DNA from: Bacteroidota bacterium
Lineage (GTDB): Bacteria > Bacteroidota > Bacteroidia > NORP154
Length of the DNA: 64,000 bases
Reading direction: 5' to 3'
Assembly (NCBI GenBank): GCA_043811005.1
Contig: JBDRNO010000094.1
Location: 319 to 64,318 of the forward strand
The notes under the pieces were generated by a model. It did no database searches and was not told where the DNA came from. It saw only the letters and a list, made by a program, of their open reading frames with translations. The position numbers and the translations under genes were made by a program. Positions within the stretch are counted from its first letter, which is position 1. The number at the start of each line of letters is the position of its first letter. This document shows, piece by piece, positions 1 to 64,000 of this stretch.

Positions 1-1169
1 GAACTATCAACATTCTTGGCTTGTATATATTTGTCCACTGCTGCCCAGTAAACTGCACTTTGCTCAAATTCATTTTCACCACATTCCTTTGCAGTTGATG
101 AATACATATCCCCGATCAGAATATAGGGTATGCCCCAACCAGAACGCAATGCGATTGCCTTTTGCGCATAAGTTCTCGCCTGGCTATACTGCTTTAAGTT
201 ACTGAAATATAAATTTGCAAGGGTTAAAAAATATTCGGCTTTGGTATTATTCTCTTCTTCTAATTCAATTGCCTGTTTTAAAAATATCGATGCTTTTGAA
301 TACTGATTTCTTCCTATTAGCATTTTCCCAATATTATATGCAGATAATGCAGAAGGGTCAAGACTGTGGAGGGTTTCCGACAATTTTACGAAAACAGGAT
401 CTTCAGTACATCCCTTATTATCCATCATTCGCGTTGCTCTTTTAAGCCAGTCGGCATTACCTGAATTTTCATCGAATCTTGTGGAATAGAGTTTTACCAG
501 GTCTTCACAACTTGCAATAGGAGCAAAAAGTATTTCGACATTTTCTTTTGCTGTTTGATAATATTTTTTCTTATTTTCATCGGTAATGGAAAAGAGATTA
601 TAATCAATGATCCCGCTTACCTTATCAAATATCCCGATAATATCTTCTTTTGTCAATTTTTCCTGTTCAAGTAAAATTGCACTTAATTGAAAATATGCTG
701 TCACGGTACCGGCTTGTGATTCTTTATCCTCCAATTCAACGGATCTTTTTAATACTTCAAAAGCTTCACCCGGCTTATCTTTTCGATACTGAAGCATATC
801 AACCCCTTTTTTTCCAAGGACAAATCCCTCCTGACCGAAATACTTGATCCTTTGGTCATATATCATCATTAACCTGTCTATCAACCTTTCTTTTCTATCA
901 GCATCTTTTTCTTTATTTATCATGTAATTCATCAATACTACTCCATTAGCGTACATCTTTTTGCTCGATTTCGGGCAATTGGCAATTAACCAATTCCATG
1001 GAGTAATTGCATCCTGGTAATTCTTCTGCTTATAGAATTCGATATACAATGAAAGATTTTGCACGCATTTAACACTGTCTTCAGGAGTAGCTCCATATTT
1101 CCCGTTTTGAGCCAAAACCACAGAATTTATAATTGAAGCAAGAGTTATTATTATGATTGCTTTTTCCAT
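1..1169 (-). CDS. TPR-like helical repeat protein with signal peptide; partial, C-terminal part lies beyond the window start
   Basis: Own minus-strand translation from the ATG at 1167-1169 (MEKAIIIITLASIINSVVLAQNGKYGATPEDSVKCVQNLSLYIEFYKQKNYQDAI...) stays open to base 1. It is missing from the ORF track only because no stop lies in the window. Confidence 0.7.
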   Translation of the reverse strand, partial: MEKAIIIITLASIINSVVLAQNGKYGATPEDSVKCVQNLSLYIEFYKQKNYQDAITPWNWLIANCPKSSKKMYANGVVLMNYMINKEKDADRKERLIDRLMMIYDQRIKYFGQEGFVLGKKGVDMLQYRKDKPGEAFEVLKRSVELEDKESQAGTVTAYFQLSAILLEQEKLTKEDIIGIFDKVSGIIDYNLFSITDENKKKYYQTAKENVEILFAPIASCEDLVKLYSTRFDENSGNADWLKRATRMMDNKGCTEDPVFVKLSETLHSLDPSALSAYNIGKMLIGRNQYSKASIFLKQAIELEEENNTKAEYFLTLANLYFSNLKQYSQARTYAQKAIALRSGWGIPYILIGDMYSSTAKECGENEFEQSAVYWAAVDKYIQAKNVDS

Positions 1170-1184
1170 TTTATTTATATTTTT

Positions 1185-2513
1185 TTAATCAAATTTCCGC
1201 CTTATAAACCATTTATCATTAAAAGCAAGACCAATACACACTTTTACAAACTCTTCCTTTATTAAATTCATATCAGTAGTTCCTCGTTGTCCAAGTTCAA
1301 CAGATATATTCATAGTTGTATTTGAACGTTTTAACGGTAATCCTACACCAAAACCTATGCCATACTCTTTCAAATGGATTCCATTTAATAATAAATAAGT
1401 TTCCTCATAATGCAAACCAACGCGATATTGAGCAATTTTCCAAAATTTATTTACTGAAGCCTGGTCGGGTATGTATTGAACACCAAGTGCAATTCGCATA
1501 TTCTTAGTTAAGGAATCATTTGCCCCGAAAAAGGAAAAATCCGACCAATCCTGTTGAAAATAATCAACCCCGAAGAGCCATCTTTCGCCTTTCTTTATTG
1601 CTATTCCAATGCCAAAGCTCCCCGGAAGTGTAACTTCTCCAGAGACAACAGAGGAATCTACTGTATCTTTTACAATACCATTATAGTATGTTTCAGAGAA
1701 AATATCTTTATCGGCATTTAATTTTGTCAAAAAGTCAAACCTCACGCCAGTTGTTATTGTTAACCTATCTTTTAATTCTTTATTAAACAAAGTATCTATG
1801 GTAAAACTGTACTGGATGCCGTAATTAAAATAAAAATCTCCGATTTTTGTTGATTCATCAATGAAAAAATCAAAAATATTTGATGTATCAAAAGTTGCAA
1901 TTCTCATGTTTTCTATCGGTCCAAAGAGATAAGATGCATTGAACCCAAATGAAAAATTTTTCAGCTTAAAAGCATTTCCAATATAGAACTGATTAAGCCC
2001 GCCCGAACCTTGATATAGATAATTAACCTTACCTGTCTCAACAGGTTTACCAATCTCATTAATGGCTTCATGTCCTGAATCTGACACTTTATAACCAATA
2101 GTACTGTATGGACGTAATCCAAAGCTACAACCCCACCACTTGGTAACGGGAAACCCAAAAGCCAAATATGCAAGTGATGTATTGTTTATATTCTGGGCAG
2201 TATCATTGGAACTTATTTTTACGATATTGCTTGATACTCCTGTTGCAAAAACAAAAGATTGTAATTCAAACGATGCATAAGATGCGGGATTTGACAAATT
2301 AATGTGATATGGGCTATTGAGTCCATAAGCAATCCCTCCCATAGCCATGTTTTGTGCAAATCCGCAGGACTGTAAATCGCCAATTCCATAGCGGGAGTAT
2401 GGGGAGTATGTATTAATTTGGGATATTACTATTAAAGGGAAGAATAAAATAAATTGGAAATTTAAAATTATAAATTTAAAATTAATAATTGATATTTTTC
2501 TGTTTTCTTTCAC
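1185..2513 (-). CDS. Outer-membrane beta-barrel protein (FadL/PorV-like class), family not resolved
   Basis: 442-aa ORF with a signal peptide. It has alternating aromatic/Gly-rich beta-strand composition and a C-terminal aromatic-rich strand (KWFIRRKFD). The N-terminal YSPYSRYGIGDL motif is common in Bacteroidota outer-membrane proteins. Confidence 0.55.
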   Translation of the reverse strand: MKENRKISIINFKFIILNFQFILFFPLIVISQINTYSPYSRYGIGDLQSCGFAQNMAMGGIAYGLNSPYHINLSNPASYASFELQSFVFATGVSSNIVKISSNDTAQNINNTSLAYLAFGFPVTKWWGCSFGLRPYSTIGYKVSDSGHEAINEIGKPVETGKVNYLYQGSGGLNQFYIGNAFKLKNFSFGFNASYLFGPIENMRIATFDTSNIFDFFIDESTKIGDFYFNYGIQYSFTIDTLFNKELKDRLTITTGVRFDFLTKLNADKDIFSETYYNGIVKDTVDSSVVSGEVTLPGSFGIGIAIKKGERWLFGVDYFQQDWSDFSFFGANDSLTKNMRIALGVQYIPDQASVNKFWKIAQYRVGLHYEETYLLLNGIHLKEYGIGFGVGLPLKRSNTTMNISVELGQRGTTDMNLIKEEFVKVCIGLAFNDKWFIRRKFD

Positions 2514-2579
2514 TAACTAAAATTATAATCTAGTATTACATTCAAACCCTTAAGAACCAAATAAGGGTCTGCAAAGATG

Positions 2580-3260
2580 TTATTTTTTTTTTGAATGAAT
2601 GAGGGCATCAAGTTCTTTTTCAAGGAAATCGAGGTCTCCACCGGTCATTATTATTCTCAAACCGGGAAAATCCTTTTTGTAAGAAGCAATAATCCCTTTC
2701 ACTTCGGCTAAAGCCCCATTCAATACTCCGGATAAGATAGAATCGGTAGTATTCTCACCCACAACCCTGCTATCCCTCAAAGGCTTATCAATATCCAATA
2801 ACGGAAGATTTGTTGTAAAATTATTCAGCGCTTTAAAACGCATATTGATACCGGGAGAAATGCTTCCTCCCAAATATTGATTTTTTGAATTAATGAAATC
2901 ATAAGTTATGCAAGTTCCGGCATCTATAACCAAAACATTTTTACCCCGAAATTGATGATTAGCGCCTGCAACAGCGGCAATGCGGTCATAACCGAGTGTT
3001 TCAGGAGTTTTATACAGATTCCCGATTGGTAAAGGAGTACCTGGTTTAAGCTCTATGAAATTAATAGATCCCGGAAGAATATCAGCAAAATTTACCGGAT
3101 CCTTTGCAACAGACGATAATATTACCGATTTGACATTAGAAAGGAATTTCTTAACCTTGTCAATATCAATTTCATCATAAACATCTACGTTGATAAGTCT
3201 GTCATTCTCAAAAACAGCGAGTTTTGACCTTGTATTGCCGATGTCAATTACTAAGTTCAT
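2580..3260 (-). CDS. coaX: Type III pantothenate kinase
   Basis: MNLVIDIGNTRSKLAVF... is the typical CoaX N-terminal acetate/sugar-kinase motif, and the length is about 226 aa. I prefer the ATG at 3258-3260 over the TTG at 3270-3272 used by the ORF track. Confidence 0.85.
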   Translation of the reverse strand: MNLVIDIGNTRSKLAVFENDRLINVDVYDEIDIDKVKKFLSNVKSVILSSVAKDPVNFADILPGSINFIELKPGTPLPIGNLYKTPETLGYDRIAAVAGANHQFRGKNVLVIDAGTCITYDFINSKNQYLGGSISPGINMRFKALNNFTTNLPLLDIDKPLRDSRVVGENTTDSILSGVLNGALAEVKGIIASYKKDFPGLRIIMTGGDLDFLEKELDALIHSKKK

Positions 3261-3312
3261 TCGTAATTTCAAAGTTAAGTCTTGACCAATTTTGGCAAAA
3301 TATTAAATTTGT

Positions 3313-3393
3313 TTTCTCGCAAAGCTCGCAAAGCACGCTATAATTAATAAAAACAAATCTTTGTCCTCCAGCTGGCGGAAGCTTTGCGGGAGA
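3313..3393. repeat. REP-like palindromic element containing the CCAGCTGGCGG core
   Basis: Inverted repeat tctcgcaaagct (3314-3325) / agctttgcgggaga (3380-3393) encloses cctCCAGCTGGCGGAag. The same 11-mer recurs at 26122 and 48950. Confidence 0.6.
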
Positions 3394-3547
3394 TATAATT
3401 AGTTTGAATATATTAATTCCTTTTTGGTTTTGCTTGCCCCGTTGCATAACGGGGGCTTGTCCAAGTTATGCAATTAAGCATTTTATTTTACAAAATTACA
3501 AAATAGTTGACTAATTTTGCACTCCGATTTTAAGTTTACATTTTATT

Positions 3548-3620
3548 GGTGCGGTAGCTCAGTCGGTAGAGCACAGGACTGAAAATCCTGGTGTCGGCAG
3601 TTCGATTCTGCCCCGCACCA
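3548..3620 (+). tRNA. tRNA-Phe (anticodon GAA)
   Basis: 73-nt cloverleaf folded by hand. Acceptor stem GGTGCGG/CCGCACC, D arm GCTC-AGTCGGTA-GAGC, anticodon arm CAGGA-CTGAAAA-TCCTG, T arm GGCAG-TTCGATT-CTGCC, discriminator A. No encoded CCA. Confidence 0.95.
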
Positions 3621-3715
3621 CAATATTCTTTAATAAATTAACAATATTTATACCTGGTAATCATTTTCCCCTGTAAAAATCACCGCCACCCTTAAACCGT
3701 GTGTATTAGGTCAGA

Positions 3716-3739
3716 AGCTCCGAATCGGGGCTTTTTTTA
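3716..3739 (+). terminator. Putative rho-independent terminator downstream of tRNA-Phe
   Basis: Stem agctccg / cggggct (one G-U pair) with a 3-nt loop, followed by a run of 7 T. Confidence 0.45.
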
Positions 3740-3779
3740 TTTCAACGGCTATAACAGATAAAAAATATATTTTTGTATT

Positions 3780-5408
3780 ATGAAACAAAATAAAAAAATT
3801 GTTCTGCTGATTATGGACGGATGGGGGTGCGGTGATAAGACCAGATCTGACGCTATAGCAAATGCCAATACCCCCTTTTTTGACAGCTTAATTAAAAAAT
3901 ATCCAAACACCCGGCTCTTTGCTCATGGTGAATATGTGGGCTTGCCACATGGACAAATGGGCAACTCGGAGGTAGGTCATTTAAACATCGGTGGGGGAAG
4001 AATAGTTTACCAGGATCTGGTAAAAATAAACAAAGCTATAGAAGATAAAAGCATTGATTCCAACCCGGTTTTGATAAAGGCATTCAATTATGCAAAAGAA
4101 AAAGGGAAGAATGTTCATTTCCTGGGGCTTGTGTCTGATGGCGGTGTGCATTCCTCGCAGGAGCATCTTCACAAACTTTGCACTATGTGTAAGGATAATG
4201 GATTAAGCAATGTATATATTCATGCCTTTATGGATGGCAGGGATACCGATCCTAAGAGCGGTTTGGGCTTCATCTCCAGATTAGAAGACCACCTCTCCCC
4301 CGGCCCCTCTCCGAACATCCCCCTTGCACCCTTCAAAGAAGGGGGACTGGAGAGGGGAGACCCGGCGCGCAGGCACTCCCTTCTACCAACTGGCAGAGAG
4401 GGCAAGGGAGGGATGATCGCTTCTATAATTGGCAGGTACTATGCTATGGATAGAGATAAAAGATGGGAAAGAATAAAAGTGGCTTACAACATGCTGGTTA
4501 AAGGTGTTGGAGAAAAAACCACAGATGTTTTAATTGCCATTAAAAAATCATACGATACGGGAATTACCGATGAGTTTATAAAACCAATAGTGAGAGTAGA
4601 CGAATATAATAATCCGGTTGGAAGAATTGAGGAAGGCGATGTGGTCATTTGCTTCAACTTTCGCAACGACAGGTGCAGGGAGATAACGCAAGTATTAACC
4701 CAAATGGATTTCCCAGAGAACAAAATGCAAAAAATGAACTTGCATTACAATACCATGACCAATTATGACATTACTTTTAAAGGTATTAACGTTGTTTTTG
4801 AGAAGGAAGATGTTAAGATGACCATAGGGGAAGTACTGTCTAAAGCCGGTAAAAAACAGATAAGAATTGCCGAAACCGAAAAGTATGCTCATGTTACTTT
4901 TTTCTTTTCAGGTGGCAGGGAAGAACCTTTTAAAGGAGAAAAGCGGATACTTATCCCATCACCAAAAGTCGCAACTTATGATCTGAAACCCGAAATGAGC
5001 GCTTATAAAGTAACTGATGCCATCACAAAAGAGCTGAAAGAAGCAGAAACCGATTTTATCTGCCTGAACTTTGCCAACACTGACATGGTTGGGCATACGG
5101 GCTTTTATGAAGCAGTTGTAAAAGCGGTTGAAACAGTTGATACCTGTATAAAAAAGGTAGTGGAAGAAGGCCTTCAGAATGGTTATTCATTTATTATTAT
5201 TGCCGATCACGGCAATGCAGATTATATGATCAATGATGACGGCTCTGAGAATACAGCGCATAGTAACAATCCCGTTCCATGTATCTTGATTGATGAAGAT
5301 TATAAAGATATTAAAGAGGGTATACTGGCTGATGTAGCTCCCACAATCCTGACATTGATGGGAATGGAGGTTCCCGGGGAGATGACTGGGGAGGTTTTGA
5401 TTAGTTAG
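3780..5408 (+). CDS. gpmI: 2,3-bisphosphoglycerate-independent phosphoglycerate mutase carrying an in-frame inserted element
   Basis: MDGWG..., [33 protein letters not shown] and ADHGNA are hallmark iPGM motifs. At 542 aa it is about 30-35 aa longer than usual because of the block at 4292-4408. Confidence 0.93.
4292..4408 (-). repeat. GC-rich nested palindromic element, in frame inside gpmI
   Basis: Inverted repeats cccctctcc/ggagagggg, ccccctt/aaggggg and ctccctt/aagggag. The reverse complement begins GGTCTCCCCTCTCC, like the copies at 18656 and 53586. Confidence 0.75.
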
Positions 5409-5442
5409 CTGTTCACTATTAAATATACAGTTACTAAAATAA

Positions 5443-6582
5443 TCATTCACTCAGGATGCGATAGAGGTCAATGTTCAGATAGTAATGATGACCGTTGATG
5501 GTCTTTTTTTCCAGCACACCTATCTCACATAGCCGGTTTAAATAGTTCCTTGCAGTATTTTCAGCATATATTTTGGCCTCAGTAAAATGCTTTACCCTGG
5601 TAAATGGCTGGGTAAATAAAAATCGGATCATCAATTCAGGTCTTTTAATATCAGTTTGCATCTCTATTGCTTTCTGAACATCCTCTTTTGCAGTTAATAT
5701 TTCATTTATCTTGTTAAACGTAATATTAGAAGTTATCTCAACAGCCCTTAGCATAAATAATATCCATGTTTTCCAATCACCCCTTTGTATTATTCCCTGA
5801 AGCCCGTAATAATAATCTTCTTTATTTTCAATAATATATTTGCTTAAAAAAAGAATTGGATAATCAAGTAAACCTTTATGGGTTAAGTAGTGAATGTTAA
5901 ATATCCTTCCAGTTCTACCGTTACCATCTCTAAATGGATGTATTGCCTCAAACTGAAAATGCCCGATAACCATTTTGAGCAATGTGTCTGTCTTGTATTT
6001 TTCATTATCATTCAAATAATCCAATAGATTGGTCAATTTATTTTCCAATATGCCCTCACCTCTTGGTGGGGTGTATATTGCTTTCCCTGATTCAAGACCA
6101 CTTCCTCCCCGTTTTATAAAAATCCTCGCATAAGGCGGTCTTATTCCATCACTGGTATGTTTTATTTCCTGACAAATGCTGATCAAATATTCAATGTCAA
6201 ATTCCTCTCTGTTTTTTAAATATTCATACCCTTTCCAAAGCGCTTCCCTGTAATATAAAACTTCTTTTGCCGGTCCTTGCTGTTCTTTAATATTTTTCTG
6301 ACTAAATGCCTGATATAATTCATCATCTGTTGTAAAAATATTTTCTACCTCACTTGATGCTTTAGCTTCCTGTAAACTAATTGTATTGATAAGCATTCCC
6401 TGGTTGGGAATGGCAACGCTTCTGCCATGTAATCTCGCCAGAGCAGCCTTTGCTTCTCCCAATTGCTCCGTTACTTCAACTGTTTTGTATAATGATTCAT
6501 CAATTGGCAGTGGAGGTAATTCATTCCAGGGAACAGCCCTGTTTGAATTTACAGGATATGGATTATGTATCTTACCAGACAT
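5443..6582 (-). CDS. Fic family protein (AMPylation-type Fido domain with C-terminal winged-helix region)
   Basis: HPFRDGNGRTGR matches the Fic motif HxFx(D/E)GNGRxxR. The 379-aa architecture is typical of Fic/DOC proteins. Confidence 0.85.
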   Translation of the reverse strand: MSGKIHNPYPVNSNRAVPWNELPPLPIDESLYKTVEVTEQLGEAKAALARLHGRSVAIPNQGMLINTISLQEAKASSEVENIFTTDDELYQAFSQKNIKEQQGPAKEVLYYREALWKGYEYLKNREEFDIEYLISICQEIKHTSDGIRPPYARIFIKRGGSGLESGKAIYTPPRGEGILENKLTNLLDYLNDNEKYKTDTLLKMVIGHFQFEAIHPFRDGNGRTGRIFNIHYLTHKGLLDYPILFLSKYIIENKEDYYYGLQGIIQRGDWKTWILFMLRAVEITSNITFNKINEILTAKEDVQKAIEMQTDIKRPELMIRFLFTQPFTRVKHFTEAKIYAENTARNYLNRLCEIGVLEKKTINGHHYYLNIDLYRILSE

Positions 6583-6668
6583 TAATTTTGTTTAACTTTT
6601 GATGTTTGCTGTCTTTTTGGCTTCAAAATTATTAAAAAAAACACAACAAACATTAAAAAAATAGATAA

Positions 6669-6736
6669 ATTAATGTCTGCTAAACATTTGACATTAATAT
6701 GTGTCATTTTTTGACAGATTTCTGTATTAATGTCAA
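6669..6736. promoter_or_regulatory. Operator-like nested inverted repeats upstream of the Fic gene
   Basis: TTGACATTAATA (6688-6699) and TATTAATGTCAA (6725-6736) form a perfect 12-bp inverted repeat. TGTCA/TGACA (6702-6706/6712-6716) is nested inside, and a third ATTAATGTC copy lies at 6669-6677. The site is 105-155 nt upstream of the Fic start. Confidence 0.45.
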
Positions 6737-6772
6737 AAATTCCTGTATTTTGATTGATGAAAATTATGATCG

Positions 6773-6805
6773 AGATTTCCTAAATCCTGGAGATTTAGGA
6801 AATCT
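6773..6805 (-). terminator. Perfect 14-bp hairpin just downstream of the 6816-9656 gene
   Basis: agatttcctaaatc (6773-6786) / gatttaggaaatct (6792-6805) with a 5-nt loop. No clean T-run follows, so terminator function is uncertain. Confidence 0.4.
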
Positions 6806-6815
6806 GAACTAATTA

Positions 6816-9656
6816 CTATCTAACTAAAGTTACCCTCCCAATAAAATTGTGGGGCTGGTCTAAATAGTCTTTTATCTTTATTATGTAAACGTACACTTCC
6901 TGTTGTGCAACATCTTTTCCTCCATTACCTTTGCCATCCCAACCCTGATGTTTGTCAGATGTTTCGAAGATCTCATCTCCCCAGCGGTTGTAAATAAACA
7001 TCTCATATTCTTTTATCCCTTTACCTACACCATTAAATATATCATTTAAACCATCCCCGTTAGGAGAAAACGCATTGGGAATCTCAAACAAGAATTCACA
7101 ATCGATCTCAACTATAACATCATCAGAAGCTCTGCGGGGACCACAAGTATCAGTAACAATCACTGTATAAACTGTTGTTTCAACAGGTTTTACAATAACA
7201 TCTCTGAGGGTAATACCATTACTTATCCATGAATATGATAAAGGGCCATATCCTCCTGTTGCTTCTGCCGTAAGAACTACATACTCATTGCAAACAGTTA
7301 CATCTTCCATAGCGGTAACCTCCAAAGGTTCTACATCAGTTATAACAGCAGAAACACTGCTGTCAGGGCACAACTCATAATCGCCACTCTGTTGAATAGT
7401 AATGATAACCGTCTCATCACCCTCAAGGATAGAATCAAATTCGGGAGAAATAACCAATTCTGCAGATGACTCTCCATCGGGAATAATTATACTATCGGAA
7501 ATTGTTAAATAATCAACTCCGTTAATAGCGGTCCCTCCAATTATATAATCAATAGTAAGATCACCTGTTACTTCAGCACGATAAAAAGTAAATACTGCAT
7601 CTTTACATTCCTCAACAGCTTTTGAATCTCCTGCCATGCCAATTCCATTAACAGTGATTGTTACGGAATCTGTAACAACATATCCGCATGTATCAGCAAC
7701 TGTTATAATGTAGGTTGTAGTAGAAAAAGGGGATATGTAAAGCGATTGTTGATTGCTTATAGTACCGTTTCCATCGTCCCACGTGTATGATAAAGTGCCT
7801 GAACCAGCAAGAGCAATTGCCGATAGCATTGCGCTGCCAATTATACAAATGGTAGTATCGTCATTAACTGTTAATGTTAATGGATCAACATTTATGATAA
7901 CGATAGTACCTGAATTAGGCAGAGTAGGACACACAACATCTGTCTCTAATGTAATGATAATAGTTTCATCAGTTTCAGGAATCCCGTCAAGAATGGGGGA
8001 AATAACCAGGTTTACCGAAGACTGGCCGGCTGGGATCACGACACTATCAGGTATGTTTGTGTAGTCACTGCCATTTGTTGCAGTTCCGCTAATTGTATAA
8101 TAAACAGTTAAGGGTAAAACTGTTGACCCTAAACGGGAAATAGTGAATACTGCATCACTGCAACCTTCTACTACCATATTATTTGAAAAAATCATAGATG
8201 GAGGCGGGTCTATAACTGTAACCGTTACCTGGTCGGTAACAATAGAGGTTTCACAGGCATCGGTTACAGTAACAGTATAAGTTGTAGTTGATGATGGACT
8301 AACTGAGACGATACTGCTGTTCCCGGCACCATTATCCCAGGTATAAGTTAAAGGAGCTACCCCTCCTGTAGCATTGGCGTATAATATAGCAGATTCTCCA
8401 GGGCAAAAAATCGTATCGGGATCTGTGCTCGCTGTAACAGATAGAGAATTTGTGTTAATGATCGTAACAGTAACCGAAGATTCAACGTCATCTATGCAGG
8501 TATTGTTTGTGAGGTTGGCAGGAATTGTAATGATAATGGTCTCAATTCCTTCCGGAATACCATCAAGAAATGCTGAAACCAGTAAGTCAACTGACGATTG
8601 ACCGATAGGAATGACAATACTGTCAACAACATAATCATAATCCACTCCATTGGTTGCCGTACCTGTAATAACAAAATAGATGGTCAATGGATCATCAGTA
8701 GAACCCGGTCTGGAAAAAGTGAAAATAAGTGGATCACACCCCTCGGTTACAGTTGCCGTTGGCGCTCCTATTTCTCCCACCTGTACCTGTATGCCCACTG
8801 CACCGAAGCTGGCTGCCTCCAGGAATACACCTGAGTCCCAAACGCCATCACTCACATCGGCAACAGCAAACTTTATATGATATGTTTCACACGGAGTTAA
8901 CGCTTTTTGAGCAGTAAGGACGGTTGTAAATCCATCATATTGAACCGACTGCCCATTCAATGTCTCATTATCTACAAAATAAGTGGAATTATTCAGCCCG
9001 GGATCCCCCTGTCCACCACATCCAAGAGAATCACCTTGTAAACCTATTGTCCCGTTATTAACAGTATTAATAGCAACATAGGTAGATGTGCTTGGAACAA
9101 GGGCAATATTCTCAACTCCGGTAATCCCGGGTCCGCTGATTAAAAAAGCAAATACGTCATTGTAGTCAGAACAAACGTATTCATTATATTCCTCTGATGC
9201 AAAAACATATCTGAAGCTGATTGCATCTGTAACCGTTTCAAAATCAAACTCCAATACTGCCGCATTAAAAGTTGAGTAGGGTGATACAATATTATATAAA
9301 TCCGGATCTCCGGGAGTGCCATTATCAAAACCATCATTACCTGAATCGTTTGGTCCCGGAGCGTCAAAAATACTTCCTGTACATAAAATAACACCGGCAT
9401 CAATACCGATATTAGAAGCTATACCATTAAAATAACCTATCATATTCGCATTTGAATCAATTGGAATTCCTGATGATCCGTTAAATATGACGTTACTTAC
9501 AGTTACACCCGCATCTAATAAAATATTCTCTACAAGAAAAACCGGATCATTATAAGGAGTTGAATTATTAACAACAAGCTGGGCATTGACACTGTTCATG
9601 ACAAGCATCAAGCCAATTAAAAAGGATATATATATTTGTCTTATTGGAAGAAACAT
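6816..9656 (-). CDS. T9SS type B (gliding-motility C-terminal domain) surface protein with Calx-beta-like and SprB-type repeats
   Basis: The C-terminus reads IPNAFSPNGDGLNDIF...YNRWGDEIFE...WDGKG...YVYIIK. Repeats of the form GTATNGVDY...IPIGQSS..L.V....DGIPEG.ETIIITI occur several times. The signal peptide starts at MFLPIRQIYISFLIGLMLVMNSVNAQ, so I place the start at 9654-9656, not 9803. Confidence 0.85.
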   Translation of the reverse strand: MFLPIRQIYISFLIGLMLVMNSVNAQLVVNNSTPYNDPVFLVENILLDAGVTVSNVIFNGSSGIPIDSNANMIGYFNGIASNIGIDAGVILCTGSIFDAPGPNDSGNDGFDNGTPGDPDLYNIVSPYSTFNAAVLEFDFETVTDAISFRYVFASEEYNEYVCSDYNDVFAFLISGPGITGVENIALVPSTSTYVAINTVNNGTIGLQGDSLGCGGQGDPGLNNSTYFVDNETLNGQSVQYDGFTTVLTAQKALTPCETYHIKFAVADVSDGVWDSGVFLEAASFGAVGIQVQVGEIGAPTATVTEGCDPLIFTFSRPGSTDDPLTIYFVITGTATNGVDYDYVVDSIVIPIGQSSVDLLVSAFLDGIPEGIETIIITIPANLTNNTCIDDVESSVTVTIINTNSLSVTASTDPDTIFCPGESAILYANATGGVAPLTYTWDNGAGNSSIVSVSPSSTTTYTVTVTDACETSIVTDQVTVTVIDPPPSMIFSNNMVVEGCSDAVFTISRLGSTVLPLTVYYTISGTATNGSDYTNIPDSVVIPAGQSSVNLVISPILDGIPETDETIIITLETDVVCPTLPNSGTIVIINVDPLTLTVNDDTTICIIGSAMLSAIALAGSGTLSYTWDDGNGTISNQQSLYISPFSTTTYIITVADTCGYVVTDSVTITVNGIGMAGDSKAVEECKDAVFTFYRAEVTGDLTIDYIIGGTAINGVDYLTISDSIIIPDGESSAELVISPEFDSILEGDETVIITIQQSGDYELCPDSSVSAVITDVEPLEVTAMEDVTVCNEYVVLTAEATGGYGPLSYSWISNGITLRDVIVKPVETTVYTVIVTDTCGPRRASDDVIVEIDCEFLFEIPNAFSPNGDGLNDIFNGVGKGIKEYEMFIYNRWGDEIFETSDKHQGWDGKGNGGKDVAQQEVYVYIIKIKDYLDQPHNFIGRVTLVR

Positions 9657-9669
9657 AACTTCAGCAAGC

Positions 9670-9709
9670 CTGCCTGCGCGAAGCCGGAGCTTCGCTTCGG
9701 CATAGGCAG
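9670..9709. repeat. GC-rich hairpin element in the 5' leader of the T9SS gene
   Basis: ctgcct...aggcag encloses a perfect gcgaagc-cgga-gcttcgc hairpin (9678-9695). A related gcttcg-ag-cgaagc core lies inside the element at 18656. Confidence 0.6.
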
Positions 9710-9925
9710 AACAGAACCAAAAAGAATAAAAAATGTTGCATATTACAAATTTACTTATACGAAAACATCTTGTTGAAAGTTTGCAAGATAGCGAATATTT
9801 CAAAAAGCATCAAAATACTATTCCAAAAACATAGCTATGCAAATAAATTAATGAAATACGAAGTATTCTCGAGGGATTTTTCGAGCGCATGACTGTGCAG
9901 TACGAGTAAATTCCGAGTCAATCAA

Positions 9926-11203
9926 TTATACACTAACACCTTGTTTTTCAATCGCAAATTCTTCCCTGATCTTTTCAACATAATCCAGCTTTTCCCATCC
10001 GAAAAGTTCAACCGTGATAATTTCCTTTTTACCGTTATAATATACTTCAACATCTTTAGTTGCGGGTGTTCTGCCCATATGACCGTAAGCGGCTGTTTCG
10101 AAAAAAATAGGGTTTTTTAATCCGAATCTTTGGATTATTGCAGCGGGTCGCATATCAAAAATACTTATTATTCTTCCGGCTATTTGGCTATCAGTTAGCT
10201 TTACCCTGGCTGTTCCATAAGTGTTAACGCACAAGCCAACCGGCTTTGCCACACCAATGGCATAAGCTACCTGTACCTGCACTTCATCGGCAACACCTGC
10301 TGCAACAAGGTTTTTTGCAATATGACGGGCAGCATAAGCGGCTGATCGGTCAACTTTTGAAGCATCTTTACCTGAAAAAGCGCCACCGCCATGAGCGCCT
10401 TTACCTCCGTAAGTATCAACAATGATCTTTCTTCCTGTTAATCCGGTATCCCCGTGAGGACCGCCTATTACGAACTTGCCGGTTGGATTTACATGATAAA
10501 TAATATCATCACCGAATAGTTTCTGTATATGGCCAGGTAATTGCTGTTTAACCCTGGGAATGAGGATCTCAATTACATCTGACTTGATTTTTGCCAGCAT
10601 TTTCTCATCTTCGTCAAATTCATCGTGCTGTGTGGAAACAACGATAGTGTGTACTTTCTCAGGTTGGTTGCTATCATTATATTCAATGGTTACCTGGGAT
10701 TTTGAATCAGGGCGGAGGTAGGTCATCTTGTCATTTTCCCTTCTTATTACTGCTAATTCCATTAACAGCAGATGGGCAAGCTCCAGGGCAAGAGGCATAT
10801 AATTGTCGGTTTCTTTGATTGCGTAACCAAACATCATGCCCTGGTCACCTGCTCCCTGTTCATGATGCAAGCCCTTGCCTTCTTCCACACCCTGGCTTAT
10901 ATTAGGCGATTGTCCATGTATAGAGGAGATCACGCCACACGAATCTGCATCAAACATGTATGCTGATTTCGTGTATCCGATCTTTCTGATCACTTCTCTG
11001 GCAACTGCCTGAACATCAATATATGCCTTGGTCTTAACTTCACCGCATAAAACAGCCAAGCCGGTTGTAACAAGTATTTCACATGCAACTTTTGAATTAG
11101 GGTCGTGTTTTAAAAATTCATCTAATAAAGCATCGGATATCTGGTCTGCTAACTTATCAGGGTGACCTTCAGAGACTGATTCGGAGGTAAATAAGTATGC
11201 CAT
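9926..11203 (-). CDS. metK: S-adenosylmethionine synthetase
   Basis: FTSESVSEGHPDK, GAGDQG, DxKxQVT and GGGAFSGKD are MetK motifs. Confidence 0.95.
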   Translation of the reverse strand: MAYLFTSESVSEGHPDKLADQISDALLDEFLKHDPNSKVACEILVTTGLAVLCGEVKTKAYIDVQAVAREVIRKIGYTKSAYMFDADSCGVISSIHGQSPNISQGVEEGKGLHHEQGAGDQGMMFGYAIKETDNYMPLALELAHLLLMELAVIRRENDKMTYLRPDSKSQVTIEYNDSNQPEKVHTIVVSTQHDEFDEDEKMLAKIKSDVIEILIPRVKQQLPGHIQKLFGDDIIYHVNPTGKFVIGGPHGDTGLTGRKIIVDTYGGKGAHGGGAFSGKDASKVDRSAAYAARHIAKNLVAAGVADEVQVQVAYAIGVAKPVGLCVNTYGTARVKLTDSQIAGRIISIFDMRPAAIIQRFGLKNPIFFETAAYGHMGRTPATKDVEVYYNGKKEIITVELFGWEKLDYVEKIREEFAIEKQGVSV

Positions 11204-11319
11204 GATTTTAAGTTTTTTTATGTTCTATATTATTTGATTTCCAAATGTAAATTTGTTCTGAAAACGAGGTGCTAAAATAATCAAATGTACCGGAAATAAA
11301 AAGGTGGTTAAAAAATATT

Positions 11320-12225
11320 TTATTTTGTCAATTTCCTAAAAACCTCCTCCAGCCGTTGTTCTTCTTTTTGCATTGTCAAGACCAGCAGGTTCCTGCTATT
11401 AGCCAACTGTGAAATTTCATAACGTATATCCTTATCAGGGTGCGCAGATATTTTCCATGTATTGCCATCAATATTTTTTACGTCTGTCACTTTATCAATA
11501 TTCATTAATTCCTCTCTTGTAATGCTACCGCTGAACTCAACTGTGATCACCTGTTTTTTCCCGGTCTGTTCCTGCAGGTGGCTGACTGTATCATCTGCAA
11601 CTATCCTTCCTTTATGTATAATGATCGCCCTGTCACAAACCGCTTCTACTTCCTGCATGATATGCGTTGAAAGCATTACGGTTCTCTCTTTCCCTATTTC
11701 TTTGATGAGATCCCTGATCTCTGATAACTGTATTGGGTCTAATCCGGACGTGGGCTCATCTAATATCAGTACCTTGGGCTCGTGGATAAGTGCCTGTGCC
11801 AAGCCAACCCTTTGCCTGTATCCTTTGGACAATGCACCTATTTTTTTCTTTTGCTCGATTTGCAATCCGGTAGTTTCAATCATACCGGCAACACGTGATT
11901 TTATCTTTTTTATTTTATACAAACCGGCAACGAACGCAAGGTATTCCTTGACGTACATATCATGGTAAAGTGGATTGTTCTCTGGAAGATAGCCAACATA
12001 TTTCTTTACTTCAAGGGATTGCTCAACCACATCAAACCCGCAAACCGACACTTCACCCATTGTTTGTGAAATAAAGCAGGTGATGATCTTCATCATGGTT
12101 GTTTTCCCTGCTCCATTCGGGCCTAAGAAACCTACTACCTCTCCCGGTGAAACCTCAAACGAAACATCATCTAATGCTTTTTGTTTTCCGTAAAGTTTAG
12201 TAACATTACTGACTTGTATTGACAT
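11320..12225 (-). CDS. gldA: ABC transporter ATP-binding protein, GldA-like (gliding-motility-associated)
   Basis: Walker A GPNGAGKTT, signature LSKGYRQRV, Walker B LILDEP. End-to-end resemblance to Flavobacterium GldA as I recall it (MSI.V...TK.YG.QKAL..., ...LE.VFR..TK). Confidence 0.7.
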   Translation of the reverse strand: MSIQVSNVTKLYGKQKALDDVSFEVSPGEVVGFLGPNGAGKTTMMKIITCFISQTMGEVSVCGFDVVEQSLEVKKYVGYLPENNPLYHDMYVKEYLAFVAGLYKIKKIKSRVAGMIETTGLQIEQKKKIGALSKGYRQRVGLAQALIHEPKVLILDEPTSGLDPIQLSEIRDLIKEIGKERTVMLSTHIMQEVEAVCDRAIIIHKGRIVADDTVSHLQEQTGKKQVITVEFSGSITREELMNIDKVTDVKNIDGNTWKISAHPDKDIRYEISQLANSRNLLVLTMQKEEQRLEEVFRKLTK

Positions 12226-12244
12226 ATTTTAACTTAATGTAGAT

Positions 12245-12694
12245 GTATCGGAATTTCAATATCGTCTAAAATCTTTTTCGCCACGAATTTCACTAATTTT
12301 TTGTATCTCTAATAATAAAAAAGATACTTTAACCAAATAAAAATAATGACAATGGAAGGACATAGCTACGCAAATTTATTAAAAAAGAATTAATCGGAAA
12401 TTTCAATGCTTATTTTAAAATTTACTTATCTAATATTTACCCGCTCTGTCCTTGTTATTGGTTATTGGTTATTTGTTGAAATAAATGTATCTATGTACCA
12501 TTTACATAAAAGGTACATAAAATGGAATATATAGCAGGAAAAATTACTTTCAGTTAGAATTAAAAATAACGGAATAATAAATGTAGGTAACAAATGTTTA
12601 AACTTTTAACTCTAAACTTTGAACTTTTACAAATTATTTGTCGTAATTAGTGAAAATTAGTGTAATTAGTGGCTAAACATTGAAATTCCGATAC
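12245..12694. mobile_element. MITE-like non-coding element, about 450 bp, bounded by a perfect 16-bp terminal inverted repeat
   Basis: GTATCGGAATTTCAAT (12245-12260) is the exact reverse complement of ATTGAAATTCCGATAC (12679-12694). Inner arms are also related (gccacgaatttcactaatt versus the reverse complement of aattagtgaaaattagtgtaattagtggc). No ORF inside. Confidence 0.55.
12356..12453. repeat. Conserved ~100-nt inverted-repeat element carrying back-to-back -7 promoter boxes (copy A)
   Basis: AAGGACATAGC (12356-12366) pairs with GCTCTGTCCTT (12443-12453). It aligns along its whole length with copy B at 24034-24130. A minus-strand box TAAATTTG (12371-12378) faces gldA. Confidence 0.6.
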
Positions 12695-12761
12695 GTCAAG
12701 TTAATACCAATTTAATGCAAAGTTTGTAATAAATTAGCACTATTTTAAGAACAGAACTTCG

Positions 12762-12769
12762 TAATTTTG
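12762..12769 (+). promoter_or_regulatory. Bacteroidota -7 promoter box (TAnnTTTG) for rsgA
   Basis: TAATTTTG lies inside the motif AAGAACAGAACTTCGTAATTTTG, about 50 nt upstream of the rsgA ATG. Confidence 0.5.
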
Positions 12770-12818
12770 ATAAAAAGTTGGAATTAATCAAAATATTGAA
12801 TTTCCGATACTGTTAATT

Positions 12819-13754
12819 ATGCAGGGAATTGTAACAAAATCAACAGGAAGCTGGTGTACAGTCAGGCAAGAGAATGATATTAAGACCAATTGTATAGTTA
12901 AGGGAATTTTGCGGATCAGTGGGATAAAATCAACCAATCCCGTTGCTGTTGGAGACAACGTTGTGTTTGATATTTTAAATGACGGAACAGGTCTTATCTC
13001 TGAAATTCTAGAGAGGAAAAACTACATTATCCGTAAAGCGACCAAGCTATCTAAAAGGTCACATATCATCGCTGCAAATATTGACCGGGCATTCTTAATG
13101 ATTACTTTGGTACAACCTCCTACCACAACATTATTTATTGACCGCTTCCTCGTAACCGCAGAAGCATATCATATTCCGGTTGATATTATTATTAATAAGA
13201 TTGAAATATATACCGGAGATATATTATCTGAAATGAAAAAATTAACAAGCATATACGAACAGATTGGATTTAAATGCCACAAAATTTCGGCTCTAAAAGA
13301 TCAAAATATCGGGGGTTTAAGGGATTTATTCAGAGATAAAATAAATTTATTGTCCGGCAACTCCGGTGTTGGTAAATCCACTTTGATAAACACCCTGGAC
13401 CCCAATCTGAATTTAAAGATCGGGAAAATCTCATCCTATCATAAAAAGGGAACCCATACTACAGCTTTTGCAGAAATGCTGGAATTGCATAGTGGCGGTT
13501 ATATTATTGATACACCTGGCATTAAAAGCTTTGGTGTAATTGATATTGAAAAAGAAGAATTATCACATTATTTTCCCGAGATGAGAAACCTGTTGCACTA
13601 CTGCCAGTACCATAATTGCTGTCACATTAATGAACCAAACTGCGCTGTTATCAAAGCATTGGAAAAAGGGGAAATAGCTAAATCAAGGTACAGGAATTAT
13701 ATTGATATTTATGACAGTGATGACGGTGAGGCGTATAGGCAGAAAGGGTATTAG
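12819..13754 (+). CDS. rsgA: Ribosome small-subunit-dependent GTPase A
   Basis: Circularly permuted GTPase motifs (NKIE, GNSGVGKSTLIN, DTPG) and a C-terminal zinc knuckle (CQYHNCCHINEPNCAV). Confidence 0.9.
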   Translation: MQGIVTKSTGSWCTVRQENDIKTNCIVKGILRISGIKSTNPVAVGDNVVFDILNDGTGLISEILERKNYIIRKATKLSKRSHIIAANIDRAFLMITLVQPPTTTLFIDRFLVTAEAYHIPVDIIINKIEIYTGDILSEMKKLTSIYEQIGFKCHKISALKDQNIGGLRDLFRDKINLLSGNSGVGKSTLINTLDPNLNLKIGKISSYHKKGTHTTAFAEMLELHSGGYIIDTPGIKSFGVIDIEKEELSHYFPEMRNLLHYCQYHNCCHINEPNCAVIKALEKGEIAKSRYRNYIDIYDSDDGEAYRQKGY

Positions 13755-13756
13755 TT

Positions 13757-13789
13757 ATGCGTGACACGGTTCCAAACCGTGGCTCGCAT
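13757..13789. repeat. Palindromic element copy 1 (rsgA-dtd junction)
   Basis: atgcgtgacacggtt-cca-aaccgtggctcgcat, with imperfect 15-bp arms. Confidence 0.65.
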
Positions 13790-13799
13790 AAGAAAAGCA

Positions 13800-14273
13800 A
13801 TGAAAACAGTAATACAACGAGTAAAACATGCTTCGGTTGAAATTTCAGATATGCGTGACACGGTTTTTAACCGTGCCACGCGCGAGATCAACCACGGCAT
13901 TCTGATCTTCCTCGGCATAGAAGATGCCGACACACAGGAAGATATCCAATGGCTTAGCGGAAAAATTTCCCGGCTCAGGATCTTTAACGATTCAAATGGA
14001 GTAATGAACCTCTCTGTCAAGGATGTTGACGGAGAAATATTGGTCATCAGCCAGTTCACCCTACATGCAAGCACCAAAAAAGGCAATCGCCCCTCATATA
14101 TTAAAGCCGCAAAACCAGATATAGCAATACCTCTCTATGAAGCATTCGTCAGGCAATTGGAAAATGATCTGGGCAAACCGGTACAAACCGGTGAGTTTGG
14201 CGCAATGATGGATATTTCATTAATTAATGACGGTCCTGTTACTATCATAATTGATACTAAAAATAAGGAGTAA
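13800..14273 (+). CDS. dtd: D-aminoacyl-tRNA deacylase with an in-frame hairpin insert
   Basis: MKTVIQRV..ASV, SQFTL and NDGPVT match Dtd. I start at the ATG at 13800, because the ORF-track start at 13761 only reads through repeat copy 1. Confidence 0.88.
   Translation: MKTVIQRVKHASVEISDMRDTVFNRATREINHGILIFLGIEDADTQEDIQWLSGKISRLRIFNDSNGVMNLSVKDVDGEILVISQFTLHASTKKGNRPSYIKAAKPDIAIPLYEAFVRQLENDLGKPVQTGEFGAMMDISLINDGPVTIIIDTKNKE
13851..13883. repeat. Palindromic element copy 2, in frame inside dtd
   Basis: atgcgtgacacggtt-ttt-aaccgtgccacgc forms a 13-bp stem with one mismatch. It encodes DMRDTVFNRATR. Confidence 0.7.
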
Positions 14274-14297
14274 TTTTATTTTATTATTTTTTATTTC

Positions 14298-14371
14298 TGT
14301 ATTGCAATACTAATAATTTTACTTATCTTTGTATTCCAATACTAATATTTCGGGAAATATTAGTATTGCAT
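14298..14371. promoter_or_regulatory. Triple repeat and perfect palindrome between a -7 box and the AAA ATPase gene
   Basis: TATTGCAATACTAATAAT (14300-14317) and TATTCCAATACTAATATT (14332-14349) are direct repeats. CAATACTAATATTTC-gg-GAAATATTAGTATTG (14337-14368) is a perfect 15-bp inverted repeat. The box TATCTTTG (14324-14331) fits TAnnTTTG. Confidence 0.5.
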
Positions 14372-14402
14372 TCCTATTATTTCTATCTTAAACCTATACG
14401 TT

Positions 14403-15638
14403 ATGTTGGATGACCTCTTTCTATTAAGTCAGAATTTTCTTGAAATTAATAACAGGAAATATGTGCGTTATTTTTTAAGATCCAATAGATTAAATAACCG
14501 TTTCTCAATAATTATAGGACAAAGAGGGATTGGAAAAACTACAATTATCATTCAATATATTCTTTCCAAATACAAACAGGACATATTTACAAACAAGGCA
14601 ATTTATGTTCAGGCAGATCATTTTATGGTCAGAAAATATTCACTATATGAGATTGCCGAAGTATTTAGCAATTATGGTGGTGAATTGATTTGCTTTGATG
14701 AAATACATAAATACCATGATTGGTCAATGGAACTTAAAAGTATTAATGACACATTCCCTGAATTAAAAATAATTGCTTCCGGCAGTTCTGCTATCGAAAT
14801 TAGTAAAGGAACCCATGATTTAAGCAGAAGGGCGATAGTATATAAATTAAATGGCGTTTCTTTCAGAGAGTTTGTTGAATTGTCGCAGAATCTGGAATTT
14901 ATGAATTATACTATTGAGGATATTGTTCAGTATCATCAGGATATATGTAATTCAATTATTCGAAAGCTCGATAAAAAAAACAAAAAGGTTTTACCATTAT
15001 TTAAAAAATATCTTCAATATGGGTATTATCCCTATTATTTGGAATATGGGGATAAAAAATTATTTTATCTCACACTTGAGCAAAATGTTCATACTGTGCT
15101 TGAAAGCGATCTTTTAACGATCTATCCTCATTTAACCGGCAATAGTGTAAAAAAAATAAAGAAATTACTCTCTGTAATTGCTTCATCTGTTCCTTTTACA
15201 CCTGATCTCCAACGCCTTAAAATAATGCTTGATATTGGAGATCAAAGAACCTTAAAGAATTATTTCAAATATCTGGAAGATGCAGGTATAATCGCTATAC
15301 TTAATAAGGGTGGAAAAGGATTAAAAGAACTTGAAAAACCCGATAAAATATACTTAAATAACACTAATTTAATGTATGCCCTACAAAACTTAAATAATGC
15401 TGAAACAGGTAATATAAGGGAAACTTTTTTTATTAATATGGCTGGTTCTAAACACAAAGTATCAACCCCTGAGAAAGGCGATTTTTTGGTTGATAATAAA
15501 TACATTTTTGAAGTTGGCGGCAGGAATAAAGATTTCAGGCAAATAAAGAATTTGAAAAATTCATATTTAGCGCTGGATGATATCGAGATTGGTATAGGAA
15601 ATAAAATACCATTGTGGCTATTTGGATTCTTATATTAA
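14403..15638 (+). CDS. AAA+ ATPase of the AAA_14/DUF4143 type
   Basis: Walker A GQRGIGKTT and Walker B-like LICFDEIH. The ~410-aa architecture is typical of DUF4143 ATP-binding proteins. Confidence 0.7.
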   Translation: MLDDLFLLSQNFLEINNRKYVRYFLRSNRLNNRFSIIIGQRGIGKTTIIIQYILSKYKQDIFTNKAIYVQADHFMVRKYSLYEIAEVFSNYGGELICFDEIHKYHDWSMELKSINDTFPELKIIASGSSAIEISKGTHDLSRRAIVYKLNGVSFREFVELSQNLEFMNYTIEDIVQYHQDICNSIIRKLDKKNKKVLPLFKKYLQYGYYPYYLEYGDKKLFYLTLEQNVHTVLESDLLTIYPHLTGNSVKKIKKLLSVIASSVPFTPDLQRLKIMLDIGDQRTLKNYFKYLEDAGIIAILNKGGKGLKELEKPDKIYLNNTNLMYALQNLNNAETGNIRETFFINMAGSKHKVSTPEKGDFLVDNKYIFEVGGRNKDFRQIKNLKNSYLALDDIEIGIGNKIPLWLFGFLY

Positions 15639-15697
15639 TTGCAGCAAGTATCTATCTTTATTTAGTAACAAGTTTTTAAGAGCCTATATAACAATCA

Positions 15698-17494
15698 ATG
15701 ATCCGATATTTTATAAAAAATTTTTTCCTTTTTACTGTTTTAGCATCCGCTTTATGTAACGGTGGAGGGTTTGCCACCGCCCAAACTGGCTTCATCAATG
15801 AACACCATCATCAAATCAATGACTCCGATACTTTAACGATCATGTTTTACAATCTCCTGAATTTCCCAAATGGCGGCACCACTCCTAACCGGGAAGATAC
15901 CCTGAAAAAGATTTTACATTATGTTAAACCTGATATCTTAATAGTATGTGAATTGCAAAATGAGCAAGGAGCGGATACAATATTGAATTATGCTCTTAAT
16001 CAAAACGGTATTGATCATTATGTCCGTGCCAATTTTGTATCTAATCAATCCTCGGGAAATCAACTTCAAAACATGATATTTTATAACTCCAATAAAGTTG
16101 TTTTATCCAGCCAGGCAGAAATAATAACCGACCTCAGGGACTGGAATGAGTATATTGTTTATGGAAACGACCCCAACCTCTCCAATCATAACGACACTGC
16201 TTTTATTGATTTTTACGTATCTCATCTCAAATCCAGCAGTTCAAGTTCTGATCAAAACAGAAGAGAATTGGAATGTGATTCACTCAGGACCTATGTTGAT
16301 ACCAAGCCGCCGGGAAGGAATATGATACTTGGCGCTGATCTGAATATTTATACTGATGCTGAAGCTGCATATCAAACATTAACAACAGGCGCTGGGTATA
16401 AATTCAATGATCCTATCAGCAGCCCGGGAAGCTGGAACGATAATCCCGCTTTTACATCTATTCACACACAATGTACAAGACTGGTACAGGTGGGTAGTGA
16501 CGGAGCTTCTGCCGGCATGGATGACCGGTTCGACCAGATCCTGGTTTCAGATAGTGTACTTACCGGTGGCAATAGGGTAAAATACCTAAGCGGGTCCTAT
16601 TATGCATTGGGCAATGATGGGAATCATCTGAATGTTGCGATCATTGACACTCCTGCTAATAACTCAGCCCCTGATAGTATCATTAATGCATTGTATTATT
16701 TTTCCGATCATTTACCTGTAATAATGAAAATGACTATCACATATCCACCTTCTTTGTGTTCTGCGATTATTTCAGAAACAACGATGGTTACCTGTTTTGG
16801 AGATTCTGCCGGTTCGGCTACTGTATCTGCAACCGGGGGCACTGCTCCATTTAGTTATTTATGGAACGATCCAAATTCTCAAACAGACTCGATTGCAACA
16901 GGACTGCTGGCGGGCACATATAATGTCTCCGTAACTGATAGTAATGGCTGTATTGTGAATAATCCTGTAACCATTACCGAACCGTTGGATATCTCTTTAG
17001 TTTTAAATTCAACTGATGAGAACTGCCCGGGGAAAGGAGATGGAGCTATAGACCTGACAGTAACCGGAGGAATATCACCTTATACTAATTATTGGTTACC
17101 GGGTGGAGAAATAACTGAAGATATTTCCGGCTTACAAGAGGGAGTTTATATAGTAATTATAACAGATGCAATAAATTGTTTGGCATCAGATACAGTATTG
17201 ATTTCAACATTACAGGCAGAATGCCCTGACAGTTTGAACATCCCGTCCTCATTTACACCAAATAATGATGGGACGAACGATACATGGATAATCAGAGGCA
17301 TTGAGCTTTATCCTGAAATAGTTGTTGAAATCTATAACCGCTGGGGTTCATTGATGTTCAGTTCAAAAGGATATGGTGAACCCTGGGACGGTATCTATTA
17401 TGGAGAACCCGTGCCATCGGCAACGTATTACTATATAATTATTCTTGATGAAGATCAGGAACCAATAACAGGTACGGTGACGGTTGTGAGGTAA
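15698..17494 (+). CDS. Secreted endonuclease/exonuclease/phosphatase (EEP) family protein with SprB-type repeats and a T9SS type B C-terminal domain
   Basis: The N-terminal EEP fold shows LTIMFYNLLNF...CELQ...SDHLPV. Repeats read CFGDSAGSATVSATGGTAPFSYLWND...TYNVSVTDSNGC. The C-terminus reads IPSSFTPNNDGTNDTW...YNRWG...WDG...YYYII. Confidence 0.8.
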   Translation: MIRYFIKNFFLFTVLASALCNGGGFATAQTGFINEHHHQINDSDTLTIMFYNLLNFPNGGTTPNREDTLKKILHYVKPDILIVCELQNEQGADTILNYALNQNGIDHYVRANFVSNQSSGNQLQNMIFYNSNKVVLSSQAEIITDLRDWNEYIVYGNDPNLSNHNDTAFIDFYVSHLKSSSSSSDQNRRELECDSLRTYVDTKPPGRNMILGADLNIYTDAEAAYQTLTTGAGYKFNDPISSPGSWNDNPAFTSIHTQCTRLVQVGSDGASAGMDDRFDQILVSDSVLTGGNRVKYLSGSYYALGNDGNHLNVAIIDTPANNSAPDSIINALYYFSDHLPVIMKMTITYPPSLCSAIISETTMVTCFGDSAGSATVSATGGTAPFSYLWNDPNSQTDSIATGLLAGTYNVSVTDSNGCIVNNPVTITEPLDISLVLNSTDENCPGKGDGAIDLTVTGGISPYTNYWLPGGEITEDISGLQEGVYIVIITDAINCLASDTVLISTLQAECPDSLNIPSSFTPNNDGTNDTWIIRGIELYPEIVVEIYNRWGSLMFSSKGYGEPWDGIYYGEPVPSATYYYIIILDEDQEPITGTVTVVR

Positions 17495-17519
17495 AAAACG
17501 AATAATAAACCATAATAAA

Positions 17520-18440
17520 ATGAAAAAAACAGCAACGTTAGCACTGGTAATTCTCTTTTCTGCTGTTAGTTACGCTCAGCAACTTCCTTATCACAGCCAG
17601 TACATGTTTAACGATTTCCTTATAAATCCTGCAGTTGCAGGAAGTAAGGATTATTTTCCAATAATGCTTACATACAGAAATCAATGGATTGGCTTTAAAG
17701 ACGCACCTGAGACAATGACATTAAGCATGCACGGACCAGTTACAAGCAAGCAGATAAAAATCGGTGGCATTCTCTTCACTGATAAGACAGGACCAACGAG
17801 CCGTTCCGGGGCTGCTTTATCTTATGTCCATCACCTTCAACTTGGAAAAGACAAGGTCTCTTTTGGATTGTCGGCTATATTATTCCAATATATCCTTGAT
17901 AAAAGCGAACTTACAACAGATGAACCCGGTGATAAAGCTATTGATGGGGGGACAGTTAAGAAAATAGTTCCTGAAGCAACATTCGGAGTATATTATTACG
18001 GCAAGAATTATTATGCAGGATTCTCTGTTCCACAATTGATCCAAATGAAAGTGAATATTGGCGGAAGCCAATTGTTAAATAAGATGGTAAGGCATTATTT
18101 TCTAACTGCCGGCTATAAATTCGATATCAATGATAATTTTTCCATTGAGCCGTCATTATTGTTAAAGGCAATAACGGCAGCACCTGTGCAGATTGATATA
18201 AACTCAAAGCTCTGCTATCAAATGCCAGGAGTAAAGTCACCTTCATTCTGGCTGGGATTTTCATATAGAACAGAGGAATCGGTAATAGCATTGTTGGGAG
18301 CGGAAAAAAGCAACTTTAGCTTCGGCTATTCTTATGATTTTACCCTCACGAACATCAAGAAATATTCAACCGGCTCCCACGAAATATTTGCCGGGTACAA
18401 TTTACCGGTCAAAAAAGGTGGAAGGGCTTTGGTGGATTAA
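17520..18440 (+). CDS. PorP/SprF family type IX secretion system membrane protein
   Basis: Signal peptide followed by QQLPYHSQYMFNDFLINPAVAGS and RNQWIGFKDAPET, the canonical PorP/SprF N-terminus. Beta-barrel-like composition, and it lies immediately downstream of a type B cargo gene. Confidence 0.88.
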   Translation: MKKTATLALVILFSAVSYAQQLPYHSQYMFNDFLINPAVAGSKDYFPIMLTYRNQWIGFKDAPETMTLSMHGPVTSKQIKIGGILFTDKTGPTSRSGAALSYVHHLQLGKDKVSFGLSAILFQYILDKSELTTDEPGDKAIDGGTVKKIVPEATFGVYYYGKNYYAGFSVPQLIQMKVNIGGSQLLNKMVRHYFLTAGYKFDINDNFSIEPSLLLKAITAAPVQIDINSKLCYQMPGVKSPSFWLGFSYRTEESVIALLGAEKSNFSFGYSYDFTLTNIKKYSTGSHEIFAGYNLPVKKGGRALVD

Positions 18441-18452
18441 ACCAAAAAAACA

Positions 18453-19796
18453 CTAATGAATTTTTTTGGTTGATAAACAATTTGCAACTTCCTTATAAAC
18501 CTCATCAACAGATATTTCTTGCATACAAACATTGTTAATACATGGGGAGAACCTGTGATTAAAAGCATTTACGCAGGGGCTGCAGGCGAGTTTTTTCCAG
18601 ATAACATGAATGTTAGCCGTTTCATGTGCGGATGTTTTAGTTAGCCTTTGCGGAAGGTCTCCCTCTCCTCTTCGCCTTCGCGTAGCTTCGAGCGAAGCAA
18701 GGTCGGGGAGGGTCGGGGTGGGGCTGGTGGCACGGCTTAATGGACCAAAAAGTTCAGGCGTCTCCGGACCAAACATCACTACTGTTTCAATATCTGTCAA
18801 TGAAGCAAAATGACCCGGACCGCTGTCGTTAGTCACCAAAACATCGGCAAGGGTATAGAGAACCATCACATCCCTTAAAGTTGTTTCACCTGCTACACTG
18901 ATAACATTAGAACTGCCGATTTTGGCGCATATTTCTTCCGCTGCATTTTTTTCAGAAGGCGCACCGGTAATTACCAATATTACGTCCTTATGTTCAGCTA
19001 AAATCTTTTTACCCAATTCTATAAATCTTTCCGCTGGCCATTTTCTCAGAGGCAGCATATCACTTGCATTTGGATTGAGCAACACAATGGGACGATCAAT
19101 TTCCAGTCCCAATTTTTTTGAAAGAAGCGCCTTAACCTTTGCTTTCCCCTCTTCCCCAGGGTGAAATTCAGGTATCTCTATTTTTATGTCTTTAACCGGA
19201 ACTTTTAACAAAGGCACTTCATTCCTGTCCATTGTAAGAGCTTCCACCAATAAGAGATACGCTTTGGAAGTATGTAAATATGGATTGTACTGAATTCGGT
19301 GGGTCATTAAATCTCCGCGATAAGGCAACTCGCTTGTAAACCTGTGTAATCCCACACGATTTGCAGCTCCACTTAAATAAGCTATAATTGCAGATGCACG
19401 GGAAAAGAACTCCATGTCAACGGTTGTATCAATTTTTTCTTTCCGGGCTTTAATAAAGAACATTAAAATATCTGAACAAAAAACAAGGAAATTGCTTTGG
19501 CGGATGGTGAGGATATTTTCAGGTGGAATGATATTTAATATATCCAATATCGGACGGTTATCTTCAAATACACAGAAATAGACATTTTCCCTGCCAACCA
19601 GTTGTATTGCGCGTTTGATAGCCGAATAAGCCAGGACTGTAGCGCACTGTTCGATCAATTTAATAAAAATTATTTTGCGTGGCTTGTCATTCCCGGGAAC
19701 GGAGAAAACCCTGATGATGGACCTGAATAAAGTAAACTTAAAGCATAATGGCTGACCGATCCATTTGTCTATTATTTTAATTGTTTTTGGAGTCAT
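18453..19796 (-). CDS. Glycosyltransferase family 9 (heptosyltransferase-like) with an in-frame GC-rich insert
   Basis: RKWPAERF, VITGAPSEK, LVTNDSGPGHFA and CSPC are GT9 motifs. The extra segment SRATSPTPTLPDLASLEATRRRRGEGDLPQRL is encoded by the repeat at 18656-18724. Confidence 0.8.
   Translation of the reverse strand: MTPKTIKIIDKWIGQPLCFKFTLFRSIIRVFSVPGNDKPRKIIFIKLIEQCATVLAYSAIKRAIQLVGRENVYFCVFEDNRPILDILNIIPPENILTIRQSNFLVFCSDILMFFIKARKEKIDTTVDMEFFSRASAIIAYLSGAANRVGLHRFTSELPYRGDLMTHRIQYNPYLHTSKAYLLLVEALTMDRNEVPLLKVPVKDIKIEIPEFHPGEEGKAKVKALLSKKLGLEIDRPIVLLNPNASDMLPLRKWPAERFIELGKKILAEHKDVILVITGAPSEKNAAEEICAKIGSSNVISVAGETTLRDVMVLYTLADVLVTNDSGPGHFASLTDIETVVMFGPETPELFGPLSRATSPTPTLPDLASLEATRRRRGEGDLPQRLTKTSAHETANIHVIWKKLACSPCVNAFNHRFSPCINNVCMQEISVDEVYKEVANCLSTKKIH
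18656..18724 (+). repeat. GC-rich palindromic element (GGTCTCCCTCTCC...GGGGAGGGTCGGGGTGGGGC family), in frame inside the GT9 gene
   Basis: Shares its head and tail with the 53586-53622 copy. It carries an extra internal gcttcg-ag-cgaagc hairpin. Confidence 0.75.
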
Positions 19797-19865
19797 ATTT
19801 TATTAAATAGAAATTTCTATTCATTCAATTAATTTATTTTAATATTTATCTTTTTGCTTTTAAAG

Positions 19866-19996
19866 ATCAGCTACTGGTTTCTGGTTTGATTGTTAATATT
19901 ATAAGGTAGTAATCTCTACAGCAACCAGCAACAGTTTTTTATTATCAATTATATATCTTACCAAATAAAAGGTAATAAGTAATAATTTGAGTTAAT
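19866..19996 (-). mobile_element. Partial copy of the TAATTAAC...TGGTAAGATATATAATTG MITE family
   Basis: The reverse complement aligns with 35472-35612 (AATAATTAACtCAA...TTTGGTAAGATATATAATTG...AACTGTTGCTGGT...AACCAGTAGCTG). The far-end terminal repeat is missing. The terminus overlaps the stop codon at 19992-19994 of the adjacent gene. Confidence 0.6.
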
Positions 19997-21869
19997 TATT
20001 TATAATCCCTGCCCTCTGAGAATAATATTTTGCTTTTTCTACATCGCCCATACTGTTATAAAGCTTGGCTAAATTATTATTAACATTTCTATTGTTTGGA
20101 TTGTATTGCAAAGCTTTTTCATAGTTTTCGATCGCCTGTTCATGTTTTCCTGTATTATGGTAAACAGCCCCGATATTTGCATAAGGGTCTCCATAATCAG
20201 GGTTTGATTGAACTGCTGCCAGAAAGTGTTTTAATGCTATGTCGTAATTTTTTCTATTGAAATAAATTACACCCATATTATTAAGTGCTTGTTGATAACC
20301 GGGATCTGCCTCAATAGCTTTTTGATAAGCAAACAGAGCTTTGTCTTCCTGTTGATTGGCATAATATGTTACTCCCATATTGTACCATGCAGCAGTAAAT
20401 TCAGGATAGATTTCAACGCTCTTTTTAAAGCCCTCAACAGCTTTTGTGAGCAGTGAATTCCTTTTTACAGCATTTCTCTCTCTTTCTCCATCTACCCTGT
20501 ATGCGGATGCCAAGGCAAAATGATTTCTTGCACTGTTTGGACAGGAATTTATGTCAGCCGAAAACAGCGAGAAGTTGTCCTTCCAGTCTTTATTGCGGTC
20601 AATGGTTTTAATAGAAAATAAAGCAGTTATAACAATTATAATTGTGATCAGTTTTGACCGGTTTTTAGAAAATTTTCCAAGAGGGTCGATCTTTAATATT
20701 TTGGCAAGAAGTATAACAATGACAATACAAAATCCAAGTGATGGGGTGAATAAAAAACGTTCACCCAGTGTTGCACCGATCAATATAAAGAGGTTGGATG
20801 TAACAGACAAAGTGATAAGAAAAAATAGTATACCAAAGGCGATGGCGTCTTTTCTTCTGATACCAATGATGCAATAAATCCCCAATGCAATGTAAATTAT
20901 GAGAGAGGCAATTGCCTTGATATCAGTAAAATTTACAATGGGAAACTGGTTGTAAGAATAATCCCAGCTAAGAGGATGGGGGATAAACAACAGGTAAAGG
21001 TATTCACCGAGGATCACAAAATTAGTAGCATATCTTTCTGCTACATTTCCTGCTCCTCTTAACGAGTTATTGATAATATCCAGATCTTCGCCAAATACCA
21101 GGGTATCAAGAACGTTGTTACGTATTATCAAATAGAGAAAAACAACACCAAGGTAAGGAATGGTTAACCTGAAGATGTTCATAAGGGATCTCTCAGTAAA
21201 GAAGTACAAGATCAGGGGGACAACAGCAATTAATGTTATTCCGTTTTCCTTCGATATCAGGCACAAAAAGTAAGACAATGAGCCATAAAGGAGAAATTTT
21301 GCTTTCTGCTTATTATGGTAATCCATTAAAAAATTTAGCGATAGCACACCGAATAAAAAACTTAGAATTTCAGTGCGGCTGGTAATGTTGGCTACAACTT
21401 CGGTATGGATCGGATGAGAGATGAACAATACAGAGATCAACAGTGGTATAAGAATTGTGTAGTTTTTAAATAATTTTGATAATAATAAAAACAATAACAC
21501 ATTTCCTATAGCATAGAACAGCACATTAAAAAAGTGATTTGCTTTAGGATTATTACCGAAGATCTCTTTTTCTATGGCAAAATTTATAAGAGTTAGTGGG
21601 CGGTAGGATTGGTTATTGCGATTGTTAAAGCCATACAGAAACCCATAAGAAACAATATCTCCGATCCCATCAATTCCCTGCTGTACGAAACGGTTTTTTC
21701 CATACACCACATCGTCATCTAACGCATAGCCATGATTTAATGTATTACCATAGAGAATGAAAGTGAACACAAAAAGTGAAAAAAATATAATACGATGCGT
21801 TTTTGTATTGCTCGTTGATGATAAACTTGATCTCTTGTCCTTCTTTCCCCGCTTTTTATTATAAGCCAC
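19992..21869 (-). CDS. Polytopic membrane protein with C-terminal TPR repeats (PMT/TMTC-like glycosyltransferase class)
   Basis: About 11 predicted hydrophobic segments follow YGNTLNHGYALDDD. The C-terminal region contains 4-5 TPR units (AWYNMGVTYY, ALNNMGVIYF, PYANIGAVYH...). Confidence 0.65.
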   Translation of the reverse strand: MAYNKKRGKKDKRSSLSSTSNTKTHRIIFFSLFVFTFILYGNTLNHGYALDDDVVYGKNRFVQQGIDGIGDIVSYGFLYGFNNRNNQSYRPLTLINFAIEKEIFGNNPKANHFFNVLFYAIGNVLLFLLLSKLFKNYTILIPLLISVLFISHPIHTEVVANITSRTEILSFLFGVLSLNFLMDYHNKQKAKFLLYGSLSYFLCLISKENGITLIAVVPLILYFFTERSLMNIFRLTIPYLGVVFLYLIIRNNVLDTLVFGEDLDIINNSLRGAGNVAERYATNFVILGEYLYLLFIPHPLSWDYSYNQFPIVNFTDIKAIASLIIYIALGIYCIIGIRRKDAIAFGILFFLITLSVTSNLFILIGATLGERFLFTPSLGFCIVIVILLAKILKIDPLGKFSKNRSKLITIIIVITALFSIKTIDRNKDWKDNFSLFSADINSCPNSARNHFALASAYRVDGERERNAVKRNSLLTKAVEGFKKSVEIYPEFTAAWYNMGVTYYANQQEDKALFAYQKAIEADPGYQQALNNMGVIYFNRKNYDIALKHFLAAVQSNPDYGDPYANIGAVYHNTGKHEQAIENYEKALQYNPNNRNVNNNLAKLYNSMGDVEKAKYYSQRAGIINN

Positions 21870-22173
21870 AATCTTAGATTTTAGTCAAAATTAAACATAA
21901 ATAAATTGCGAACAAAGCACAGAAGTAGAAGTTTAAGATAAGAAGTGAAGTATAAAGCGGTTGGAAAATTGATTAGAAATACTGCTTGTTTTGGAATTTG
22001 GGATTTGTCACACCTTTTTTGAAATATTATAGTCTCGTCTATTTTTTGCCACTAAAACACTAAAGCTCAAAATCCCACGAAACTATCTAACAAACCTCTT
22101 GATTCCTAAATCAATATCTAAAACATTTTTGTGGGATTTCATGTTTTGGTGCTTTTGTGGGATTTTTTTCCAA

Positions 22174-22192
22174 TTTACAAAGCTATGTCCTT
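22174..22192 (-). promoter_or_regulatory. AAGGACATAGCTTTGTAAAT promoter motif (minus strand) overlapping the atpC stop codon
   Basis: The reverse complement of 22174-22192 reads AAGGACATAGCTTTGTAAA, with the -7 box TAGCTTTG. This is the same motif as at 12356 and 24034. Confidence 0.45.
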
Positions 22193-22433
22193 ATTCCGCC
22201 AGAACAATGATCCTGTTGTTTAGTATTTCAACAACACCTCCTTTAATCTCAATAACCTTTTCGTTTTTATTTTCTTCTTCAACTATTATAATTTTTCCTT
22301 CTATTAAAGTAGAGATCATTGGAGCATGGTTTTTAAGCACGCCAAATAAGCCATCAGCAGCGGGGAATTTTGCAGAAACAATATCACCGGAATAGATGTG
22401 TTTTTCGGGGGTTACTATTTCTAAGCGCATCAA
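22191..22433 (-). CDS. atpC: F0F1 ATP synthase subunit epsilon
   Basis: 80 aa. MRLEIVTPEK.IYSG....V..PAADG.FGVL..HAPMIS.L matches the epsilon N-terminal beta-sandwich. It lies directly downstream of atpD. Confidence 0.85.
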   Translation of the reverse strand: MMRLEIVTPEKHIYSGDIVSAKFPAADGLFGVLKNHAPMISTLIEGKIIIVEEENKNEKVIEIKGGVVEILNNRIIVLAE

Positions 22434-22441
22434 TAAAATTT

Positions 22442-24004
<1,563 letters not shown>

Positions 24005-24033
24005 TTATTTCCAACTGCGAATTTACTATAATT

Positions 24034-24130
24034 AAGGACATAGCTTTGCAAACTTATTAAAAAATTTATTAGAAATTTAAAATTGCATTTTCATTTATAG
24101 ACTTATTAGCTATTTAACCGCTATGTTCTT
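24034..24130. repeat. Conserved ~100-nt inverted-repeat element with back-to-back -7 boxes (copy B)
   Basis: AAGGACATAGC (24034-24044) pairs with GCTATGTTCTT (24120-24130). Plus-strand box TAGCTTTG (24041-24048) and minus-strand box TAAGTTTG (24049-24056). The minus box lies 57 nt upstream of the atpD ATG. Confidence 0.6.
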
Positions 24131-24249
24131 GTTTTTGGTTACATGTTGAAAAAATATCAATTTTGAATCTTTAGAGTTTTCTCAACAATCAATTACTTTT
24201 TTCTAATTTTGACGGATTTTAATATCTATCAAACTATCAAATAAGAACA

Positions 24250-24257
24250 TAACTTTG
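24250..24257 (+). promoter_or_regulatory. -7 promoter box (TAACTTTG) for ribF
   Basis: It sits within AAGAACATAACTTTGTAAAT. Only 12 nt separate the box from the ribF ATG, so the transcript may be nearly leaderless. Confidence 0.45.
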
Positions 24258-24269
24258 TAAATTGATTAA

Positions 24270-25253
24270 ATGAAGATATATAAGGGATTAGAAGAATTTA
24301 GTAACATTGACAAACCGGTTGTTACAACAGGCACTTTTGACGGAGTTCATCAAGGGCATCAGAAAATTTTAAACCGGCTTAAGGAAGTTGCCGAAAAAGA
24401 AGGCGGAGAAACGGTTTTGCTTACCCTTTTCCCTCATCCACGAATGGTTTTGTATCCGGATAATAATGACCTAAAATTGCTGAATACACTGGATGAGAAA
24501 ATAACCCTCCTTAGGAAAGCAGGTATTGACCATCTTATCATTCACCCTTTTAGCGATGCTTTTTCCCGGCTTTCTTCGGTTGAGTTTGTCAGGGAAATAC
24601 TGGTTAATAGCATTGGTGTTAAAACACTTGTAATTGGCTACGATCATCATTTTGGAAGAAACAGGGAGGGAACCCTGAAACAATTAAAAGAATATGGTTC
24701 GGTATATGGATTTGAAATAGAGGAAATACCTGCCCAGGATATAGATAATGTTAATATTAGCTCAACAAAGATCAGAGATGCTTTGATCAACGGGGATATT
24801 AAAACAGCCAATACATATTTAGGTTATGATTATTTCTTAAGCGGCAATGTCATAATGGGCAGCAATGTTGGGCGGTCTTTGGGCTTCCCGACAGCAAATA
24901 TTAAGGTAGAAGAAAAACACAAATTAGTACCTGCTAATGGTGTATATGTTGTGAAAATAAAATTGAATGGGGAAATTTATCAAGGAATGTTGAATATTGG
25001 AGTGCGTCCTACATTGAGTACAGGAAGTGGCGGTAAACCCACTGGTGAAATAATACAGGGAACACAGGGACAGGAAGTAAGCAAAAGAAGTATAGAAACA
25101 CATATTTTTAATTTTGACAAGAATATATATGATCAACGTATAACACTGTATTTCATTGCAAGGATCCGCGATGAGAAGAGATTTGATGATCTTGAAGCAT
25201 TAAAGAGACAGTTGGTAATTGATAAGGAAAAGTCAATTAATTTGCTTTCCTAA
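24270..25253 (+). CDS. ribF: Bifunctional riboflavin kinase / FMN adenylyltransferase
   Basis: GTFDGVHQGH, the GYDHHFG-type core, FPTANI and IETHIFNF match RibF. There is an extra ~18 aa between RPT and IETH. Confidence 0.9.
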   Translation: MKIYKGLEEFSNIDKPVVTTGTFDGVHQGHQKILNRLKEVAEKEGGETVLLTLFPHPRMVLYPDNNDLKLLNTLDEKITLLRKAGIDHLIIHPFSDAFSRLSSVEFVREILVNSIGVKTLVIGYDHHFGRNREGTLKQLKEYGSVYGFEIEEIPAQDIDNVNISSTKIRDALINGDIKTANTYLGYDYFLSGNVIMGSNVGRSLGFPTANIKVEEKHKLVPANGVYVVKIKLNGEIYQGMLNIGVRPTLSTGSGGKPTGEIIQGTQGQEVSKRSIETHIFNFDKNIYDQRITLYFIARIRDEKRFDDLEALKRQLVIDKEKSINLLS

Positions 25254-25321
25254 TTAGTAATTGCCGTATAACAACACAAATTCCAATAATCAAAAACACG
25301 TTAACGATTGTAACTTTATAT

Positions 25322-25945
25322 ATGATTATTCCATTTTCTGAAACACGTCCAATGATTCTTCTATTCTTGTTTTTTGTAATAGAAACCTCATATGTAGAAG
25401 CGCAATTATTGGATTTAACAAACCTTGATACTGCAAAAATCTATACATCACTTGAAGAAGCATTGGAACAGCCGGAAAATGTTTACAGGTTATATCTTAA
25501 ACGCAAAAGGCTCTCGGAATTTCCTGAGGGTATATTTAAGATTTTATCACTACAGGAACTCAACCTCAGCAAGAATAAAATTACTGAAATTCCCGGTGAA
25601 ATAGCTAATCTAAGCAATCTGCAGGTTCTGAATGTTTCCAAAAATAAACTAAAAACAATTCCTGCCGGTATAGGTCAGCTTATGCAATTAAAACAATTAA
25701 TAATATATCAGAATGGTATTTATTCACTCCCACCTGAAATTGGCAATCTGGAAAATCTCGAATTTCTGGATATGTGGGGGAATGAAATAATAAAATTCCC
25801 TCATGAAATAAGCAAATTAAAGAAGCTGAGAGTGCTTGATCTGCGTGTTATTGAGATGAATAAAGACAGGAGTAATGCCATAAAAGAATTACTGCCAAAT
25901 ACTAAAATTTATTTCTCCAAAAGTTGCAATTGCGGAAGTGGGTAA
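25322..25945 (+). CDS. Leucine-rich repeat protein with signal peptide
   Basis: Six or seven 23-residue LxxLxLxxNxLxxIPxxI repeats (for example LQELNLSKNKITEIPGEIANLSNLQVLNVSKNKLKTIPAGIGQL). Confidence 0.8.
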   Translation: MIIPFSETRPMILLFLFFVIETSYVEAQLLDLTNLDTAKIYTSLEEALEQPENVYRLYLKRKRLSEFPEGIFKILSLQELNLSKNKITEIPGEIANLSNLQVLNVSKNKLKTIPAGIGQLMQLKQLIIYQNGIYSLPPEIGNLENLEFLDMWGNEIIKFPHEISKLKKLRVLDLRVIEMNKDRSNAIKELLPNTKIYFSKSCNCGSG

Positions 25946-26091
25946 TAAAAAAGTGGGCAGTTGCCAGGTGCATGTCAAATATCCTTTTTTTGAATAAAGT
26001 ATATCTACGGAAACAGGTTTGCGAAAAAAAACAATGTGGAAAATAATACGGTTTTGTTAATAAAAATTTGTTGAAAATTAATAATCTTTTG

Positions 26092-26099
26092 TAATTTTG
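26092..26099 (+). promoter_or_regulatory. -7 promoter box (TAATTTTG) of the thiamine operon
   Basis: Fits TAnnTTTG and lies 8 nt upstream of the riboswitch P1 stem. A TTG lies about 23 nt further upstream. Confidence 0.5.
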
Positions 26100-26106
26100 C
26101 TAACAA

Positions 26107-26190
26107 CATTGGGGGTGTCCACCAGCTGGCGGACTGAGATCATACCCTTTGAACCTGATGCAGGTAATGCTGCCGTAGGAAAAAGCAATG
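26107..26190 (+). promoter_or_regulatory. TPP (THI-box) riboswitch aptamer
   Basis: The sequence cattgGGGGTGtccaccagctggcggaCTGAGAtcatACCCTTTGAACCTGATgcaGGtAATGCtgcCGTAGGAAaaagcaatg contains the conserved CUGAGA, ACCCUUUGAACCUGAU and AAUGC...CGUAGG(G)AA blocks. P1 pairs cattg/caatg. It lies upstream of thiS-thiC. Confidence 0.9.
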
Positions 26191-26281
26191 ACCCATCTCA
26201 ATTTCCCCCCAAATATTTTTATAGTTTACTCATGAAATAATTTCTTTTCAAAGGTATTACTCACTCTCATATTAGTTTATA

Positions 26282-26485
26282 ATGGTCATCGTTATTAATA
26301 ATGAGCCCAAAATAGCTGCTACCAATTCAAAACTGGGCAAATTACTTAAAGAGTTGAACCTGCTTGACCAGAAGGGCTTTGCTGTTGCCGTCAATGACAA
26401 AGTGATTACCAGGAATGACTGGGATGAATTTCAGCTAAAGGAAAATGATAGGATAACTATTATTAAAGCAACGCAAGGAGGTTGA
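26282..26485 (+). CDS. thiS: Sulfur carrier protein ThiS
   Basis: 67 aa, ubiquitin-like, ends in GG (..KATQGG). It is the first gene after the TPP riboswitch. Confidence 0.85.
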   Translation: MVIVINNEPKIAATNSKLGKLLKELNLLDQKGFAVAVNDKVITRNDWDEFQLKENDRITIIKATQGG

Positions 26486-26522
26486 TCAACATCAACAAAA
26501 TCATAATTAAAAAGTTAACGAT

Positions 26523-27011
26523 ATGACTTTTACAAGAAACTATATACTTATTTGTATCCTATCAATCTTTTCATTGAGTTCTTGTGGTATTTTTAAGAAA
26601 ACGAATGGAACTGAGCGATCAGACAAGAAAAAAAACAAACAAGTAACAAAAATAATTAGTTGCCCAGACAGTTCGATCTTTTATGTAACCGAAGTCAAAC
26701 CTGAATTTCCTGGTGGCAAATCAGAATTATTAAAGTACTTTAAGGATAATATTGAAATTCCTGTGGAATATGAAAAAATGGAAAGAAATTTCCGTTTCGA
26801 CTTTACCCTGGATTGTAATGGAAAAGCAATAGATCCAATGTTCCATTCCCTGAGAGATAAAGAAATTAATCAACAATTAGAATCATTGATACAAAAGATG
26901 CCAACCTGGAAGCCAGCACGGCAAGGAAAGGAAAATGTATTCATTAAAATGTGTTTTGTCTTAAAAATTGTTAATGAAAATCTAGTAGTGATGAATATTA
27001 ATTGCACCTAA
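26523..27011 (+). CDS. Lipoprotein with a TonB C-terminal-like domain
   Basis: Lipobox LSSC. VKPEFPGGKSELLKYFKDNIEIP and MPTWKPARQGKENV resemble the Bacteroidota TonB-C (energy transducer) domain pattern. Confidence 0.5.
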   Translation: MTFTRNYILICILSIFSLSSCGIFKKTNGTERSDKKKNKQVTKIISCPDSSIFYVTEVKPEFPGGKSELLKYFKDNIEIPVEYEKMERNFRFDFTLDCNGKAIDPMFHSLRDKEINQQLESLIQKMPTWKPARQGKENVFIKMCFVLKIVNENLVVMNINCT

Positions 27012-27071
27012 TACGCATAGAAAAGCAAAATAAAACGGATTAAATTGCCGGAGAAATTATTTACCAAATGA

Positions 27072-28961
<1,890 letters not shown>

Positions 28962-28994
28962 TTTTTTTATAATAAGCTGGTAAAAATATGATAT

Positions 28995-29082
28995 AGTTAC
29001 TGGTTCCTGGTTGCTGGTAGTGATTACTAAACTATATTATTATGGAAAAAAAACAGAAGCCAGAAACCAGTAGCCAGTAGCT
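28995..29082. repeat. Hairpin element between thiC and the thiE-like gene (CTGGTTGCTGG / CCAGAAACCAGTAGC core)
   Basis: agttactggttcctggttgctggtag (28995-29020) versus the reverse complement of cagaagccagaaaccagtagccagtagct (29054-29082). The core is shared with the elements at 19866 and 35580. Confidence 0.55.
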
Positions 29083-29188
29083 GATTATTAAATGCCACAC
29101 CTAACGGGTGGGCACCAGTTAAGGTGGCAAAAAGATAAATGATAAAATAAAATTTATTATAAACATCCAAATTCCGCTATTATAAAAT

Positions 29189-29830
29189 ATGAAAATAATT
29201 GTATTATCCAGCCCCAGGGGATCATCTTCTGAACCCAATGTGATTACACAGCTTTTCAGGAATGGTTTGGAAATATTTCATTTGAGAAAACCAACGTTTT
29301 CACAAAAAGAGATGGAAGAATATTTAGACCTGATACCAAAAAAATATTTGGACAGGATCATGATCCACTCACATCACAAACTTGCTGTCAAGTATAATTT
29401 AAACGGCATTCACCTGACTAGAAAATATAGGAAAAGTAAATACAGGACGCGCATGAGGTTAAAACTTTTAAGATTAAAGAAACCGGATATTAAGATAACC
29501 ACATCCTTTCATTCGCTTAATAGCTTATTTGATGACGAAAGAGACTACGACTATGTGTTTTTAAGCCCTGTTTTCGATAGTATTTCCAAAGGTGACTACA
29601 CGTCTAAATTTAGCGGGCATAATCTCGAAGTGGTGTTAAGCAAAACGAAACATAATGTCATTGCATTGGGTGGCGTGGATGTAGACAAAGTGGATAAGAT
29701 CAAAAAAATGAACTTTTTCGGAATGGCATTACACGGTGCTGTTTGGGGAAATGACAAACCCCTGGAGGTTTTTCTTAATATTAAAGAAGCTTGTCAACAA
29801 TTAGAATCTGTATCTAAAGCAATAAATTGA
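29189..29830 (+). CDS. Thiamine-phosphate synthase-like (ThiE/TenI family) protein, paralog 1
   Basis: TIM-barrel ThiE/TenI pattern (FHLRKP..., GIHL, SFHS, DYVFLSPVF.S, ALGGV) in a thi operon context. Confidence 0.65.
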   Translation: MKIIVLSSPRGSSSEPNVITQLFRNGLEIFHLRKPTFSQKEMEEYLDLIPKKYLDRIMIHSHHKLAVKYNLNGIHLTRKYRKSKYRTRMRLKLLRLKKPDIKITTSFHSLNSLFDDERDYDYVFLSPVFDSISKGDYTSKFSGHNLEVVLSKTKHNVIALGGVDVDKVDKIKKMNFFGMALHGAVWGNDKPLEVFLNIKEACQQLESVSKAIN

Positions 29831-29847
29831 GGATTTATTGCAATACA

Positions 29848-29905
29848 TTAATTAACGTAAGTTGCCACTTATTACTTTTTGTCTGGTAAGATATATAGTT
29901 GTTAT
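29848..29905 (+). repeat. 5' fragment of the TAATTAAC...TGGTAAGATATATA MITE family
   Basis: TTAATTAACGTAAGTTGCCACTTATTACTTTTTGTCTGGTAAGATATATAGTTG aligns with 35472-35524. Confidence 0.6.
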
Positions 29906-29976
29906 TCGTTAAAGGCAGGACACATTGAAGCAATAATAACAATCGCTTTAATAACTCTTTCTAATTTGATAAAATT

Positions 29977-30747
29977 TTGACAGACTCAAAATTTTCACAT
30001 AACCATTTACTAAGCATAGCGGGATTAGACCCGTCTGCAGGGGCGGGAATTCTTGCTGATGTCAAAACCTTTGAAACACACCGTCTTTATGGATTTGTGG
30101 TATGCACCGGCTTAACCTTTCAAAATGATGTTGATTTTTACGATATTAAATGGATAGATGTTAAGGATATTATCAGGCAAACAGATGTTCTTTATGAAAG
30201 GTTTACGATTGATTGGATAAAGATCGGATTGATCGAGAACTTAGAGGTTCTGGAAGAAATCATCAATTATTTAAAATCCCGTAACCCTAAAGTGAAAATA
30301 ATCTGGGACCCAATATTAAAAGCAAGTGCCGGCTTTATTTTTCATGATCAACCGGACAGGAAGAAACTATTGAACATTTGTAAAAAGTTGTACTTGATCA
30401 CACCCAATTCCCGGGAAATAAAAACCATGTTTCCAGAAATGGAAGAACAAAAGGCGGGAGAATATTTAAGCCGGTTCTGCAGCGTCTTTTTAAAAAGCTG
30501 GAAAACCGAAAACCGTGAAGTCATAGATATATTATATAATGGTAAAGAAAAGGTTCATTTATTTGGCAAAATGATTAATACAGATAAGCACGGAACCGGA
30601 TGCATTTTCTCCTCCGCTGTTCTCGCTAACCTGGCACAAGGGAAGTCACTTTTGAAATCATGCCAAAATGCAAAATCATACGTGAGCAAATTCCGGGCAA
30701 GCGATAAGGGGAAATTAGGATTTCACTATTATGACCATGTTACATAA
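29977..30747 (+). CDS. thiD: Hydroxymethylpyrimidine/phosphomethylpyrimidine kinase
   Basis: LSIAGLDPSAGAGILADVKTF, ITPN and KHGTGC are ribokinase-family ThiD motifs. It uses a TTG start. Confidence 0.85.
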   Translation: MTDSKFSHNHLLSIAGLDPSAGAGILADVKTFETHRLYGFVVCTGLTFQNDVDFYDIKWIDVKDIIRQTDVLYERFTIDWIKIGLIENLEVLEEIINYLKSRNPKVKIIWDPILKASAGFIFHDQPDRKKLLNICKKLYLITPNSREIKTMFPEMEEQKAGEYLSRFCSVFLKSWKTENREVIDILYNGKEKVHLFGKMINTDKHGTGCIFSSAVLANLAQGKSLLKSCQNAKSYVSKFRASDKGKLGFHYYDHVT

Positions 30748-31435
30748 TAACTACTTGAACGTGAATGTGAGTGTGAAATGTAGAAAAAATATAGTGAGTA
30801 AATTCCGAAACAATAACATATCAAAATTCCACTATATTACACAAGATGTTACAGGATTAACCCATGCTGAATTAGCAGAGCTGGCATGCAGGGGAGGTGC
30901 GGACTGGGTGCAGTTAAGGGTTAAGGATAAAAATTATGATGATTGGAAAAAAATTACAATTGAAACCCGGAAAATATGTAAATCTTATAATGCCACATTT
31001 ATTATTAATGATAATGTTGAATTAGCCGGAGAAATTCAAGCAGATGGTGTTCATCTGGGAAAAGAGGATATGCATCCGGCAAAAGCAAGGGAGATTTTAG
31101 GAGATAGTTATATTATTGGCGCAACAGCCAACACTTTTGAGGATATTCAAAATCTTACGGTTTTAAAAATTGATTACATTGGATTAGGACCTTTCAGACA
31201 TACAGTAACCAAAAAAAATATAAACAAAATCATTGGTATTGAGGGATTCAGACAAATATTGAACAATTGCCGGGCGTCAGGTATTACGATACCTGTTATC
31301 GCGATTGGGGGGATTAATACTGAAGATATCACTGATTTATTAAAAACCGGGATTTACGGTGTTGCTGTTTCTTCAGCAATTAACTTAGCTGAAGATAAAA
31401 CAAAAGTAACAGAATTGTTATTAAAACGATTGTAA
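30731..31435 (+). CDS. thiE: Thiamine-phosphate synthase
   Basis: VQLRVKD, IINDNVELA...ADGVHLGKEDM, GLGPFR.T.TK and AIGGI are ThiE motifs. The exact start is uncertain, and it overlaps thiD by 17 nt. Confidence 0.85.
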   Translation: MTMLHNNYLNVNVSVKCRKNIVSKFRNNNISKFHYITQDVTGLTHAELAELACRGGADWVQLRVKDKNYDDWKKITIETRKICKSYNATFIINDNVELAGEIQADGVHLGKEDMHPAKAREILGDSYIIGATANTFEDIQNLTVLKIDYIGLGPFRHTVTKKNINKIIGIEGFRQILNNCRASGITIPVIAIGGINTEDITDLLKTGIYGVAVSSAINLAEDKTKVTELLLKRL

Positions 31436-31622
31436 CTAATCAGTTTATTGAGAGATGGTTGTATGGATCGTTATACTACAAAATTGTTATGTTGCTAAAC
31501 TGTTCGATTGTTCGACTGTTGAATGGTTTGTTTTAACAATCGAGCCATTGAGCAATTGAACAATGAATAAATAAGTGTCTGACTGAATAATTACTAATTT
31601 CAATGAGACGCTGATTAGTAAC
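31432..31622. repeat. Palindromic ~190-bp element between thiE and thiG
   Basis: Outer inverted repeat gtaactaatcag (31432-31443) / ctgattagtaac (31611-31622), 11/12 match. Inner inverted repeat gttcgactgttgaatgg / ccattgagcaattgaac. The left arm overlaps the thiE stop codon (31433-31435). Confidence 0.55.
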
Positions 31623-31661
31623 AAACGATTAACTATTAATGTTTAACAATTAACTTTTTTT

Positions 31662-32468
31662 ATGGAACAATTAATAATAGCAGACAAAACATTCAACTCC
31701 CGTTTATTAACCGGAACAGGAAAATTCAGTTCCAACGAATTGATGGAAGAAGCATTGCTTGCATCCGGAACAGAGTTGGTAACCGTTGCTTTAAAACGTG
31801 TAAATCTTAACCTTCCTAAATTAAACCCTCAGGGCTTCAAAAACCCTGAGGGTTTGCATGATGATATTTTACAGCATTTAGACCATCCCCGGTTTAATTT
31901 GCTTCCTAATACTTCTGGTGTTAGAACCGCCAAAGAAGCTGTTTTTGCCGCTCAAATGGCTCGTGAGGCATTGGAAACCAATTGGTTGAAACTGGAAATT
32001 CATCCAGACCCGAAATATTTACTGCCCGACCCTATTGAAACATTAAAAGCGGCAGAAGAATTGGTAAAGCTGGGCTTCGTTGTTCTACCATACACTCATG
32101 CCGATCCTGTTCTATGTAAACGGCTGGAAGAAGCTGGTACGGCTGCGGTTATGCCATTAGGGTCTCCGATTGGCAGCAATAAAGGATTACAGATGAAAGA
32201 TATGCTGGAAATAATAATTGAGCAAAGTAATGTACCGGTAATAGTGGATGCAGGCATAGGCAGTCCTTCGGATGCGGCAAAGGCAATGGAAATGGGGGCG
32301 GATGCCGTTCTTGTTAATACAGCTATCGCTGTTTCTTCCAACCCGGCGAAAATGGCTATAGCATTTAAAATGGCTGTTGAAGCCGGTAGAATGGCTTATG
32401 AAGCGAAATTGGGGAGAACCTCTGTTAAAGCAGTAGCAACAAGCCCGTTGACTGCATTTTTGGATTAA
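31662..32468 (+). CDS. thiG: Thiazole synthase with an in-frame hairpin insert
   Basis: Collinear with E. coli ThiG as I recall it ([79 protein letters not shown]), except for about 13 extra residues. Confidence 0.95.
31823..31855. repeat. Perfect 12-bp-stem hairpin, in frame inside thiG
   Basis: AAACCCTCAGGG (31823-31834), loop cttcaaaaa, CCCTGAGGGTTT (31844-31855). It encodes [13 protein letters not shown]. Confidence 0.85.
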
Positions 32469-32651
32469 TAAAAAAATAATTGTATGTGACCTTAGTTAGA
32501 AAGATTATTATATGCAACACAGAGATTCTCAAAGAAGGATATACATTAAAAAACAGTGGATTAAACACAATTTGCCTGTTAATAAATATTGTTTCATTTC
32601 AAACCAAAAACCAGATTTTTCATATCTAAATCAATTACACTTTGTTGAATA

Positions 32652-33782
32652 ATGACATTCAAAAAATTATATGATACTTATTCCTGGGATGAAGTTGGGC
32701 AAAGCATCTATTCCAAAACTTCTTCTGATGTTGAGATTGCTTTATGCAGGGCAAAAGCGGGATCTCGTAAACCTGCTTTTTGCCTCGAAGACTTTAAGGC
32801 ATTGATATCCCCTGCAGCAGCTCCTTTTCTTGAAGAAATGGCAGAATTAAGCCTGCAAATGACACAAAAACGATTTGGCAAGACAGTGCAAATGTACATT
32901 CCCCTGTACCTATCCAATGAATGTCAAAATATATGCACCTACTGCGGTTATAGTTTCAACAACAATATTAAACGGATAACACTTACTGATGAACAAATTT
33001 TAGAAGAAGTGCAAGCCATTAAATCGCATGGCTTTGACCACATCTTGCTGGTTACAGGAGAAGCATATAAAATCGTTGGAATTGAGTATTTTAAAAATGT
33101 CCTGAAACTTGTAAGACACTATTTTTCTCATCTATCCATGGAAATTCAACCATTGGACAAGGAAGATTATGAACAGTTGATATCTCTTGGATTAAATACT
33201 GTATATATTTACCAGGAAACATATAATAAATCCGGGTATAAAACCTATCATCTCAAAGGCAGAAAATCAAATTTTTATTCCCGTCTGGAAACACCTGACC
33301 GGTTGGGCAGTGCAGGTATATATAAGATCGGTTTGGGTTGCCTGATAGGATTGGAAGATTGGAGAACAGACGCATTTTTCACTACGTTACACCTCAATTA
33401 TCTCGAAAAGAAATACTGGAAGACAAAGTATTCTATCTCTTTTCCAAGATTAAGACCGGCAGAAGGCGCGATGCAACCAAGGATTGTAATTAGTGATAAA
33501 GAGCTTGTCCAGTTAATTTGTGCTTACCGGATCCTTAATGAAGAAGTCGAGCTGACATTGTCAACACGTGAATCGGTGAATTTCAGAGACAATGTTATCA
33601 AGTTAGGTATTACATCCGTCAGTGCCGGCTCAAAGACATACCCGGGTGGTTATACAAAAGGACGGCAAACGTTGGAGCAATTTGAAATTTCTGATCAAAG
33701 AACTCCACACGAAATTGTTGAGATGATCAAATCACGTGGATATGAAGCTGTATGGAAAGATTGGGATGCGGTGATGGGATGA
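32652..33782 (+). CDS. thiH: 2-iminoacetate synthase (radical SAM tyrosine lyase)
   Basis: Radical SAM CxxxCxxC (CQNICTYCGY) and collinearity with ThiH (SPAA..., FG, ...). thi operon context. Confidence 0.9.
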   Translation: MTFKKLYDTYSWDEVGQSIYSKTSSDVEIALCRAKAGSRKPAFCLEDFKALISPAAAPFLEEMAELSLQMTQKRFGKTVQMYIPLYLSNECQNICTYCGYSFNNNIKRITLTDEQILEEVQAIKSHGFDHILLVTGEAYKIVGIEYFKNVLKLVRHYFSHLSMEIQPLDKEDYEQLISLGLNTVYIYQETYNKSGYKTYHLKGRKSNFYSRLETPDRLGSAGIYKIGLGCLIGLEDWRTDAFFTTLHLNYLEKKYWKTKYSISFPRLRPAEGAMQPRIVISDKELVQLICAYRILNEEVELTLSTRESVNFRDNVIKLGITSVSAGSKTYPGGYTKGRQTLEQFEISDQRTPHEIVEMIKSRGYEAVWKDWDAVMG

Positions 33783-33847
33783 AAGATTCATCACATTACA
33801 TTAATGAGTAAGGTTAATAATAATGAAAACCTAACCTGCATAAAGCA

Positions 33848-34047
33848 GTTTTTAGTTTTTGGTTTGTTAGTTATAGTTGAATGGTTTTTAGTTTTGGTTT
33901 GAAAGTTATTTCGTTTCCCGCACATTTAAGCAACCTCGCGAGAATGTTTTACTAAAACAAGTAATCAGGCAATGGAACAAAACCAATAACTAAAAAACTA
34001 AAACAAGTAACAAGATAACCATAACTCTAAACCAATAAACTAAAAAC
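33848..34047. mobile_element. MITE-like 200-bp element between thiH and thiF
   Basis: 31-bp terminal arms gtttttagtttttggtttgttagttatagtt (33848-33878) and aaccataactctaaaccaataaactaaaaac (34017-34047). 24/31 match ungapped as an inverted repeat. Confidence 0.55.
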
Positions 34048-34056
34048 ATTGGTAAC

Positions 34057-34081
34057 AGAGACGCCCAATTTGGGCGTCTCT
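34057..34081. repeat. Perfect GC-rich hairpin agagacgccc-aattt-gggcgtctct
   Basis: 10-12 bp perfect stem within the thiH-thiF spacer. No T-run follows. Confidence 0.6.
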
Positions 34082-34161
34082 ACTTTACGAAAGGTCAGGA
34101 TGTCTGAAATTATTGATCCCAACAAATTTGTTGGAAATAAGTTCATTTTAAAGATTATAAC

Positions 34162-35292
34162 ATGCTTTCCAAAGAAGAATTAAAACGATATTCCCGCCAC
34201 ATCATTATCCCTGAGATCGGATTGAAAGGCCAGGAGAAATTGAAACAGGCAAAGGTACTGGTGATAGGTGCAGGTGGGTTGGGTTGTCCTGTGTTACAAT
34301 ACCTGACAGCTGCGGGGGTCGGAAATATTGGAATTGTTGATTTTGATGTTGTTGATGAAAGTAACCTGCACAGGCAGATATTATTTGATACAAATGATAT
34401 AGGAAAATCCAAAGTTGAAGTAGCAAAACAAAAGCTAATAGCTCAAAACCCCTATATGAAATTTGATGTCATTAATTCAAAGCTGACCAAAAACAATGCC
34501 CTTGACATCATTAAGGATTATCATATTGTTGTTGACGGCTCTGATAATTTCCCAACCAGGTATTTGATAAATGATGCCTGTATGATATTGGGTAAGCCGC
34601 TTGTTTTTGGCTCTATCTATAAATTTGAGGGACAGGTGTCGGTATTTAATTACAAAGGAGGCCCTACCTACCGCTGCCTGTTTCCACAACCACCAAAATC
34701 ACAGGATGCTCCAAGTTGCTCGGAGATAGGTGTTTTAGGCGTTTTGCCCGGTATAACCGGCTGTTTTCAGGCAAACGAGGTTATCAAGATCATCACAGGT
34801 ATTGGCAAACCTCTTTCCGGGAAATTGCTGGTTATTGATGCCTTATCCCTTAATACAAACATTATAGAATTTTCACGTATTGAGGGAAATTGTAATATTA
34901 AAGAATTAATTGACTATGAATATTTTTGTGGGGTTGACGATATATCTCATTCTGATGAGAAGGAAAAGAGAGGGGTAAAAGGGATCACCGTTTCGGAACT
35001 AAAAAAAAGATTAGATAACAATGAGGATTTACAGATCATTGATGTAAGGAAAGAATTTGAATATAATATATGCAACCTTGGAGGCGAACTAATACCCCTT
35101 GGCAATATTTTGAATGATTTTGACAGGATATTAAAAGATAAGCCCGTGATAGTTGTATGTCATCACGGAAACAGAAGCGCTAAAGCCATTAAGATATTAA
35201 CTGAAAAAACCGGTTTTGACAACCTGTTGAATTTGACAGGAGGTGTTCATGCATGGGCTGAGGAGATTGATCAAAGTATGGCTAAATATTAA
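34162..35292 (+). CDS. thiF: ThiF/MoeB-type adenylyltransferase with C-terminal rhodanese domain
   Basis: RYSRHI, nucleotide loop GAGGLG, the CxxC pair region, and a rhodanese active-site loop CHHGNRS. Confidence 0.88.
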   Translation: MLSKEELKRYSRHIIIPEIGLKGQEKLKQAKVLVIGAGGLGCPVLQYLTAAGVGNIGIVDFDVVDESNLHRQILFDTNDIGKSKVEVAKQKLIAQNPYMKFDVINSKLTKNNALDIIKDYHIVVDGSDNFPTRYLINDACMILGKPLVFGSIYKFEGQVSVFNYKGGPTYRCLFPQPPKSQDAPSCSEIGVLGVLPGITGCFQANEVIKIITGIGKPLSGKLLVIDALSLNTNIIEFSRIEGNCNIKELIDYEYFCGVDDISHSDEKEKRGVKGITVSELKKRLDNNEDLQIIDVRKEFEYNICNLGGELIPLGNILNDFDRILKDKPVIVVCHHGNRSAKAIKILTEKTGFDNLLNLTGGVHAWAEEIDQSMAKY

Positions 35293-35471
35293 TGCCGATA
35301 ATTCATAAGCTGGCGTAGCCAAAACCAAAAAGGGTCCTCTTAAATTGGGAAGGGGGATAAATGAAAAACGACCCTCACCCCACGTCCCTTATTTAATTTT
35401 AAAGTATCAGATAAATTTCTTTCCCAAACATAACCAAAATTCAACTGAATGGCCTTGCACCTGTCGAATAA

Positions 35472-35676
35472 TAATTAACGCAAGTTGCTACCTATCACTT
35501 TTCATTTGGTAAGATATATAATTGCAAATAAGAAACTGTTGCTGGTAAAATCCTTATAAAACAAGGGTTGTCGACATAAACCAGCAGCCAGTTACCAGCA
35601 GCCAGTAGCTGTATATAATTTTAATAAGGAGATGACTTCCACATCAGTTTTTATAGGTAGCAACTTAAGTTAATTA
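35472..35676. mobile_element. Complete 205-bp MITE with 24-bp terminal inverted repeats
   Basis: TAATTAACGCAAGTTGCTACCTAT (35472-35495) versus the reverse complement of ATAGGTAGCAACTTAAGTTAATTA (35653-35676), 22/24 match. No ORF. Related copies lie at 19866 and 29848. Confidence 0.7.
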
Positions 35677-36078
35677 TTCAATTATCGTACATTTCTCAGA
35701 TAGTGAAGCTTGTAAATCTTTTCTGCCGTCAAGCCCTTTTATGAGTGCGTGTGAAAATAATGGGTCATCAGGATCGTTACTAAGTGGGTTATGTTCGGTT
35801 GTAAGTCCTAAATTCGTACACTGCTTTGAAGTTACAAAGATGGCCAGATGTGTAACAGCATTAAACAAAAAATTCAAAGATTTTACTAATTCCATTATAT
35901 TTACAGAAAGACCATCTTTATCTTTAACAGGATGGGGTCTGAATGCAAAACGTGCTACTACTTTTTTCCCGTTTGGTAGTGTTTTTATAAATTCCATTGC
36001 ATCATCAGCATAGGGAGGTAGTTTTACTCTCCTAAGTAATTTGTCGTAAGGAAGAATCTTATAGGCAGTAGAATGCAT
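35674..36078 (-). CDS. Hypothetical 134-aa protein, third gene of the HEPN-like operon
   Basis: Its ATG (36076-36078) abuts the stop of the upstream ORF. It has a FAFRPHPVKDKDGLSVN motif and I recognise no family. Confidence 0.6.
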   Translation of the reverse strand: MHSTAYKILPYDKLLRRVKLPPYADDAMEFIKTLPNGKKVVARFAFRPHPVKDKDGLSVNIMELVKSLNFLFNAVTHLAIFVTSKQCTNLGLTTEHNPLSNDPDDPLFSHALIKGLDGRKDLQASLSEKCTIIE

Positions 36079-36570
36079 TTAGGAAAGCAAATCGTTTTTT
36101 AATTCTTGGATATTATTCTTGTCGTAATTATATTCTGAAGCTTTATTTTCTTTACCGCTATATTTTGTCAAAAAAACAGAACCAACAGCTGAAGCCTCAA
36201 TATCTGCTTTAATTATTTCACCATCTATTTCAAACTGTATTCCGCCTTTAAAAGCAGGAAATATGTGAATAGCAATATTTTTTTCAATCAAATTCATTTC
36301 TTCAAATACATTTATTAAAATACGCCCGGTATCAATCGATTTTTGCGAAGTTGCCATTGCATTTTCATTGTCCCAATTTGCAGTGAGTTTGCCAATTTTA
36401 CTTAATTTATAGTACAGCGTAGTGTATTTGTTTATTCCTATCGCATTTAAACTGTAGGGTAAAATAGTAATCACTTTTTTATCAATTGGCATTCTATTAT
36501 TAATAGCTCTTAAAGCTTTCTTATTATCTCCATAGGCAACACTAGGTTCATTTACTGTCCAACTACTCAT
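36079..36570 (-). CDS. Hypothetical 163-aa protein, second gene of the HEPN-like operon
   Basis: Its start overlaps the upstream stop by 4 nt (ATGA at 36567-36570). I recognise no family. Confidence 0.6.
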   Translation of the reverse strand: MSSWTVNEPSVAYGDNKKALRAINNRMPIDKKVITILPYSLNAIGINKYTTLYYKLSKIGKLTANWDNENAMATSQKSIDTGRILINVFEEMNLIEKNIAIHIFPAFKGGIQFEIDGEIIKADIEASAVGSVFLTKYSGKENKASEYNYDKNNIQELKNDLLS

Positions 36571-38477
36571 AGTTCTTTAGATTTAAATTTATACGATGAT
36601 ATTTTAAGAATGATTGAAAGTAAAATTATAACATTGTCAATGCCGTATTCATTTGCATCCATCAAACCATGAGCAACTCTGTGTCGTATATTTCTTCCTG
36701 CTTTGTGTGTTAAAACAAATTTAATAAATTTTCGATGCTCTTCAGAAAAGCCGGTAAAATTTCCTTCTCTGTGTTCTAAATCCCTTAGCAGTTCATCAAT
36801 GTTTTTTTCCTGTTTAATTTGATGAGAAACTTTTGTGCCGTCTGAAAGTATATTTATTTTCTTCCTGTCTTTAAATGTTGGAATTTCAATCACAGAACAC
36901 ATAAATCTGAGTAGGTGTTCTATCTTGGTTGTTAAGGAATCAGTCGCACATATGAAGTTTGGATTCTTTTCTTGTTTCCATTCTCCTAATTCATCAAAGA
37001 ATGATTTTATGCCTGGTGTAATCACTTCTAAAGGACAGATTTCAAAAGGATGTCCATTATACAAAATGGTGTATGTTTTTGCTAACCAACTTTCTTTTAA
37101 AAAATTTATTATTTCTTCATAACTAATTTTTCCAGTTTTAAAAGCCTCGATAAAAAAATAAACAAGATTTTGTGTTCCTATTTGAAAGTTAAATCCATAC
37201 GCCTGCCAAAAATTAAACTGTTTTTTTTCTTCATCTTCAGTAAATACATCAACCGTATTTCCATATTTATCAATGATACTAGTCGGGAATAAACGAGCAA
37301 TTGCACTCGCTTTATAAAATTCCTCAGCCATTTTATTTATATGCTCCAAAGATGAAAACATTGGTGCTAAACAAAGTATTTCAACGAGTTCCCTGCTATT
37401 TTTTTCTTCAATTTCTTTTTTAATTAATGCTGTAATTCTATTATTTTCTTCATCAGGTAGATTTTGTCTTATCTCACCCAACCTAAACATCCTCCTGACC
37501 TCATCATATTTTTTGGAGAGTTTTTCAACTTTTGCTTTATTCTTTAATTTCTTATAAATCTCTAATGCACTTTCAACGAAAGTGACTGCTGCTAGATTAC
37601 CTGTTTCAATGGCGGGTATTACCATTGCTTCAAATTGTTTTGCTTTGAAGTCAAGCCAATTATACTTTTTATCTCCTATTGCATCTGCTAATCTTTTTGA
37701 TGTGTCACAAATGTAGATAGCACCCCAATTATATGACTTGGAAATTTCTTTTGCAGCACGATAATTTTGGTCCAGATATTTTTTTAATGGAGTTTTGTAT
37801 TTAAGAAAAGTGCTTTTATATTTAATTGCAAAATCTGTAAGGTCAATGATTGAACGCAAAGTACTTTTATGTGAAATATCCCAATTGTTGTGTACATCAG
37901 ATGTAAAGAGAATTAACTCTTGAAATAAATTCTGTATTTCTTTATCCCTCTTTCTATTATTGGCAATATGAAAAGCATTTGTTAATACTGAGTTGAAATA
38001 AAGAATATAATGCTCTTTATCATTTTTTGGCACTGATTTTTTATAATATCTATGCGATAAATCCAAAAGATCTTTAAGAAGCTTTGCGACATCTTTGTTA
38101 TTTTTTAGGTTATTGGAATAATAGAGCACCAATCCATATTCTGTTCTTGCAAATAAATTCTTGCAAATGTCAAAGCGTTTTCGGATATGTTTGAAATCGC
38201 CATTTTCCCATTCTTCAATATTTGGCCATTCAAAGGGGATTTCCGAACCATCCTCCAATTCTTTTGTTCCTGCAATTTTATGCGAAAGCCCTTTTTCAGG
38301 AGATTTGCTAAAAGCAAATACCTGTCGTTCCATTTCGGAGTTTCGTAATAATCCTTTTTCCCGTGCTGTTTCCAACTTGCCATTGACTTCCTGAAATGCT
38401 TTATTAATCAGATCATTCTGTTTAATGTCCCAGTTGCTTTCATCAATCCGTTTATGTAGTTGTTCTAAAAAATTCAC
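36567..38477 (-). CDS. Large helical protein with a C-terminal HEPN-like (DUF4209/Abi_2-type) R-x4-H motif
   Basis: 636 aa with a GTG start. The C-terminal ...KAGRNIRHRVAHGLMD... has R598-HRVA-H603, encoded at 36669-36686. No P-loop or other catalytic motif was seen. Confidence 0.6.
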   Translation of the reverse strand: MNFLEQLHKRIDESNWDIKQNDLINKAFQEVNGKLETAREKGLLRNSEMERQVFAFSKSPEKGLSHKIAGTKELEDGSEIPFEWPNIEEWENGDFKHIRKRFDICKNLFARTEYGLVLYYSNNLKNNKDVAKLLKDLLDLSHRYYKKSVPKNDKEHYILYFNSVLTNAFHIANNRKRDKEIQNLFQELILFTSDVHNNWDISHKSTLRSIIDLTDFAIKYKSTFLKYKTPLKKYLDQNYRAAKEISKSYNWGAIYICDTSKRLADAIGDKKYNWLDFKAKQFEAMVIPAIETGNLAAVTFVESALEIYKKLKNKAKVEKLSKKYDEVRRMFRLGEIRQNLPDEENNRITALIKKEIEEKNSRELVEILCLAPMFSSLEHINKMAEEFYKASAIARLFPTSIIDKYGNTVDVFTEDEEKKQFNFWQAYGFNFQIGTQNLVYFFIEAFKTGKISYEEIINFLKESWLAKTYTILYNGHPFEICPLEVITPGIKSFFDELGEWKQEKNPNFICATDSLTTKIEHLLRFMCSVIEIPTFKDRKKINILSDGTKVSHQIKQEKNIDELLRDLEHREGNFTGFSEEHRKFIKFVLTHKAGRNIRHRVAHGLMDANEYGIDNVIILLSIILKISSYKFKSKEL

Positions 38478-38523
38478 CTTTTTTAGTTATATTTTGGACC
38501 AGATTCAATTTATAACCTTGTTA

Positions 38524-38531
38524 CAAATATA
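38524..38531 (-). promoter_or_regulatory. -7 promoter box (TATATTTG on the minus strand) for the three-gene operon
   Basis: The plus strand reads caaatata, which fits TAnnTTTG on the minus strand. It lies about 47 nt upstream of the GTG at 38477. Confidence 0.4.
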
Positions 38532-38605
38532 TAAGTTTTTATCCGAATCTCATTTGAAAAAAATTTTGCTGGAAAAACAAAATTTTGCTTGGTAATAGTA
38601 TAAAA

Positions 38606-39397
38606 TTAAACCGACTGAATTGCTTCAGCAATACTTTTGATCAGTGAAGTATCATTCTCAATTGCATTTCCAACAACTATTACATCCGCCCCTGCTTTGC
38701 AGCTTTTAATTGCTTCCTCTGGCGTTTTTATGCCCCCTCCGATGATTAAAGGAATAGAAATGTTTTGACTCACTTTCTTGATCATTGACTCACTGATTGG
38801 ATGAGATGCCCCGCTGCCACCATCCATATATATCAATTTAAGACCAAGAAGTTCACCTGCTATTGCAGTACAAAGGGCAATATCGCTTTTGTCGCCCGGA
38901 ATAGGAGTAGTATTGCTCATATAAGACACAGCGGTTGAATTTCCGCAATCTATCAACATATAGCCAGTTGGTAATATCTCTAATGAACTTGATCTTAATA
39001 TTGGGGCTGCTATAACATGCTTGCCTATTAACAACTCTGGATTTCTTCCGGAAATAAGCGATAAAAGCAGGATTGCATCCGCTGAATTGTCTATTTGCAA
39101 TGTGCTGCCGGGAAACAGTATGGTGGGAATGGAGCATTTTTCTTTTATCGTTTTAATACAGTTTTCGATATTCCCGTTTGTCAATATGCTTCCGCCAATA
39201 AAAAAGTAATCTACTCCTGCAGCTTGAGCTGCCTCTGCAATTTCGGCTATTTCAGGCGATCTGTCCGGATATTCCCTACTCGGGTGGTGTCCCACCGGGA
39301 GTGGTGGCATAACAGTGTCGGGGTCAATTAAAATAGCAAACTGCTTCTTGTTTCCATTTTTATTCTTAGTAATTATAGAATATATATTTCCCACCAT
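38606..39397 (-). CDS. pcrB: Geranylgeranylglyceryl/heptaprenylglyceryl phosphate synthase (PcrB family)
   Basis: LIDPD, FIGGS, LFPG, ADAILLLSLISGRNP, GY.LI, YMDGGSGA and IGGGI match the GGGPS/PcrB TIM-barrel pattern. Confidence 0.85.
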   Translation of the reverse strand: MVGNIYSIITKNKNGNKKQFAILIDPDTVMPPLPVGHHPSREYPDRSPEIAEIAEAAQAAGVDYFFIGGSILTNGNIENCIKTIKEKCSIPTILFPGSTLQIDNSADAILLLSLISGRNPELLIGKHVIAAPILRSSSLEILPTGYMLIDCGNSTAVSYMSNTTPIPGDKSDIALCTAIAGELLGLKLIYMDGGSGASHPISESMIKKVSQNISIPLIIGGGIKTPEEAIKSCKAGADVIVVGNAIENDTSLIKSIAEAIQSV

Positions 39398-39529
39398 ATT
39401 AGATTAAAAATTCATGATTAAAATATCCGGGAACAAAGATATAACATTTAGACATTTAAAAATTCATCCGCTAACTGGCGGATCGATAATTATTATTTTC
39501 CTTTATCTTTGACCAAAAATTACTCAAAC

Positions 39530-40807
39530 ATGAACTTCATTGAAGAACTAAAATGGAGAGGTATGATCCATGACATCATGCCTGACACTGAAGAACAACT
39601 TAAAAAAAGGATGACATCCGGTTACATTGGGTTCGACCCTACAGCGCCTTCACTAACCGTAGGTAATTTGGTACCTGTTATGCTGCTTGTTCATTTTCAG
39701 CATGCGGGACATAAACCTATTGCTCTTGTTGGAGGAGCTACCGGCTTGATTGGTGATCCGTCAGGAAAATCGGAAGAGAGAAAATTATTGCCAGAGGAAA
39801 AATTGCTTCATTATCAGGAACGGATAGAAAAACAGTTGAACAAGTTCCTTGATTTTGACTGTGGTGAAAATTCTGCAATCATTATCAATAACAAGCAGTT
39901 CTATAAGCAAATCGATCTGTTTGAATTTTTCAGAGATATTGGCAAGCATTTAACCGTGAATTATATGACTGCTAAAGATTCGGTTAAGAACCGGCTGGAA
40001 GACGGGATGTCATTTGCTGAATTTTCTTATCAACTTTTCCAGGCATACGATTTTCTTTGGTTATTTAATAACAAGAACTGCATTTTCCAGATGGGTGGTT
40101 CGGACCAATGGGGTAATATTACTTCGGGTGCAGAACTAATAAGAAAAAAAGAAGGGGGAAAAGCTATTGCACTTACATGTCCATTACTAACCAAGGCAGA
40201 CGGCACTAAATTTGGAAAGACCGAAGAAGGCAATATCTGGTTAGATCCTCAGTTAACATCTCCCTATAAATTCTACCAGTTCTGGCTGAATTGTTCTGAT
40301 GAAGATGCTGCAAAATTCATTCGCATTTTTACCACACTCCCAAAAAAAGAGATAGCGTCTTTAGAAAAAGAACATGAAGAAAACCCTCACCTGCGACCTT
40401 TGCAAAAAGCATTGGCAAAAGATATTACCATCAGGGTGCACTCAGAAGAGGAGTACGCTTTTGCCGTTGATGCCTCAGATATCTTGTTTGGAAAGGGAAC
40501 CGAAGAAGCTTTAAGAAATCTCCCTGAAAAGAACCTTCTATCAATCTTTGAAGGTGTACCTCAATCCCAAATCTCATTAAAAGATTTGGATAATGGTATT
40601 GGCATTATTGACTTTTTAGCTGAAAAGACCACTGTTTTACCATCCAAAAACGAAGCCCACCGAATGATAAAAGGTGGAGGAATAAGCATTAATAAAACGA
40701 AGGTCAACGATGAAAGCAGGATGATAACAACATCCGACCTGCTGAATAATAGATATATTTTAGTGCAAAAGGGGAAGAAGAATTACTGTTTGGTTACTGT
40801 GGTGTGA
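39530..40807 (+). CDS. tyrS: Tyrosyl-tRNA synthetase
   Basis: It has an HIGH-type motif region (GFDPTAPSLTVGNL), KFGKT (KMSKS-type) and a C-terminal S4-like domain. I prefer the ATG at 39530 (MNFIEELKWRGMIHD) over the TTG at 39509. Confidence 0.93.
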   Translation: MNFIEELKWRGMIHDIMPDTEEQLKKRMTSGYIGFDPTAPSLTVGNLVPVMLLVHFQHAGHKPIALVGGATGLIGDPSGKSEERKLLPEEKLLHYQERIEKQLNKFLDFDCGENSAIIINNKQFYKQIDLFEFFRDIGKHLTVNYMTAKDSVKNRLEDGMSFAEFSYQLFQAYDFLWLFNNKNCIFQMGGSDQWGNITSGAELIRKKEGGKAIALTCPLLTKADGTKFGKTEEGNIWLDPQLTSPYKFYQFWLNCSDEDAAKFIRIFTTLPKKEIASLEKEHEENPHLRPLQKALAKDITIRVHSEEEYAFAVDASDILFGKGTEEALRNLPEKNLLSIFEGVPQSQISLKDLDNGIGIIDFLAEKTTVLPSKNEAHRMIKGGGISINKTKVNDESRMITTSDLLNNRYILVQKGKKNYCLVTVV

Positions 40808-40848
40808 CTTTGCGGGAATGGGTGGAACACATATTCTTCATTATCTCT

Positions 40849-40873
40849 TTAAGGTCACAAAATGTGACCTTAA
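40849..40873. terminator. Bidirectional hairpin between convergent tyrS and the 1427-aa gene
   Basis: ttaaggtcaca-aaa-tgtgaccttaa is a perfect 11-bp stem with A/T-rich flanks on both sides. Confidence 0.55.
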
Positions 40874-40931
40874 AAATTCGTATTCAGTTCATCGTAGTCT
40901 GCGACTAATCAAACTATTTTGAAAAATAATT

Positions 40932-43900
40932 CTATTGACAAATCACTTTCCTGGTAATCACAGCGCTATCAGTTACAACTTGCACGTAGTACATGCCCTT
41001 GTGGTATTTGCCCAGGTCAATCTGCTTATGGAGCATACTTGTATGTTCGGAGCAAATTAGCTGTCCCTGCATGTTGAATATCCTGATCGTTATATCTTGT
41101 CCCGAACCTGCCGGGGACAAAGCAGGGGTGAGATTGAGGATCAAATTAAACAACCCCCTGTTGGGATTGGGGTAAACTATTACTTGATCCCCTTCTGTGA
41201 TGTGGAGTTGATCAATGCCTGTAATAGAAGTATTGAAACATAATATGTAGTCATCAAGTGAAATACTGTTGATTATGGTTGCGGTATTATAGCCCGCTCC
41301 TCCTGAACCCAGGGTACCTCCGTTGGTAACATTCCAAGTGGGATTACTTACAATTGTGTCGCCTGCTGAATGGTTGCATCCGCTTATCCCGTTGTCATCG
41401 GTTCTGATCAAATACATCTCCATATCCCCTTCTTCAACCCCTCCTCCAAAACTGCTGGAAAATCCTGCGACAATGAATCCACCATCAGATGTTTGCTGAA
41501 CCGAATAACCGCTTTCGGAAAATTCTCCGCCAAAGGTTTTAGTCCATAACAGATCTCCATTGGCATCGGCACGGATCAAATAAACATCCTCTCCATTGGC
41601 TGCGGTACTGCTTGTTACCCCTGTGAAGATATATCCACTATCTGAAGTTTGCTGAACTGAATAACCGTAATCACCACCGCTTTCCCCATAAGTTTTTGAC
41701 CAGGAAATGTCACCGGCAGCATTGGTTCGGATCAAATAAACATCATAGCTGCCTGCGCCAAAGCTGTTAGTATATCCGGCTATAATATATCCTCCATCAG
41801 TAGTCTGCCGGACCGACCATCCTTCATCTTCATCTGTCCCACCAATGGTTTTAGTCCACTCCGTATCTCCATTTACATCGGTCTTGATCAAATAAACATC
41901 AGCATCTCCCGCACCAAAGCTGTATGTATAACCTGTTATGATATATCCTTCGTCAGATGTTTGCTGAATCGAATAACCGCAATCGAAACCTGTTCCACCG
42001 ATGGTTTTCGTCCACAACAAGCCACCGTTATCATCTGTATGTACCCAATAAAAATCACTCAATCCTGCTCCAAAGCTGTTGGTTCCACCTGTGAAAGTGT
42101 ACCCGCCATCATTGGATTGCAAAACGGAAAACCCTCTATCGTCTCCGGTTCCACCATAGGTTTTTGTCCACAATATATCTCCATCGGCATCCGTGAGGAT
42201 CAAATATATATCATAATCCCCGGCTCCAAAGCTATTGGTGTAGCCAGCAATTATATAACCGCCATCGTTAGTTTGCTGAACGGAATATCCACGATCGTCA
42301 CCGGAGCCGCCATAAACCTTTGCCCATAAGATATTAGCATTGTCATCAGTACGTATCAAACAAACATCAGCATCTCCTGCACCAAAACTTTTGGTATATC
42401 CTGCAATAATATAACCGCCATCTGTGGTTTGCTGAAGAGACCTGCTAAAACCATCATTTGTTCCCCCAAAGGTTTTTTGGAAAACCCAGACATTATTATC
42501 ACTAACTGCAACACCGGCATTATTAACACACCCGTTATTATCAGTTACTACTATGTTATAAACTCCCGCAGCTAAGCCGGTTGCCAAATCGGTTGTCTGT
42601 AAAGCAGGGTCATCCCATTGATATGAATATGGCTGATTGCCTCCGTATGCAGTTACCCCGGCAGAACCACTGTTCCCTGAAATATCAGGAGAAGCAATTG
42701 TTGCTAAGATCAAAGTTAAGGGTTCATTAATAATTAATGTACTTCCGGTTTGAACGCATAATTTAGCATCCCTTACCTTTACAGTATAGCTGCTTGCGCT
42801 CAAGCCGGTAAAGATGCCGGTAGTATTGGGGTAAGTAATTCCGTTATTAATCGAGTAGCTTTTAGTCCCGGTACCTCCGCTTGCGGTTAATGTAATTTTT
42901 CCGTCAGTCAGTCCATTGCAAGTGATATCTGTTGATGCTTCCGAATTAATAGTTACTTGTGTTGGTTCGGTAATATTTATACTTTGGGATTTTGAACAGC
43001 CGTTTGCATCGGTAACAATTACTCCATATACTCCAGCTGCAAGACTGTATATTGATGATGATGGTACACCAGATACTGTTACCCCGGTTGACCAGTAAAA
43101 AGTATAAGGAGTAGCTCCACCATTTACAGCTGCTGTAATATATCCATCATTACCACCATTGCAATCCGCGTTTTTACTTGTAATAGTTATATTCATAGGT
43201 GGTGGTTCAATAATGGTTACATTATCCATTCCTTCACATCCGTTACCATCAGTAACGTTCACCGTATATACTCCTTCACAAAGAGTATTTGCGGTTGAAT
43301 TGGTTTGAGTAAACGAGTCGTTCCACGAATAAGTGTAAGGAGGAGTACCTTGAATGGAGGTTGCAGTGGCGCTTCCATCACATATCCCACCACAGACGGG
43401 ATTTGTACTACTTGTGATGTTGGTATAAAATGATATAGAGATAATAGCCGAATCAAAACATCCGTTAGCATCATTAACAATAACCTGAACAGTACCGGAA
43501 TGAAGGTTGACAGCAGTTGAATCGGTCTGTGAATCCGGGTCATTCCATAGATATGAATAGGGAGGTGTTCCACCAGCAGGGGTAACAGTTGCAAAAGCGG
43601 AAGAGTCTGCATTGCACAAGACGGGTACGGAATCGGTGGTGCTTAAAGATAAAACGGGTGGTTGTGTTAAAGTTACAGTTGCGGAATTAAAACATCCAAT
43701 AGCATCATAAACAATAACCTGATAAGTACCCGGAGGTAAGCCGGTAGCAATTGACCCGGTTTGTAAAGAGGAATCGTCCCATGAATATGTAAAAGGAGAA
43801 GTTCCGCCAGAGGGGGTGACCGTAGCTGTACCGGAAGAACCTCCATAACACAGCACGTTGGTTGAATCCGTGATACTGACGGAAAAATTAAGCTTATCAA

Positions 43901-45215
43901 CGTCTGTGGCTGTATTATTAACAATAGTTGTTGTATTCATAACTGTAGCTCCTGATCCTATATTTGTTCCTGTTGAATTAACCAGGGTAAGGGGAAGAAT
44001 TCCAATAGTGCCGGCAGCGGTTTGATAACATCCTCCGTCATATCCAACAGAATCGGTTTTGATAACAAAGATATCATAGCCCCAGGAACCATAACTCTGT
44101 GTTTCACCTAAAATAATAAAGCCACCGTCAGCAGTTTGCTGTAAAGAATAACCAATATCGTCATCCGGTCCGCCAAAGGTTCTTGTCCATACAGTATCGG
44201 CATAAGCATCGGTTTTGATCAAATAAACATCAATACCCCCTGCTCCAAAACTACTTGTATTCCCTGCGAAAATACATCCGCCATCAGCAACATGCTGGAC
44301 TGAGAATCCATAATCTATACTATCTCCACCAAATACTTTTGAACAAAGAAGATTTCCAATGGAATCGGTTTTGATTAGATAGATATCATCAATCCCTGAT
44401 CCAAAGCTATTTGTGGAACCACTAATAATAAACTCCCCATTATCAGGTTGCCTGACTGAATAGCCGAGATCATCACCTGTTCCTCCAAAGGTTTTTGCCC
44501 ATAGAGTATCACCAATAGAATCGGTTCTGATCAAATATACATCAACCGCACCGGCTCCAAAACTGTTTGTCTGACCTGCGATAATATACCCCCCATCAGC
44601 AGTTTGCTGAATGGAGCTGCCAATATCACTGTTTATTCCACCAAAGGTTTTTGTCCATAAAGTATCACCAACAGAATCGGTTTTGATTAAATAAACATCA
44701 TCGCTTCCGGCTCCGAAACTGTTGGTATATCCAATGATAATATACCCGCCATCAAAGGTTTGATGAACTGCATTGCTATAATCTAGACTATCTCCACCAC
44801 AGGTTTTTGTCCATAGAGTATCACCAATAGAATCGGTTTTGATCAAATAAATATCATAGTTTCCGGCTCCGAAACTGTTCGTATATCCGCTGACAATGAA
44901 TCCATTATCAGAGGTTAGCCCGACTGACTTACCAAAATCGTCACCAGACCCTCCATAAGCTTTTGTCCATACAGTATCACCGTTAGCATCGGTCTTGATC
45001 AAAAAAACATCATTGCCACCTGCTCCAAAGCTGTTCGTATATCCTGTAAAAATATAACCGCCATCAGCAGTTTGCTGGATTGATCTGCCGTGATCGTCAG
45101 ATGTTCCGCCAATGGTTTCTTGAAAATCCTGTCCTGCACATGAGGAAATCATTTGCGTGATGGGATTTAATGTAATTAAGCAAGCGACTGAAATTGTAAT
45201 TAATGAGGATTTCAT
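40932..45215 (-). CDS. Giant T9SS type A cargo protein with two arrays of ~50-aa propeller-like repeats flanking SprB/HYR-type Ig repeats
   Basis: There are more than 14 repeats of the form GG.G.D.G.SV.QT.DGGYII.GYTNSFGAG..D.YLIKTD..GD..W.KT. The central repeats read C.G...G.ATV...GGT.PY.Y.W.D. The C-terminal Por secretion tail reads VIVYPNPNRGLF...IFNMQGQL...GMYYVQV. Confidence 0.85.
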   Translation of the reverse strand: MKSSLITISVACLITLNPITQMISSCAGQDFQETIGGTSDDHGRSIQQTADGGYIFTGYTNSFGAGGNDVFLIKTDANGDTVWTKAYGGSGDDFGKSVGLTSDNGFIVSGYTNSFGAGNYDIYLIKTDSIGDTLWTKTCGGDSLDYSNAVHQTFDGGYIIIGYTNSFGAGSDDVYLIKTDSVGDTLWTKTFGGINSDIGSSIQQTADGGYIIAGQTNSFGAGAVDVYLIRTDSIGDTLWAKTFGGTGDDLGYSVRQPDNGEFIISGSTNSFGSGIDDIYLIKTDSIGNLLCSKVFGGDSIDYGFSVQHVADGGCIFAGNTSSFGAGGIDVYLIKTDAYADTVWTRTFGGPDDDIGYSLQQTADGGFIILGETQSYGSWGYDIFVIKTDSVGYDGGCYQTAAGTIGILPLTLVNSTGTNIGSGATVMNTTTIVNNTATDVDKLNFSVSITDSTNVLCYGGSSGTATVTPSGGTSPFTYSWDDSSLQTGSIATGLPPGTYQVIVYDAIGCFNSATVTLTQPPVLSLSTTDSVPVLCNADSSAFATVTPAGGTPPYSYLWNDPDSQTDSTAVNLHSGTVQVIVNDANGCFDSAIISISFYTNITSSTNPVCGGICDGSATATSIQGTPPYTYSWNDSFTQTNSTANTLCEGVYTVNVTDGNGCEGMDNVTIIEPPPMNITITSKNADCNGGNDGYITAAVNGGATPYTFYWSTGVTVSGVPSSSIYSLAAGVYGVIVTDANGCSKSQSINITEPTQVTINSEASTDITCNGLTDGKITLTASGGTGTKSYSINNGITYPNTTGIFTGLSASSYTVKVRDAKLCVQTGSTLIINEPLTLILATIASPDISGNSGSAGVTAYGGNQPYSYQWDDPALQTTDLATGLAAGVYNIVVTDNNGCVNNAGVAVSDNNVWVFQKTFGGTNDGFSRSLQQTTDGGYIIAGYTKSFGAGDADVCLIRTDDNANILWAKVYGGSGDDRGYSVQQTNDGGYIIAGYTNSFGAGDYDIYLILTDADGDILWTKTYGGTGDDRGFSVLQSNDGGYTFTGGTNSFGAGLSDFYWVHTDDNGGLLWTKTIGGTGFDCGYSIQQTSDEGYIITGYTYSFGAGDADVYLIKTDVNGDTEWTKTIGGTDEDEGWSVRQTTDGGYIIAGYTNSFGAGSYDVYLIRTNAAGDISWSKTYGESGGDYGYSVQQTSDSGYIFTGVTSSTAANGEDVYLIRADANGDLLWTKTFGGEFSESGYSVQQTSDGGFIVAGFSSSFGGGVEEGDMEMYLIRTDDNGISGCNHSAGDTIVSNPTWNVTNGGTLGSGGAGYNTATIINSISLDDYILCFNTSITGIDQLHITEGDQVIVYPNPNRGLFNLILNLTPALSPAGSGQDITIRIFNMQGQLICSEHTSMLHKQIDLGKYHKGMYYVQVVTDSAVITRKVICQ

Positions 45216-45397
45216 GAGTTATGAATTTTCCCCATCCATATAAGGATAGGTTGATGGTTAAAATAATTACGCAAATATATGATAATTTTAGTTTAAAGAA
45301 TTATGTAAACAGTTAAGTTTACTGAATAATTATATTAAATTTTTCATGTGATTGCCTTGGTTAAATTTAAACTAACAATGAGACAAAATATATTTTT

Positions 45398-45586
45398 CTA
45401 ATCTTTCTTATCAAGGTTTTCGCTGTCGGAATCCGGTTCCCCGGACCTGGCTTTTTTAAATTCCTTTATTCCTTTTCCAATTCCTTTCATTAGTCCGGGT
45501 ATCTTCCTGCCCCCAAAAAGCAAGATAATAACTACCAGGATGATGATAATTTCCGGAATGCCAGGCACCCATAATAGAATATGCAT
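45398..45586 (-). CDS. tatA: Twin-arginine translocase subunit TatA/E
   Basis: 62 aa. An N-terminal transmembrane helix is followed by LFGGRKIPGLMKGIGKGIKEFKKA, an amphipathic helix. Confidence 0.85.
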   Translation of the reverse strand: MHILLWVPGIPEIIIILVVIILLFGGRKIPGLMKGIGKGIKEFKKARSGEPDSDSENLDKKD

Positions 45587-45787
45587 AATTAATTAAGTTT
45601 TGTTAATTTTTTTATTGGGTAAAAATACTAATTTAACTTTAATTATTGTCGTTCGATTAATAATGAACATTGCTAAGTTAATAAATTTCCTCAGAAAACA
45701 TCTAATCTTTATAATTTTTTTGCAATATTTGTTATTTTGATAACTATAAATTGAAACAAATTATCTAATTCTAACGTATATATATAT

Positions 45788-47470
45788 ATGCTATTACTTC
45801 ATAAATATACATTATTAAAGCTTTTTAAAAAGCCCAAATTTACTGTTATCCTTATTTACGCCTTATTTATAATCCCAATCTTGTTGCAGCAAGGTATACA
45901 GGCACAGCAGGTAAACGGTCAATCCGGTTCAACAAAGACGGGAAGTGATACTTCCTTAAATTACACATTACCTGATTCCATTGAATTGCGTGTTTCAGCA
46001 GACTCTCTAAATCTGCTACTTGTAATTCAACTAGTTGAGGATGATCCTTTTGTTGCAAAATTAGAGAGTCTTTTAACCCTGAAATATTTTGAAAACTCCT
46101 GTTTTATAACAGACACCTCCGTTCTCAATGTTTATAATTTTGCTCCTGATTCGGTTCCTGTTTACGACAGTTCTGTTTATGAAAGCCGGCTGGCATATTT
46201 GAACGAGCAAACACCTTTTTCTCTTATTTACAATGAAGTGATCAAGCGCTTTATCGAGCTTTATGCCGTAAAAAGACGTGAACAGGTCTCAAGGATGATG
46301 GGGCTGGCTGAATTGTATTTCCCAATTTTCGAGGAGGCATTAGACCTGTATGGTCTGCCATTAGAGTTGAAATATTTAGCTGTTATTGAGTCGGCTTTAA
46401 ATGCCAATGCCCGGTCACGCGCCGGGGCAATGGGCTTATGGCAATTTATGTACAAGACAGGTAAATTATACGATTTAAAAATAACATCCTATGTTGATGA
46501 AAGACTCGACCCGTACAAGTCAACTTATGCTGCATGTGAATATCTCCGTTTCCTTTACAGTATCTATGATGATTGGAACCTGGCTTTAGCTGCATACAAT
46601 AGCGGTCCAGGAAGGGTGAACAGGGCTATAAGGCGTTCAGGAGGAAAAACAAACTACTGGGAATTGTGGCCTTATCTTCCCCGTGAAACAAGAGGTTATC
46701 TGCCTGCTTTTATTGCTGTCAACTACATCATGGAATATGCTACAGAACATAATCTTTATCCAATTGCCCCGAAATACCTGCATTATGAAACAGATACGGT
46801 AAAGGTGAACCGGCAGGTTTCATTTAAGCAAATTTCAGCAGTGTTAGACATTCCGATTGATGATGTTGAATTTTTGAATCCGGTTTATAAAAAAGGTATT
46901 ATCCCTGGTATCTCCGGCGAATTATATACCTTATATCTGCCTGCTTATAAAATAGGCGATTTTATTAATAATGAACAGGCAATATATAATTACAAATCCC
47001 CGGAAGAGAAAAGGGACAGTGCAGAGGCAGAATCAAGCCGGATTGCCATCCAACAGGAAAAGATAATAAAAGAAAACATGATAACACATGCTGTTAAAGA
47101 AGGAGAAGTGCTGGGATTGATTGCAGAGCGTTATAAATGCAGCATAAAAGATATAAAGGACTGGAATTATATCAGTGGAACGAATATCTATGCAGGGAAA
47201 AAGCTGGTGATTTATACAAATGCAGATCCCTCAGCGTTTAAAAAAGAGCAAAAAACTTTGACAGCAAACAAAGTTCCGGATAAAGAAACCGTAAATTCCG
47301 GCAGCTCAACAAAATATATCCATCACATAGTTCAACCCGGTGATACACTTTGGGATATTGCCCAGCTTTATGAAGGAGTGACCGTAAGACACCTGAAAAA
47401 AATAAATAATATCTCCAATGTTAAAAAGTTAAAGCCGGGGATGAAGATTAAGATTGCTGTTGCGAGCTGA
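45788..47470 (+). CDS. Lytic murein transglycosylase (MltD-like) with two C-terminal LysM domains
   Basis: The SLT catalytic region reads VIESALNANARSRAGAMGLWQFM...AYNSGPGRV. LysM domains read HAVKEGEVLGLIAERY and HIVQPGDTLWDIAQLY. Confidence 0.88.
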   Translation: MLLLHKYTLLKLFKKPKFTVILIYALFIIPILLQQGIQAQQVNGQSGSTKTGSDTSLNYTLPDSIELRVSADSLNLLLVIQLVEDDPFVAKLESLLTLKYFENSCFITDTSVLNVYNFAPDSVPVYDSSVYESRLAYLNEQTPFSLIYNEVIKRFIELYAVKRREQVSRMMGLAELYFPIFEEALDLYGLPLELKYLAVIESALNANARSRAGAMGLWQFMYKTGKLYDLKITSYVDERLDPYKSTYAACEYLRFLYSIYDDWNLALAAYNSGPGRVNRAIRRSGGKTNYWELWPYLPRETRGYLPAFIAVNYIMEYATEHNLYPIAPKYLHYETDTVKVNRQVSFKQISAVLDIPIDDVEFLNPVYKKGIIPGISGELYTLYLPAYKIGDFINNEQAIYNYKSPEEKRDSAEAESSRIAIQQEKIIKENMITHAVKEGEVLGLIAERYKCSIKDIKDWNYISGTNIYAGKKLVIYTNADPSAFKKEQKTLTANKVPDKETVNSGSSTKYIHHIVQPGDTLWDIAQLYEGVTVRHLKKINNISNVKKLKPGMKIKIAVAS

Positions 47471-47501
47471 TGTGGTTGTTGCACAACTCCAAAATAGTGA
47501 A

Positions 47502-47649
47502 TTTGACTAACCCCGACCTTCAGGTCGGGGTAAAGAATACAATTAAACACACTGGGGTTTTAACCCCCAATTTCCTTGTTTGTTATGGGCTAAAGCCCAA
47601 TTGGGTATCAGGATTTTAATCCCCGACTTAAAAGTCGGGGTTAGTCAAA
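47502..47649. repeat. 148-bp composite palindromic element containing four GC hairpins
   Basis: The outer perfect 16-bp inverted repeat is tttgactaaccccgac (47502-47517) / gtcggggttagtcaaa (47634-47649). The internal hairpins are ccccgacc-ttca-ggtcgggg, ggggtt-tt-aacccc, gggct-aa-agccc and ccccgac-ttaaaa-gtcgggg. Confidence 0.7.
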
Positions 47650-47683
47650 AAATGAAATAATTTTATTTTTACAATACAAAATA

Positions 47684-48694
47684 TTGAGACCCCGTTACAA
47701 TAAATTATACTTTTTACCCCGTCATTTGTTAGGGCTTATTTTTTTTGCTTTTTTCTTTACTTCCTGCAGCACCAATAACAACCCCGTATTGCCTGCCATT
47801 ACCGGTAAGGCGGGAGAGATAATTGTAGTTATTGAAAAAAAAAATTGGGACTCTAACGTTGGCAAACAAATAAAAGCTTGCCTGGCTCAACAACACATAG
47901 CTTTACCCCAGCCCGAACCGGTTTTTACCTTAGTTAATATTCCAAACAAGTCCTTTACAGGGCTTTTAAAATCCCACCGTAACATATTGATAATTAATAT
48001 TTCCCGGAACGAAAAGCCATCTGTTATTGTTAAAAAAGATGTATGGTCAACCCCGCAATTGGTAGTTAAAATAACTGCTTCAAATAAAGATGAGCTTGTT
48101 GATTTGATAAATAAAAACAAAGGATCATTAGTCAATTATTACATTAATATTGAAAAAAAGCGGTTAATGTCGAAATACGCTAAAATTGAAGAAAAGAGCA
48201 TTACAAAAAAACTCATAAAAGATCATCAGTTATCGCTGACAGTGCCAAAGACTTATGAAATTGCCAAAGAGCATGAAAAATTTATCTGGATAAGAAGAGA
48301 AACAAATGAGACGAGCCATGGAATTTTGATATATTATTATGACTATGTAGACTCTAATACTTTTACAAGGGCATATATTCTGTCTGCCAGGGATTCAATC
48401 ACGAAGCGATATATACCAGGACCTACAACAGGTTCTTATATGTCTACAATGCGTGATTATCCTGCAGCCATAAAAAAGATGGATTTTAAAGGCATGTATG
48501 CTATTGAGACGAGAGGATTGTGGAACGTACATGGCGATTTTATGGGAGGGCCTTTTTTAAACTACACCATACTTGACGAGCAGAGAAACAGGGTAGTAAC
48601 AGTTGAAGGATATGTTTATGCCCCGAAATTCGATAAGAGAAATTACCTGCGGCAGGTGGAAGCGATATTATGTTCGTTGAAGATTCATTCTTAA
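47684..48694 (+). CDS. DUF4837 family lipoprotein
   Basis: Lipobox FFTSCS. Collinear with the DUF4837 pattern I recall (..W....G..I.......LPQ.EP.F.......F.......RN......, KF.WIRR, IPGP..GSYM, GLW.V...FMGGPF.NY...D...NR.V.VEG.V.AP...KR.Y....EAI). It uses a TTG start. Confidence 0.75.
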   Translation: MRPRYNKLYFLPRHLLGLIFFAFFFTSCSTNNNPVLPAITGKAGEIIVVIEKKNWDSNVGKQIKACLAQQHIALPQPEPVFTLVNIPNKSFTGLLKSHRNILIINISRNEKPSVIVKKDVWSTPQLVVKITASNKDELVDLINKNKGSLVNYYINIEKKRLMSKYAKIEEKSITKKLIKDHQLSLTVPKTYEIAKEHEKFIWIRRETNETSHGILIYYYDYVDSNTFTRAYILSARDSITKRYIPGPTTGSYMSTMRDYPAAIKKMDFKGMYAIETRGLWNVHGDFMGGPFLNYTILDEQRNRVVTVEGYVYAPKFDKRNYLRQVEAILCSLKIHS

Positions 48695-48774
48695 TAAACG
48701 ATTTTAAAGGTTGGCGATATATACCTGTATTCATCATCTGTTCTTTAGGAAAATTCGCTTAATTCAAAAGGCAA

Positions 48775-48975
48775 ATTCCTCATTTCGTTCCGCTGCGCTC
48801 CACTAAATTCGGAATGACAGCGTTTTTGAGAGAAACGTGGAGGGAGAGCGGTTGCGGGAACATAGAGCCGCTGCATACAACGTCTATACATTCCTGTTCC
48901 CGCACCCGCTCTCCCTCTTTACAAAAAAAATCACTGTCATTCCGATCCGCCAGCTGGCGGAGGAGTGAGGAATCT
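48775..48975. repeat. 200-bp nested palindrome built from two REP-like units around a 23-bp-stem hairpin
   Basis: attcctca (48775-48782) / tgaggaat (48966-48973). cggaatgacag (48810-48820) / ctgtcattccg (48934-48944). gagggagagcggttgcgggaaca / tgttcccgcacccgctctccctc has one mismatch in 23. The right unit contains CCGCCAGCTGGCGG. Confidence 0.75.
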
Positions 48976-49210
48976 ACCGGTAATGAAATACAATTTTTTA
49001 TATTAATCTGGCGAAAAGAACACCACTAAGAAAACATTACCCCGAAATAGTGCTATTTAGTTCAGTTTTGGAGTAAAACTCGCCGGGAACACTTGCCAAT
49101 AAAGGGGTTTAATTTAGCGAATATATCTCTTTAAGAGGCGATGATCTACCAAATATTTTTCTTCTTTAAATCAAAATTCACAATATTATTTACTAAAGCA
49201 TACATTACTA

Positions 49211-50611
49211 AGCCAACTATATTTTTCGCACCTGTCTTTCTCAACAAATTGGAAAAATAAAGCAAATCATTACATTACGAGTAGTATAATTTATGGTGAT
49301 GGAACAAACATTGGTATTGGCACAAATGATCCTTATGCAAAATTAGATATTGAAAGTTCCGGAACCGATGGAATTGATATAAATATCTCAGAAGGAGAAG
49401 GAGGAGACCCGAGAATAAAATTTCAACTTTCAGGAAATACAAAATTTACAATGGGTGTAGATGATTCAGATGATGATAAATTTAAAATAGGGACTTCTGC
49501 AATTTCAACGACTCCCCGGATGACTATTGATGGTTCCGGGTATGTTGGGATTGGAACAGAAGATCCCGGGACACAATTAGAAGTTAATTCTGGCGGTGCT
49601 GATGTTGCCCCAATTTTTGCAATTTCTACACCCAGTGCTGCTGATTTTGTTTCAATTTTTGGTGGAAGAAACTCTAATCAACTTCCATTTATAGCGTGGA
49701 GAAGAGGATCGTTTAGGTTTGCAACTGCTACGACTTTTGGAGGTGGCACATTTTCTGAAAAGATGAGAATAACTGAAAGCGGTGATGTTGGGATTGGGAC
49801 GGCTAGCCCTTCCTATCAGTTGCAATTAAGCCAGAATAGTGCAGCAAAACCTGGTTCAGATTTGTGGACAATAGCATCAGATATAACTTTAAAACAAGAC
49901 ACATCCTTGTTTACTGATGGGTTGAGCTTATTAAAGCAATTTCGCCCAATACGATTCAGATATAATGGACTTGGATACTTACCTACTGACTAATATTTTG
50001 TAGGTGTGATTGCTCAAGAAGTCCGAAATTACGCCCCATATATGATCGATACTACAACTATAGTGACAGATACTGCCAACAATCAAACAGTGGACATTCT
50101 TAGCTATAATGCTCATGCTTTAAAGTACATCATAATTAATGCAATTAAAGAATTAGATTGTAAATTTGATAGTGTTACCATTGCCAATGATTCATTATTA
50201 TTAGTTGTGTCTAGTTTTGAAAGCAGAATAACGGATATCGAAACCGCTTTACCGGCATGTTGTGATTCGTCATATTTCAAATCGAATAATCGGTTATCTA
50301 ATAATGAAGAAGAAGGAAATTATAGGAATGCTATTATAAATAGTAAGAAAAATGCTGTCTTGCATCAAACCCAACCCAATCCTTTCGATCAAAACACAAC
50401 TATCAGGTATTTCATACCGAAAGAGGCAACAACTGCTTCTGTTATTATTTACGACTTGCAGGGCAGGCAAATAAAGCAGTTCAGCTCTCTGGAAAGGGGA
50501 GAGGGAAGCGTAACGGTAAATGGTGGAGAGCTATACCCGGGCATATTCATATACGCCATGATAGTTGATGGTGAGGAAATTACTACAAAAAGAATGATCC
50601 TTACAAAATAA
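49211..50611 (+). pseudogene. Tail-fibre-like protein with a peptidase S74-type chaperone domain and a T9SS type A tail; lacks a start codon and carries an in-frame TAA
   Basis: The frame is open from 49211 with no ATG before 49451. Repeats read GDGTNIGIGTNDPYAKLDI / GYVGIGTEDPGTQLEV / GDVGIGTASPSYQLQL. An in-frame TAA lies at 49991-49993 within ...RFRYNGLGYLPTD*YFVGVIAQEV.... The C-terminus reads NPFDQNTTIRYFIP...IIYDLQGRQI. Confidence 0.6.
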
Positions 50612-50647
50612 AAATCAGATAAAATATGAATACGCATTTTCAACGCA

Positions 50648-50673
50648 AAAGCCCCGAATTTCCGGGGCTTTTT
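50648..50673 (+). terminator. Rho-independent terminator
   Basis: aaagccccg-aattt-ccggggcttt followed by ttttg, 37 nt after the stop at 50611. Confidence 0.7.
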
Positions 50674-50758
50674 GTATATATTTGACACAGTTTACCGGTA
50701 ATTCCTAACTTTCAAAGTCAATTTACGTATAAATCTTTGAAGCTCAACAGATCATAAA

Positions 50759-52732
50759 ATGCTAAGATATTTAGTCCTATTGCTACTTTTATTTGGCATG
50801 AACATCTTTGTGCCAATAAGTTATGCCCAAAAACAAGGTAATATCTGGTATTTCGGAGATGGTGCAGGATTGGATTTTAACAGCGGGGTTCCTGTTGCAT
50901 TAACTGATGGACAAACCTACTTTGCAGATTTCCATAATGAAGGTACTGCCGTAATATCAGACAGTTCCGGCTCCCTGTTGTTTTACAGCAACGGGGAAAA
51001 AGTGTGGAACCGGTATCACCAGGTTATGCCAAATGGAAACGGTTTGTTGGGACATCTTTCTTCAACACACGCTGCCTTTATTGTACCGAAACCCGGGAGT
51101 GAGATATTGTTCTATCTTTTTACTTCAGATTCTTATTATCAAAATGATTTAAAGAACGGTTTTAGATATTCGATAATCAATATGTGTTTGGATAATGGGC
51201 AGGGTGACATTGTTCCTGGAACCAAAAATATACTCTTATTGGATACTGTTGCAGAAAAAATTTCAGCTATAAAACATGCTAACAATATTGATTATTGGGT
51301 TATTACTCATAAATATTTTTCTGATGCCTTTTATGCTTTTTTATTGACAAGCAATGGGATTGAAGATACAGTTATTACGTATATTGGGTCTGTACATGAG
51401 GAAAATTGTATTCCTCCTAGTCCTAACTTAACAAGAGCTGCAATAGGACAAATTAAAGCTTCTCCTGATGGAACGAAACTGGCATTAGTCAATACCAATA
51501 CTTGCACGAATATTTCAGAATTGTTTGATTTTGACAAATCAACAGGAATTGTTTCCAACATTATTGATTTAAATACAAATGATGAAGGATGGTATGGTCT
51601 TACTTTTTCACCTGATAACACGAAGCTATATAAAACACACCTTTCTGAGACCAGAATCATTTATCAGTATGATCTTTCCGCAGGAGGAGGACATCCTGAT
51701 TCAATAATAAATTCTGAGAACTTAATTTCATTTATGTCTACAGGTGGTGTAGGTGCTGCGCATAGCCTGCAAATCGGTCCCGATGGAAAAATATATGTTG
51801 CTCGAGGGGATAAGAATTTTATAGCAGTAATCAATAATCCCAATTTTTATGGTGCAGCATGCAATTTTGAGGACAGTGCGGTTTATTTAAACGGCAAAAT
51901 ATGTTCGTATGGCTTGCCCAATTTTATTGACAATTATGATTATTCTAGCACAGGGGTTACTTTACCCCCCATAGCAAACATTACAGGACCTGCATCGATC
52001 TGTTCAGGAGACAGTGTGGAACTGATATCCGGTATCGCTGCCTCTTATGTATGGCTATTTAATGGCTTGCCCATAATACCTGGAACAACACAGACTATTA
52101 TTGCATCATCAGCCGGGGATTACCAGGTAGCAGCAATAAACGATTGCGGAGCGGATACATCGGCTATAAAAACGATAACCGTAGATCCTTTGCCTGATGC
52201 AGATGCCGGTAATGACACTGCTATTATTTCAGGAAGCAGTGTTCAATTGTCCGGCTCTGGGGGCATAGTATATTCATGGAGCCCATCAGCAGGTTTGAGC
52301 GATCCCAATATTTCCAACCCTTTAGCATCCCCAACAGAAACAACTATTTACTACCTTACTGTTACAGATACAAATGAATGTTCAGATACGGATTCGGTAA
52401 TTATCACGGTCATGGATTCCGTAATTATCCCGGTTCCTGATGAATTGGATATATTCATACCTGATATTTTTTCACCCAACGGGGATGGAGAAAATGATGT
52501 TTTATATGTTTATGGTAAAGCGATAGAAAACATATTATTTGTTGTGTATGACAGGTGGGGAGAGAAAGTTTATGAGGCAAAGGAAGTTACAAACGGACAG
52601 GATGGTGAGGTCATCGCGGGATGGAACGGCACTTTCGATAACAAACCACTGGACCCTGCTGTTTTTGTATATTATCTTGAGGTAAATGATGGGGCGATAA
52701 TTAAAAAGGGGAATATTACCCTGATACGCTGA
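50759..52732 (+). CDS. T9SS type B (gliding-motility CTD) surface protein with an N-terminal propeller-like domain
   Basis: Signal peptide, then GNIWYFGDGAGLDFNSG. The C-terminus reads IPDIFSPNGDGENDVLYVYG...YDRWGEKVYE...GWNGTF....LDPAVFVYYLEV...GNITLIR. Confidence 0.85.
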   Translation: MLRYLVLLLLLFGMNIFVPISYAQKQGNIWYFGDGAGLDFNSGVPVALTDGQTYFADFHNEGTAVISDSSGSLLFYSNGEKVWNRYHQVMPNGNGLLGHLSSTHAAFIVPKPGSEILFYLFTSDSYYQNDLKNGFRYSIINMCLDNGQGDIVPGTKNILLLDTVAEKISAIKHANNIDYWVITHKYFSDAFYAFLLTSNGIEDTVITYIGSVHEENCIPPSPNLTRAAIGQIKASPDGTKLALVNTNTCTNISELFDFDKSTGIVSNIIDLNTNDEGWYGLTFSPDNTKLYKTHLSETRIIYQYDLSAGGGHPDSIINSENLISFMSTGGVGAAHSLQIGPDGKIYVARGDKNFIAVINNPNFYGAACNFEDSAVYLNGKICSYGLPNFIDNYDYSSTGVTLPPIANITGPASICSGDSVELISGIAASYVWLFNGLPIIPGTTQTIIASSAGDYQVAAINDCGADTSAIKTITVDPLPDADAGNDTAIISGSSVQLSGSGGIVYSWSPSAGLSDPNISNPLASPTETTIYYLTVTDTNECSDTDSVIITVMDSVIIPVPDELDIFIPDIFSPNGDGENDVLYVYGKAIENILFVVYDRWGEKVYEAKEVTNGQDGEVIAGWNGTFDNKPLDPAVFVYYLEVNDGAIIKKGNITLIR

Positions 52733-52819
52733 AGCTACTCCCAGTACTCGTGGTGGAATCTCCACTACTGCTGAGTGCAGCTCATCGGAATTTGTGCGGG
52801 GGCATCCCAGCGGGGTAAC

Positions 52820-53137
52820 TTATGCCACTGTAGATTCTTCCTGAATAGATTTTAGCATTTCATGCTTAATAAATCCTCGTAAGCTCAAATCTTCATCAAG
52901 CTTAGACCAATGAATACCTGTTCTGCTAATTTCATAGTTATTTAATAATTCTTCAGAGGTATTATTCAACCGTTTGAACTCTGACAGGTTCCTTTTTATT
53001 ACCTTTTTATTATTAAGCAAAATGATCATCAAATCCATATCCTTATAAAAATATGCTGCTTTAATCCTCAAACCATCCTCCAGAATCATTTTATCGATTT
53101 CATCCAGGTTCCACCTATTATTTTTCAAAGTACTCAT
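52820..53137 (-). CDS. DUF2442 domain protein
   Basis: 105 aa. ...NYEISRTGIHWSKLDEDLSLRGF matches the DUF2442 C-terminal signature (G.GIHWP.LDEDIS..GL). It overlaps the upstream DUF4160 gene by 20 nt. Confidence 0.7.
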   Translation of the reverse strand: MSTLKNNRWNLDEIDKMILEDGLRIKAAYFYKDMDLMIILLNNKKVIKRNLSEFKRLNNTSEELLNNYEISRTGIHWSKLDEDLSLRGFIKHEMLKSIQEESTVA

Positions 53138-53357
53138 TCCATTTAGATATTAAAAATTCATGGTTTTCTTTTATTATTTTCATTATTTGTGCTTCCTCTT
53201 GTGATTTAAAGTCGAAGTAATACTCTGGTTTGGGTTCTGGCAGCAACCAAATTTTTGCATCACCTTTTCCTTTTTTTACGTGAACATGAGGCGGTTCGTT
53301 TCTATCAGATGAAAAAAAGAAAAATCTAAATCCTTTTATAGATAGCACTGTTGGCAT
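53118..53357 (-). CDS. DUF4160 domain protein
   Basis: 79 aa. MPTVLSIKGFRFFFFSSDRNEPPHVHVKKG matches the DUF4160 N-terminal signature (MP.I....G......Y..DH.PPH.H). Confidence 0.7.
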   Translation of the reverse strand: MPTVLSIKGFRFFFFSSDRNEPPHVHVKKGKGDAKIWLLPEPKPEYYFDFKSQEEAQIMKIIKENHEFLISKWNEYFEK

Positions 53358-53585
53358 AGAACTGCAAATTTAACGAATTTTTGTTTCTTAAGGTTTCATT
53401 ATTTCTCTTAATGCTGAAAAAATTAATTTTTGTTCATTCATGCTTCCAGTGCTATTAGTGAAGTAATGTCTTGGGGCATAATATTTATCTAAAATTGGAC
53501 CGTAAATATACGAAAAGATGTTATAATACCTACCCTTCAAAGAACCATTTTCCAGCGGAAACCACAGATGATGTGTTGCGTGCTG

Positions 53586-53622
53586 GGTCTCCCTCTCCCT
53601 TCGGGGAGGATCGGGGTGGGGC
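53586..53622 (+). repeat. Short copy of the GGTCTCCCTCTCC...GGGGAGGATCGGGGTGGGGC element
   Basis: GGTCTCCCTCTCCcttcGGGGAGGATCGGGGTGGGGC has the same head and tail as 18656-18724. It sits exactly at the breakpoint of the orphan gene fragment. Confidence 0.7.
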
Positions 53623-53629
53623 GGCTCTT

Positions 53630-53727
53630 CCTTCCACAAACCCCTGGACCCTGCTGTGTTTGTATATTATCTTGAGGTAAATGATGGGGATAGAATGAAA
53701 AAGGGGAATATTACACTGGTACGCTGA
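53630..53727 (+). pseudogene. Orphan 3' fragment duplicating the C-terminal end of the 50759-52732 T9SS gene
   Basis: About 97 nt parallel 52631-52732. A 46-nt core (ctggaccctgctgt.tttgtatattatcttgaggtaaatgatgggg) has one mismatch. It translates to ..FHKPLDPAVFVYYLEVNDGDRMKKGNITLVR*. There is no start, and an upstream in-frame stop lies at 53569-53571. Confidence 0.75.
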
Positions 53728-53806
53728 CCGCGTTCGCATAAAGCTTTAGCGGTTGCGAAAGCTGCAGGGTAAACTTTGGTAAGATAAACTTCCAATTTAA
53801 ACAACT

Positions 53807-56800
53807 CTACAACCGCCCACCAAGCACACAAGTCTCCTTGTATTTCTCAATATTTCCATCCAAATCAAAAACCTCGAAGAAGATAATATATATCCCCATC
53901 CTGGCTTTTTCGTTATTTTCATTTATCCCATCCCACGAGAAAGTTCCCTCATCAGTGCCTAATAATTCATTTTGCACAAGATATTTTGCAGGCCTTCCCT
54001 TTGAATCATATATGGTAATATTTGCTACAAATCCCGGGGAATCAAATTTATAGCTGATATTAACAACATCATTGAAGCCATCATTATCGGGTGAGAAGAT
54101 CTCAGGGTCAATGGTTATTGGTTCATCTGTAACCCCGGAAGTGTTAAACTGGGAATTTTTGTAACCGGGAGTTGCAAAACCAATAACTTCAGCCGCTGAA
54201 TGCCAGTTGGTAGCATCATTGGTGAGTCTGTTAAAACCCAGTCTCTCTAAGGAGACACCACCTTTATCGTTTAATAATGCAAAATGCATATCCTCATCAT
54301 AAGTAAAACTGTCGGAAACTTCAAGTAAATTATTTAATAATATCACGGTTCCGTCACCATCATTGTAGCTTGGCAAGGCGTCAATTTCAACAAAGGTTTC
54401 TTCATTGCCCAAAGGGTATTCATCTTTAATATTTGCTCCGTCTTGTGTGAGTACGGCATATTCTTCCGGAAAGAGAACATAGGGAGTTTGGATAATCGGT
54501 TTAATGTTGGCAATAGTGTTGGCTTCAATATTTGCTAATTTCCAGTTACTAATGTCAATGTATCTGCCTGAATTATTGTAAACCTCAACAAAGTCAGAGC
54601 CGCCTGTTCTGGGATTAAATAATACTTCATTTATAATAATATCCTGTGGCAGCCCTTGTTCGGGCAAAGCAAAATCGGCAGAATTACCGGTTCCAATCAG
54701 GTTGCCAACGCAATCATTAATGCCGGTAACTGTAACCGTATAAACGATGCCTTCTACAATGGGAGTGGAAAGGAGCAGCAGAACAGTTTTGTTATCCTGG
54801 CAAATAATGGAATCAATGCCAATTCCTTTTGTAATCGTAAAGGATGCTGATAAAACGCTTGAACTGTCAATAATTTCGTCAAAAGTAAGTATGACCTGAA
54901 CAGGATCGGCTGCATCTGCCCTTAGAAGAACGGGATTTAGATTATCAGGGTTGGGGGCATCAACAGAATTTTGCTGCCCGGGTGTTCCTCCCTTTGCATC
55001 AACTGATGCCCGCCAGTTGCTTCCTTCCCCGCATGGATTGCCGGGGTCTATCATTTCCAGTGACCAGCCCCCATCTTCTTTGTTGTTATCTCCATACCAG
55101 CTAATAGAATAATTAACCGAATGTATCACATTTCCCTGGTTGTCATATATGCTTAGCAGCTCTCCATCATTGGTTAAAGAGGGGAAAGAAGCCAGCGGCA
55201 GGACCGCTCCAAACTGTTCAAATTCAGAGGCGGCATCCTCATCGCATAAAATAATATAATCACCGGACAGTAAAATGTGTGGATCCAATGAATTTGGAGA
55301 GCCCTCATCGGCAAATTGCCATTCCCTAAGGTCAAATGCTTTGTTACTGTTATTGTATAATTCCACAAATTCATATTCCGGCAAACCTACAACAGGCGAA
55401 GGGTCAGGAAATATCTCGCTGATCACCACATCATATTTATCTGCCGGTAATGAAATTACAAACCGGGCTGTATTATTCGAACTTACCAGGTTACCTGCAC
55501 AATCAGTGATGCTGTCTGCCGTAATAGTGTAAACTGTCCCGGCATCAATTGTGGGGCTCAATACCAGGATGCATGAAGTAAAATCGCTTGGATCAACGAT
55601 AACCGAAACAACGTTTAATCCGTTATTCACAAAGTAAGAACCTGTTATCAATCCTGAACTGTCCATAAGTTCGGAGAAGTTAAGGATCACTTGCGATGAG
55701 TCAATGGCATAGGCGCTCAAGAGATCTGGAGATTGTGTATCAGGTGTAGTGTCATGAACCGAATTTTTAAATCCGGGAGTTCCGCCACCCGGATTGATCG
55801 AAGCCGTCCAGTTGTTTGAACCGCTACAGATCGCTAAAGGATTAATTAATTCAAGAGACCATCCGCCTTCATCCTTGTCCGGGTCATTATACCATTGATC
55901 CGTGTAATTGACGCGATCCACCATGGTAGCCACATCATTTTTTAAAGACATATTATCACCTGAATTATTAAGTGTCGGCCATGTTGAAAGTCCGATAACA
56001 GCCCCATAAGGACTAAAGCTTGCAGTATCTGCAACCGGACAAAGGATTACATAATCACCGGAGAGTAAAAAGAAGGTTGATAAAATGCCTGTGGAACTAC
56101 CATCTGAAAATTCCCAGCCATTTAAATCAAATGCCTTATTGCCTGTGTTAAAAAGCTCAATATACTCAATCTCTGGCAGCCCGACCTGAGGGCTTGGATC
56201 GGCAAAGATCTCATTGATCACCACATCTTTATACAAGGCGGTATCGGGCACAAAATACATAAACTGAACATTTGTAGGTGATATAATGGAATCCCCGGAA
56301 AGATTTTCAACATTTGAAATGGATAAGGTATTTGTAACACCACTTTGAAATGCTATCGAAAAAGTTAAATGAACGAAACTGGAATCCGTACCATCCCTGA
56401 CTGCATTCGAAGAATTGCCAATACCATTGTCTACAGAGTAATTGGTGGTGGTTTCTGCTGTTGTTTGTTCTACCACTTCAGAAAATTGGATATCTATTGT
56501 TGTATCAGAAAGTACTGATATAGATAAAATTGTGGGAGGTACAATATAAAAGGTAAAATCTTCAGTTGCTGTGATAATGGTATTCCCGCTACGGTCTTCC
56601 ACATTATTGACAGTTAGGGTGTTTTGAAGTCCATCCGTGAAACTGATCGTAAAAGTTAAGTGAACTAAGCTGGAGTCCGTACCATCTCTCACGGCAGAAT
56701 AAGGATTCCCAATGCCATTATTAACTGAATAGTTGGTAAGCGTTTCTGCTGTTGTTTTTTTCACTACCTCAGAAAACTGCACATCAAGTGTTGTGTCGGA

Positions 56801-57487
56801 TAATACCAGGACAGTATCAATTGAAGGAGGAATTGTGTCGGGAATGATAGTGCCTACATAAAAATCATCAAAATAAAACTTGTCTGACCGGGTTGAAGTA
56901 TAGTCACAAAAGACACCGGAAAAATTTGATAGTGTATGGGTGTTGTCAAACACCGTGCCTTCGGAAAAATAATTTGTTCCTCCCAGTATATCGGAAAAAA
57001 GCTGCCAGTTACCGGCAGTATCACGGATAACTTTTACCCTAACGGTAACAGGAGAATAATCTACCCTGTCATCAACGCCATCAATAATTTCAGTTTCTGT
57101 CGCTCCAGTTTTTTCATAAAGAGATATCTCATCGGTAGTATTTCCGATCTTTACAAAATATCCATTCAGAGGACCATTCAGATTTGCCGTATCAGAAACC
57201 AAAAATATATTGGCATAATTAGCGCTTGAAGGGTTGAAATCCAACATTACATAAAAGGCCCATTCAGTACTGTCTATCGAAGTACTTGGTGTGCTCAAAT
57301 ACGCCACATCATCAACAGCCGGAGCATTAAGATGTAACTGGTATGACAGGTCAACCTCAAATTTAGAGTTATCCCCGCTCCAGGCAGGATTATTGGTAAA
57401 ATCCCCATCAGAAAAATCATCGGTGAGTTGTGCTGAAACACAAATGGGAAAGAGATAAATAAAAAATATTATTAATAATTTTTTCAT
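53807..57487 (-). CDS. Large secreted protein with three lamin-tail (LTD) domains and Ig-like repeats
   Basis: Signal peptide. There are three LTD-like modules (VINEIFADPSPQVGLPEIEYIELFNTGNKAFDLNGW, VISEIFPDPSPVVGLPEYEFVELYNNSNKAFDLREW, IINEVLFNPRTGGSDFVEVYNNSGRYIDISNW). The C-terminus reads EIFSPDNDGFNDV... Confidence 0.75.
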   Translation of the reverse strand: MKKLLIIFFIYLFPICVSAQLTDDFSDGDFTNNPAWSGDNSKFEVDLSYQLHLNAPAVDDVAYLSTPSTSIDSTEWAFYVMLDFNPSSANYANIFLVSDTANLNGPLNGYFVKIGNTTDEISLYEKTGATETEIIDGVDDRVDYSPVTVRVKVIRDTAGNWQLFSDILGGTNYFSEGTVFDNTHTLSNFSGVFCDYTSTRSDKFYFDDFYVGTIIPDTIPPSIDTVLVLSDTTLDVQFSEVVKKTTAETLTNYSVNNGIGNPYSAVRDGTDSSLVHLTFTISFTDGLQNTLTVNNVEDRSGNTIITATEDFTFYIVPPTILSISVLSDTTIDIQFSEVVEQTTAETTTNYSVDNGIGNSSNAVRDGTDSSFVHLTFSIAFQSGVTNTLSISNVENLSGDSIISPTNVQFMYFVPDTALYKDVVINEIFADPSPQVGLPEIEYIELFNTGNKAFDLNGWEFSDGSSTGILSTFFLLSGDYVILCPVADTASFSPYGAVIGLSTWPTLNNSGDNMSLKNDVATMVDRVNYTDQWYNDPDKDEGGWSLELINPLAICSGSNNWTASINPGGGTPGFKNSVHDTTPDTQSPDLLSAYAIDSSQVILNFSELMDSSGLITGSYFVNNGLNVVSVIVDPSDFTSCILVLSPTIDAGTVYTITADSITDCAGNLVSSNNTARFVISLPADKYDVVISEIFPDPSPVVGLPEYEFVELYNNSNKAFDLREWQFADEGSPNSLDPHILLSGDYIILCDEDAASEFEQFGAVLPLASFPSLTNDGELLSIYDNQGNVIHSVNYSISWYGDNNKEDGGWSLEMIDPGNPCGEGSNWRASVDAKGGTPGQQNSVDAPNPDNLNPVLLRADAADPVQVILTFDEIIDSSSVLSASFTITKGIGIDSIICQDNKTVLLLLSTPIVEGIVYTVTVTGINDCVGNLIGTGNSADFALPEQGLPQDIIINEVLFNPRTGGSDFVEVYNNSGRYIDISNWKLANIEANTIANIKPIIQTPYVLFPEEYAVLTQDGANIKDEYPLGNEETFVEIDALPSYNDGDGTVILLNNLLEVSDSFTYDEDMHFALLNDKGGVSLERLGFNRLTNDATNWHSAAEVIGFATPGYKNSQFNTSGVTDEPITIDPEIFSPDNDGFNDVVNISYKFDSPGFVANITIYDSKGRPAKYLVQNELLGTDEGTFSWDGINENNEKARMGIYIIFFEVFDLDGNIEKYKETCVLGGRL

Positions 57488-57640
57488 GTCAAGTAGGAAT
57501 TAAATCACAAATTTAGGTGTAATATATTTCATTTATAAATTAAAACTGCAAATTTTTATACCTTTATGACGTTAATTTTACTCGACTTTATGGACAAACA
57601 TTAATTAGGGTTTGTCTATAAAGCAGCAAAAAATCAAATC

Positions 57641-58642
57641 ATGAAAATAGCAATAATAGGCGCAACAGGTCTTGTAGGCAGGACTATGATAAAGGTTTTA
57701 GATGAAAGGGATTTTCCTGTACATGAGTTGGTTCCTGTAGCTTCAGGGAGATCTGAAGGGAAGGAAATAAGGTATAGGGGTATAGGGTATAAGGTTATTG
57801 GCTTGGAAGAAGCAGTTGCACAATGCCCTGATATTGCTTTATTCTCAGCAGGCAGTGCTGTTTCATTAGAATGGGCACCGAAATTTGCAGAAGCAGGAAC
57901 AACTGTTATTGATAATTCATCTGCATGGAGGATGGATCCCGGTATTAAGCTGATCGTTCCCGAAATTAATGCAACCCTCCTTTCCTCCAAAGATAAGATC
58001 ATTGCAAATCCTAATTGTTCAACCATCCAGATGGTTATGGTGATGGCGCCACTTCATGAAAAATATAAGATAAGAAGGATTGTTGTTTCCACTTATCAAT
58101 CGGTTACAGGAACGGGGATGAAAGCCGTTAAGCAGTTAGAGAATGAACGAAAAGGAAATCTCGAAATCCGCAATCCGGAAATGGCTTATCCTTACCCAAT
58201 TGACAAAAACTGCCTGCCACACTGCGATGGCTTTACAGAAAGCGGATACACAAAAGAAGAGATCAAACTGATAAATGAAACCCAAAAAATACTAAATGAT
58301 CATTCAATTGGCATAACAGCCACGGCAGTAAGGGTTCCGGTTATTAGGGGACATTCGGAAGCGGTGAACGTTGAGTTTGGGAATGATTACAACATTAAAG
58401 AAGCAAGAAGCATTTTATCAGCAACAAAAGGTGTGGTTGTTCAGGATGATATTTTAAATAATCAATACCCAATGCCAATATTTGCAGAAGGAAAAGATGA
58501 GGTGTTCGTGGGTCGCCTGAGGCGGGATGAATCAAAACCCAATACCTTGAATTTATGGATCGTTGCCGATAATCTCAGAAAAGGAGCCGCAACCAATGCG
58601 GTACAGATTGCGGAGTATTTGGTAGAGAATAAGCTTGTTTGA
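57641..58642 (+). CDS. asd: Aspartate-semialdehyde dehydrogenase
   Basis: N-terminal Rossmann motif MKIAIIGATGLVG, active-site NPNCSTI and downstream VRVPV..GHS. Confidence 0.93.
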   Translation: MKIAIIGATGLVGRTMIKVLDERDFPVHELVPVASGRSEGKEIRYRGIGYKVIGLEEAVAQCPDIALFSAGSAVSLEWAPKFAEAGTTVIDNSSAWRMDPGIKLIVPEINATLLSSKDKIIANPNCSTIQMVMVMAPLHEKYKIRRIVVSTYQSVTGTGMKAVKQLENERKGNLEIRNPEMAYPYPIDKNCLPHCDGFTESGYTKEEIKLINETQKILNDHSIGITATAVRVPVIRGHSEAVNVEFGNDYNIKEARSILSATKGVVVQDDILNNQYPMPIFAEGKDEVFVGRLRRDESKPNTLNLWIVADNLRKGAATNAVQIAEYLVENKLV

Positions 58643-58644
58643 AT

Positions 58645-59286
58645 TTATGTAACTATATTTTCCCCTCTCTTCTCTGTTTCTTTTACCCCAAAAAACCTCT
58701 TTTGAAAAATAATTATTGTAATTACCCCGACAGTAATCGCAGAATCGGCAATGTTAAATACCGGTCTAAAAAAAATAAATTGCTCGGTTGCCCAAAACGG
58801 GAACCATGGGGGGAAGTGTCCTTCAATTACCGGGAAGTAAAACATATCCACTACTTTTCCATGCAGTAAGCCGGCATAACCGCCTTCTTCAGGCAGGAAT
58901 TCGGCTAACCGGCAGCTGCTTTCACTGAATATCATGCCATAAAATGTACTGTCTATAATATTTCCAAGCGCTCCTACAAATACCAACGACACACATATTA
59001 CAAGTCCACCATCGGCTTTCTTTTTTATAAGATCATATAAATACCATGCAATAACAAAAATTGCTATAATCCGGAAAATACTCAAAAATAATTTTCCTAA
59101 CTTTCCGCCAAACTCCAGCCCGAAAGCCATTCCTGAATTTTCGGTGAAATGAATAATGAACCAATCCCCTAAAATATTGTATTCCTGTCCCAGGTACATG
59201 TGGGTTTTTACCCAGAACTTCAACGCCTGATCAATAGCGAGAATTATAAAAATTATGATTACTATTTTTTTCAAAATAAACTCCAT
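58645..59286 (-). CDS. lspA: Lipoprotein signal peptidase (signal peptidase II)
   Basis: Four transmembrane segments with NSGMAFG, GNIIDS, VVDMF and FNIADS, the LspA conserved boxes including the catalytic Asp residues. Confidence 0.88.
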   Translation of the reverse strand: MEFILKKIVIIIFIILAIDQALKFWVKTHMYLGQEYNILGDWFIIHFTENSGMAFGLEFGGKLGKLFLSIFRIIAIFVIAWYLYDLIKKKADGGLVICVSLVFVGALGNIIDSTFYGMIFSESSCRLAEFLPEEGGYAGLLHGKVVDMFYFPVIEGHFPPWFPFWATEQFIFFRPVFNIADSAITVGVITIIIFQKRFFGVKETEKRGENIVT

Positions 59287-59335
59287 TTACCCTTATGGGT
59301 ATGGTTAGACACTATATTGTTTTCAATGCGAAACT

Positions 59336-59364
59336 ATAAAAAAACCCCCGGATTCCCGGGGGAA
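59336..59364 (-). terminator. Rho-independent terminator after the dksA/traR-like gene
   Basis: The minus strand reads cccccgg-gaat-ccggggg followed by TTTTTTT. Confidence 0.7.
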
Positions 59365-59410
59365 TACTTAAATCTTGAAAAAATATTTCAAATTGGAAAA
59401 TAGTGATTTA

Positions 59411-59809
59411 TTATTGTTGCATTTTTGCTTCAATGCTCAATGTTGCATGTGGGACGGCTATTAATCTTTCTTTAGATATCAGATTGCCGGTCACTCTGCA
59501 TATTCCATAGGTGCCGTTATTAATCCTGATCAAAGCATTCTCCAAATGCCCGATAAACTTTTTCTGCCTTGATGCAAGCTGTGCATTTTCCTCTTTTGAC
59601 AATACTGAAGAGCCTTCTTCCAACACCTTGAATGTTGGGGATGTATCATCTGTACCGTGGTCATCTTTATAAGAAATATTCCTTTTGAATAGTTCATATT
59701 CCTTCTTTGCCTTCTCTAATTTTTTGAGGATAATTTGCCTGAATTCTTCCAGCTCGGCAGAAGAATATTTACTTTTTGTTGTTTTTGATGTCGTATTTTC
59801 TTTTACCAT
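59411..59809 (-). CDS. DksA/TraR family protein (Bacteroidota type with a degenerate zinc finger)
   Basis: A coiled-coil N-terminal half is followed by ..RINNGTYGICRVTGNLISKERLIAVPHATLSIEAK, which matches the DksA/TraR C-terminal pattern. It lies downstream of ileS, as in many Bacteroidota. Confidence 0.7.
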   Translation of the reverse strand: MVKENTTSKTTKSKYSSAELEEFRQIILKKLEKAKKEYELFKRNISYKDDHGTDDTSPTFKVLEEGSSVLSKEENAQLASRQKKFIGHLENALIRINNGTYGICRVTGNLISKERLIAVPHATLSIEAKMQQ

Positions 59810-59823
59810 TTTATATGAATTTT

Positions 59824-62800
59824 TTATTGTCTCGAAATTTTAGTATTTTCAATAGAATTTATTTTGCGATGCTCTATTTTTATAACTAATATATATGTTT
59901 TTATTTCATCACCTAACTCAATTAATGATCCTTCTTTTGCATCAATATTCTCAATTATATCCAAAGAAGATGCTAAAGTTTCAGAGCAAATATAATGCAA
60001 ATTATTATTAATTGCCGAATTTATTGCTTTATTACTTTGAATTTTTAATAAAATTTTATCCGTTACCTCAAATTCTTTTTCTTTTCTCAGGTTTTGGATC
60101 TTGTTAACCAATTCGCGTGCAACTCCTTCTTCTTTTAATTTATCAGTGATAGTAATATCCAGGGCAATTGTCAGTGTTCCCATGCTTGAGACAAGCCATC
60201 CCGGAATGTCCTCTGATGTGATCTCAACATCATCAAGGGTTATTGCAATAGTTTCTCCATTAATTATTAATTCATACGAATTTCCTCTCTCAATTGTTTC
60301 AATTTCCTGTTTTTTTAATTGTTTTATTGCAGTTGTAATAGCTCCCATCTTCTTTCCATGCTTCGGTCCCAACACCTTAAAGTTAGGTTTGACCTTTTTT
60401 ATAAGGATTTCGGAATCATCGGCAAGATACTCTATTCCCTTAACATTTACTTCAGAAAGGATCAGGTCTTTAACAGATTCAAGTTGCTCTTTAAAATGCG
60501 TATCTAATACCGGCACCATTATTTTGTTCAATGGCTGGCGTACTTTTATCCTTTCTTTTTTTCGCAAGGAAAGGACCATTGAGGAAATATTTTGGGCAAT
60601 TTGCATGCGTTCTTCCAATTCTTTGTCTATTACAGATTTATCGAATTCAGTAAAGTCGGTTAAATGAACAGAGTTTACATCAAACCTGTTGGTTGGAATG
60701 TTTAGGTCGTAGAACAACCTGTCCATAAAAAAAGGAGCAATGGGGGCTGATAGTTGAGCAATGGTTATCAAACAATTGTATAATGTTTGATATGCAGCAA
60801 TTTTATCCTGTGAGTAATCACCTTTCCAGAATCTTCTTCTGCACAGGCGTACATACCAATTGCTTAAATGATCAACAACAAACTGCTGGATCGCCCTTCC
60901 CGCCTTTGTGGGTTCATAATCGTCATAATATGCTTCAACATTTTTAACAAGCGAGTTCAGCAGAGATATTATCCACCTGTCAATTTCAGGGCGGTCTTTC
61001 AAAGGAATTTCTTCTTCCTCATAAGCGAATCCGTCAATATTGGCATATAATGCATAGAATGCATAAGTATTATAAAATGTTCCGAAAAATTTTTTTCTGA
61101 CTTCATTAATTCCTTCCTCGTCAAATTTCAGGTTATCCCATGGCTGTGCATTGGTGATCATATACCAGCGGGTGGCGTCTGCTCCGTATTTTTCAATGAT
61201 TTCAAAAGGGTCTGCTGCATTACCCAGTCGCTTCGACATTTTATTGCCTTCCTTATCCAGCACCAGTCCGTGAGCTACAACATTTTTAAAAGCCACTGAA
61301 TCAAATAGCATTCCTGCTATCACATGTAATGTAAAGAACCATCCCCTTGTCTGGTCAACGCCTTCAGAAATAAAATCAGCCGGGAAATTTTCCCTGAACA
61401 CTTCCTTGTTCTCAAAAGGGTAATGCCATTGGGCATAAGGCATAGCGCCTGAATCAAACCATACATCAATCAGATCGGGTTCACGGAACATTTTCTTCCC
61501 CGAGGATGACACTAAGACAATTTCATCCACAAAGGGACGGTGCAGTTCAAAATTTTCCGGTAGCGGCTCTTTCATGACGCCAGCTTCTATTGCTTTGCTA
61601 ACTTCCTGTTTCAATTCCTCAACCGATCCGATACATTTCACCTCATTGCCATCCTCGCTAATCCACACTGGCAGGGGCGTTCCCCAAAAACGCGATCGTG
61701 AAAGATTCCAATCCTGTAAGTTTTCCAGCCAGTTGCCGAATCGCCCGGTTCCGGTGGATGCAGGTTTCCAGTTGATCGTGTTATTTAATTTTATTAATTT
61801 TTCTTTTACAGCAGTGGTCTTGATAAACCATGAGTCAAGCGGGTAGTACAGTATCGGTTTATCAGTTCGCCAGCAGTGAGGATAACTGTGTTTTTGCTTT
61901 CCTATCTTAAATGCTTTATTCTCTTCTGCAAGTTTAATGGCTACCAATACATCTGTTGATTTGTAACCAGGGTCTTTCAGAGTTTCCGGATCTTCAAACT
62001 CCTGCCTCACATATTTACCGGCAAAATCTGTAACTTCTTTTACAAAACGCCCCTGCTTGTCAACCAGGGGCATATCATTACCCTCATTATCTTTCACTAA
62101 AATTGAAGGTATTCCTTCCTGCTGGCATACCCTGAAGTCGTCAGCTCCAAAAACAGAAGCCGTATGTACGATCCCGGTTCCCTCTTCTGTAGATACAAAA
62201 TCGCCGGTTATAACCCTAAAAGCATCTCCGTCCGGCTGAACGTAAGGCATAAGCTGTTCATAGTATATTCCCTCCAATTCACTGCCTTTATGCTCAGTTG
62301 TAATCTGGTAAGGAATAGCTTTATCATCAGGATTATAGTCTTTTAATTTAAGGGTTTTTGCTTCTTCCGAAAAAAATTGATTTAAAAGGTCTTTTGCCAG
62401 GATCACGCTTATTGGTTGATGTGTGTATTGATTGAATGTCTTAACCTTTGCGTAGGTAATGTTTTTACCAACAGCCAATGCGCAGTTGGAGGGTAGTGTC
62501 CACGGTGTTGTAGTCCAGGCGAGGAAATAAACATTCTCCTCATTGCTGTCAAATAATCTTTCCGACTTTTCATCCCTAAGAACTTTAAACTGTGCCGTTA
62601 TGGAAACATCTGTAATATCACGATAGCAGCCCGGTAAATTTAGTTCGTGAGTACTTAAACCCGTTCCTGCAGCAGGAGAATAGGGCTGAATGGCGTAACC
62701 CTTGTATAGTAATCCTTTGTCATATAGTTGCTTTAGAAGATACCAAACGGATTCAATGTAATCATTTTCGTAAGTGATATACGGGTCATCAAGGTTAAGC

Positions 62801-63225
62801 CAGAAACCGATCTTTTTGGTCAGGTCATCCCAAACATCTTTATATCTCATCACTGCCTTGCGGCATTCGTCATTGTAATCTTTTATAGATATTTTTTTGC
62901 CTATATCTTCTTTCGTGATCCCTAAAGTTTTCTCAACATTCAATTCTACCGGTAAGCCGTGTGTATCCCATCCGGCTTTTCGTTTAACCTGAAATCCTTT
63001 TAATGTTTTATAGCGGCAAAAAATATCCTTTAATGTTCTTGAGGTTACATGGTGAATGCCAGGTAAGCCATTGGCAGAAGGTGGACCTTCATGGAAAATA
63101 TATGCAGGTTTGCCTTCACGGTTTGAGATACTTTTATCAAATATCTTATTCTCCTCCCAGTATTTTAAAACATCCTTCCCTATTTGAGACAGGTCGAGAG
63201 ACTTATATTCAGTGTATTTTTTCAT
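59824..63225 (-). CDS. ileS: Isoleucyl-tRNA synthetase (type 2)
   Basis: HEGPPSANGLPGIHH (HIGH), KMSKRLGN (KMSKS) and the CP1 editing domain. 1133 aa. Confidence 0.96.
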   Translation of the reverse strand: MKKYTEYKSLDLSQIGKDVLKYWEENKIFDKSISNREGKPAYIFHEGPPSANGLPGIHHVTSRTLKDIFCRYKTLKGFQVKRKAGWDTHGLPVELNVEKTLGITKEDIGKKISIKDYNDECRKAVMRYKDVWDDLTKKIGFWLNLDDPYITYENDYIESVWYLLKQLYDKGLLYKGYAIQPYSPAAGTGLSTHELNLPGCYRDITDVSITAQFKVLRDEKSERLFDSNEENVYFLAWTTTPWTLPSNCALAVGKNITYAKVKTFNQYTHQPISVILAKDLLNQFFSEEAKTLKLKDYNPDDKAIPYQITTEHKGSELEGIYYEQLMPYVQPDGDAFRVITGDFVSTEEGTGIVHTASVFGADDFRVCQQEGIPSILVKDNEGNDMPLVDKQGRFVKEVTDFAGKYVRQEFEDPETLKDPGYKSTDVLVAIKLAEENKAFKIGKQKHSYPHCWRTDKPILYYPLDSWFIKTTAVKEKLIKLNNTINWKPASTGTGRFGNWLENLQDWNLSRSRFWGTPLPVWISEDGNEVKCIGSVEELKQEVSKAIEAGVMKEPLPENFELHRPFVDEIVLVSSSGKKMFREPDLIDVWFDSGAMPYAQWHYPFENKEVFRENFPADFISEGVDQTRGWFFTLHVIAGMLFDSVAFKNVVAHGLVLDKEGNKMSKRLGNAADPFEIIEKYGADATRWYMITNAQPWDNLKFDEEGINEVRKKFFGTFYNTYAFYALYANIDGFAYEEEEIPLKDRPEIDRWIISLLNSLVKNVEAYYDDYEPTKAGRAIQQFVVDHLSNWYVRLCRRRFWKGDYSQDKIAAYQTLYNCLITIAQLSAPIAPFFMDRLFYDLNIPTNRFDVNSVHLTDFTEFDKSVIDKELEERMQIAQNISSMVLSLRKKERIKVRQPLNKIMVPVLDTHFKEQLESVKDLILSEVNVKGIEYLADDSEILIKKVKPNFKVLGPKHGKKMGAITTAIKQLKKQEIETIERGNSYELIINGETIAITLDDVEITSEDIPGWLVSSMGTLTIALDITITDKLKEEGVARELVNKIQNLRKEKEFEVTDKILLKIQSNKAINSAINNNLHYICSETLASSLDIIENIDAKEGSLIELGDEIKTYILVIKIEHRKINSIENTKISRQ

Positions 63226-63329
63226 TTCTTCCTCACTATTATCTATTTTTAAAAGGTTGCAAATTTAATAATATCGCGGAATTTTATTAAAATTAAGAAC
63301 ATAACTTCGTAAGTTTATTGAAAAATATT

Positions 63330-63397
63330 GCCACTAAAGCTCAAAAGCACAAAATCTCACTAAATTTTTCTTTTGTGAAATTTAGTGTTTTTGCGGC
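63330..63397. mobile_element. 68-bp hairpin element (GCCAC...GCGGC) flanked by an 8-bp direct repeat
   Basis: AAAATATT (63322-63329) and AAAATATT (63398-63405) flank gccactaaagctcaaaagcacaaaatctCACTAAATTTttcttttgtgAAATTTAGTGtttttgcggc. Family members lie at 22046-22170 and 12275-12300. Confidence 0.6.
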
Positions 63398-63529
63398 AAA
63401 ATATTGAAGTTCCGATACGATTAAATAATGTATCTTAGCAAAAAAATATTATTTGAACTTTTGTTCTATTATTAAAAGAACATAGCTTTACAAGCTAATT
63501 AATCCGATACATTAAAAAAACAAACAACT

Positions 63530-64000
63530 ATGAGCACAGAAGTAAAAACCCTTGAACCCAAAGCATTATGGAATAATTTTGCTGACCTTAATGCTATTCC
63601 GAGACCATCAAAAAAAGAAGAAAAAGTAATCCTGTTCATCAAAGATTTCGGTGAAAAGCTGGGACTTGAAACCATGCAAGACGAAACCGGAAATGTGATC
63701 ATCAAAAAACCTGCGAGTTCAGGTATGGAAAACAGAACAACAGTTGTGTTACAAGGTCACTTAGACATGGTTCATCAGAAAAACACAAACACTGAATTTG
63801 ATTTTGACAAACAGGGTATTCAAATGATCGTTGACGGAGACTGGGTAAGAGCGGATGGAACTACCCTTGGTGCCGACAACGGAATTGGTATAGCTTCTGC
63901 CATGACCATCCTCGCCTCTGTTGATATTGAGCATCCGCCTATTGAAGCCCTTTTCACCATTGATGAAGAGACGGGCATGACCGGAGCTATGGGATTGAAA
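63530..64000 (+). CDS. pepD: Aminoacyl-histidine dipeptidase (PepD, M20 family); partial, continues past the window end
   Basis: My own translation MSTEVKTLEPKALWNNFADLNAIPRPSKKEE...GNVIIKKPASSGMENRTTVVLQGHLDMVHQKN...GTTLGADNGIGIASAMTIL...FTIDEETGMTGAMGL is collinear with E. coli PepD as I recall it. Confidence 0.88.
   Translation, partial: MSTEVKTLEPKALWNNFADLNAIPRPSKKEEKVILFIKDFGEKLGLETMQDETGNVIIKKPASSGMENRTTVVLQGHLDMVHQKNTNTEFDFDKQGIQMIVDGDWVRADGTTLGADNGIGIASAMTILASVDIEHPPIEALFTIDEETGMTGAMGLK

Follow-up and report, generated by a model that had tools for sequence, protein, structure and literature searches.

A BoxC-like dispersed repeat lies in frame within gpmI of a Bacteroidota genome and is probably tolerated as a disordered protein loop

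The gpmI gene of a Bacteroidota MAG, which encodes the cofactor-independent phosphoglycerate mutase (iPGM), contains an inserted segment that is present here and absent in orthologs. The underlying element is a dispersed repeat, with three copies of one architecture in the 64-kb stretch of DNA analysed (the window). We consider it likely that a BoxC-like repeat of this kind was inserted in frame in gpmI and is tolerated as a loop. On this account a short, GC-rich, non-coding dispersed repeat would have entered gpmI in the lineage of the source MAG. Such a repeat combines a C-rich stem with its G-rich complement and with another G-rich stem in mirror image, and its loops hold hairpins that vary. 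The added DNA being a multiple of three, with sense frames lacking stops, the gene would have stayed open and the repeat would be translated as a 34-residue Pro/Gly/Arg-rich disordered loop, which in the transferase domain would link a helix to a strand. That linker appears tolerant of length change, so that the enzyme presumably still works, and the same event would have occurred in a GT9 glycosyltransferase gene whose copy lies 14 kb away. We read the element as BoxC-like in sequence and, in behaviour, like the Rickettsia palindromic elements (RPEs), that is, as a tolerated in-frame insertion, which is probably selfish or neutral rather than functional.

The gpmI ORF is intact and its product matches the Pfam families Metalloenzyme (2e-83) and iPGM_N (2e-78) and PDB entry 1ejj (2e-150). 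It has 542 aa, compared with 504–511 aa in typical iPGM orthologs, and retains all columns that are invariant across 61 orthologs, S63, D13, D435/H439, D476/H477 and H494 included. An earlier, sequence-only reading of the window had described a block of about 115 nt, far richer in GC than the rest of gpmI, through which the gene reads with no stop or frameshift. Translation reproduces the peptide quoted there exactly, and the GC content is 65.7% for the insert against 40.0% for the remainder of gpmI and 37.4% for the window, of which the insert is the largest GC island. The in-frame GC block thus stands, while its size is revised to a net gain over the nearest orthologs of 34 aa, or 102 nt; it may extend to about position 4410 if the EGKGG linker codons are counted in. 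None of the insert's three sense frames contains a stop, which leaves only its length, a multiple of three, to be explained. An intein or intron was ruled out by the small size of the segment and the lack of a matching family. The AlphaFold model of the product has a mean pLDDT of 86, with residues 176–207 below 50 and in coil; this coil sits between helix 161–172 and strand 212–218 in an otherwise confident fold, and the insert is a predicted disordered loop.

An ancestral linker, the outcome against which the same reading had weighed its proposal, is not what an alignment of gpmI orthologs revealed, since the closest relatives lack the segment. The two nearest orthologs (77–78% identical) read HL-KNSAG-TIAS and HL-EGSAG-MIAS, with five residues where the window has 39, and the segment, 59 aa long in the window, measures 25 aa in 82 of 109 orthologs. 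The empty site was defined by codon alignment with L123, L124 and L001, and parsimony on the orthologs places the insert as absent at the root. An estimate of about ten residues at this site in Bacillus-type iPGMs had been too generous, Bacillus stearothermophilus having four (172–175).

Table 1. Positions of the elements, their parts and their host genes in the window
Feature	Position	Strand	Remarks
gpmI ORF	3780..5408	+	
In-frame block in gpmI	4296..4397	+	net 102 nt (34 aa); ends +/- a few codons
Head GGTCTCCCCTCTCC of gpmI copy	4349..4362	-	contains C-rich stem CCCCTCTCC (4349-4357)
Expanded loop 1 of gpmI copy	4313..4348	-	36 nt, itself a hairpin (CCCCCTT/AAGGGGG)
G-stem 1 GGAGAGGGG of gpmI copy	4304..4312	-	Watson-Crick partner of C-stem
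G-stem 2 GGGGGAGAGG of gpmI copy	4292..4301	-	overlaps Leu172 codon of conserved His-Leu
Second small hairpin, 3' tail of gpmI block	4376..4409	+	CTCCCTT, 20 nt, AAGGGAG
Inverted repeat CCCCTCTCC with GGAGAGGGG	4304-4312 with 4349-4357		
Inverted repeat CCCCCTT with AAGGGGG	4319-4325 with 4339-4345		
Inverted repeat CTCCCTT with AAGGGAG	4376-4382 with 4403-4409		
gpmI core against consensus		-	CCCCTCTCC-N36 (hairpin loop)-GGAGAGGGG-CC-GGGGGAGAGG
Head GGTCTCCC(C)TCTCC, gpmI	4349-4362	-	
Head GGTCTCCC(C)TCTCC, copy 2	18656-18668	+	
Head GGTCTCCC(C)TCTCC, copy 3	53586-53598	+	
GT9 (heptosyltransferase-family) glycosyltransferase ORF	18453..19796	-	447 aa; second in-frame copy
In-frame block in GT9	18618..18737	-	net +39 aa (117 nt); FGPL[SRATSPTPTLPDLASLEATRRRRGEGDLPQRLTKTSAHET]ANIHVIW
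Copy 2 core	18656..18724	+	GGTCTCCCTCTCC, 36-nt hairpin loop, GGGGAGGG, TC, GGGGTGGGG, C; GT9 template strand
GT9 copy against consensus			CCCTCTCC-N36-GGGGAGGG-TC-GGGGTGGGG
Minimal copy 3	53586..53622	+	GGTCTCCCTCTCC CTTC GGGGAGG ATC GGGGTGGGG C
Copy 3 against consensus			CCCTCTCCC-TTC-GGGGAGG-ATC-GGGGTGGGG

The three inverted-repeat pairs that had been proposed for the gpmI block are all present (Table 1), and the head that had been recognised as common to gpmI, 18656 and 53586 does recur, with three occurrences against 0.00 expected from 100 shuffles. In the gpmI copy, G-stem 2 includes an exact mirror of G-stem 1, which is the third-strand position of a purine-motif triplex. A scan of the 64 kb for a C-stem, a complementary G1 and a mirror G2 (stems of 7–8 nt with at most one mismatch) recovered exactly the gpmI, 18656 and 53586 loci, with a shuffle mean of 0.05 and 0 of 100 shuffles reaching three. 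The second small hairpin of the gpmI block forms part of the RNA minimum-free-energy fold and has no further copy in the window. Taken alone, the gpmI element has a hairpin energy that is unexceptional for its composition (DNA z = -1.5, RNA z = -2.5).

The GT9 ORF matches Pfam PF01075 (1e-20), its alignment to PDB 1psw ends at the insert and its orthologs have about 400–410 aa. The spacing from TNDSGx to CxPC is 42 aa in 119 of 120 orthologs and 81 aa in the window, and a gain is also seen in a codon alignment with L122, with a GC content of 0.608 against 0.390. It is this clean in-frame insertion in a second gene that makes the behaviour of the element RPE-like. The GT9 product is missing from the protein collection in which the gpmI product is present, and the gene may lack a CDS annotation. 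The third copy borders, on its 5' side, what is left of a CHU_C (T9SS) domain gene, a truncated 3' fragment paralogous to the end of ORF 50759..52732. Copies 2 and 3 have 22 nt in common with one mismatch, plus the 13-nt head, and the gpmI copy shares with them the 14-nt head and the architecture, with no extended identity. Loops and tails differ freely among the copies, as do the peptides encoded in gpmI and GT9, and the 38-nt tails of the gpmI and GT9 inserts show little similarity to each other, so that the copied unit has no clear limits. In atpD, where 245 residues lie on a profile of 213 positions, a candidate insert proved to be an unrelated, AT-normal lineage insert lacking a palindrome.

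BoxC and PIT elements are treated in a literature that includes Bachellier et al. and Hoyne et al. (2000) and, to our knowledge, BoxC/PIT/TMECO repeats have been on record for some 30 years, described as intergenic, with neither a function nor a mechanism of spread. The TMECO consensus is CCCTCNCCC-N3-6-GGGNGAGGG-N3-GGGNGAGGG, exemplified by CCCTCTCCCTGTGGGAGAGGGCCGGGGTGAGGGC; TMECO was counted in Proteobacteria, with related GC-rich motifs in cyanobacteria, and E. coli MG1655 carries 23 copies, all intergenic (Holder et al. 2015, PMC4666352). All three window copies show the three-block architecture of TMECO/BoxC in the same strand order: a C-rich stem (CCCTCTCC type) precedes its G-rich complement, and a short CC/TC(G) loop then leads to the mirror-image G-rich stem (GGGGTGAGGG or GGGGTGGGG type). 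They also resemble these repeats in forming GC-rich islands, in occurring in several copies a genome, in having palindromic double versions (at L002 and L003) and in being tied to local rearrangement, copy 3 here edging a truncated gene. However, none of the three matches the strict TMECO consensus, loop length or stem register being at fault: loop 1 of the two genic copies has 36 nt, itself a hairpin, instead of 3–6 nt, and the stems are register-shifted or 7–8 nt long. Unlike TMECO, the window copies carry an extra conserved GGTCT head, their host is an AT-rich Bacteroidota genome and two of the three lie inside intact ORFs rather than between genes. As an intramolecular triplex the window element is a candidate only, ViennaRNA modelling hairpins alone. 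The earlier statement that no Bacteroidota equivalent was known agrees, for in-frame elements, with the literature searched, which gave no description of them in Bacteroidota, but a named sequence relative does exist in BoxC/PIT/TMECO.

Beyond the window, a related MAG carries the element inside uvrA, where 38 aa replace 8, and on metagenome contigs of 44–48% GC an ORF of some 340 aa includes a 36-nt version in frame; the DNA architecture also occurs between genes, at L003:13107-13164. The same architecture recurs in many phyla, with examples in Prevotella, Anaerolineales, Bradyrhizobium, Longimicrobium and Syntrophaceae. In a contig pattern scan for GGTCTCCC(N)TCTCC...CGGGGNGGG, the matches listed came mostly from high-GC genomes and include conserved coding matches in Streptomyces and Kocuria. 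In non-palindromic genic copies the G-rich strand serves as template at each of the three loci, gpmI, GT9 and L131/L132/L137, and these copies use the common frame GGA GAC C, coincidences which, for three loci, are not significant. Of the two strands, it may be the C-rich one that is tolerated as mRNA, since an RNA G-quadruplex would form from the G-rich strand (GGGGAGGGTCGGGGTGGGG).

Such regularities would also be expected if the element had been co-opted as a nucleic-acid structure, either as an mRNA hairpin pausing translation between folding units or tuning stability, or as a template-strand triplex or G-quadruplex modulating transcription or replication. For the 129-nt gpmI region a strong RNA fold is predicted (-61 kcal/mol, z = -2.5); in vitro, TMECO oligonucleotides give stable triplexes and PIT elements block DNA polymerase (PMC4666352). 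Nevertheless we regard co-option, both versions taken together, as quite unlikely, given that DNA hairpin energies are no more than the composition would give, that loops and tails vary, that most orthologs do without the element and that E. coli TMECO showed neither promoter or terminator activity nor an in vivo triplex footprint (PMC4666352). Rfam searches of the whole window at the gathering threshold, and of 4150-4550 at an E-value threshold, yielded no family reaching the gathering threshold; a sub-threshold hit to Pab91, an archaeal H/ACA RNA (33.8 bits against 71), was judged a GC-hairpin look-alike.

The gpmI site itself is a recurrently occupied loop in Bacteroidota, with other, shorter inserts in the same loop of 21 of the 109 orthologs (some 20% of the Bacteroidota iPGMs compared). 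The inserts of L147 and L148 are AT-richer, with decayed hairpins, whereas that of the window is still 66% GC, which suggests that the latter is recent. Repeated lengthening might point to a use for the loop, and the extra residues often form similar peptides, (S/P)xxGEG..G(E)V. The segment might thus be read as a variable linker of Bacteroidota iPGM, either ancestral or kept by selection for a function such as regulation or interaction, with its GC content and palindromy incidental. This we hold to be very unlikely: the root state is short, as are the nearest relatives, the gpmI inserts range from +7 to +34 aa and differ in sequence within a loop predicted to be disordered, and what is conserved is a DNA architecture common to GT9, a gene-fragment edge, uvrA and the intergenic site. 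The window's gpmI insert had no match among 5.8 billion proteins, and a 40-aa stretch from 4293-4412 gave two weak matches among 1.84 billion representatives. A match of the insert peptide to P0241, a repetitive ORF with SDPIRRHTLFPTGR units, was judged to be chance or low complexity.

When filled and empty sites were compared for gpmI and GT9, neither a target-site duplication nor a common terminal repeat was seen; a scan of 40 of the window's 41 ORFs that reach 110 aa turned up no transposase, Y1 type included, and no RAYT gene. These results favour illegitimate recombination or a template switch linked to replication, either of which would occur at a polymerase-stalling non-B structure, over classical cut-or-copy transposition; trans-mobilisation by an enzyme encoded elsewhere may be involved. 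The element probably spreads by copying, its mobility being suggested by presence and absence at orthologous sites. The His-Leu codons CACCTC were considered as a general microhomology target and rejected, as they fit the window, L002 and L003 and explain the set only in part: the codons are CAT TTA/TTG in L147, L148 and L149, and CAC CTT in L150 and L001, which have no insert.

In the window, L002 and L003, CAC CTC forms the outer part of one arm and the opposite arm ends in GAGGTG, an arrangement that would be expected had the block grown in place, a short quasi-palindrome of the linker being extended and perfected by intramolecular template switching; the lack of a target-site duplication and the nesting of hairpins within loops would fit as well. 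That three other inserted orthologs carry CAT TTA or CAT TTG, so that CACCTC is not required, and that the 13/14-nt head and the G-box are common to distant window loci and to other phyla, make growth in place highly improbable. An artefact of assembly or binning, in which the MAG contig would hold a chimeric join or a mis-assembled repeat, is hardly credible, even though the exact gpmI protein occurs on one MAG contig only and GC-rich repeats are assembly-prone, because the frame and every downstream invariant residue are kept, GT9 shows the same phenomenon and in-frame palindromes occur at the same gpmI site in independent NCBI, ENA and JGI assemblies, with L003 and L004 identical in different samples.

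Among other known systems, the preferred reading, that of a tolerated in-frame dispersed repeat, finds its closest behavioural parallel in the RPEs of the AT-rich Rickettsia genomes, for which Ogata et al. (2000) are reportedly the source. According to PMC10969869, RPEs are short palindromic repeats lying in frame in unrelated housekeeping genes and translated. This parallel, already drawn in the sequence-only reading, is upheld by in-frame insertion with an open ORF in both gpmI (+34 aa) and GT9 (+39 aa). As with RPEs, a palindromic repeat would add a peptide to housekeeping proteins at fold-compatible positions, and copies occur in coding and non-coding DNA alike. In contrast to RPEs, which measure about 100–150 bp and encode family-specific conserved peptides, the window elements have 60–66% GC, so that no sequence relationship is expected; they belong to another phylum, and the encoded peptide is not conserved; judged from the peptides rather than by direct alignment to an RPE consensus, homology to RPEs was absent.

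Intragenic MITEs and ERIC-type sequences (Delihas 2007; Anabaena MITEs; PMC10969869) are likewise small and non-autonomous and can produce in-frame ORF fusions, but MITEs possess terminal inverted repeats and target-site duplications matching a parent insertion sequence. The window copies have neither, their ends being unrelated and no duplication occurring in gpmI or GT9. REP/REPIN sequences with RAYT (PMC3116915, PMC3733652) are short hairpin repeats rich in GC that frequently occur as inverted pairs, with variable mosaics, and in this they resemble the window elements. However, REPs are tagged at one end with GTAG or CGTC (PMC3733652), where the window elements begin with GGTCTCCC, and are extragenic by definition, unlike the gpmI and GT9 copies.

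If the preferred reading is correct, the host range of BoxC/PIT/TMECO would widen to an unrelated AT-rich phylum and to positions in frame inside intact housekeeping genes. Repeats of this type would make insertion polymorphisms, whose filled and empty sites open a route to the insertion mechanism, and would provide a second, independent case, beside the Rickettsia RPEs, of selfish repeats as a recurrent source of protein loops. The inserts of differing age in one iPGM loop would amount to a natural experiment. For annotation, such blocks lengthen proteins and can prompt pseudogene calls, and are worth masking or flagging in MAGs.

A more far-reaching joint reading, which we consider unlikely as a whole, is that BoxC-like triplex-forming repeats constitute a phylum-spanning class of self-propagating DNA that routinely colonises the genes of AT-rich Bacteroidota in one orientation, with the G-rich strand as template, and in one frame. 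They would then be a steady source of new disordered surface loops, and the iPGM loop after His-Leu would be hit repeatedly by an insertion mechanism directed by sequence or structure, beyond mere tolerance.

The product of gpmI shows its best match among solved structures to the Bacillus stearothermophilus iPGM 1ejj (2e-150), and an identical protein, labelled MAG Bacteroidota bacterium and originating from one contig, is present in the public collection. As claimed in the sequence-only reading, the gene reads through a GC-rich block, with the translated peptide quoted there, and all three pairs of nested inverted repeats named for the block were confirmed. The block carries 65.7% GC, compared with 40.0% for the rest of gpmI and 37.4% for the window, and constitutes the largest GC island within the 64 kb. 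It lacks stop codons in all three sense frames, so that maintaining an open gpmI frame requires only a length of 3n.

Coordinates of the features considered
Feature	Position	Strand	Details
tRNA	3548-3620		directly upstream of gpmI; ordinary
gpmI, cofactor-independent phosphoglycerate mutase	3780..5408	+	542 aa; Pfam Metalloenzyme 2e-83, iPGM_N 2e-78
GC-rich block in gpmI	about 4292-4408		net gain of 102 nt, about 4296-4397; ends uncertain by a few codons
Pab91 (archaeal H/ACA RNA) match	4301-4357	-	Rfam 33.8 bits, below the gathering score of 71; rejected as a GC-hairpin look-alike
Repeat head, gpmI copy	4349-4362	-
GT9 glycosyltransferase	18453..19796	-	PF01075, 1e-20
Repeat head, copy within GT9	18656	+
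TPP riboswitch	26101-26198		ahead of thiC-thiamine gene cluster; ordinary
1427-aa ORF	40935..45215	-	looks like a repetitive surface protein
Tandem 156-nt units	41396-45095		about a dozen diverged copies, forming two blocks within the 1427-aa ORF
Inverted repeat TTTGACTAACCCCGACCTTCAGGTCGGGG + partner	47502-47530 / 47621-47649		intergenic, GC-rich
Inverted repeat GAGGGAGAGCGGTTGCGGGAACA + partner	48840-48862 / 48895-48917		intergenic, GC-rich
Palindrome TCCGCCAGCTGGCGGA	48946		perfect, 16 nt
ORF with CHU_C paralogous end	50759..52732		matching end at 52617-52732
Repeat head, third copy	53586	+
CHU_C (T9SS) domain remnant	53600-53730		35 residues

Comparison with orthologs demonstrated that the block is an insertion and not an ancestral linker. 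The three closest gpmI orthologs (500-511 aa, 77-78% identical outside the block) lack the segment, having HL-KNSAG-TIAS or HL-EGSAG-MIAS instead of the HL-[34 aa]-EGKGG-MIAS of the window gene. The segment between DGRDTDP and GRYYAMDRD was scored in 109 parsable orthologs and amounts to 25 aa in 82 of them, 26-27 aa in six and 32-43 aa in 20, and the window gpmI alone carries 59 aa. The insert was found in no other protein among the 5.8 billion searched. About 10 residues had been expected at this point in Bacillus-type enzymes; alignment with 1ejj reduces these to four (172-175), lying opposite residues 173-209 of the query. An AlphaFold model based on a 61-sequence alignment (mean pLDDT 86, pTM 0.80) predicts that residues 176-207 form a coil of pLDDT < 50, between helix 161-172 and strand 212-218, with the remaining fold confident. 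All columns invariant in the 61 sequences are retained, among them those of the catalytic serine and metal ligands. Presence/absence, membership of a repeat family (see below) and frame preservation are established for the block, and its disordered loop is predicted.

The head GGTCTCCC(C)TCTCC is indeed common to three loci in the window, compared with 0.00 expected from 100 shuffles, and a same-sense alignment gives one layout for all of them. Moreover, the second and third copies have in common TCGGGGAGG(G/A)TCGGGGTGGGGC, 22 nt with one mismatch. The third, minimal copy lies outside any intact gene, at the 5' edge of the CHU_C remnant (...GWGGSSFHKPLDPAVFVYYLEVNDGDRMKKGNITLVR*), a truncated paralogous 3' end with 85% DNA identity to the end of ORF 50759..52732, and this location fits the reported association of such motifs with rearrangement. 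The remnant and that ORF are separated by a DUF4160/DUF2442 gene pair.

Layout of the three copies, aligned in the same sense
Copy	Head and C-rich stem	Centre	G-stem 1	Spacer	G-stem 2
gpmI	...CCCCTCTCC	36 nt, own hairpin	GGAGAGGGG	CC	GGGGGAGAGG
18656	...CCCTCTCC	36 nt, own hairpin	GGGGAGGG	TC	GGGGTGGGG
53586	...CCCTCTCC	CTTC	GGGGAGG	ATC	GGGGTGGGG

This layout resembles an intrastrand triplex motif, once called BoxC or the PIT element and renamed TMECO by Holder et al. 2015 (PMC4666352), with the consensus CCCTCNCCC-N3-6-GGGNGAGGG-N3-GGGNGAGGG, for example CCCTCTCCCTGTGGGAGAGGGCCGGGGTGAGGGC. TMECO oligonucleotides formed a triplex in vitro and no footprint was seen in vivo; 3610 copies occur in 262 proteobacterial genomes, with many related GC-rich motifs in cyanobacteria; neither promoter or terminator activity nor a connection to transposons, phages or plasmids was found; and the loci, of which E. 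coli MG1655 carries 23, all intergenic, are unusually variable among E. coli strains (PMC4666352). We scanned for a pyrimidine stem followed by its reverse-complement purine stem and then a mirror of the latter, allowing A or T opposite A. At a stem length of 8 nt the scan recovered the gpmI and GT9 copies (2 loci compared with 0.02 in shuffles) and, at 7 nt, exactly the three copies in the 64 kb (0.05 expected, a count of 3 being reached in none of 100 shuffles). In the gpmI copy, G-stem 2 contains an exact mirror image of G-stem 1. The window copies deviate from the strict consensus: in contrast to the N3-6 and N3 loops of TMECO, the two genic copies have a far longer loop of 36 nt with its own hairpin, and stems are shifted or shorter. 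They are relatives in architecture and do not belong to the E. coli family. Among the matches listed from exact-pattern searches across public genomes and metagenomes, which are noisy, the same layout recurs, complete with a G-rich complement not required by the genome-scan pattern, in Prevotella, Anaerolineales (several copies per MAG, some tandem), Bradyrhizobium and other Rhizobiales, Longimicrobium (several copies per MAG), Syntrophaceae, Verrucomicrobia and Chthonomonas.

The in-frame insertion is a habit and not a one-off. In GT9 orthologs the distance from TNDSGx to CxPC is 42 residues in 119 of 120 and 40 in one, compared with 81 in the window, where FGPL[SRATSP...SAHET]ANIHVIW stands against FGPLGDNVHTIW in the nearest ortholog. 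This insertion is clean and unique, with 39 aa (117 nt) of 61% GC in a gene of 39% GC. The GT9 product with its insert was not found in the 5.8-billion-protein collection, which holds the gpmI product of the same contig; the GT9 gene may lack a CDS annotation in the source record. In a related genome with an insert in its gpmI, L002 (MAG GCA_038918275.1), the motif scan yielded one more locus, inside uvrA (L002:3802-3877), a palindromic double triplex motif in frame with about 38 residues (APSPSLPHPVLSDTPLHVERGRGEVEGNRKQLLGEGSK) in place of eight in Thermotoga UvrA. The interpretation as an in-frame palindromic element stands, with a dispersed family, a second in-frame case in GT9 and a third in uvrA. 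A GC-rich stretch containing a C9 run (GGGGCCCCCCCCCAGCCC, L002:2440-2810) divides the same uvrA into two ORFs, which could reflect a frameshift or sequencing error, and an in-frame tandem repeat of QLAVGN type follows later in the gene. A 36-nt short form (APPQPSPNGEGDL) also occurs in frame in an uncharacterised ORF of about 340 aa on three metagenome contigs (L131, L132 and L137; Ga0082212, 44-48% GC); L132 has an additional SPSGEGRGG stretch, where L137 differs.

The three non-palindromic loci within genes, namely gpmI, GT9 and the metagenome locus, all have the C-rich strand in the mRNA and read GGA GAC C in one frame, although with three loci neither orientation nor frame is significant. 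The orientation is plausibly explained by the fact that, were the element reversed, the mRNA would contain GGGGAGGGUCGGGGUGGGG, a classic G-quadruplex motif.

The iPGM linker has been occupied repeatedly. In 20 other orthologs this linker holds an insert of +7 to +18 aa, with peptides including NPSPALPKGEEV, LTPALSKGEGV, SLPFGEGRGGV and KPHPLIPSPIGEGAGGEV, and those with fetched DNA fall into two groups. Perfect nested palindromes of the same motif are represented by L002, which reads CACCTCACCCC-CTT-CCCCTCTCC-AGTT-GGAGAGGGG-...-GGGGTGAGGTG (fold z -9.6), and by L003 (fold z -7.2), identical in two samples, whereas L147 and L148 carry AT-richer, eroded hairpins that are presumably older. Parsimony on a linker-masked neighbour-joining tree requires at least 16 changes with absence at the root; the tree, weakly resolved at 65-70% identity, provides evidence for several independent events and only that much. 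CACCTC (His-Leu codons) was considered as a target, being present in one arm at three loci, but it is absent from three other inserted orthologs. Since, in addition, the insertion point varies within the five-residue linker, the simplest account of the hotspot is structural tolerance combined with a steady supply of insertions. Lineage-specific GC-rich in-frame inserts also occur in a second iPGM loop, from ...KEL to DFICLN, in three proteins, P0094 (L002:11200-11300; e.g. VGSKENGERSSGQSPDSQPLTP), P0014 and P0009.

Concerning the mechanism of spread, no target-site duplication was detected when filled and empty sites of gpmI and GT9 were compared, the ends of the copies are unrelated, with tails of about 38 nt sharing little, and no transposase was found among 40 of the 41 window ORFs of at least 110 aa, all but the 1427-aa one. 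Given also that DNA polymerase is stalled by PIT elements in vitro, and that TMECO loci are prone to indels (PMC4666352), we lean towards copies arising by replication-linked template switching or illegitimate recombination, which would start from a stalling structure. An enzyme with its gene outside the 64 kb might alternatively mobilise the element in trans.

In-frame palindromic repeats are already known as Rickettsia palindromic elements and intragenic ERIC and MITEs (PMC10969869), as are triplex-motif repeats (PMC4666352). What the present analysis adds is that the element has a named relative in sequence, BoxC/PIT/TMECO, that a single iPGM loop has been occupied recurrently across Bacteroidota and that the loop is predicted to be disordered. 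No description of the combination of in-frame and triplex-motif repeat, the host phylum or the hotspot was found in the literature searched, within which all three appear undescribed.

The best match to the gpmI insert peptide (E = 1.4e-5) is to a 331-aa protein, P0241, a repetitive ORF with four SDPIRRHTLFPTGR units resembling a stretch of the gpmI tail. With the additional inverted repeats and the 16-nt palindrome, the source genome seems to harbour several small palindromic repeat families.

Follow-up and report, generated by a model that had tools for sequence, protein, structure and literature searches.

A REP-type palindromic hairpin repeat, probably RAYT-associated, beside dtd and in frame within it in a Bacteroidota genome

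Two 33-nt palindromes at the start of dtd, the gene for D-aminoacyl-tRNA deacylase, are very probably copies of one REP-type hairpin, here called family A, of which one lies between rsgA and dtd and the other sits in frame inside dtd. The window analyzed is a 64,000-nt stretch (contig C94, positions 319–64318) of a Bacteroidota MAG of 4.6 Mb in 310 contigs, with 37.8% G+C, 83% completeness and an estimated contamination of 1.4%. The event itself is ordinary, as intragenic REPs have already been reported, and the repeat family is undescribed. What stands out is how often family A occurs inside genes, from which it is not depleted.

The upstream gene, rsgA (12819–13754, forward strand), is an open reading frame for a 311-aa ribosome small-subunit GTPase A with Pfam matches to RsgA_GTPase (E = 1.9e-51) and RsgA_N (E = 2e-10). 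Its stop codon occupies 13752–13754. Copy 1 (ATGCGTGACACGGTTCCAAACCGTGGCTCGCAT, 13757–13789), an imperfect palindrome with 15-nt arms and the loop CCA that was detected as an inverted repeat and matches the family with one mismatch, begins 2 nt further on and stops 10 nt short of the dtd ATG (13800), within an rsgA–dtd spacer of 45 nt. The dtd gene (13800–14273, forward strand) is intact and encodes a protein of 157 aa (Pfam Tyr_Deacylase, E = 2e-57) with 150-aa homologues at 71–79% identity. Copy 2 (ATGCGTGACACGGTTTTTAACCGTGCCACGCGC, 13851–13883, loop TTT), recognized from the repeat, the translation and the Dtd alignment, lies 94 nt downstream of copy 1 and makes up dtd codons 18–28, M18–R28 (MRDTVFNRATR), within the stretch ISDMRDTVFNRATREI of the protein; no strand is assigned to either palindrome. 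The 29-nt core of copy 2 is an exact member of family A, and its outer 3′ dinucleotide is GC as opposed to W-T in the family. The initial annotation, which had placed one palindrome between the rsgA stop and the dtd ATG and a second one 94 nt later, translated within Dtd, was right in position and frame. The string that it quoted for copy 2 was correctly located as well but comprises 31 nt and ends at 13881, short of the unit end at 13883.

A repeat search recovered a direct repeat of 35 nt (83%) between the two copies and inverted repeats inside them with 17-nt arms at 88% and 13-nt arms at 92%. The 14-mer half-site has four matches in the window at ≤2 mismatches, compared with 0.16 expected, and none of 100 shuffles reached four. 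Folded as RNA, each copy forms a hairpin of -18.3 kcal/mol (z = -4.4 for copy 1 and -4.7 for copy 2); over a 146-nt stretch the predicted structure reaches -45.7 kcal/mol (z = -3.5), and in it the two copies pair with each other around the start codon. If translation began at an in-frame GTG at 13761, copy 1 would belong to a 170-aa ORF. Since the orthologues begin where the ATG at 13800 sits, copy 1 is best read as intergenic, and annotations that call the start upstream of it, at this GTG, would be wrong. The 61 nt between the copies are native, conserved dtd sequence (start codon and residues 1–17), and the copies differ in the loop, at the unpaired stem position and in the 3′ arm, which together point to two separate insertions. 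A tandem duplication as the source of both copies is ruled out by the native spacer; of the “tandem copies” described at the outset, the two copies therefore stand and the word tandem is misleading.

At the protein level, Dtd has 157 aa compared with 150 aa in nearly all of the 120 best homologues from a search of 5.8 billion proteins, and among these 120 none of similar length matches it closely. In an alignment with 13 homologues (71–79% identical), the sole length difference falls in the turn that links strands 2 and 3, which counts 12 residues (DMRDTVFNRATR) here and five in the orthologues (e.g., GKLKA). The net gain is seven residues with the frame kept, in agreement with the 7–8 extra residues originally proposed for this N-terminal β-hairpin. 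As the element encodes 11 residues, four native ones have been lost. The Tyr_Deacylase match extends over residues 2–152 against 144 profile positions, and all invariant columns are intact, including the catalytic motifs SQFTL and NDGPVT. In an AlphaFold2 model (mean pLDDT 72.9, with a shallow alignment behind it), residues 16–25 form coil between strands 2–15 and 26–30, and pLDDT falls below 50 at residues 20–24. The insert is thus modeled as low-confidence coil at the tip of a β-hairpin, in line with the surface loop that modeling had been proposed to look for. Orthologous Dtd proteins with the same extra residues and no palindromic DNA had been named as evidence that would speak against an inserted element; the insert is absent from all orthologues examined. 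Judging from the intact frame, copy 2 most likely adds a floppy, translated loop to an enzyme that has otherwise remained intact. Each copy is also predicted to add a stable mRNA hairpin of about -18 kcal/mol near the dtd start, and the predicted pairing between copy 1 and copy 2 may lower or modulate dtd translation.

The family A unit reads A-W-GCGTG-N-CACGGTT-NNN-AACCGTG-N-CACGC-W-T. It spans 33 nt (11 codons), with two arms of 15 nt around a 3-nt loop. A fuzzy genome search with GCGTGNCACGGTTNNNAACCGTGNCACGC returned 29 places, 28 of them convincing, and none for five scrambled 29-mers; at ≤2 mismatches, 27 copies were found in the genome and none with a reversed-pattern control. These 27–28 copies, spread over 20 contigs, answer the suggestion in the initial annotation that further copies be sought in the genome. 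Flank statistics revealed two further conserved positions on each side (A in 52/56, then A/T in 51/56), which sets the unit at 33 nt, and beyond this unit they showed no target motif, no target duplication and background composition. Variation among the copies of this genome is concentrated at the 3-nt loop and at the stem position N6/N6′, the other 24 stem positions being about 2% diverged. N6/N6′ is a Watson–Crick pair in 0/24 copies here versus 90/126 in other genomes. We infer that the copies were made from templates that needed an intact stem and left the loop and N6 free to vary. The low divergence of the stems, about 2%, may mean that the copies are recent. By a hand count of the G/T-type copies, five have the same orientation as their host gene and six the opposite one.

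Copies within genes form the majority in this MAG: 22 of the 28 lie in frame in long ORFs, with all three reading frames in use and the three translations KRGTVxNRVTL, SVTRFxTVxRI and AWHGSKPCHA. Gene status was judged by long open frames, Pfam and orthologues and not by a gene caller. The hosts, confirmed by Pfam, include GlpK, IspD, MiaA, GpsA, GlpD, UvrA, an FAD-linked oxidase, a neutral ceramidase and a spermidine-synthase-like protein. None of the 22 intragenic copies breaks the frame or introduces a stop; TAA, TAG and TGA are found as loops solely in intergenic copies and in copies whose loop is read out of frame. Insert sizes were taken from fetched and aligned regions of the host genes and their orthologues. 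At every site examined, same-family orthologues (45–75% identity) lack the family A segment, as do the structures of E. coli GlpK and B. subtilis IspD. Relative to eight relatives, GlpK gained a net ten residues, and its paralogue in the same genome is also devoid of the segment; relative to same-family orthologues, the net gains are seven residues in GpsA, 10/11 in UvrA, eight in IspD, 13 in the FAD-linked oxidase (GlcD-like), two in the ceramidase, where the change is a replacement, and 32 in MiaA, which carries a compound cluster. A constant insert size is ruled out by this range of +2 to +32. By sequence comparison, then, the intragenic copies are insertions, yet not clean additions of 33 nt at every site. 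For at least two targets, dtd and gpsA, the loss amounts to exactly four codons, a hint that insertion may replace a short target stretch and not simply add to it. Close family A pairs, 48, 66 and 94 nt apart, occur inside genes, and uvrA carries family A plus a second palindrome.

Family A is not the only such repeat in the genome. A survey of palindromes with 3-nt loops yielded at least seven families, and the at least six families other than A (24–28 copies) have units of 29–41 nt: B (38 copies), C (53), D (21, starting with GTAG), E (17), F (20) and G (7, also starting with GTAG). Family A lies in open frames of ≥150 aa in 21/24 cases, compared with a random baseline of 0.83 for 33-mers (p = 0.79). 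For families B–G the share is 18–45% (p = 0.017 for G, the smallest, and 1e-6 to 1e-12 for the rest). Coding DNA of this MAG is thus depleted of families B–G but not of family A. In other genomes, family A copies are mostly found in short open frames. A bolder reading, which we regard as doubtful, is that family A represents a REP lineage living inside genes instead of avoiding them, and that a RAYT-driven hairpin could thereby supply Bacteroidota proteins with new surface loops on a regular basis. It draws on an intragenic share of 79–88% against the 83% baseline, set beside a two- to fourfold depletion of the six sister families from genes. Family A would be nearly neutral in genes through its universal size of 33 nt (11 codons) and its stems, none of whose six frames contains a stop. 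If this were true, the Rickettsia palindromic element (RPE) phenomenon would have a free-living counterpart in family A, with an identifiable enzyme.

A scan with the 25-nt core GTGNCACGGTTNNNAACCGTGNCAC, covering one genome per species, located at least 117 loci. The hosts among the matches listed are Niastella, Chitinophaga, Spirosoma, Telluribacter, Persicitalea, Saprospiraceae, Bacteroidales MAGs, Paludibacter and Rikenellaceae, and include the isolate genomes of Niastella yeongjuensis DSM 17621 and Spirosoma arboris. Family A was found neither in the 40 nearest genomes nor in a 400-genome sample of the phylum, and this patchy distribution fits horizontal movement of REP–RAYT modules or repeated loss. 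The search for a near relative, with or without the dtd insert, turned up none. In 126 copies, the four pairs outside the core are Watson–Crick in 97, 94, 83 and 88% of cases, compared with 50, 46, 27 and 80% for shuffled flanks; these outer stem pairs use up to four pair types, and from pair 5 onward pairing is at background. The outer sequence thus varies between genomes and remains complementary for exactly four pairs, which indicates the same 33-nt hairpin.

The scan also connects the repeat to a candidate enzyme. RAYTs (TnpA_REP) are HUH/Y1 enzymes that act on single-stranded DNA hairpins and mobilize non-autonomous REPs in trans. A RAYT-like gene is present in seven of the at least 117 core loci, and in 7/7 of these, exact cores immediately flank the gene on both sides. 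The encoded proteins, of about 195 aa, carry the HUH motif LMPNHFHFLI (NHFH) and the Tyr motif YIHQNP. They match the NCBIfam profile NF047646, “REP-associated tyrosine transposase”, over positions 6–146 of 146 (E = 1e-15 to 3e-17) with 58–63 bits, below the curated cut-off of 80, and they score marginally on Pfam Y1_Tnp. In the PDB they match E. coli TnpA_REP (4ER8) alone, and both the HUH and the Tyr motif align with it. On these sequence grounds, family A is most likely a REP, the cognate repeat of a Bacteroidota RAYT group. The searchable literature returned only unrelated primer matches to the core sequence.

No RAYT of the family A type was found in this assembly, which is 83% complete; the best tblastn matches are 33–38% identical. 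The nearest RAYT homologues, on contigs C55, C134 and C186, are flanked by sister 33-nt palindromes and not by family A. These palindromes belong to family B (CTTTTCCAAAGTT-NNN-AACTTTGGAAAAG) and family C (ACCCTCAGGGTTT-NNN-AAACCCTGAGGGT), and two of the three paralogues have themselves been invaded in frame by sister palindromes. Two Pfam Y1_Tnp matches in the same genome, an IS200-type TnpA and a 151-aa Y1 protein, were also considered; neither is of the family A type.

We envisage that the copies were made by a cognate RAYT that has since disappeared or that falls within the 17% of the genome missing from the assembly, mobilization here being deduced from the sequences. Insertion would proceed without target duplication or target motif and would sometimes remove a few target codons. 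To persist in a gene, a copy would have to change the net length by a multiple of three, bring no stop and sit in a tolerant surface loop. On this account copy 1 would be an ordinary REP just downstream of rsgA, and copy 2 would have swapped five residues at the tip of the β2–β3 hairpin for 12.

The position of the two copies also invites a regulatory reading, in which they would be selected cis-regulatory RNA or DNA structures of the rsgA–dtd operon (such as a stabilizer or terminator at the rsgA mRNA 3′ end, or a translational attenuator of dtd), either not selfish at all or exapted. Only 2 nt separate copy 1 from the rsgA stop and 10 nt from the dtd ATG, the hairpin of either copy has -18.3 kcal/mol and a z below -4, the 146-nt fold at -45.7 kcal/mol pairs the copies around the start codon, and REPs downstream of genes have been reported to stabilize mRNA (PMC3733652). 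Nevertheless, we consider this reading improbable: the same 33-mer occurs in about 20 unrelated genes and in three frames, for which no operon-specific role accounts, relatives have neither copy, no U-run follows copy 1, and Rfam gave no match at E up to 1 over positions 13000–15000. Exaptation of copy 1 may have occurred. The perfect dyad of the 33-mer, with half-sites (GTGNCACGGTT) that are conserved across several orders and, within the genome, far more conserved than the center, would also suit the binding site of a dimeric DNA-binding protein kept by selection, such as an operator, a partition or uptake signal, or a restriction or anti-restriction site. Most copies, however, add foreign codons to conserved proteins whose orthologues do without them, and the core flanks RAYT genes. 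Furthermore, the outer four pairs covary yet stay complementary, which fits a folded single strand and not a double-stranded site, and we deem selection for such a site very unlikely.

Two further alternatives concern the expression of the insert and the integrity of the data. A very stable hairpin 51 nt into the dtd coding sequence could in principle be excised from the mRNA or bypassed by a ribosomal hop, so that Dtd would be made without the extra loop. We give this scenario scant credence, as 22/22 intragenic copies are in frame and stop-free and loops with a stop triplet are confined to out-of-frame or intergenic positions, a pattern expected only if the copies are read. Moreover, removal of the 33 nt would leave Dtd four residues below every orthologue, and no take-off and landing codon pairs are present. 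The repeats could also stem from the assembly or binning, through chimeric palindromic reads or foreign contigs, and the MAG is indeed fragmented (310 contigs) and 83% complete. An artefact is extremely unlikely, however, in view of 28 copies in different unique contexts with frames intact, of family A contigs that also carry other palindrome families, of the same core in the isolate genomes of N. yeongjuensis and S. arboris, and of the low estimated contamination (1.4%).

What the dtd locus adds is an in-frame palindromic insert in a housekeeping enzyme that is linked to an identifiable enzyme family; to our knowledge, the RPE case in Rickettsia is still without such a link. The 25-nt core beside RAYT genes in several Bacteroidota orders provides a concrete candidate substrate–enzyme pair for RAYTs that are poorly characterized, and the roughly 20 proteins with the same 11-residue loop form a natural set for the tolerance of random loop insertions. 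For annotation, GC-rich intragenic 33-mers in this AT-rich lineage should be read as insertions and not as native sequence.

Several classes of mobile or repetitive DNA share single traits with family A. The TnpA of IS200/IS605 elements is an HUH/Y1 enzyme that recognizes an imperfect single-stranded hairpin, and the non-Watson–Crick position N6/N6′ of family A (0/24) recalls the recognition irregularities of these IS hairpins; the family A unit differs from them in having no internal transposase, no left and right ends and no conserved adjacent target tetranucleotide. MITEs are 70–300 bp long, with terminal inverted repeats and a target-site duplication, and are ruled out by the 33-nt unit with no direct duplication or conserved motif beyond it. 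A CRISPR array, i.e., regular direct repeats with unique spacers of about 30 nt, is likewise ruled out, as the copies are dispersed and the close pairs lie inside genes.

Measured against known REPs, which are imperfect palindromes of 20–40 bp that fold as hairpins, family A agrees in size and shape (33 nt, 15-nt arms) and in its many dispersed copies per genome (27–28 on 20 contigs, none in the controls). A GTAG or CGTC foot is the mark of the two large REP super-families; family A has neither at its hairpin foot, which reads A-W-GCGTG here and varies between genomes. REPs are mainly extragenic, unlike the family A copies of this genome, 22/28 of which are intragenic. The core-flanked protein of other genomes has the HUH motif, the YIxxNP Tyr motif and the TnpA_REP similarity of RAYTs. 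Dispersed short hairpins are shared with REPtrons, specifically subclass 2.6 (Bertels group 5) and subclass 2.4, as is, in the seven other Bacteroidota genomes, their position beside a single small HUH/Y1 gene. Among the TnpA_REP proteins, the Bacteroidetes subclass 2.6 is marked by the motif YIH[QN]NP, and “atypical secondary structures” flank it (Quentin et al. 2018, PMC6006769). The core-flanked protein resembles it in YIHQNP and the HUH sequence NHFH, an assignment by motifs only, and the missing canonical foot of family A matches such atypical structures. For subclass 2.4, REPs in frame inside tnpA_REP genes have been reported (Quentin et al. 2018, PMC6006769), which resembles the sister palindromes in frame inside the RAYT paralogues of this genome. 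Family A departs from REPtrons in having no GTAG or GT[AG]G foot, in its fixed length of 33 nt with a 3-nt loop, in the predominance of intragenic copies here (22/28) and in the lack of a cognate RAYT in the assembly.

Intragenic REPs in frame, also in uvrA, have been surveyed and likened to RPEs, the intragenic copies being a minority of each REP family in that survey (Di Nocera et al. 2013, PMC3733652). Like those GTAG- and CGTC-tagged REPs, family A inserts as whole units in frame in known ORFs, often in pairs or clusters, and has DNA-repair hosts such as uvrA, which here holds family A and a second palindrome. It differs in carrying neither tag and in an intragenic majority that is not depleted relative to random placement. 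RPEs themselves are about 100–150 bp long and restricted to Rickettsia, and we know of no transposase for RPE-1. Membership of family A among them is excluded by its length of 33 nt alone. The likeness to the Rickettsia elements, as far as these are described in the survey that cites them (Ogata et al. 2000, cited in PMC3733652), is that of a palindromic selfish repeat placed in frame in many housekeeping genes and translated as a surface segment, with function kept. Family A differs from them in its 33-nt unit, its Bacteroidota host and its link to a RAYT.

Across the whole genome of this Bacteroidota bacterium, the seven palindrome families A–G, family A being the 33-nt REP-type element, combine mostly perfect stems with a 3-nt loop that is hypervariable in every family, with 7–16 different loops per family; two different loops occur among the 7 copies of family G. 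One stem position of the family A hairpin, N6/N6', is Watson-Crick in none of the 24 copies of this genome; among 126 copies from other genomes, 90 have it paired.

Family A copies also occur in pairs, on contigs C129 (4278/4326), C215 (11032/11080) and C240 (36578/36626) of the same assembly. The spacing is exactly 48 nt from start to start in each, i.e., the 33-nt element plus a 15-nt spacer, and all three pairs are in frame; a dimer form of the family A element is suggested. Two of the three hosts are paralogous large repeat proteins and the remaining one is a 1216-aa oxidoreductase fusion.

Additional inserted sequence was observed in two further genes. In uvrA (C266:23306–23440, minus strand) the family A copy is accompanied by a second insert of ~27 residues (NHTPALPPAGGEGDPTLW...), which is absent from same-family orthologues and whose DNA includes a GC-rich palindrome, CCGCCAGCTGGCGG. 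The 32-residue insert of miaA (C100:8371–8484) is compound: a complete copy of family A is joined there by the inverted junction-like mini-palindrome AACCGTGTCACGGTT as well as by a tandem pair of 21-nt units, AATCCGGTTCATGGCACGGCT and AATCCGGTTCATAATACGGTT.

Within the window, an in-frame GTG at 13761, upstream of dtd, opens a 170-aa ORF in which the first family A copy (13757–13789) would form an N-terminal extension. In the ortholog alignment, dtd orthologues begin at the position of the ATG at 13800, and automatic annotation could therefore mis-call the dtd start at the GTG. The window also carries copies of other families. A family C copy, ACCCTCAGGGCTT-CAA-AAACCCTGAGGGT (31825–31853), lies within thiG (31662–32468, plus strand) and is read in frame as 13 residues of the ThiG-like protein. 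Two more are apparently intergenic: a family F copy, ATTTCCTAAATCC-TGG-AGATTTAGGAAAT (6775–6803), located immediately 3' of a minus-strand ORF of 995 aa, and a GTAG-type family G copy, ACAGAGACGCCCA-ATT-TGGGCGTCTCTAC (34055–34083).

Palindromes are likewise found in and around genes for REP-associated tyrosine transposases (RAYTs). In each of two RAYT paralogues, a family B 33-mer lies in frame between the HUH motif and the Tyr motif (RSAFPKFRTLEKL at C55:15476–16054, ERAFQKSQTFGKL at C134:10921–11502), and family B copies flank the C55 gene as well; a third paralogue, on C186, is truncated and flanked by family C copies. In another Bacteroidota genome, a 4.6-kb stretch (2330–6886) of a Paludibacter MAG contig holds four exact cores of family A, two of which bracket a RAYT gene, and a fifth, diverged copy at 3446 (≤3 mismatches) lies within that RAYT gene itself.

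Follow-up and report, generated by a model that had tools for sequence, protein, structure and literature searches.

The 64-kb window analysed here (the whole stretch of 64,000 nucleotides) carries a gene for a GT9 (heptosyltransferase-like) glycosyltransferase, inside which the initial annotation recognized a GC-rich stretch, open in the gene's frame, as one member of a repeated element family. What is this stretch, how did it enter a conserved enzyme, and what becomes of it in the protein? The best explanation, to which we assign a probability of about 0.78, is that it is a copy of a BoxC/PIT/TM-type motif, carried by the gene as a tolerated passenger, and that it may have arrived by copying rather than by transposition.

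Motifs of the BoxC/PIT/TM type have been known since the 1990s, and few short repeats are shared as widely among bacteria. We know of no consensus on what they do or how they spread, and to our knowledge they are treated as intergenic.

An insert in the GT9 gene that homologues lack

The host ORF contains a Glyco_transf_9 domain (Pfam PF01075, E 1e-20) and has 5677 homologues in the database, the best 120 of which span 388-448 aa. Its AlphaFold2 model, built on a 57-sequence alignment, reaches a mean pLDDT of 85.6, with most blocks outside the insert above 90. The best PDB match of this model is E. coli heptosyltransferase II WaaF (1psw; E 4.9e-18, TM 0.83 for the target).

Where 13 out of 13 aligned homologues (59-76% identity) read FGPL-GD-N.HVIWK, the window protein reads FGPL-SRATSPTPTLPDLASLEATRRRRGEGDLPQRLTKTSAHETA-NIHVIWK: two codons, GGN GAT, are replaced by 41, a net gain of 117 nt. 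At the DNA level, one orthologous locus reads CCA/CCG TTA GGG GAT AAT (L270) and another CCT CTT GGT GAT AAT (L271), the latter in a neighbourhood partly shared with the window (a TPR protein upstream, PorP/SprF genes downstream); in the window, 41 codons separate TTA and AAC. The GC content is 0.61 in the 123-nt insert versus 0.39 in the remainder of the gene.

The minus strand reads ...SRATSPTPTLPDLASLEATRRRRGEGDLPQRL... within the ORF, between FGPETPELFGPL and CSPC, a region initially described as short in the family. It is indeed short: the distance from GPETP to CSPC is exactly 23 residues in 117 of the 118 homologues that show both motifs and 21 in the remaining one, against 62 in the window. 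Profile alignment places the insert in the turn of WaaF between ...GPSSPDFTPPL and SHKARVI.... Conservation of the segment in GT9 enzymes of other genomes, the observation named beforehand as the one to look for against an inserted repeat, was not found: none of the 118 homologues has it, and its peptide gave no match among 1.84 billion representative proteins. A look-up of the exact GT9 protein and its neighbours returned no strain variants on record. As judged from these alignments, the insertion is confined to this lineage, preserves the frame, and lies in the turn that joins the GPETP..PL segment to the strand following it.

The coordinates of the insert, of its parts and of the related copies are given in Table 1.

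Table 1. Features of the GT9 insert, its host gene and the related copies in the window.
Feature	Position	Strand	Basis
GT9 (heptosyltransferase-like) glycosyltransferase host gene, 447 aa, intact ORF	18453..19796	-	ORF list; Pfam
Segment without counterpart in orthologues, 41 codons (residues 354-394)	18615..18737	-	protein alignment and codon comparison
Head-side arm with imperfect ~28-nt tandem duplication	18612..18660	+	self-match scan, sequence
GC-rich core: head GGTCT and triplex-type motif	18656..18724	+	sequence, rule-based motif finder
Pyrimidine block Y, CCCTCTCC	18661..18668	+	rule-based motif finder
Loop 1 (36 nt), which contains the hairpin GCTTCG-AG-CGAAGC (18684-18697)	18669..18704	+	sequence, motif finder
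Purine block R, GGGGAGGG, complementary to Y with one T.G mismatch	18705..18712	+	motif finder
Loop 2 (TCG) and third block RH (GGGTGGGG)	18713..18723	+	motif finder
Short copy, loop 1 = CTTC, R = GGGGAGGA	53586..53622	+	head and tail match
Third copy, inside gpmI (3780..5408, +)	4289..4362	-	GC-island scan, comparison, motif finder

An extra segment of this size raises the question whether the gene still makes an enzyme. Forty-one residues could be harmful where they lie, beside the half of a GT-B enzyme that binds the nucleotide sugar, and the called-gene collection holds no product identical to this ORF; GT9 might then be a recently inactivated pseudogene whose open frame is a coincidence. 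That is hardly credible for a gene that has kept its full 447 aa with no stop and no frameshift, is 76% identical to its nearest homologue, and retains all 70 invariant columns of the 57-sequence alignment. The net length of the insert is divisible by three, and just two of the six frames of the whole 123 nt are open, the gene using one of these.

The core and the arms of the insert

The sequence at 18656-18724 is on its plus strand as the initial annotation gave it, GGTCTCCCTCTCC-TCTTCGCCTTCGCGTAGCTTCGAGCGAAGCAAGGTC-GGGGAGGGTCGGGGTGGGGC, and 68% GC compared with a window average of about 38%. This 69-nt core is real, but it was equated with the whole insert, and the missing segment proves to be larger by about 54 nt, 41 of them on the head side and about 15 on the tail side.

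Following the head, the core is built of three blocks. We searched with a rule that asks for an 8-nt pyrimidine block followed by its complement and by a mirror image of the purine block, allowing each of the latter two one mismatch at most. In the window, it matched the GT9 copy (1 + 0 mismatches), a copy inside gpmI and a motif nested in the latter, and nothing else; 20 shuffles gave no match. In the GT9 copy RH mirrors R, with T opposite A, without mismatch under the purine-motif rule. Both the GT9 and the gpmI copies have the architecture of a class II intrastrand triplex (Y, complementary R, mirror block).

Watson-Crick folding as RNA or DNA gave energies not clearly better than those of shuffles (z -0.5 to -2.3), and hairpin stability by itself carries no evidential weight here. 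Rfam returned nothing at gathering score in the window, and around the element chance-level matches only at E <= 10. The suggestion that all six readings of the element are free of stops is true of the short copy (6/6); the cores of the GT9 and gpmI copies have five open frames each.

The head-side arm contains GTTAGCC at 18612-18618 and again at 18640-18646, with GTTAGCC(G)TT(TCATG)TGCGGA present twice; this duplication of about 28 nt is the sole direct repeat of the insert. BLAST found no match for the arm in the other copies or in about 280 fetched loci. Junction comparison and a self-match scan revealed no target-site duplication at the insert. A GGCTAAC pair considered as such was rejected, because it belongs to the tandem duplication inside the insert, to one side of the core. 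The termini of the insert are 6-nt inverted repeats, AGCCGT...ACGGCT, an identity so short that it is weak evidence.

Two further copies in the window

The 13-nt head GGTCTCCCTCTCC occurs at exactly two sites in the window, 18656 and 53586, identical in 13 of 13 positions; the 20-nt tail GGGGAGGRTCGGGGTGGGGC occurs at the same two sites with 19 of 20 positions identical (G/A), and 100 shuffles gave no match. Head and tail had both been called identical, which is exact for the head and one base off for the tail. With a 4-nt centre instead of 36 nt, the short copy has 32 nt fewer, in agreement with the 30-odd central nucleotides it was said to lack, and the three-block rule at up to one mismatch passes it by. 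Long and short forms do coexist, and the repeated nature of the in-frame element, seen in the recurrence of head and tail at 53586, extends to a third copy in gpmI.

The gpmI copy, CCCCTCTCC-36 nt-GGAGAGGGG-CCG-GGGGAGAGG, has perfect blocks and is more divergent than the other two; a second motif is nested in its loop at 4316-4345. Residues 173-209 of gpmI (37 in all) are absent from iPGM crystal-structure sequences (PDB 1ejj) and from the closest homologues (77-78% identity), and the insert reaches about 45 nt beyond the head. Since the 36-nt loops of the GT9 and gpmI copies are by eye about 42% alike, their equal length may be a coincidence. When these loops and the arms were compared by BLAST with the approximately 280 fetched loci, the tail alone matched.

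A profile made from 169 short copies (nhmmer) detected no additional copies in the window. One other GC-rich island, 23195-23230, was examined as a candidate and discarded as ordinary coding sequence. The window total is three copies in 64 kb, where none is expected, and two of the three lie in frame within conserved enzymes, GT9 and gpmI.

The sites were described as both genic and intergenic. Two are genic, but the supposedly intergenic short copy sits in a duplicated gene 3' end that survives as a non-coding remnant, exactly where the homology starts. A T9SS C-terminal-domain gene provides the 3' end (52617-52732) to which the duplicate (53612-53727) is 85% identical, and the third block of the short copy replaces the Gly-Trp-Asn codons GGA TGG AAC.

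In the GT9 and 53586 copies, the first block comes from one common variant and the second and third blocks from another, which accounts for the T.G mismatch. This odd combination, common to both, suggests that the two are related within this genome rather than separately acquired.

The head lies on the plus strand and the gene on the minus strand in GT9; in gpmI the head is on the minus strand and the gene on the plus strand. As head and gene are on opposite strands in each case, both mRNAs carry the C-rich complement, which contradicts the earlier statement that the two copies are read in opposite senses. Occurrence in both coding orientations consequently fails for the genic copies in the window; it does hold in other genomes, among gpmI homologues. 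Both peptides finish the motif as ...G(E/R)GD. By sequence, the template strand is in both genic copies the one with the capacity to form a hairpin, a triplex or a G-quadruplex.

Affiliation with the BoxC/PIT/TM family

TM_ECO, the BoxC/PIT element of E. coli, is a G/C-rich class II intrastrand triplex motif (Holder et al. 2015, NAR 43:10126, PMC4666352; earlier BoxC work and that of Hoyne & Maher are cited there). The same study counts 3610 occurrences in 262 proteobacterial genomes, among which the 23 of K-12 are always intergenic. The isolated strand forms a triplex in vitro, undetected in duplex DNA or in vivo (PMC4666352). The G-rich half is a potential G-quadruplex, and a switch between G-quadruplex and hairpin has been described in E. 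coli (bioRxiv 10.1101/032615); related G-rich/C-rich repeats occur in archaea and Deinococcus (PMC8044849).

The GT9 copy is laid out like TM_ECO: a C-rich block, then its G-rich complement, then a G-rich mirror block set off by a 3-nt loop. The strings of the GT9 and gpmI copies are nearly identical to those of the family: CCCTCTCC, GGGGAGGG/GGGAGAGGG, TCG/CCG and GGGTGGGG/GGGTGAGGG. Like the family, the element is dispersed, multi-copy and present in many phyla. The strict TM_ECO pattern, CCCTCNCCC N3-6 GGGNGAGGG N3 GGGNGAGGG, does not match the GT9 copy: its blocks are 8 nt long and one base out of register, R (GGGGAGGG) is short of one A, RH is GGGTGGGG, and loop 1 measures 36 nt with a hairpin of its own, versus 3-6 nt in the published pattern. 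The window copies are further set apart by their location (two of the three in frame in coding sequence, versus always intergenic in E. coli), by their low-GC Bacteroidota-like host and by lineage-specific arms.

With one genome per species scanned, the head-loop-tail arrangement was found at no fewer than 118 loci, with loop regions of 4-40 nt. Among the matches listed are Alpha-/Gammaproteobacteria, Verrucomicrobiota, Myxococcota, Planctomycetota, Chloroflexota, Bacteroidota, Elusimicrobia and others; in 80-96% of these listed matches the third block, left unforced, is TGAGGG. The exact R-TCG-RH tail string of the GT9 copy is a very common variant, present on at least 120 metagenome contigs, and among the metagenome tail matches listed the first block is usually CCCTCCCC. 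In 115 copies from many phyla there are no conserved flanks past the motif borders, which argues that the family is not a larger RNA or DNA element.

A second family of short, GC-rich, palindromic, dispersed repeats offers itself for comparison. REP/REPIN sequences are extragenic, have a conserved 5' GTAG-type (GT[AG]G) tetranucleotide, form inverted doublets and go with RAYT transposases (Bertels & Rainey 2011, PMC3116915). Unlike them, the GT9 element is genic, has the head GGTC and is a single unit; in these three respects it falls outside REP/REPIN.

On the strength of its blocks and strings, then, the GT9 element is a lineage-specific copy of a BoxC/PIT/TM-type G/C-rich repeat. The family itself is ordinary and already described; what is noteworthy are its genic copies, its forms with a 36-nt loop, and a hot spot in gpmI.

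In-frame copies in other genomes

Among the closest gpmI homologues, 21 of the 109 that were measurable are longer by 7-34 residues at the loop that bears the window's gpmI insert, with NPTPALPKGEGE or SSLPFGEGRGG as typical peptides. We read the DNA of six of these 21, and all six contain triplex-type motifs: in L273-L275 they are palindromic double forms, in L277 and L279 they are G-rich in the sense strand with the tail GGGGAGGGTCGGGGTGGGG or its CCG variant, and in L278 the motif is C-rich in sense. The nearest neighbours of insert-bearing homologues (85-93% identity) are often without an insert, and gpmI proteins that are 94-95% identical bear differing forms of it. These distributions suggest that a single site, permissive or preferred, has repeatedly gained, lost and exchanged such inserts.

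Coding copies are found elsewhere in the low-GC metagenome loci that we fetched. One locus (L243) has in-frame 33-nt tandem units, translated as (SPTPTLPRREG)2-3, toward the C-terminal ends of three gene products, of which two show clear Pfam domains; in another (L237) a copy lies internally in a BNR-like protein. We found no report of in-frame BoxC/TM insertions in the literature searched, a limited library and no proof of novelty.

Comparable behaviour is known from two other systems. Rickettsia palindromic elements (RPEs), reportedly treated by Ogata et al. 2000 and by Claverie & Ogata 2003, are said to be small palindromic repeats that lie in frame in conserved genes and are translated as a tolerated extra surface segment. 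They are also said to be AT-rich, about 100-150 bp long, restricted to Rickettsia and devoid of triplex-type blocks; the likeness of the GT9 insert to them is functional only (in frame, tolerated), and no kinship in sequence is expected. Small dispersed repeats of cyanobacteria (Elhai et al. 2008) reportedly measure 20-30 nt, sit inside other repeats and occasionally genes, and leave no target duplications. The motif nested in the gpmI loop and the 33-nt tandem arrays resemble them in behaviour; the sequences differ.

The insert in the protein

In the GT9 model, residue blocks 351-390 have pLDDT values of 69/50/50/41, with one short predicted helix at 366-374. The peptide, rich in Pro, Ser, Thr, Arg and Gly, probably forms a disordered loop. 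The insert is probably a passenger that the protein tolerates, not a functional domain; it would be translated as a surface loop, of low confidence in the model.

Could it instead be a selected addition? It might serve regulation or interaction as a loop, or act as a DNA/RNA structure that adjusts expression or brings switchable instability. The frame is kept in an otherwise intact gene, a short helix is predicted in the segment, and the locally raised genome variability of TM loci in E. coli (PMC4666352) makes a role in on/off switching or variation conceivable. We regard this as very improbable. The segment's absence from all 118 homologues and from the 1.84 billion representative proteins and the low model confidence at the insert speak against it, as do the presence of the same motif in unrelated genes and in non-coding DNA and the fact that no promoter or terminator activity is reported for the family (PMC4666352).

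How the tolerated passenger would persist can be outlined in a few steps. The polypurine/polypyrimidine G/C composition would keep most frames free of stops and make the motif uncommonly harmless once translated, and for that reason in-frame copies could survive in permissive loops. A copy whose length is a multiple of three and which lands in such a loop would survive selection, which would need to remove just those copies whose length or site is unsuitable. The surviving copy would then be translated as a disordered loop, while the DNA of the template strand would retain its potential for a hairpin, triplex or G-quadruplex.

Mode of arrival

That the motif is mobile is an assumption, as the E. 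coli family is always intergenic and linked neither to mobile elements nor to a transposase (PMC4666352). One way to move it would be as the core, or cargo, of a MITE-like composite of about 123 nt, made of arms, triplex core and AGCCGT...ACGGCT termini and served by a transposase encoded elsewhere. The insert is indeed longer than the core, as is the one in gpmI on its head side; its ends are inverted repeats, and a predicted fold pairs AGCC...GGCT outside the core. Such a composite is nonetheless unlikely: no target-site duplication was found, the three window copies differ in their arms, which lack matches in the roughly 280 loci, and nothing beyond the core is conserved in the 115 copies. 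The 6-nt inverted identity is weak, and the absence of any link to a transposase in E. coli (PMC4666352) also counts against it.

Alternatively, the GT9 copy would have been copied from another genomic copy, via recombination or repair-templated synthesis. The missing target duplication, the unrelated flanks, the 28-nt local duplication, the short net gains and the overlaps of end blocks weakly favour such templated copying over cut-and-paste transposition. Net gains in the gpmI homologues are 21-30 nt, less than the lengths of the motifs, which suggests that native bases were replaced. At two sites, moreover, an end block of the motif overlaps similar native codons: CAC CTC in gpmI and GGA TGG AAC at the duplicated gene end. 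Codon comparison made no microhomology evident at the GT9 junctions, and the idea stands on two or three junctions.

Discussion

For annotation, GC-rich islands in low-GC genes and odd loops rich in P, S, T, G and R may be explained as motif copies, and not as errors or new domains. Orthologous sites that are filled in one genome and empty in another, with exact junctions, are raw material for working out how these motifs are copied.

A bolder and doubtful possibility is that BoxC/TM motifs of Bacteroidota actively invade coding DNA through copy-and-replace at block-like sites, yielding hot spots as well as nested and tandem copies. If this were true, some sites would be hit again and again, the gpmI loop after LExHL being one example, and new protein loops would be created much as by RPEs in Rickettsia; a family without a function would gain an evolutionary role and a testable mechanism of insertion. 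Already, the in-frame copies in conserved enzymes and the recurrently struck gpmI loop suggest that BoxC/PIT/TM motifs shape proteins too.

Other repeats and RNA features of the window

Several other repeats occur in the window (table below). An AT-rich intergenic repeat of about 150-180 nt, unrelated to the triplex motif, has copies that are 80-86% alike, one of them directly upstream of the GT9 glycosyltransferase gene. At 29 kb it is split, with an ORF (29189..29830) lying between its two halves as if it were a cassette inserted into the repeat. Intergenic sites repeatedly carry a 27-31-nt motif, AAGGACATAGCTTTGCAAA.TTATTAA, possibly serving as a promoter or leader signal, and a small hairpin repeat is present in three copies. 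Inverted repeats at 47502-47530 and 47621-47649 are 90% complementary; each arm contains a GC-rich hairpin, CCCCGAC...GTCGGGG, and the interval between the arms has additional small hairpins. At 41.4-42.4 kb and 44.0-45.1 kb there are long arrays (156-nt period, 60-73% identity) that presumably encode domain repeats in large surface proteins of the minus strand.

Repeats and RNA features located in the window
Feature	Position	Strand	Remark
tRNA-Phe gene	3548-3621		directly upstream of gpmI
TPP riboswitch	26101-26198		66 bits
Nested triplex-type motif	4316-4345	-	CCCCCTTC-TTT-GAAGGGTG-CAA-GGGGGATG
AT-rich repeat	19820-20000	-
AT-rich repeat	35470-35616	+
AT-rich repeat, halves	29040-29095; 29849-29904
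AAGGACATAGCTTTGCAAA.TTATTAA motif	9825; 12356; 12747; 24034; 24243; 63295; 63476
Hairpin repeat ..GCGTGACACGGTT..AACCGTG..	13753-13787; 13847-13881; 3426-3460

Triplex motifs at gene ends and in the gpmI loop

A T9SS C-terminal-domain gene has its 3'-terminal 116 nt (52617-52732) duplicated at 53612-53727 with 85% identity, beyond a two-ORF minus-strand cassette (52820..53137, 53118..53357). The homology between these duplicates begins exactly at the short triplex-motif copy (53586-53622), whose third block replaces the codons GGA TGG AAC.

On a metagenome contig (L243, GC 0.45), motif arrays occur at about 8.7, 10.1 and 12.2 kb. They consist of tandem 33-nt (11-codon) units encoding the in-frame peptide (SPTPTLPRREG)2-3 in three different genes, each time near the C-terminus.

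The gpmI copy holds, within its 36-nt loop, a second, smaller triplex-type motif, an arrangement that suggests the insertion of one motif into another. Among gpmI homologues (P0125-P0222; loci L273-L275 and L277-L279), triplex-type motifs, in both orientations, are found in 21 of 109 close homologues, at the loop that follows LExHL in Bacteroidota gpmI, and close relatives of the motif-bearing homologues carry none there. Because near relatives lack the motifs, this loop appears to be a hot spot of their recurrent insertion or turnover.

Follow-up and report, generated by a model that had tools for sequence, protein, structure and literature searches.

A probable REP/REPIN-like palindromic element inserted in frame in the thiazole synthase gene thiG of a Bacteroidota bacterium

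The window analyzed in this study is a 64,000-nt stretch of a Bacteroidota metagenome-assembled genome (contig JBDRNO010000094.1), and it was found to contain a complete thi operon. A TPP riboswitch is located at the head of the operon (positions 26101..26198, forward strand; Rfam RF00059, 66 bits). The genes thiC (27090-28961), thiD (29977-30747), thiE (30731-31435) and thiH (32652-33782) and a ThiF-like gene (34162-35292) were named by synteny with loci L003 and L005. The thiazole synthase gene thiG occupies positions 31662..32468 of the forward strand as an uninterrupted ORF of 268 aa. The encoded protein matched Pfam family PF05690 over its full length (E 4e-106, 354 bits) and showed 44-49% identity to ThiG proteins of solved structure. 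Its catalytic, Schiff-base-forming lysine, K110, which is equivalent to K96 of the B. subtilis enzyme, was invariant in the alignment.

Inside thiG, a 33-nt palindrome with the sequence AAACCCTCAGGGCTT-CAA-AAACCCTGAGGGTTT was found at positions 31823..31855 (no strand assigned). On the forward strand, its 5' arm (31823..31837) and its 3' arm (31841..31855) are separated by the central loop CAA (31838..31840). Each arm is itself a mini-hairpin unit, AAACC-CTCAG-GGCTT in the 5' arm and AAACC-CTGAG-GGTTT in the 3' arm, and the second unit is an inverted copy of the first. The outer stem of 12 bp is perfect, and 14 of the 15 positions of the arms are paired around the 3-nt loop, the sole exception being a C/A mismatch at C31835 in the 5' arm. 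When the sequence was read again, the form given in the initial annotation for positions 31823-31855, AAACCCTCAGGG-cttcaaaaa-CCCTGAGGGTTT, matched exactly.

The inverted pattern of the palindrome was not recovered in any of 100 shuffles, and the folding energy of the hairpin strand was -21.8 kcal/mol (z -4.3) when it was treated as RNA and -13.2 kcal/mol (z -5.6) when it was treated as DNA. Therefore, a chance origin of the palindrome was excluded. The window contained 15 perfect hairpins with stems of at least 9 bp, 13 of them intergenic, and the hairpin in thiG was the only one in which a stem of at least 10 bp lay within an ORF. An intrinsic terminator was considered and rejected, since there was no terminator-like site in the region 31400-32700 and the stem was followed by TTTGCATG, which has no T/U run. 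An Rfam search over the window returned a tRNA and the TPP riboswitch only, with no match for the thiG hairpin.

Comparison with 83 Bacteroidota thiG loci revealed that the palindrome was part of an in-frame insertion of 39 nt (31821..31859, forward strand; codons 54-66), located between the loop codons ...CTT CCT AAA and GAT GAT ATT. The 13 inserted codons read TTA AAC CCT CAG GGC TTC AAA AAC CCT GAG GGT TTG CAT and consist of the 33-nt palindrome with TT added on its 5' side and GCAT on its 3' side. The segment VALKR..[LI]LPNT was 25 residues long in 68 of the 83 loci and 26 residues long in 7 of them; in the window, it was 38 residues long. The canonical loop (LNLPK) was nevertheless retained in the window protein, as can be seen by comparison with L014 (RVNLNSPEDDIL, RVN-LNSPE-DDIL). 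Approximately 90% of the thiG genes at these 83 loci had no insert at this loop, and the alignment with B. subtilis ThiG (1TYG) showed a 12-residue gap between F48 and E49. Apart from the insertion loop, the ThiG alignments contained no other internal indel, and the rest of the protein was highly conserved. The estimate of about 13 extra residues made in the initial annotation thus proved exact, 39 nt being 13 codons beyond an intact canonical loop. It was likewise correct that the palindrome lies in frame within thiG; the ORF is intact, without a stop codon, and the catalytic lysine is kept.

A model of the window ThiG was built with AF2 from a 120-sequence alignment (pLDDT 82, pTM 0.79). It superimposed on the structures 5Z9Y, 1TYG, 2HTM and 1WV2 with a target-normalized TM of approximately 0.9. 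In this model, residues 49-66 had pLDDT values below 50 and were flanked by a strand (39-43) and a helix (69-73). This position and the low confidence place the insert in the β2-α2 loop of the TIM barrel, the site that had been expected from the sequence, and suggest that it is floppy. According to the model, the ThiG barrel is otherwise normal despite the 13-residue insert.

To some extent, the history of the insertion can be traced in related loci. The palindrome was missing from distant ThiG orthologs and from close ones, including the nearest relatives P0003 and P0004 (85% identity), which indicated that it is an insertion relative to them. The closest homolog, P0002 (locus L001, 81% nt identity), carried a perfect 33-nt palindrome, AAACCCTCAAGGTTTT-A-AAAACCTTGAGGGTTT, at the same loop; it differed from the window palindrome at four positions, two of which formed a compensatory pair (A-T in L001 vs G-C in the window). 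P0003 (locus L002), with 90% nt identity to L001, had a plain canonical loop. The tree was (window,(L001,L002)), with L002 empty. The two copies may go back to a single old insertion that was later lost precisely from L002 and shortened by 15 nt in L001, or they may stem from two independent insertions at the same loop. The latter reading is favored because the window and L001 copies match, almost exactly, two different common variants of the repeat family described below.

Several other ThiG lineages had inserts at this loop. In L004, a perfect 35-nt palindrome was found, GATACTTCAAAAGTTTT-G-AAAACTTTTGAAGTATC, which matched the family in length and centre and was identical to it at 22 of 33 positions. 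L003 and L087 shared a 24-nt insert that held an entire hairpin, CCTCCCC-TTC-GGGGAGG, and this insert was missing from L086, which is 90% identical. L005 and L076 carried weaker or decayed inserts. A comparable loop encoded by non-palindromic DNA in orthologs would have spoken against an inserted palindrome; what was found instead was that the other inserted lineages mostly carried palindromes of their own.

Metagenomes were scanned with the single pattern AACCCTCARGG-N3-15-CCYTGAGGGTT, for which only a few matches would be expected by chance according to a rough estimate. Near-identical palindromes with unrelated flanks were found at no fewer than 120 loci, several matches being the same locus in related genomes. 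The search for other copies proposed in the initial annotation thus yielded near-identical 33-mers at many unrelated loci. The copy in L113 was the same as that of the window except for one base, and the copies in L107, L120 and L136 were identical to that of L001. The consensus derived from 59 low-GC members was AACCCTCA[A/G]GGTTTT-N-AAAACC[T/C]TGAGGGTT, bounded by A on the 5' side and T on the 3' side, with unconserved flanks. The general form of the family can be written as A[AG]ACC-N5-GGTTT, a centre of 1-3 nt, and AAACC-N5'-GGT[TC]T. It is thus composed of two inverted 15-nt units, each itself a small hairpin, which is the layout of REPINs. When the literature was searched by sequence, nothing but unrelated primers came up, and the AAACC-N5-GGTTT family is apparently undescribed.

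These data bear on the possibility that the hairpin arose locally, by a template switch, a snap-back event or a tandem duplication that inverted neighboring thiG sequence into a lineage-specific hairpin. Template switching duplicates neighboring sequence and produces hairpins that are local and unique. The family resembles such hairpins in its perfect stems and in the symmetric differences of both arms between copies, and a local origin would also agree with the single copy in the window, with the perfect stems of the L001 and L004 palindromes and with the partial self-complementarity of the arms, owing to which they can also be read as a 14/18 direct repeat. However, the canonical loop has been preserved and the 39-nt insert contains the palindrome in its entirety, so that neither arm is ancestral; in the parallel case of L003 and L086, the 24-nt insert likewise holds a whole hairpin; and near-identical 33-mers exist at more than 100 unrelated loci. 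Unlike a template-switch hairpin, the palindrome is foreign to the ancestral ThiG loop and is repeated elsewhere. For these reasons, the intact canonical loop and the dispersed copies, template switching and tandem duplication were rejected, and a local origin in general is very unlikely.

An assembly or sequencing error had also to be considered, since the window comes from a metagenome-assembled genome and the exact ThiG protein is recorded only once. Against this, the insertion is exactly in frame, L001, which was assembled independently (ENA), has a homologous element in this loop, and in-frame copies of the family were found in many independent assemblies. An artefact is accordingly very unlikely.

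The abundance of the family was estimated by an arm-pairing scan. One copy was detected in the 64-kb window and none in the shuffled window; two copies were present in 323 kb around thiG at 87 Bacteroidota genome and metagenome loci (L001-L087). Nine copies were counted in the 20.6 kb of L211 and six in the 8.9 kb of L194. A second copy of the thiG hairpin was not found in the 64-kb window, and neither was any repeat family in its unusually long thi spacers. Most copies of the family were intergenic and lay downstream of genes, at a median distance of 23 nt from the gene 3' end. Among copies with unique flanks, 31 were between unidirectional ORFs, 20 between convergent ORFs and 3 between divergent ORFs. 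Carriage by phages was considered and rejected, since only 2 matches to the family lay in viral contigs. In 84 distinct members, which had been chosen for at least 13 of 15 pairs, 11 of the 15 stem pairs were changed on both sides, and in the same set, so chosen, G-U pairs were no more common than other mismatches. Such almost purely Watson-Crick stems with few G-U pairs are more readily explained by a hairpin acting at the DNA level, or by young copies, than by selection on RNA.

It could be supposed that the hairpin in thiG is a selected mRNA structure, retained because it controls the expression of thiG-thiH-thiF by pausing translation, by serving as an RNase site or stabilizer, or by attenuation within the operon. 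Its stability as RNA (-21.8 kcal/mol, z -4.3), the fact that several ThiG lineages carry hairpins of differing sequence in this loop, and the one compensatory stem pair (G-C in the window vs A-T in L001) speak for this. However, the two variants of that pair (G/A-C/T) are both standard subtypes of the family, approximately 90% of Bacteroidota thiG genes have no insert at all, and the hairpin has neither a U-tract or terminator signature nor an Rfam match. In addition, the scarcity of G-U pairs in the family stems points to constraint on DNA or to young copies, and the copies elsewhere are generic elements downstream of genes. Selection for an mRNA structure is therefore improbable.

In-frame copies were also identified in other genes. 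The first base of the element fell on codon position 3 in all seven copies in recognizable genes. Besides the ThiG copies of the window and of L001, in which the element peptide is read in this shared phase, these were the copies in Cas3 of L211 (SDLTGFKNLSGL), in the RAYT-like genes of L211 (LNLEGFENLQGL) and L210 (LNLQGFENPEGL), in PheS of L096 (NPQGSRNPEGS) and in IleRS of L183 (NPQGSWNPEGS). The shared peptide pattern is N-P/L-x-G-F/S-x-N-P/L-x-G-L/S. The PheS copy, whose host is a Candidatus Roizmanbacteria organism, lies within a gap of 16 residues in the alignment with P. aeruginosa PheS. In Ca. Roizmanbacteria, the zinc-knuckle loop of PheS was found to be a hot spot where insertions vary, and many of these contain remnants of NPEG, NLQG or HPQG. 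The IleRS copy lies in a region that is 5 residues longer than in 8C9D. Of the three reading phases of the element, one contains stop codons (...TTT TAA... or ...CCC TGA...), the second yields T-L-K/R-V-type peptides and is used only by the diverged L004 palindrome, and the third yields the N/P/G-rich peptide. Since an N/P/G-rich peptide suits surface loops, we read the phase bias as survivorship.

These results also bear on the idea that the 13 residues were selected for ThiG function, for instance as a contact with a partner, the palindromic DNA being incidental. The loop at the insertion site belongs to the β-to-α, catalytic face of the barrel, as is generally the case in TIM barrels, and this location (taken from the alignment and the AF2 position), together with the recurrence of insertions at this site of ThiG, is what an adaptive peptide would predict. 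However, the same peptide is present in the unrelated proteins PheS, IleRS and Cas3 and in the RAYT-like protein, the sequences inserted at the ThiG loop are wholly different between lineages, and disorder is predicted for this part of the protein. An adaptive origin of the peptide is consequently hard to credit.

A RAYT-like gene of approximately 200 codons was found in L093, L194, L210, L211 and L212. In these Bacteroidota contigs, which are dense in the family, copies flanked the gene 20-55 nt upstream of it and at its stop codon or shortly beyond. The encoded protein contains the motifs NHFH and YIHNNP, and between them the sequence LN[PL]xGFxN[LP]xGL was present in all 18 aligned homologs. 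The protein matched the NCBIfam model REP_Tyr_transpos ("REP-associated tyrosine transposase") with E 1.5e-12 and 47.6 bits, below the cutoff of 80 bits, and a Pfam search with it gave no match. Its best PDB match was E. coli TnpA_REP (4ER8), a weak one (E 0.02) that spanned the HuH and Y motifs. The JGI family to which the gene belongs is named "REP element-mobilizing transposase RayT", and the named hosts of this family are genera of Bacteroidales and Marinilabiliales. In Saccharicrinis fermentans, the RAYT-like gene was present, and a relic hairpin was the sole trace of the family in the 20 kb scanned. No RAYT homolog was found in the 64-kb window. The RAYT-like gene is found in cas loci, and a link between the palindromes and the CRISPR repeat there was rejected; that repeat, CCCTTAATCGTACCATACTGGAATTGAAAC, is unrelated.

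The RAYT-like gene resembles TnpA_REP subclass 2.4 (group 4 of Bertels) in being single-copy, HUH/Y1, approximately 200 aa long and repeat-flanked, and also in carrying its own repeat in frame. Subclass 2.4 was described by Quentin et al. in Cyanobacteria and Bacteroidetes, with the motifs NH[IFV]H and YIxNNP and a length of approximately 194 aa, and its tnpA_REP genes have REPs inserted in frame (PMC6006769). Unlike the subclass 2.4 system, the present family occurs not only in Bacteroidota but also in Ca. Roizmanbacteria. It also departs from REP/RAYT systems in that the window holds a single copy and no RAYT, and in that the RAYT-like protein falls below the NCBIfam cutoff.

With REPs, the family shares a short (20-40 nt) dispersed palindrome found mostly within about 20 nt past gene ends, where the adjoining ORFs run in one direction or converge, and with REPINs it shares the doublet of two inverted units. 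The same downstream, unidirectional or convergent distribution of REPs is described by Di Nocera et al. 2013 (PMC3733652). Unlike classical REPs, the family has no GT[AG]G or CGTC tag at the hairpin foot, either in its consensus or in its flanks, and its stems are perfect, without the bulges of REP stems. The term "REP/REPIN-like" was chosen because the family has no tag and because a single copy, with no RAYT, was found in the window. A MITE, which would measure 70-300 bp and have terminal inverted repeats and duplicated target sites, was ruled out, as the element is 33 nt long, is palindromic throughout and has no evident duplication at its junctions.

In-frame palindromic repeats are known from other bacteria. 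According to the same work (PMC3733652), GTAG and CGTC REPs of several phyla lie inside known genes, including tRNA synthetase genes, with the frame kept, and they are interpreted by its authors as tolerated insertions in unrelated proteins. The family in thiG differs from these in that it is untagged and belongs to another sequence family and a different host phylum, and thiG was not found among the host genes of intragenic GTAG/CGTC REPs named in the accessible text (PMC3733652). The Rickettsia palindromic elements (RPEs) are restricted to Rickettsia; they have no sequence similarity to the thiG family and no association with RAYTs. RPE-1 elements are roughly 100-150 bp long, unlike the element in thiG, which measures 33-39 nt and comes from a Bacteroidota metagenome-assembled genome. 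RPEs are reported to be in frame in proteins that are likely functional and to encode surface peptides, and RPE-4 and RPE-6, short and CGTC-tagged, are counted among the intragenic CGTC REPs (PMC3733652). Like the RPEs, the thiG palindrome is in frame in a protein-coding gene that is left intact; unlike RPE-4 and RPE-6, its family is untagged.

Taken together, the data are best explained if the hairpin in thiG is one copy of a dispersed REP/REPIN-like family of approximately 33 nt, inserted as a 39-nt piece in the β2-α2 loop, the single loop of thiG that tolerates indels; we assign this reading a probability of about 0.8. The initial annotation proposed that an essential enzyme tolerates a small palindromic element in its reading frame, and this is supported both by the comparison of orthologs and by the dispersed family. 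The element would have been mobilized as single-stranded hairpin DNA by a RAYT. Its survival in thiG may be due jointly to the stop-free phase, to the N-P-x-G-F-x-N-P-x-G-L peptide, which suits loops, and to the disordered and variable nature of this loop. Given such a loop, ThiG with the insert probably still folds and works. In this genome, the copy is most probably a relic that is passive, has decayed slightly and lacks a function of its own, as judged from the one C/A mismatch, the single copy in 64 kb and the absence of a RAYT nearby.

A further-reaching reading, which we put forward tentatively and hold to be rather unlikely, is that the AAACC-N5-GGTTT doublet represents an undescribed, untagged REPIN family that crosses phyla, that its sequence is shaped to encode a stop-free loop peptide, and that it has repeatedly hit permissive or targeted sites through a real target preference and not just by survivorship. 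The phyla would be Bacteroidota, Ca. Roizmanbacteria and perhaps soil bacteria with approximately 70% G+C, in which a 33-nt relative shares the outer 11 nt. The repeatedly used sites would be the β2-α2 loop of ThiG, in at least three lineages, and the zinc-knuckle loop of Roizmanbacteria PheS. If this were true, the stop-free loop peptide would let the family colonize coding loops.

In-frame palindromic repeats as such are already known from the Rickettsia RPEs, the GTAG/CGTC REPs and the subclass 2.4 tnpA_REP genes, and by analogy the thiG case would work in the same way; it leaves unchanged what is known of how such elements work. What seems to be new is the family itself, its presence in Bacteroidota as well as in a CPR lineage, its strict adherence to one codon phase and the recurrent use of one ThiG loop. 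A perfect hairpin within the gene of an essential enzyme is explained as the trace that a selfish palindromic repeat left behind, and a clean example is provided outside Rickettsia and Proteobacteria, together with a simple sequence definition of the repeat family. The insertion sites mark loops of ThiG and PheS that accept 8-13 extra residues. Such tolerant sites are useful to protein engineers and also to annotators, who might otherwise take such insertions for assembly errors.

The gene for the RAYT-like protein was found to be housed in type I CRISPR-cas operons, with cas3 (or cas7/cas5) on one side and cas4-cas1-cas2 on the other. This placement was observed in three distinct Bacteroidales genomes, represented by the comparison loci L208 (positions 10001-10597; Saccharicrinis fermentans, KI912107.1), L210 (10001-10624) and L211 (10001-10621), and the RAYT-like proteins encoded at these loci were 65-78% identical. 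The CRISPR repeat of the RAYT-bearing cas loci, CCCTTAATCGTACCATACTGGAATTGAAAC, was unrelated to the family palindrome. A literature search revealed no account of an association between a RAYT-like gene and type I CRISPR-cas.

Two further comparison loci, L093 and L105, shared a common sequence as far as a palindrome and then diverged; beyond this point, one locus continued into the RAYT-like gene and the other into cas4. This divergence suggests that rearrangement or deletion occurred at the palindromic repeats. L093 also contained an 84-nt direct repeat (1620-1703 and 1868-1952), located after two family palindromes and near a GIY-YIG gene.

In the genome of the window, the spacers of the thi operon were unusually long: 226 nt (31436-31661), 183 nt (32469-32651) and 379 nt (33783-34161), whereas in the close relatives L001 and L002, the thiE-thiG and thiG-thiH junctions were 18 nt long or overlapping. 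Imperfect inverted repeats occurred in these spacers at 31483-31564 and, as long A/T-rich arms, within 33850-34050, and a hairpin with 12 perfectly paired bp lay at 34057-34081; no further copies of any of these were found within the 64-kb window. Elsewhere in the window, the intergenic region past an ORF ending at 48694 contained, at 48840-48917, a G+C-rich inverted repeat whose 23-nt arms were separated by 32 nt and were 96% complementary. Two more perfect G+C-rich hairpins, at 47510-47531 and 47621-47640 (ACCCCGACC.. and CCCCGAC..), were situated near it.

Palindromes were also observed at other thiG loci. The genome of L004 (GCA_038918445.1, JBCLAD010000002.1), besides the palindrome that it carries in the ThiG loop, harbored a second, perfect one, TTTCCCCCTTCGAAGGGGGAAA, in an ABC-transporter gene (833-854), where it was read in frame as FPPSKGET. 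In L062, from a Flavobacterium sp. MAG, the thiG match ended 16 nt upstream of the family-like palindrome AACCCTTTCAGGGTTTTGAACCCTGAAAGGGTT (2278-2310), which occupied the extragenic position usual for the family.

A family of G+C-rich palindromes of 33 nt, AACCCTCAAGGGGGTC-A-GACCCCCTTGAGGGTT, was observed in soil metagenome contigs of approximately 70% G+C, in places in tandem; among the matches listed, it was present at L091, L095 (3788-3860), L161 and about 30 further loci. This family and the A+T-rich one were equal in length and alike in their outer 11 nt, but the search pattern itself required those 11 nt, so that this likeness does not in itself point to homology.

In Candidatus Roizmanbacteria, as observed in L096 (6146-6176) and in proteins P0241-P0360, variable in-frame insertions of 3-35 residues were concentrated in the zinc-knuckle loop (CxxC...CxxC) of PheS. 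Many of these insertions contained palindromic-repeat remnants (NPEG, NLQG or HPQG). In others, recurring peptides were present, for example VILSEAKNPE, SLDSARDD and RLRGNDN, that resemble translated copies of other repeat families.
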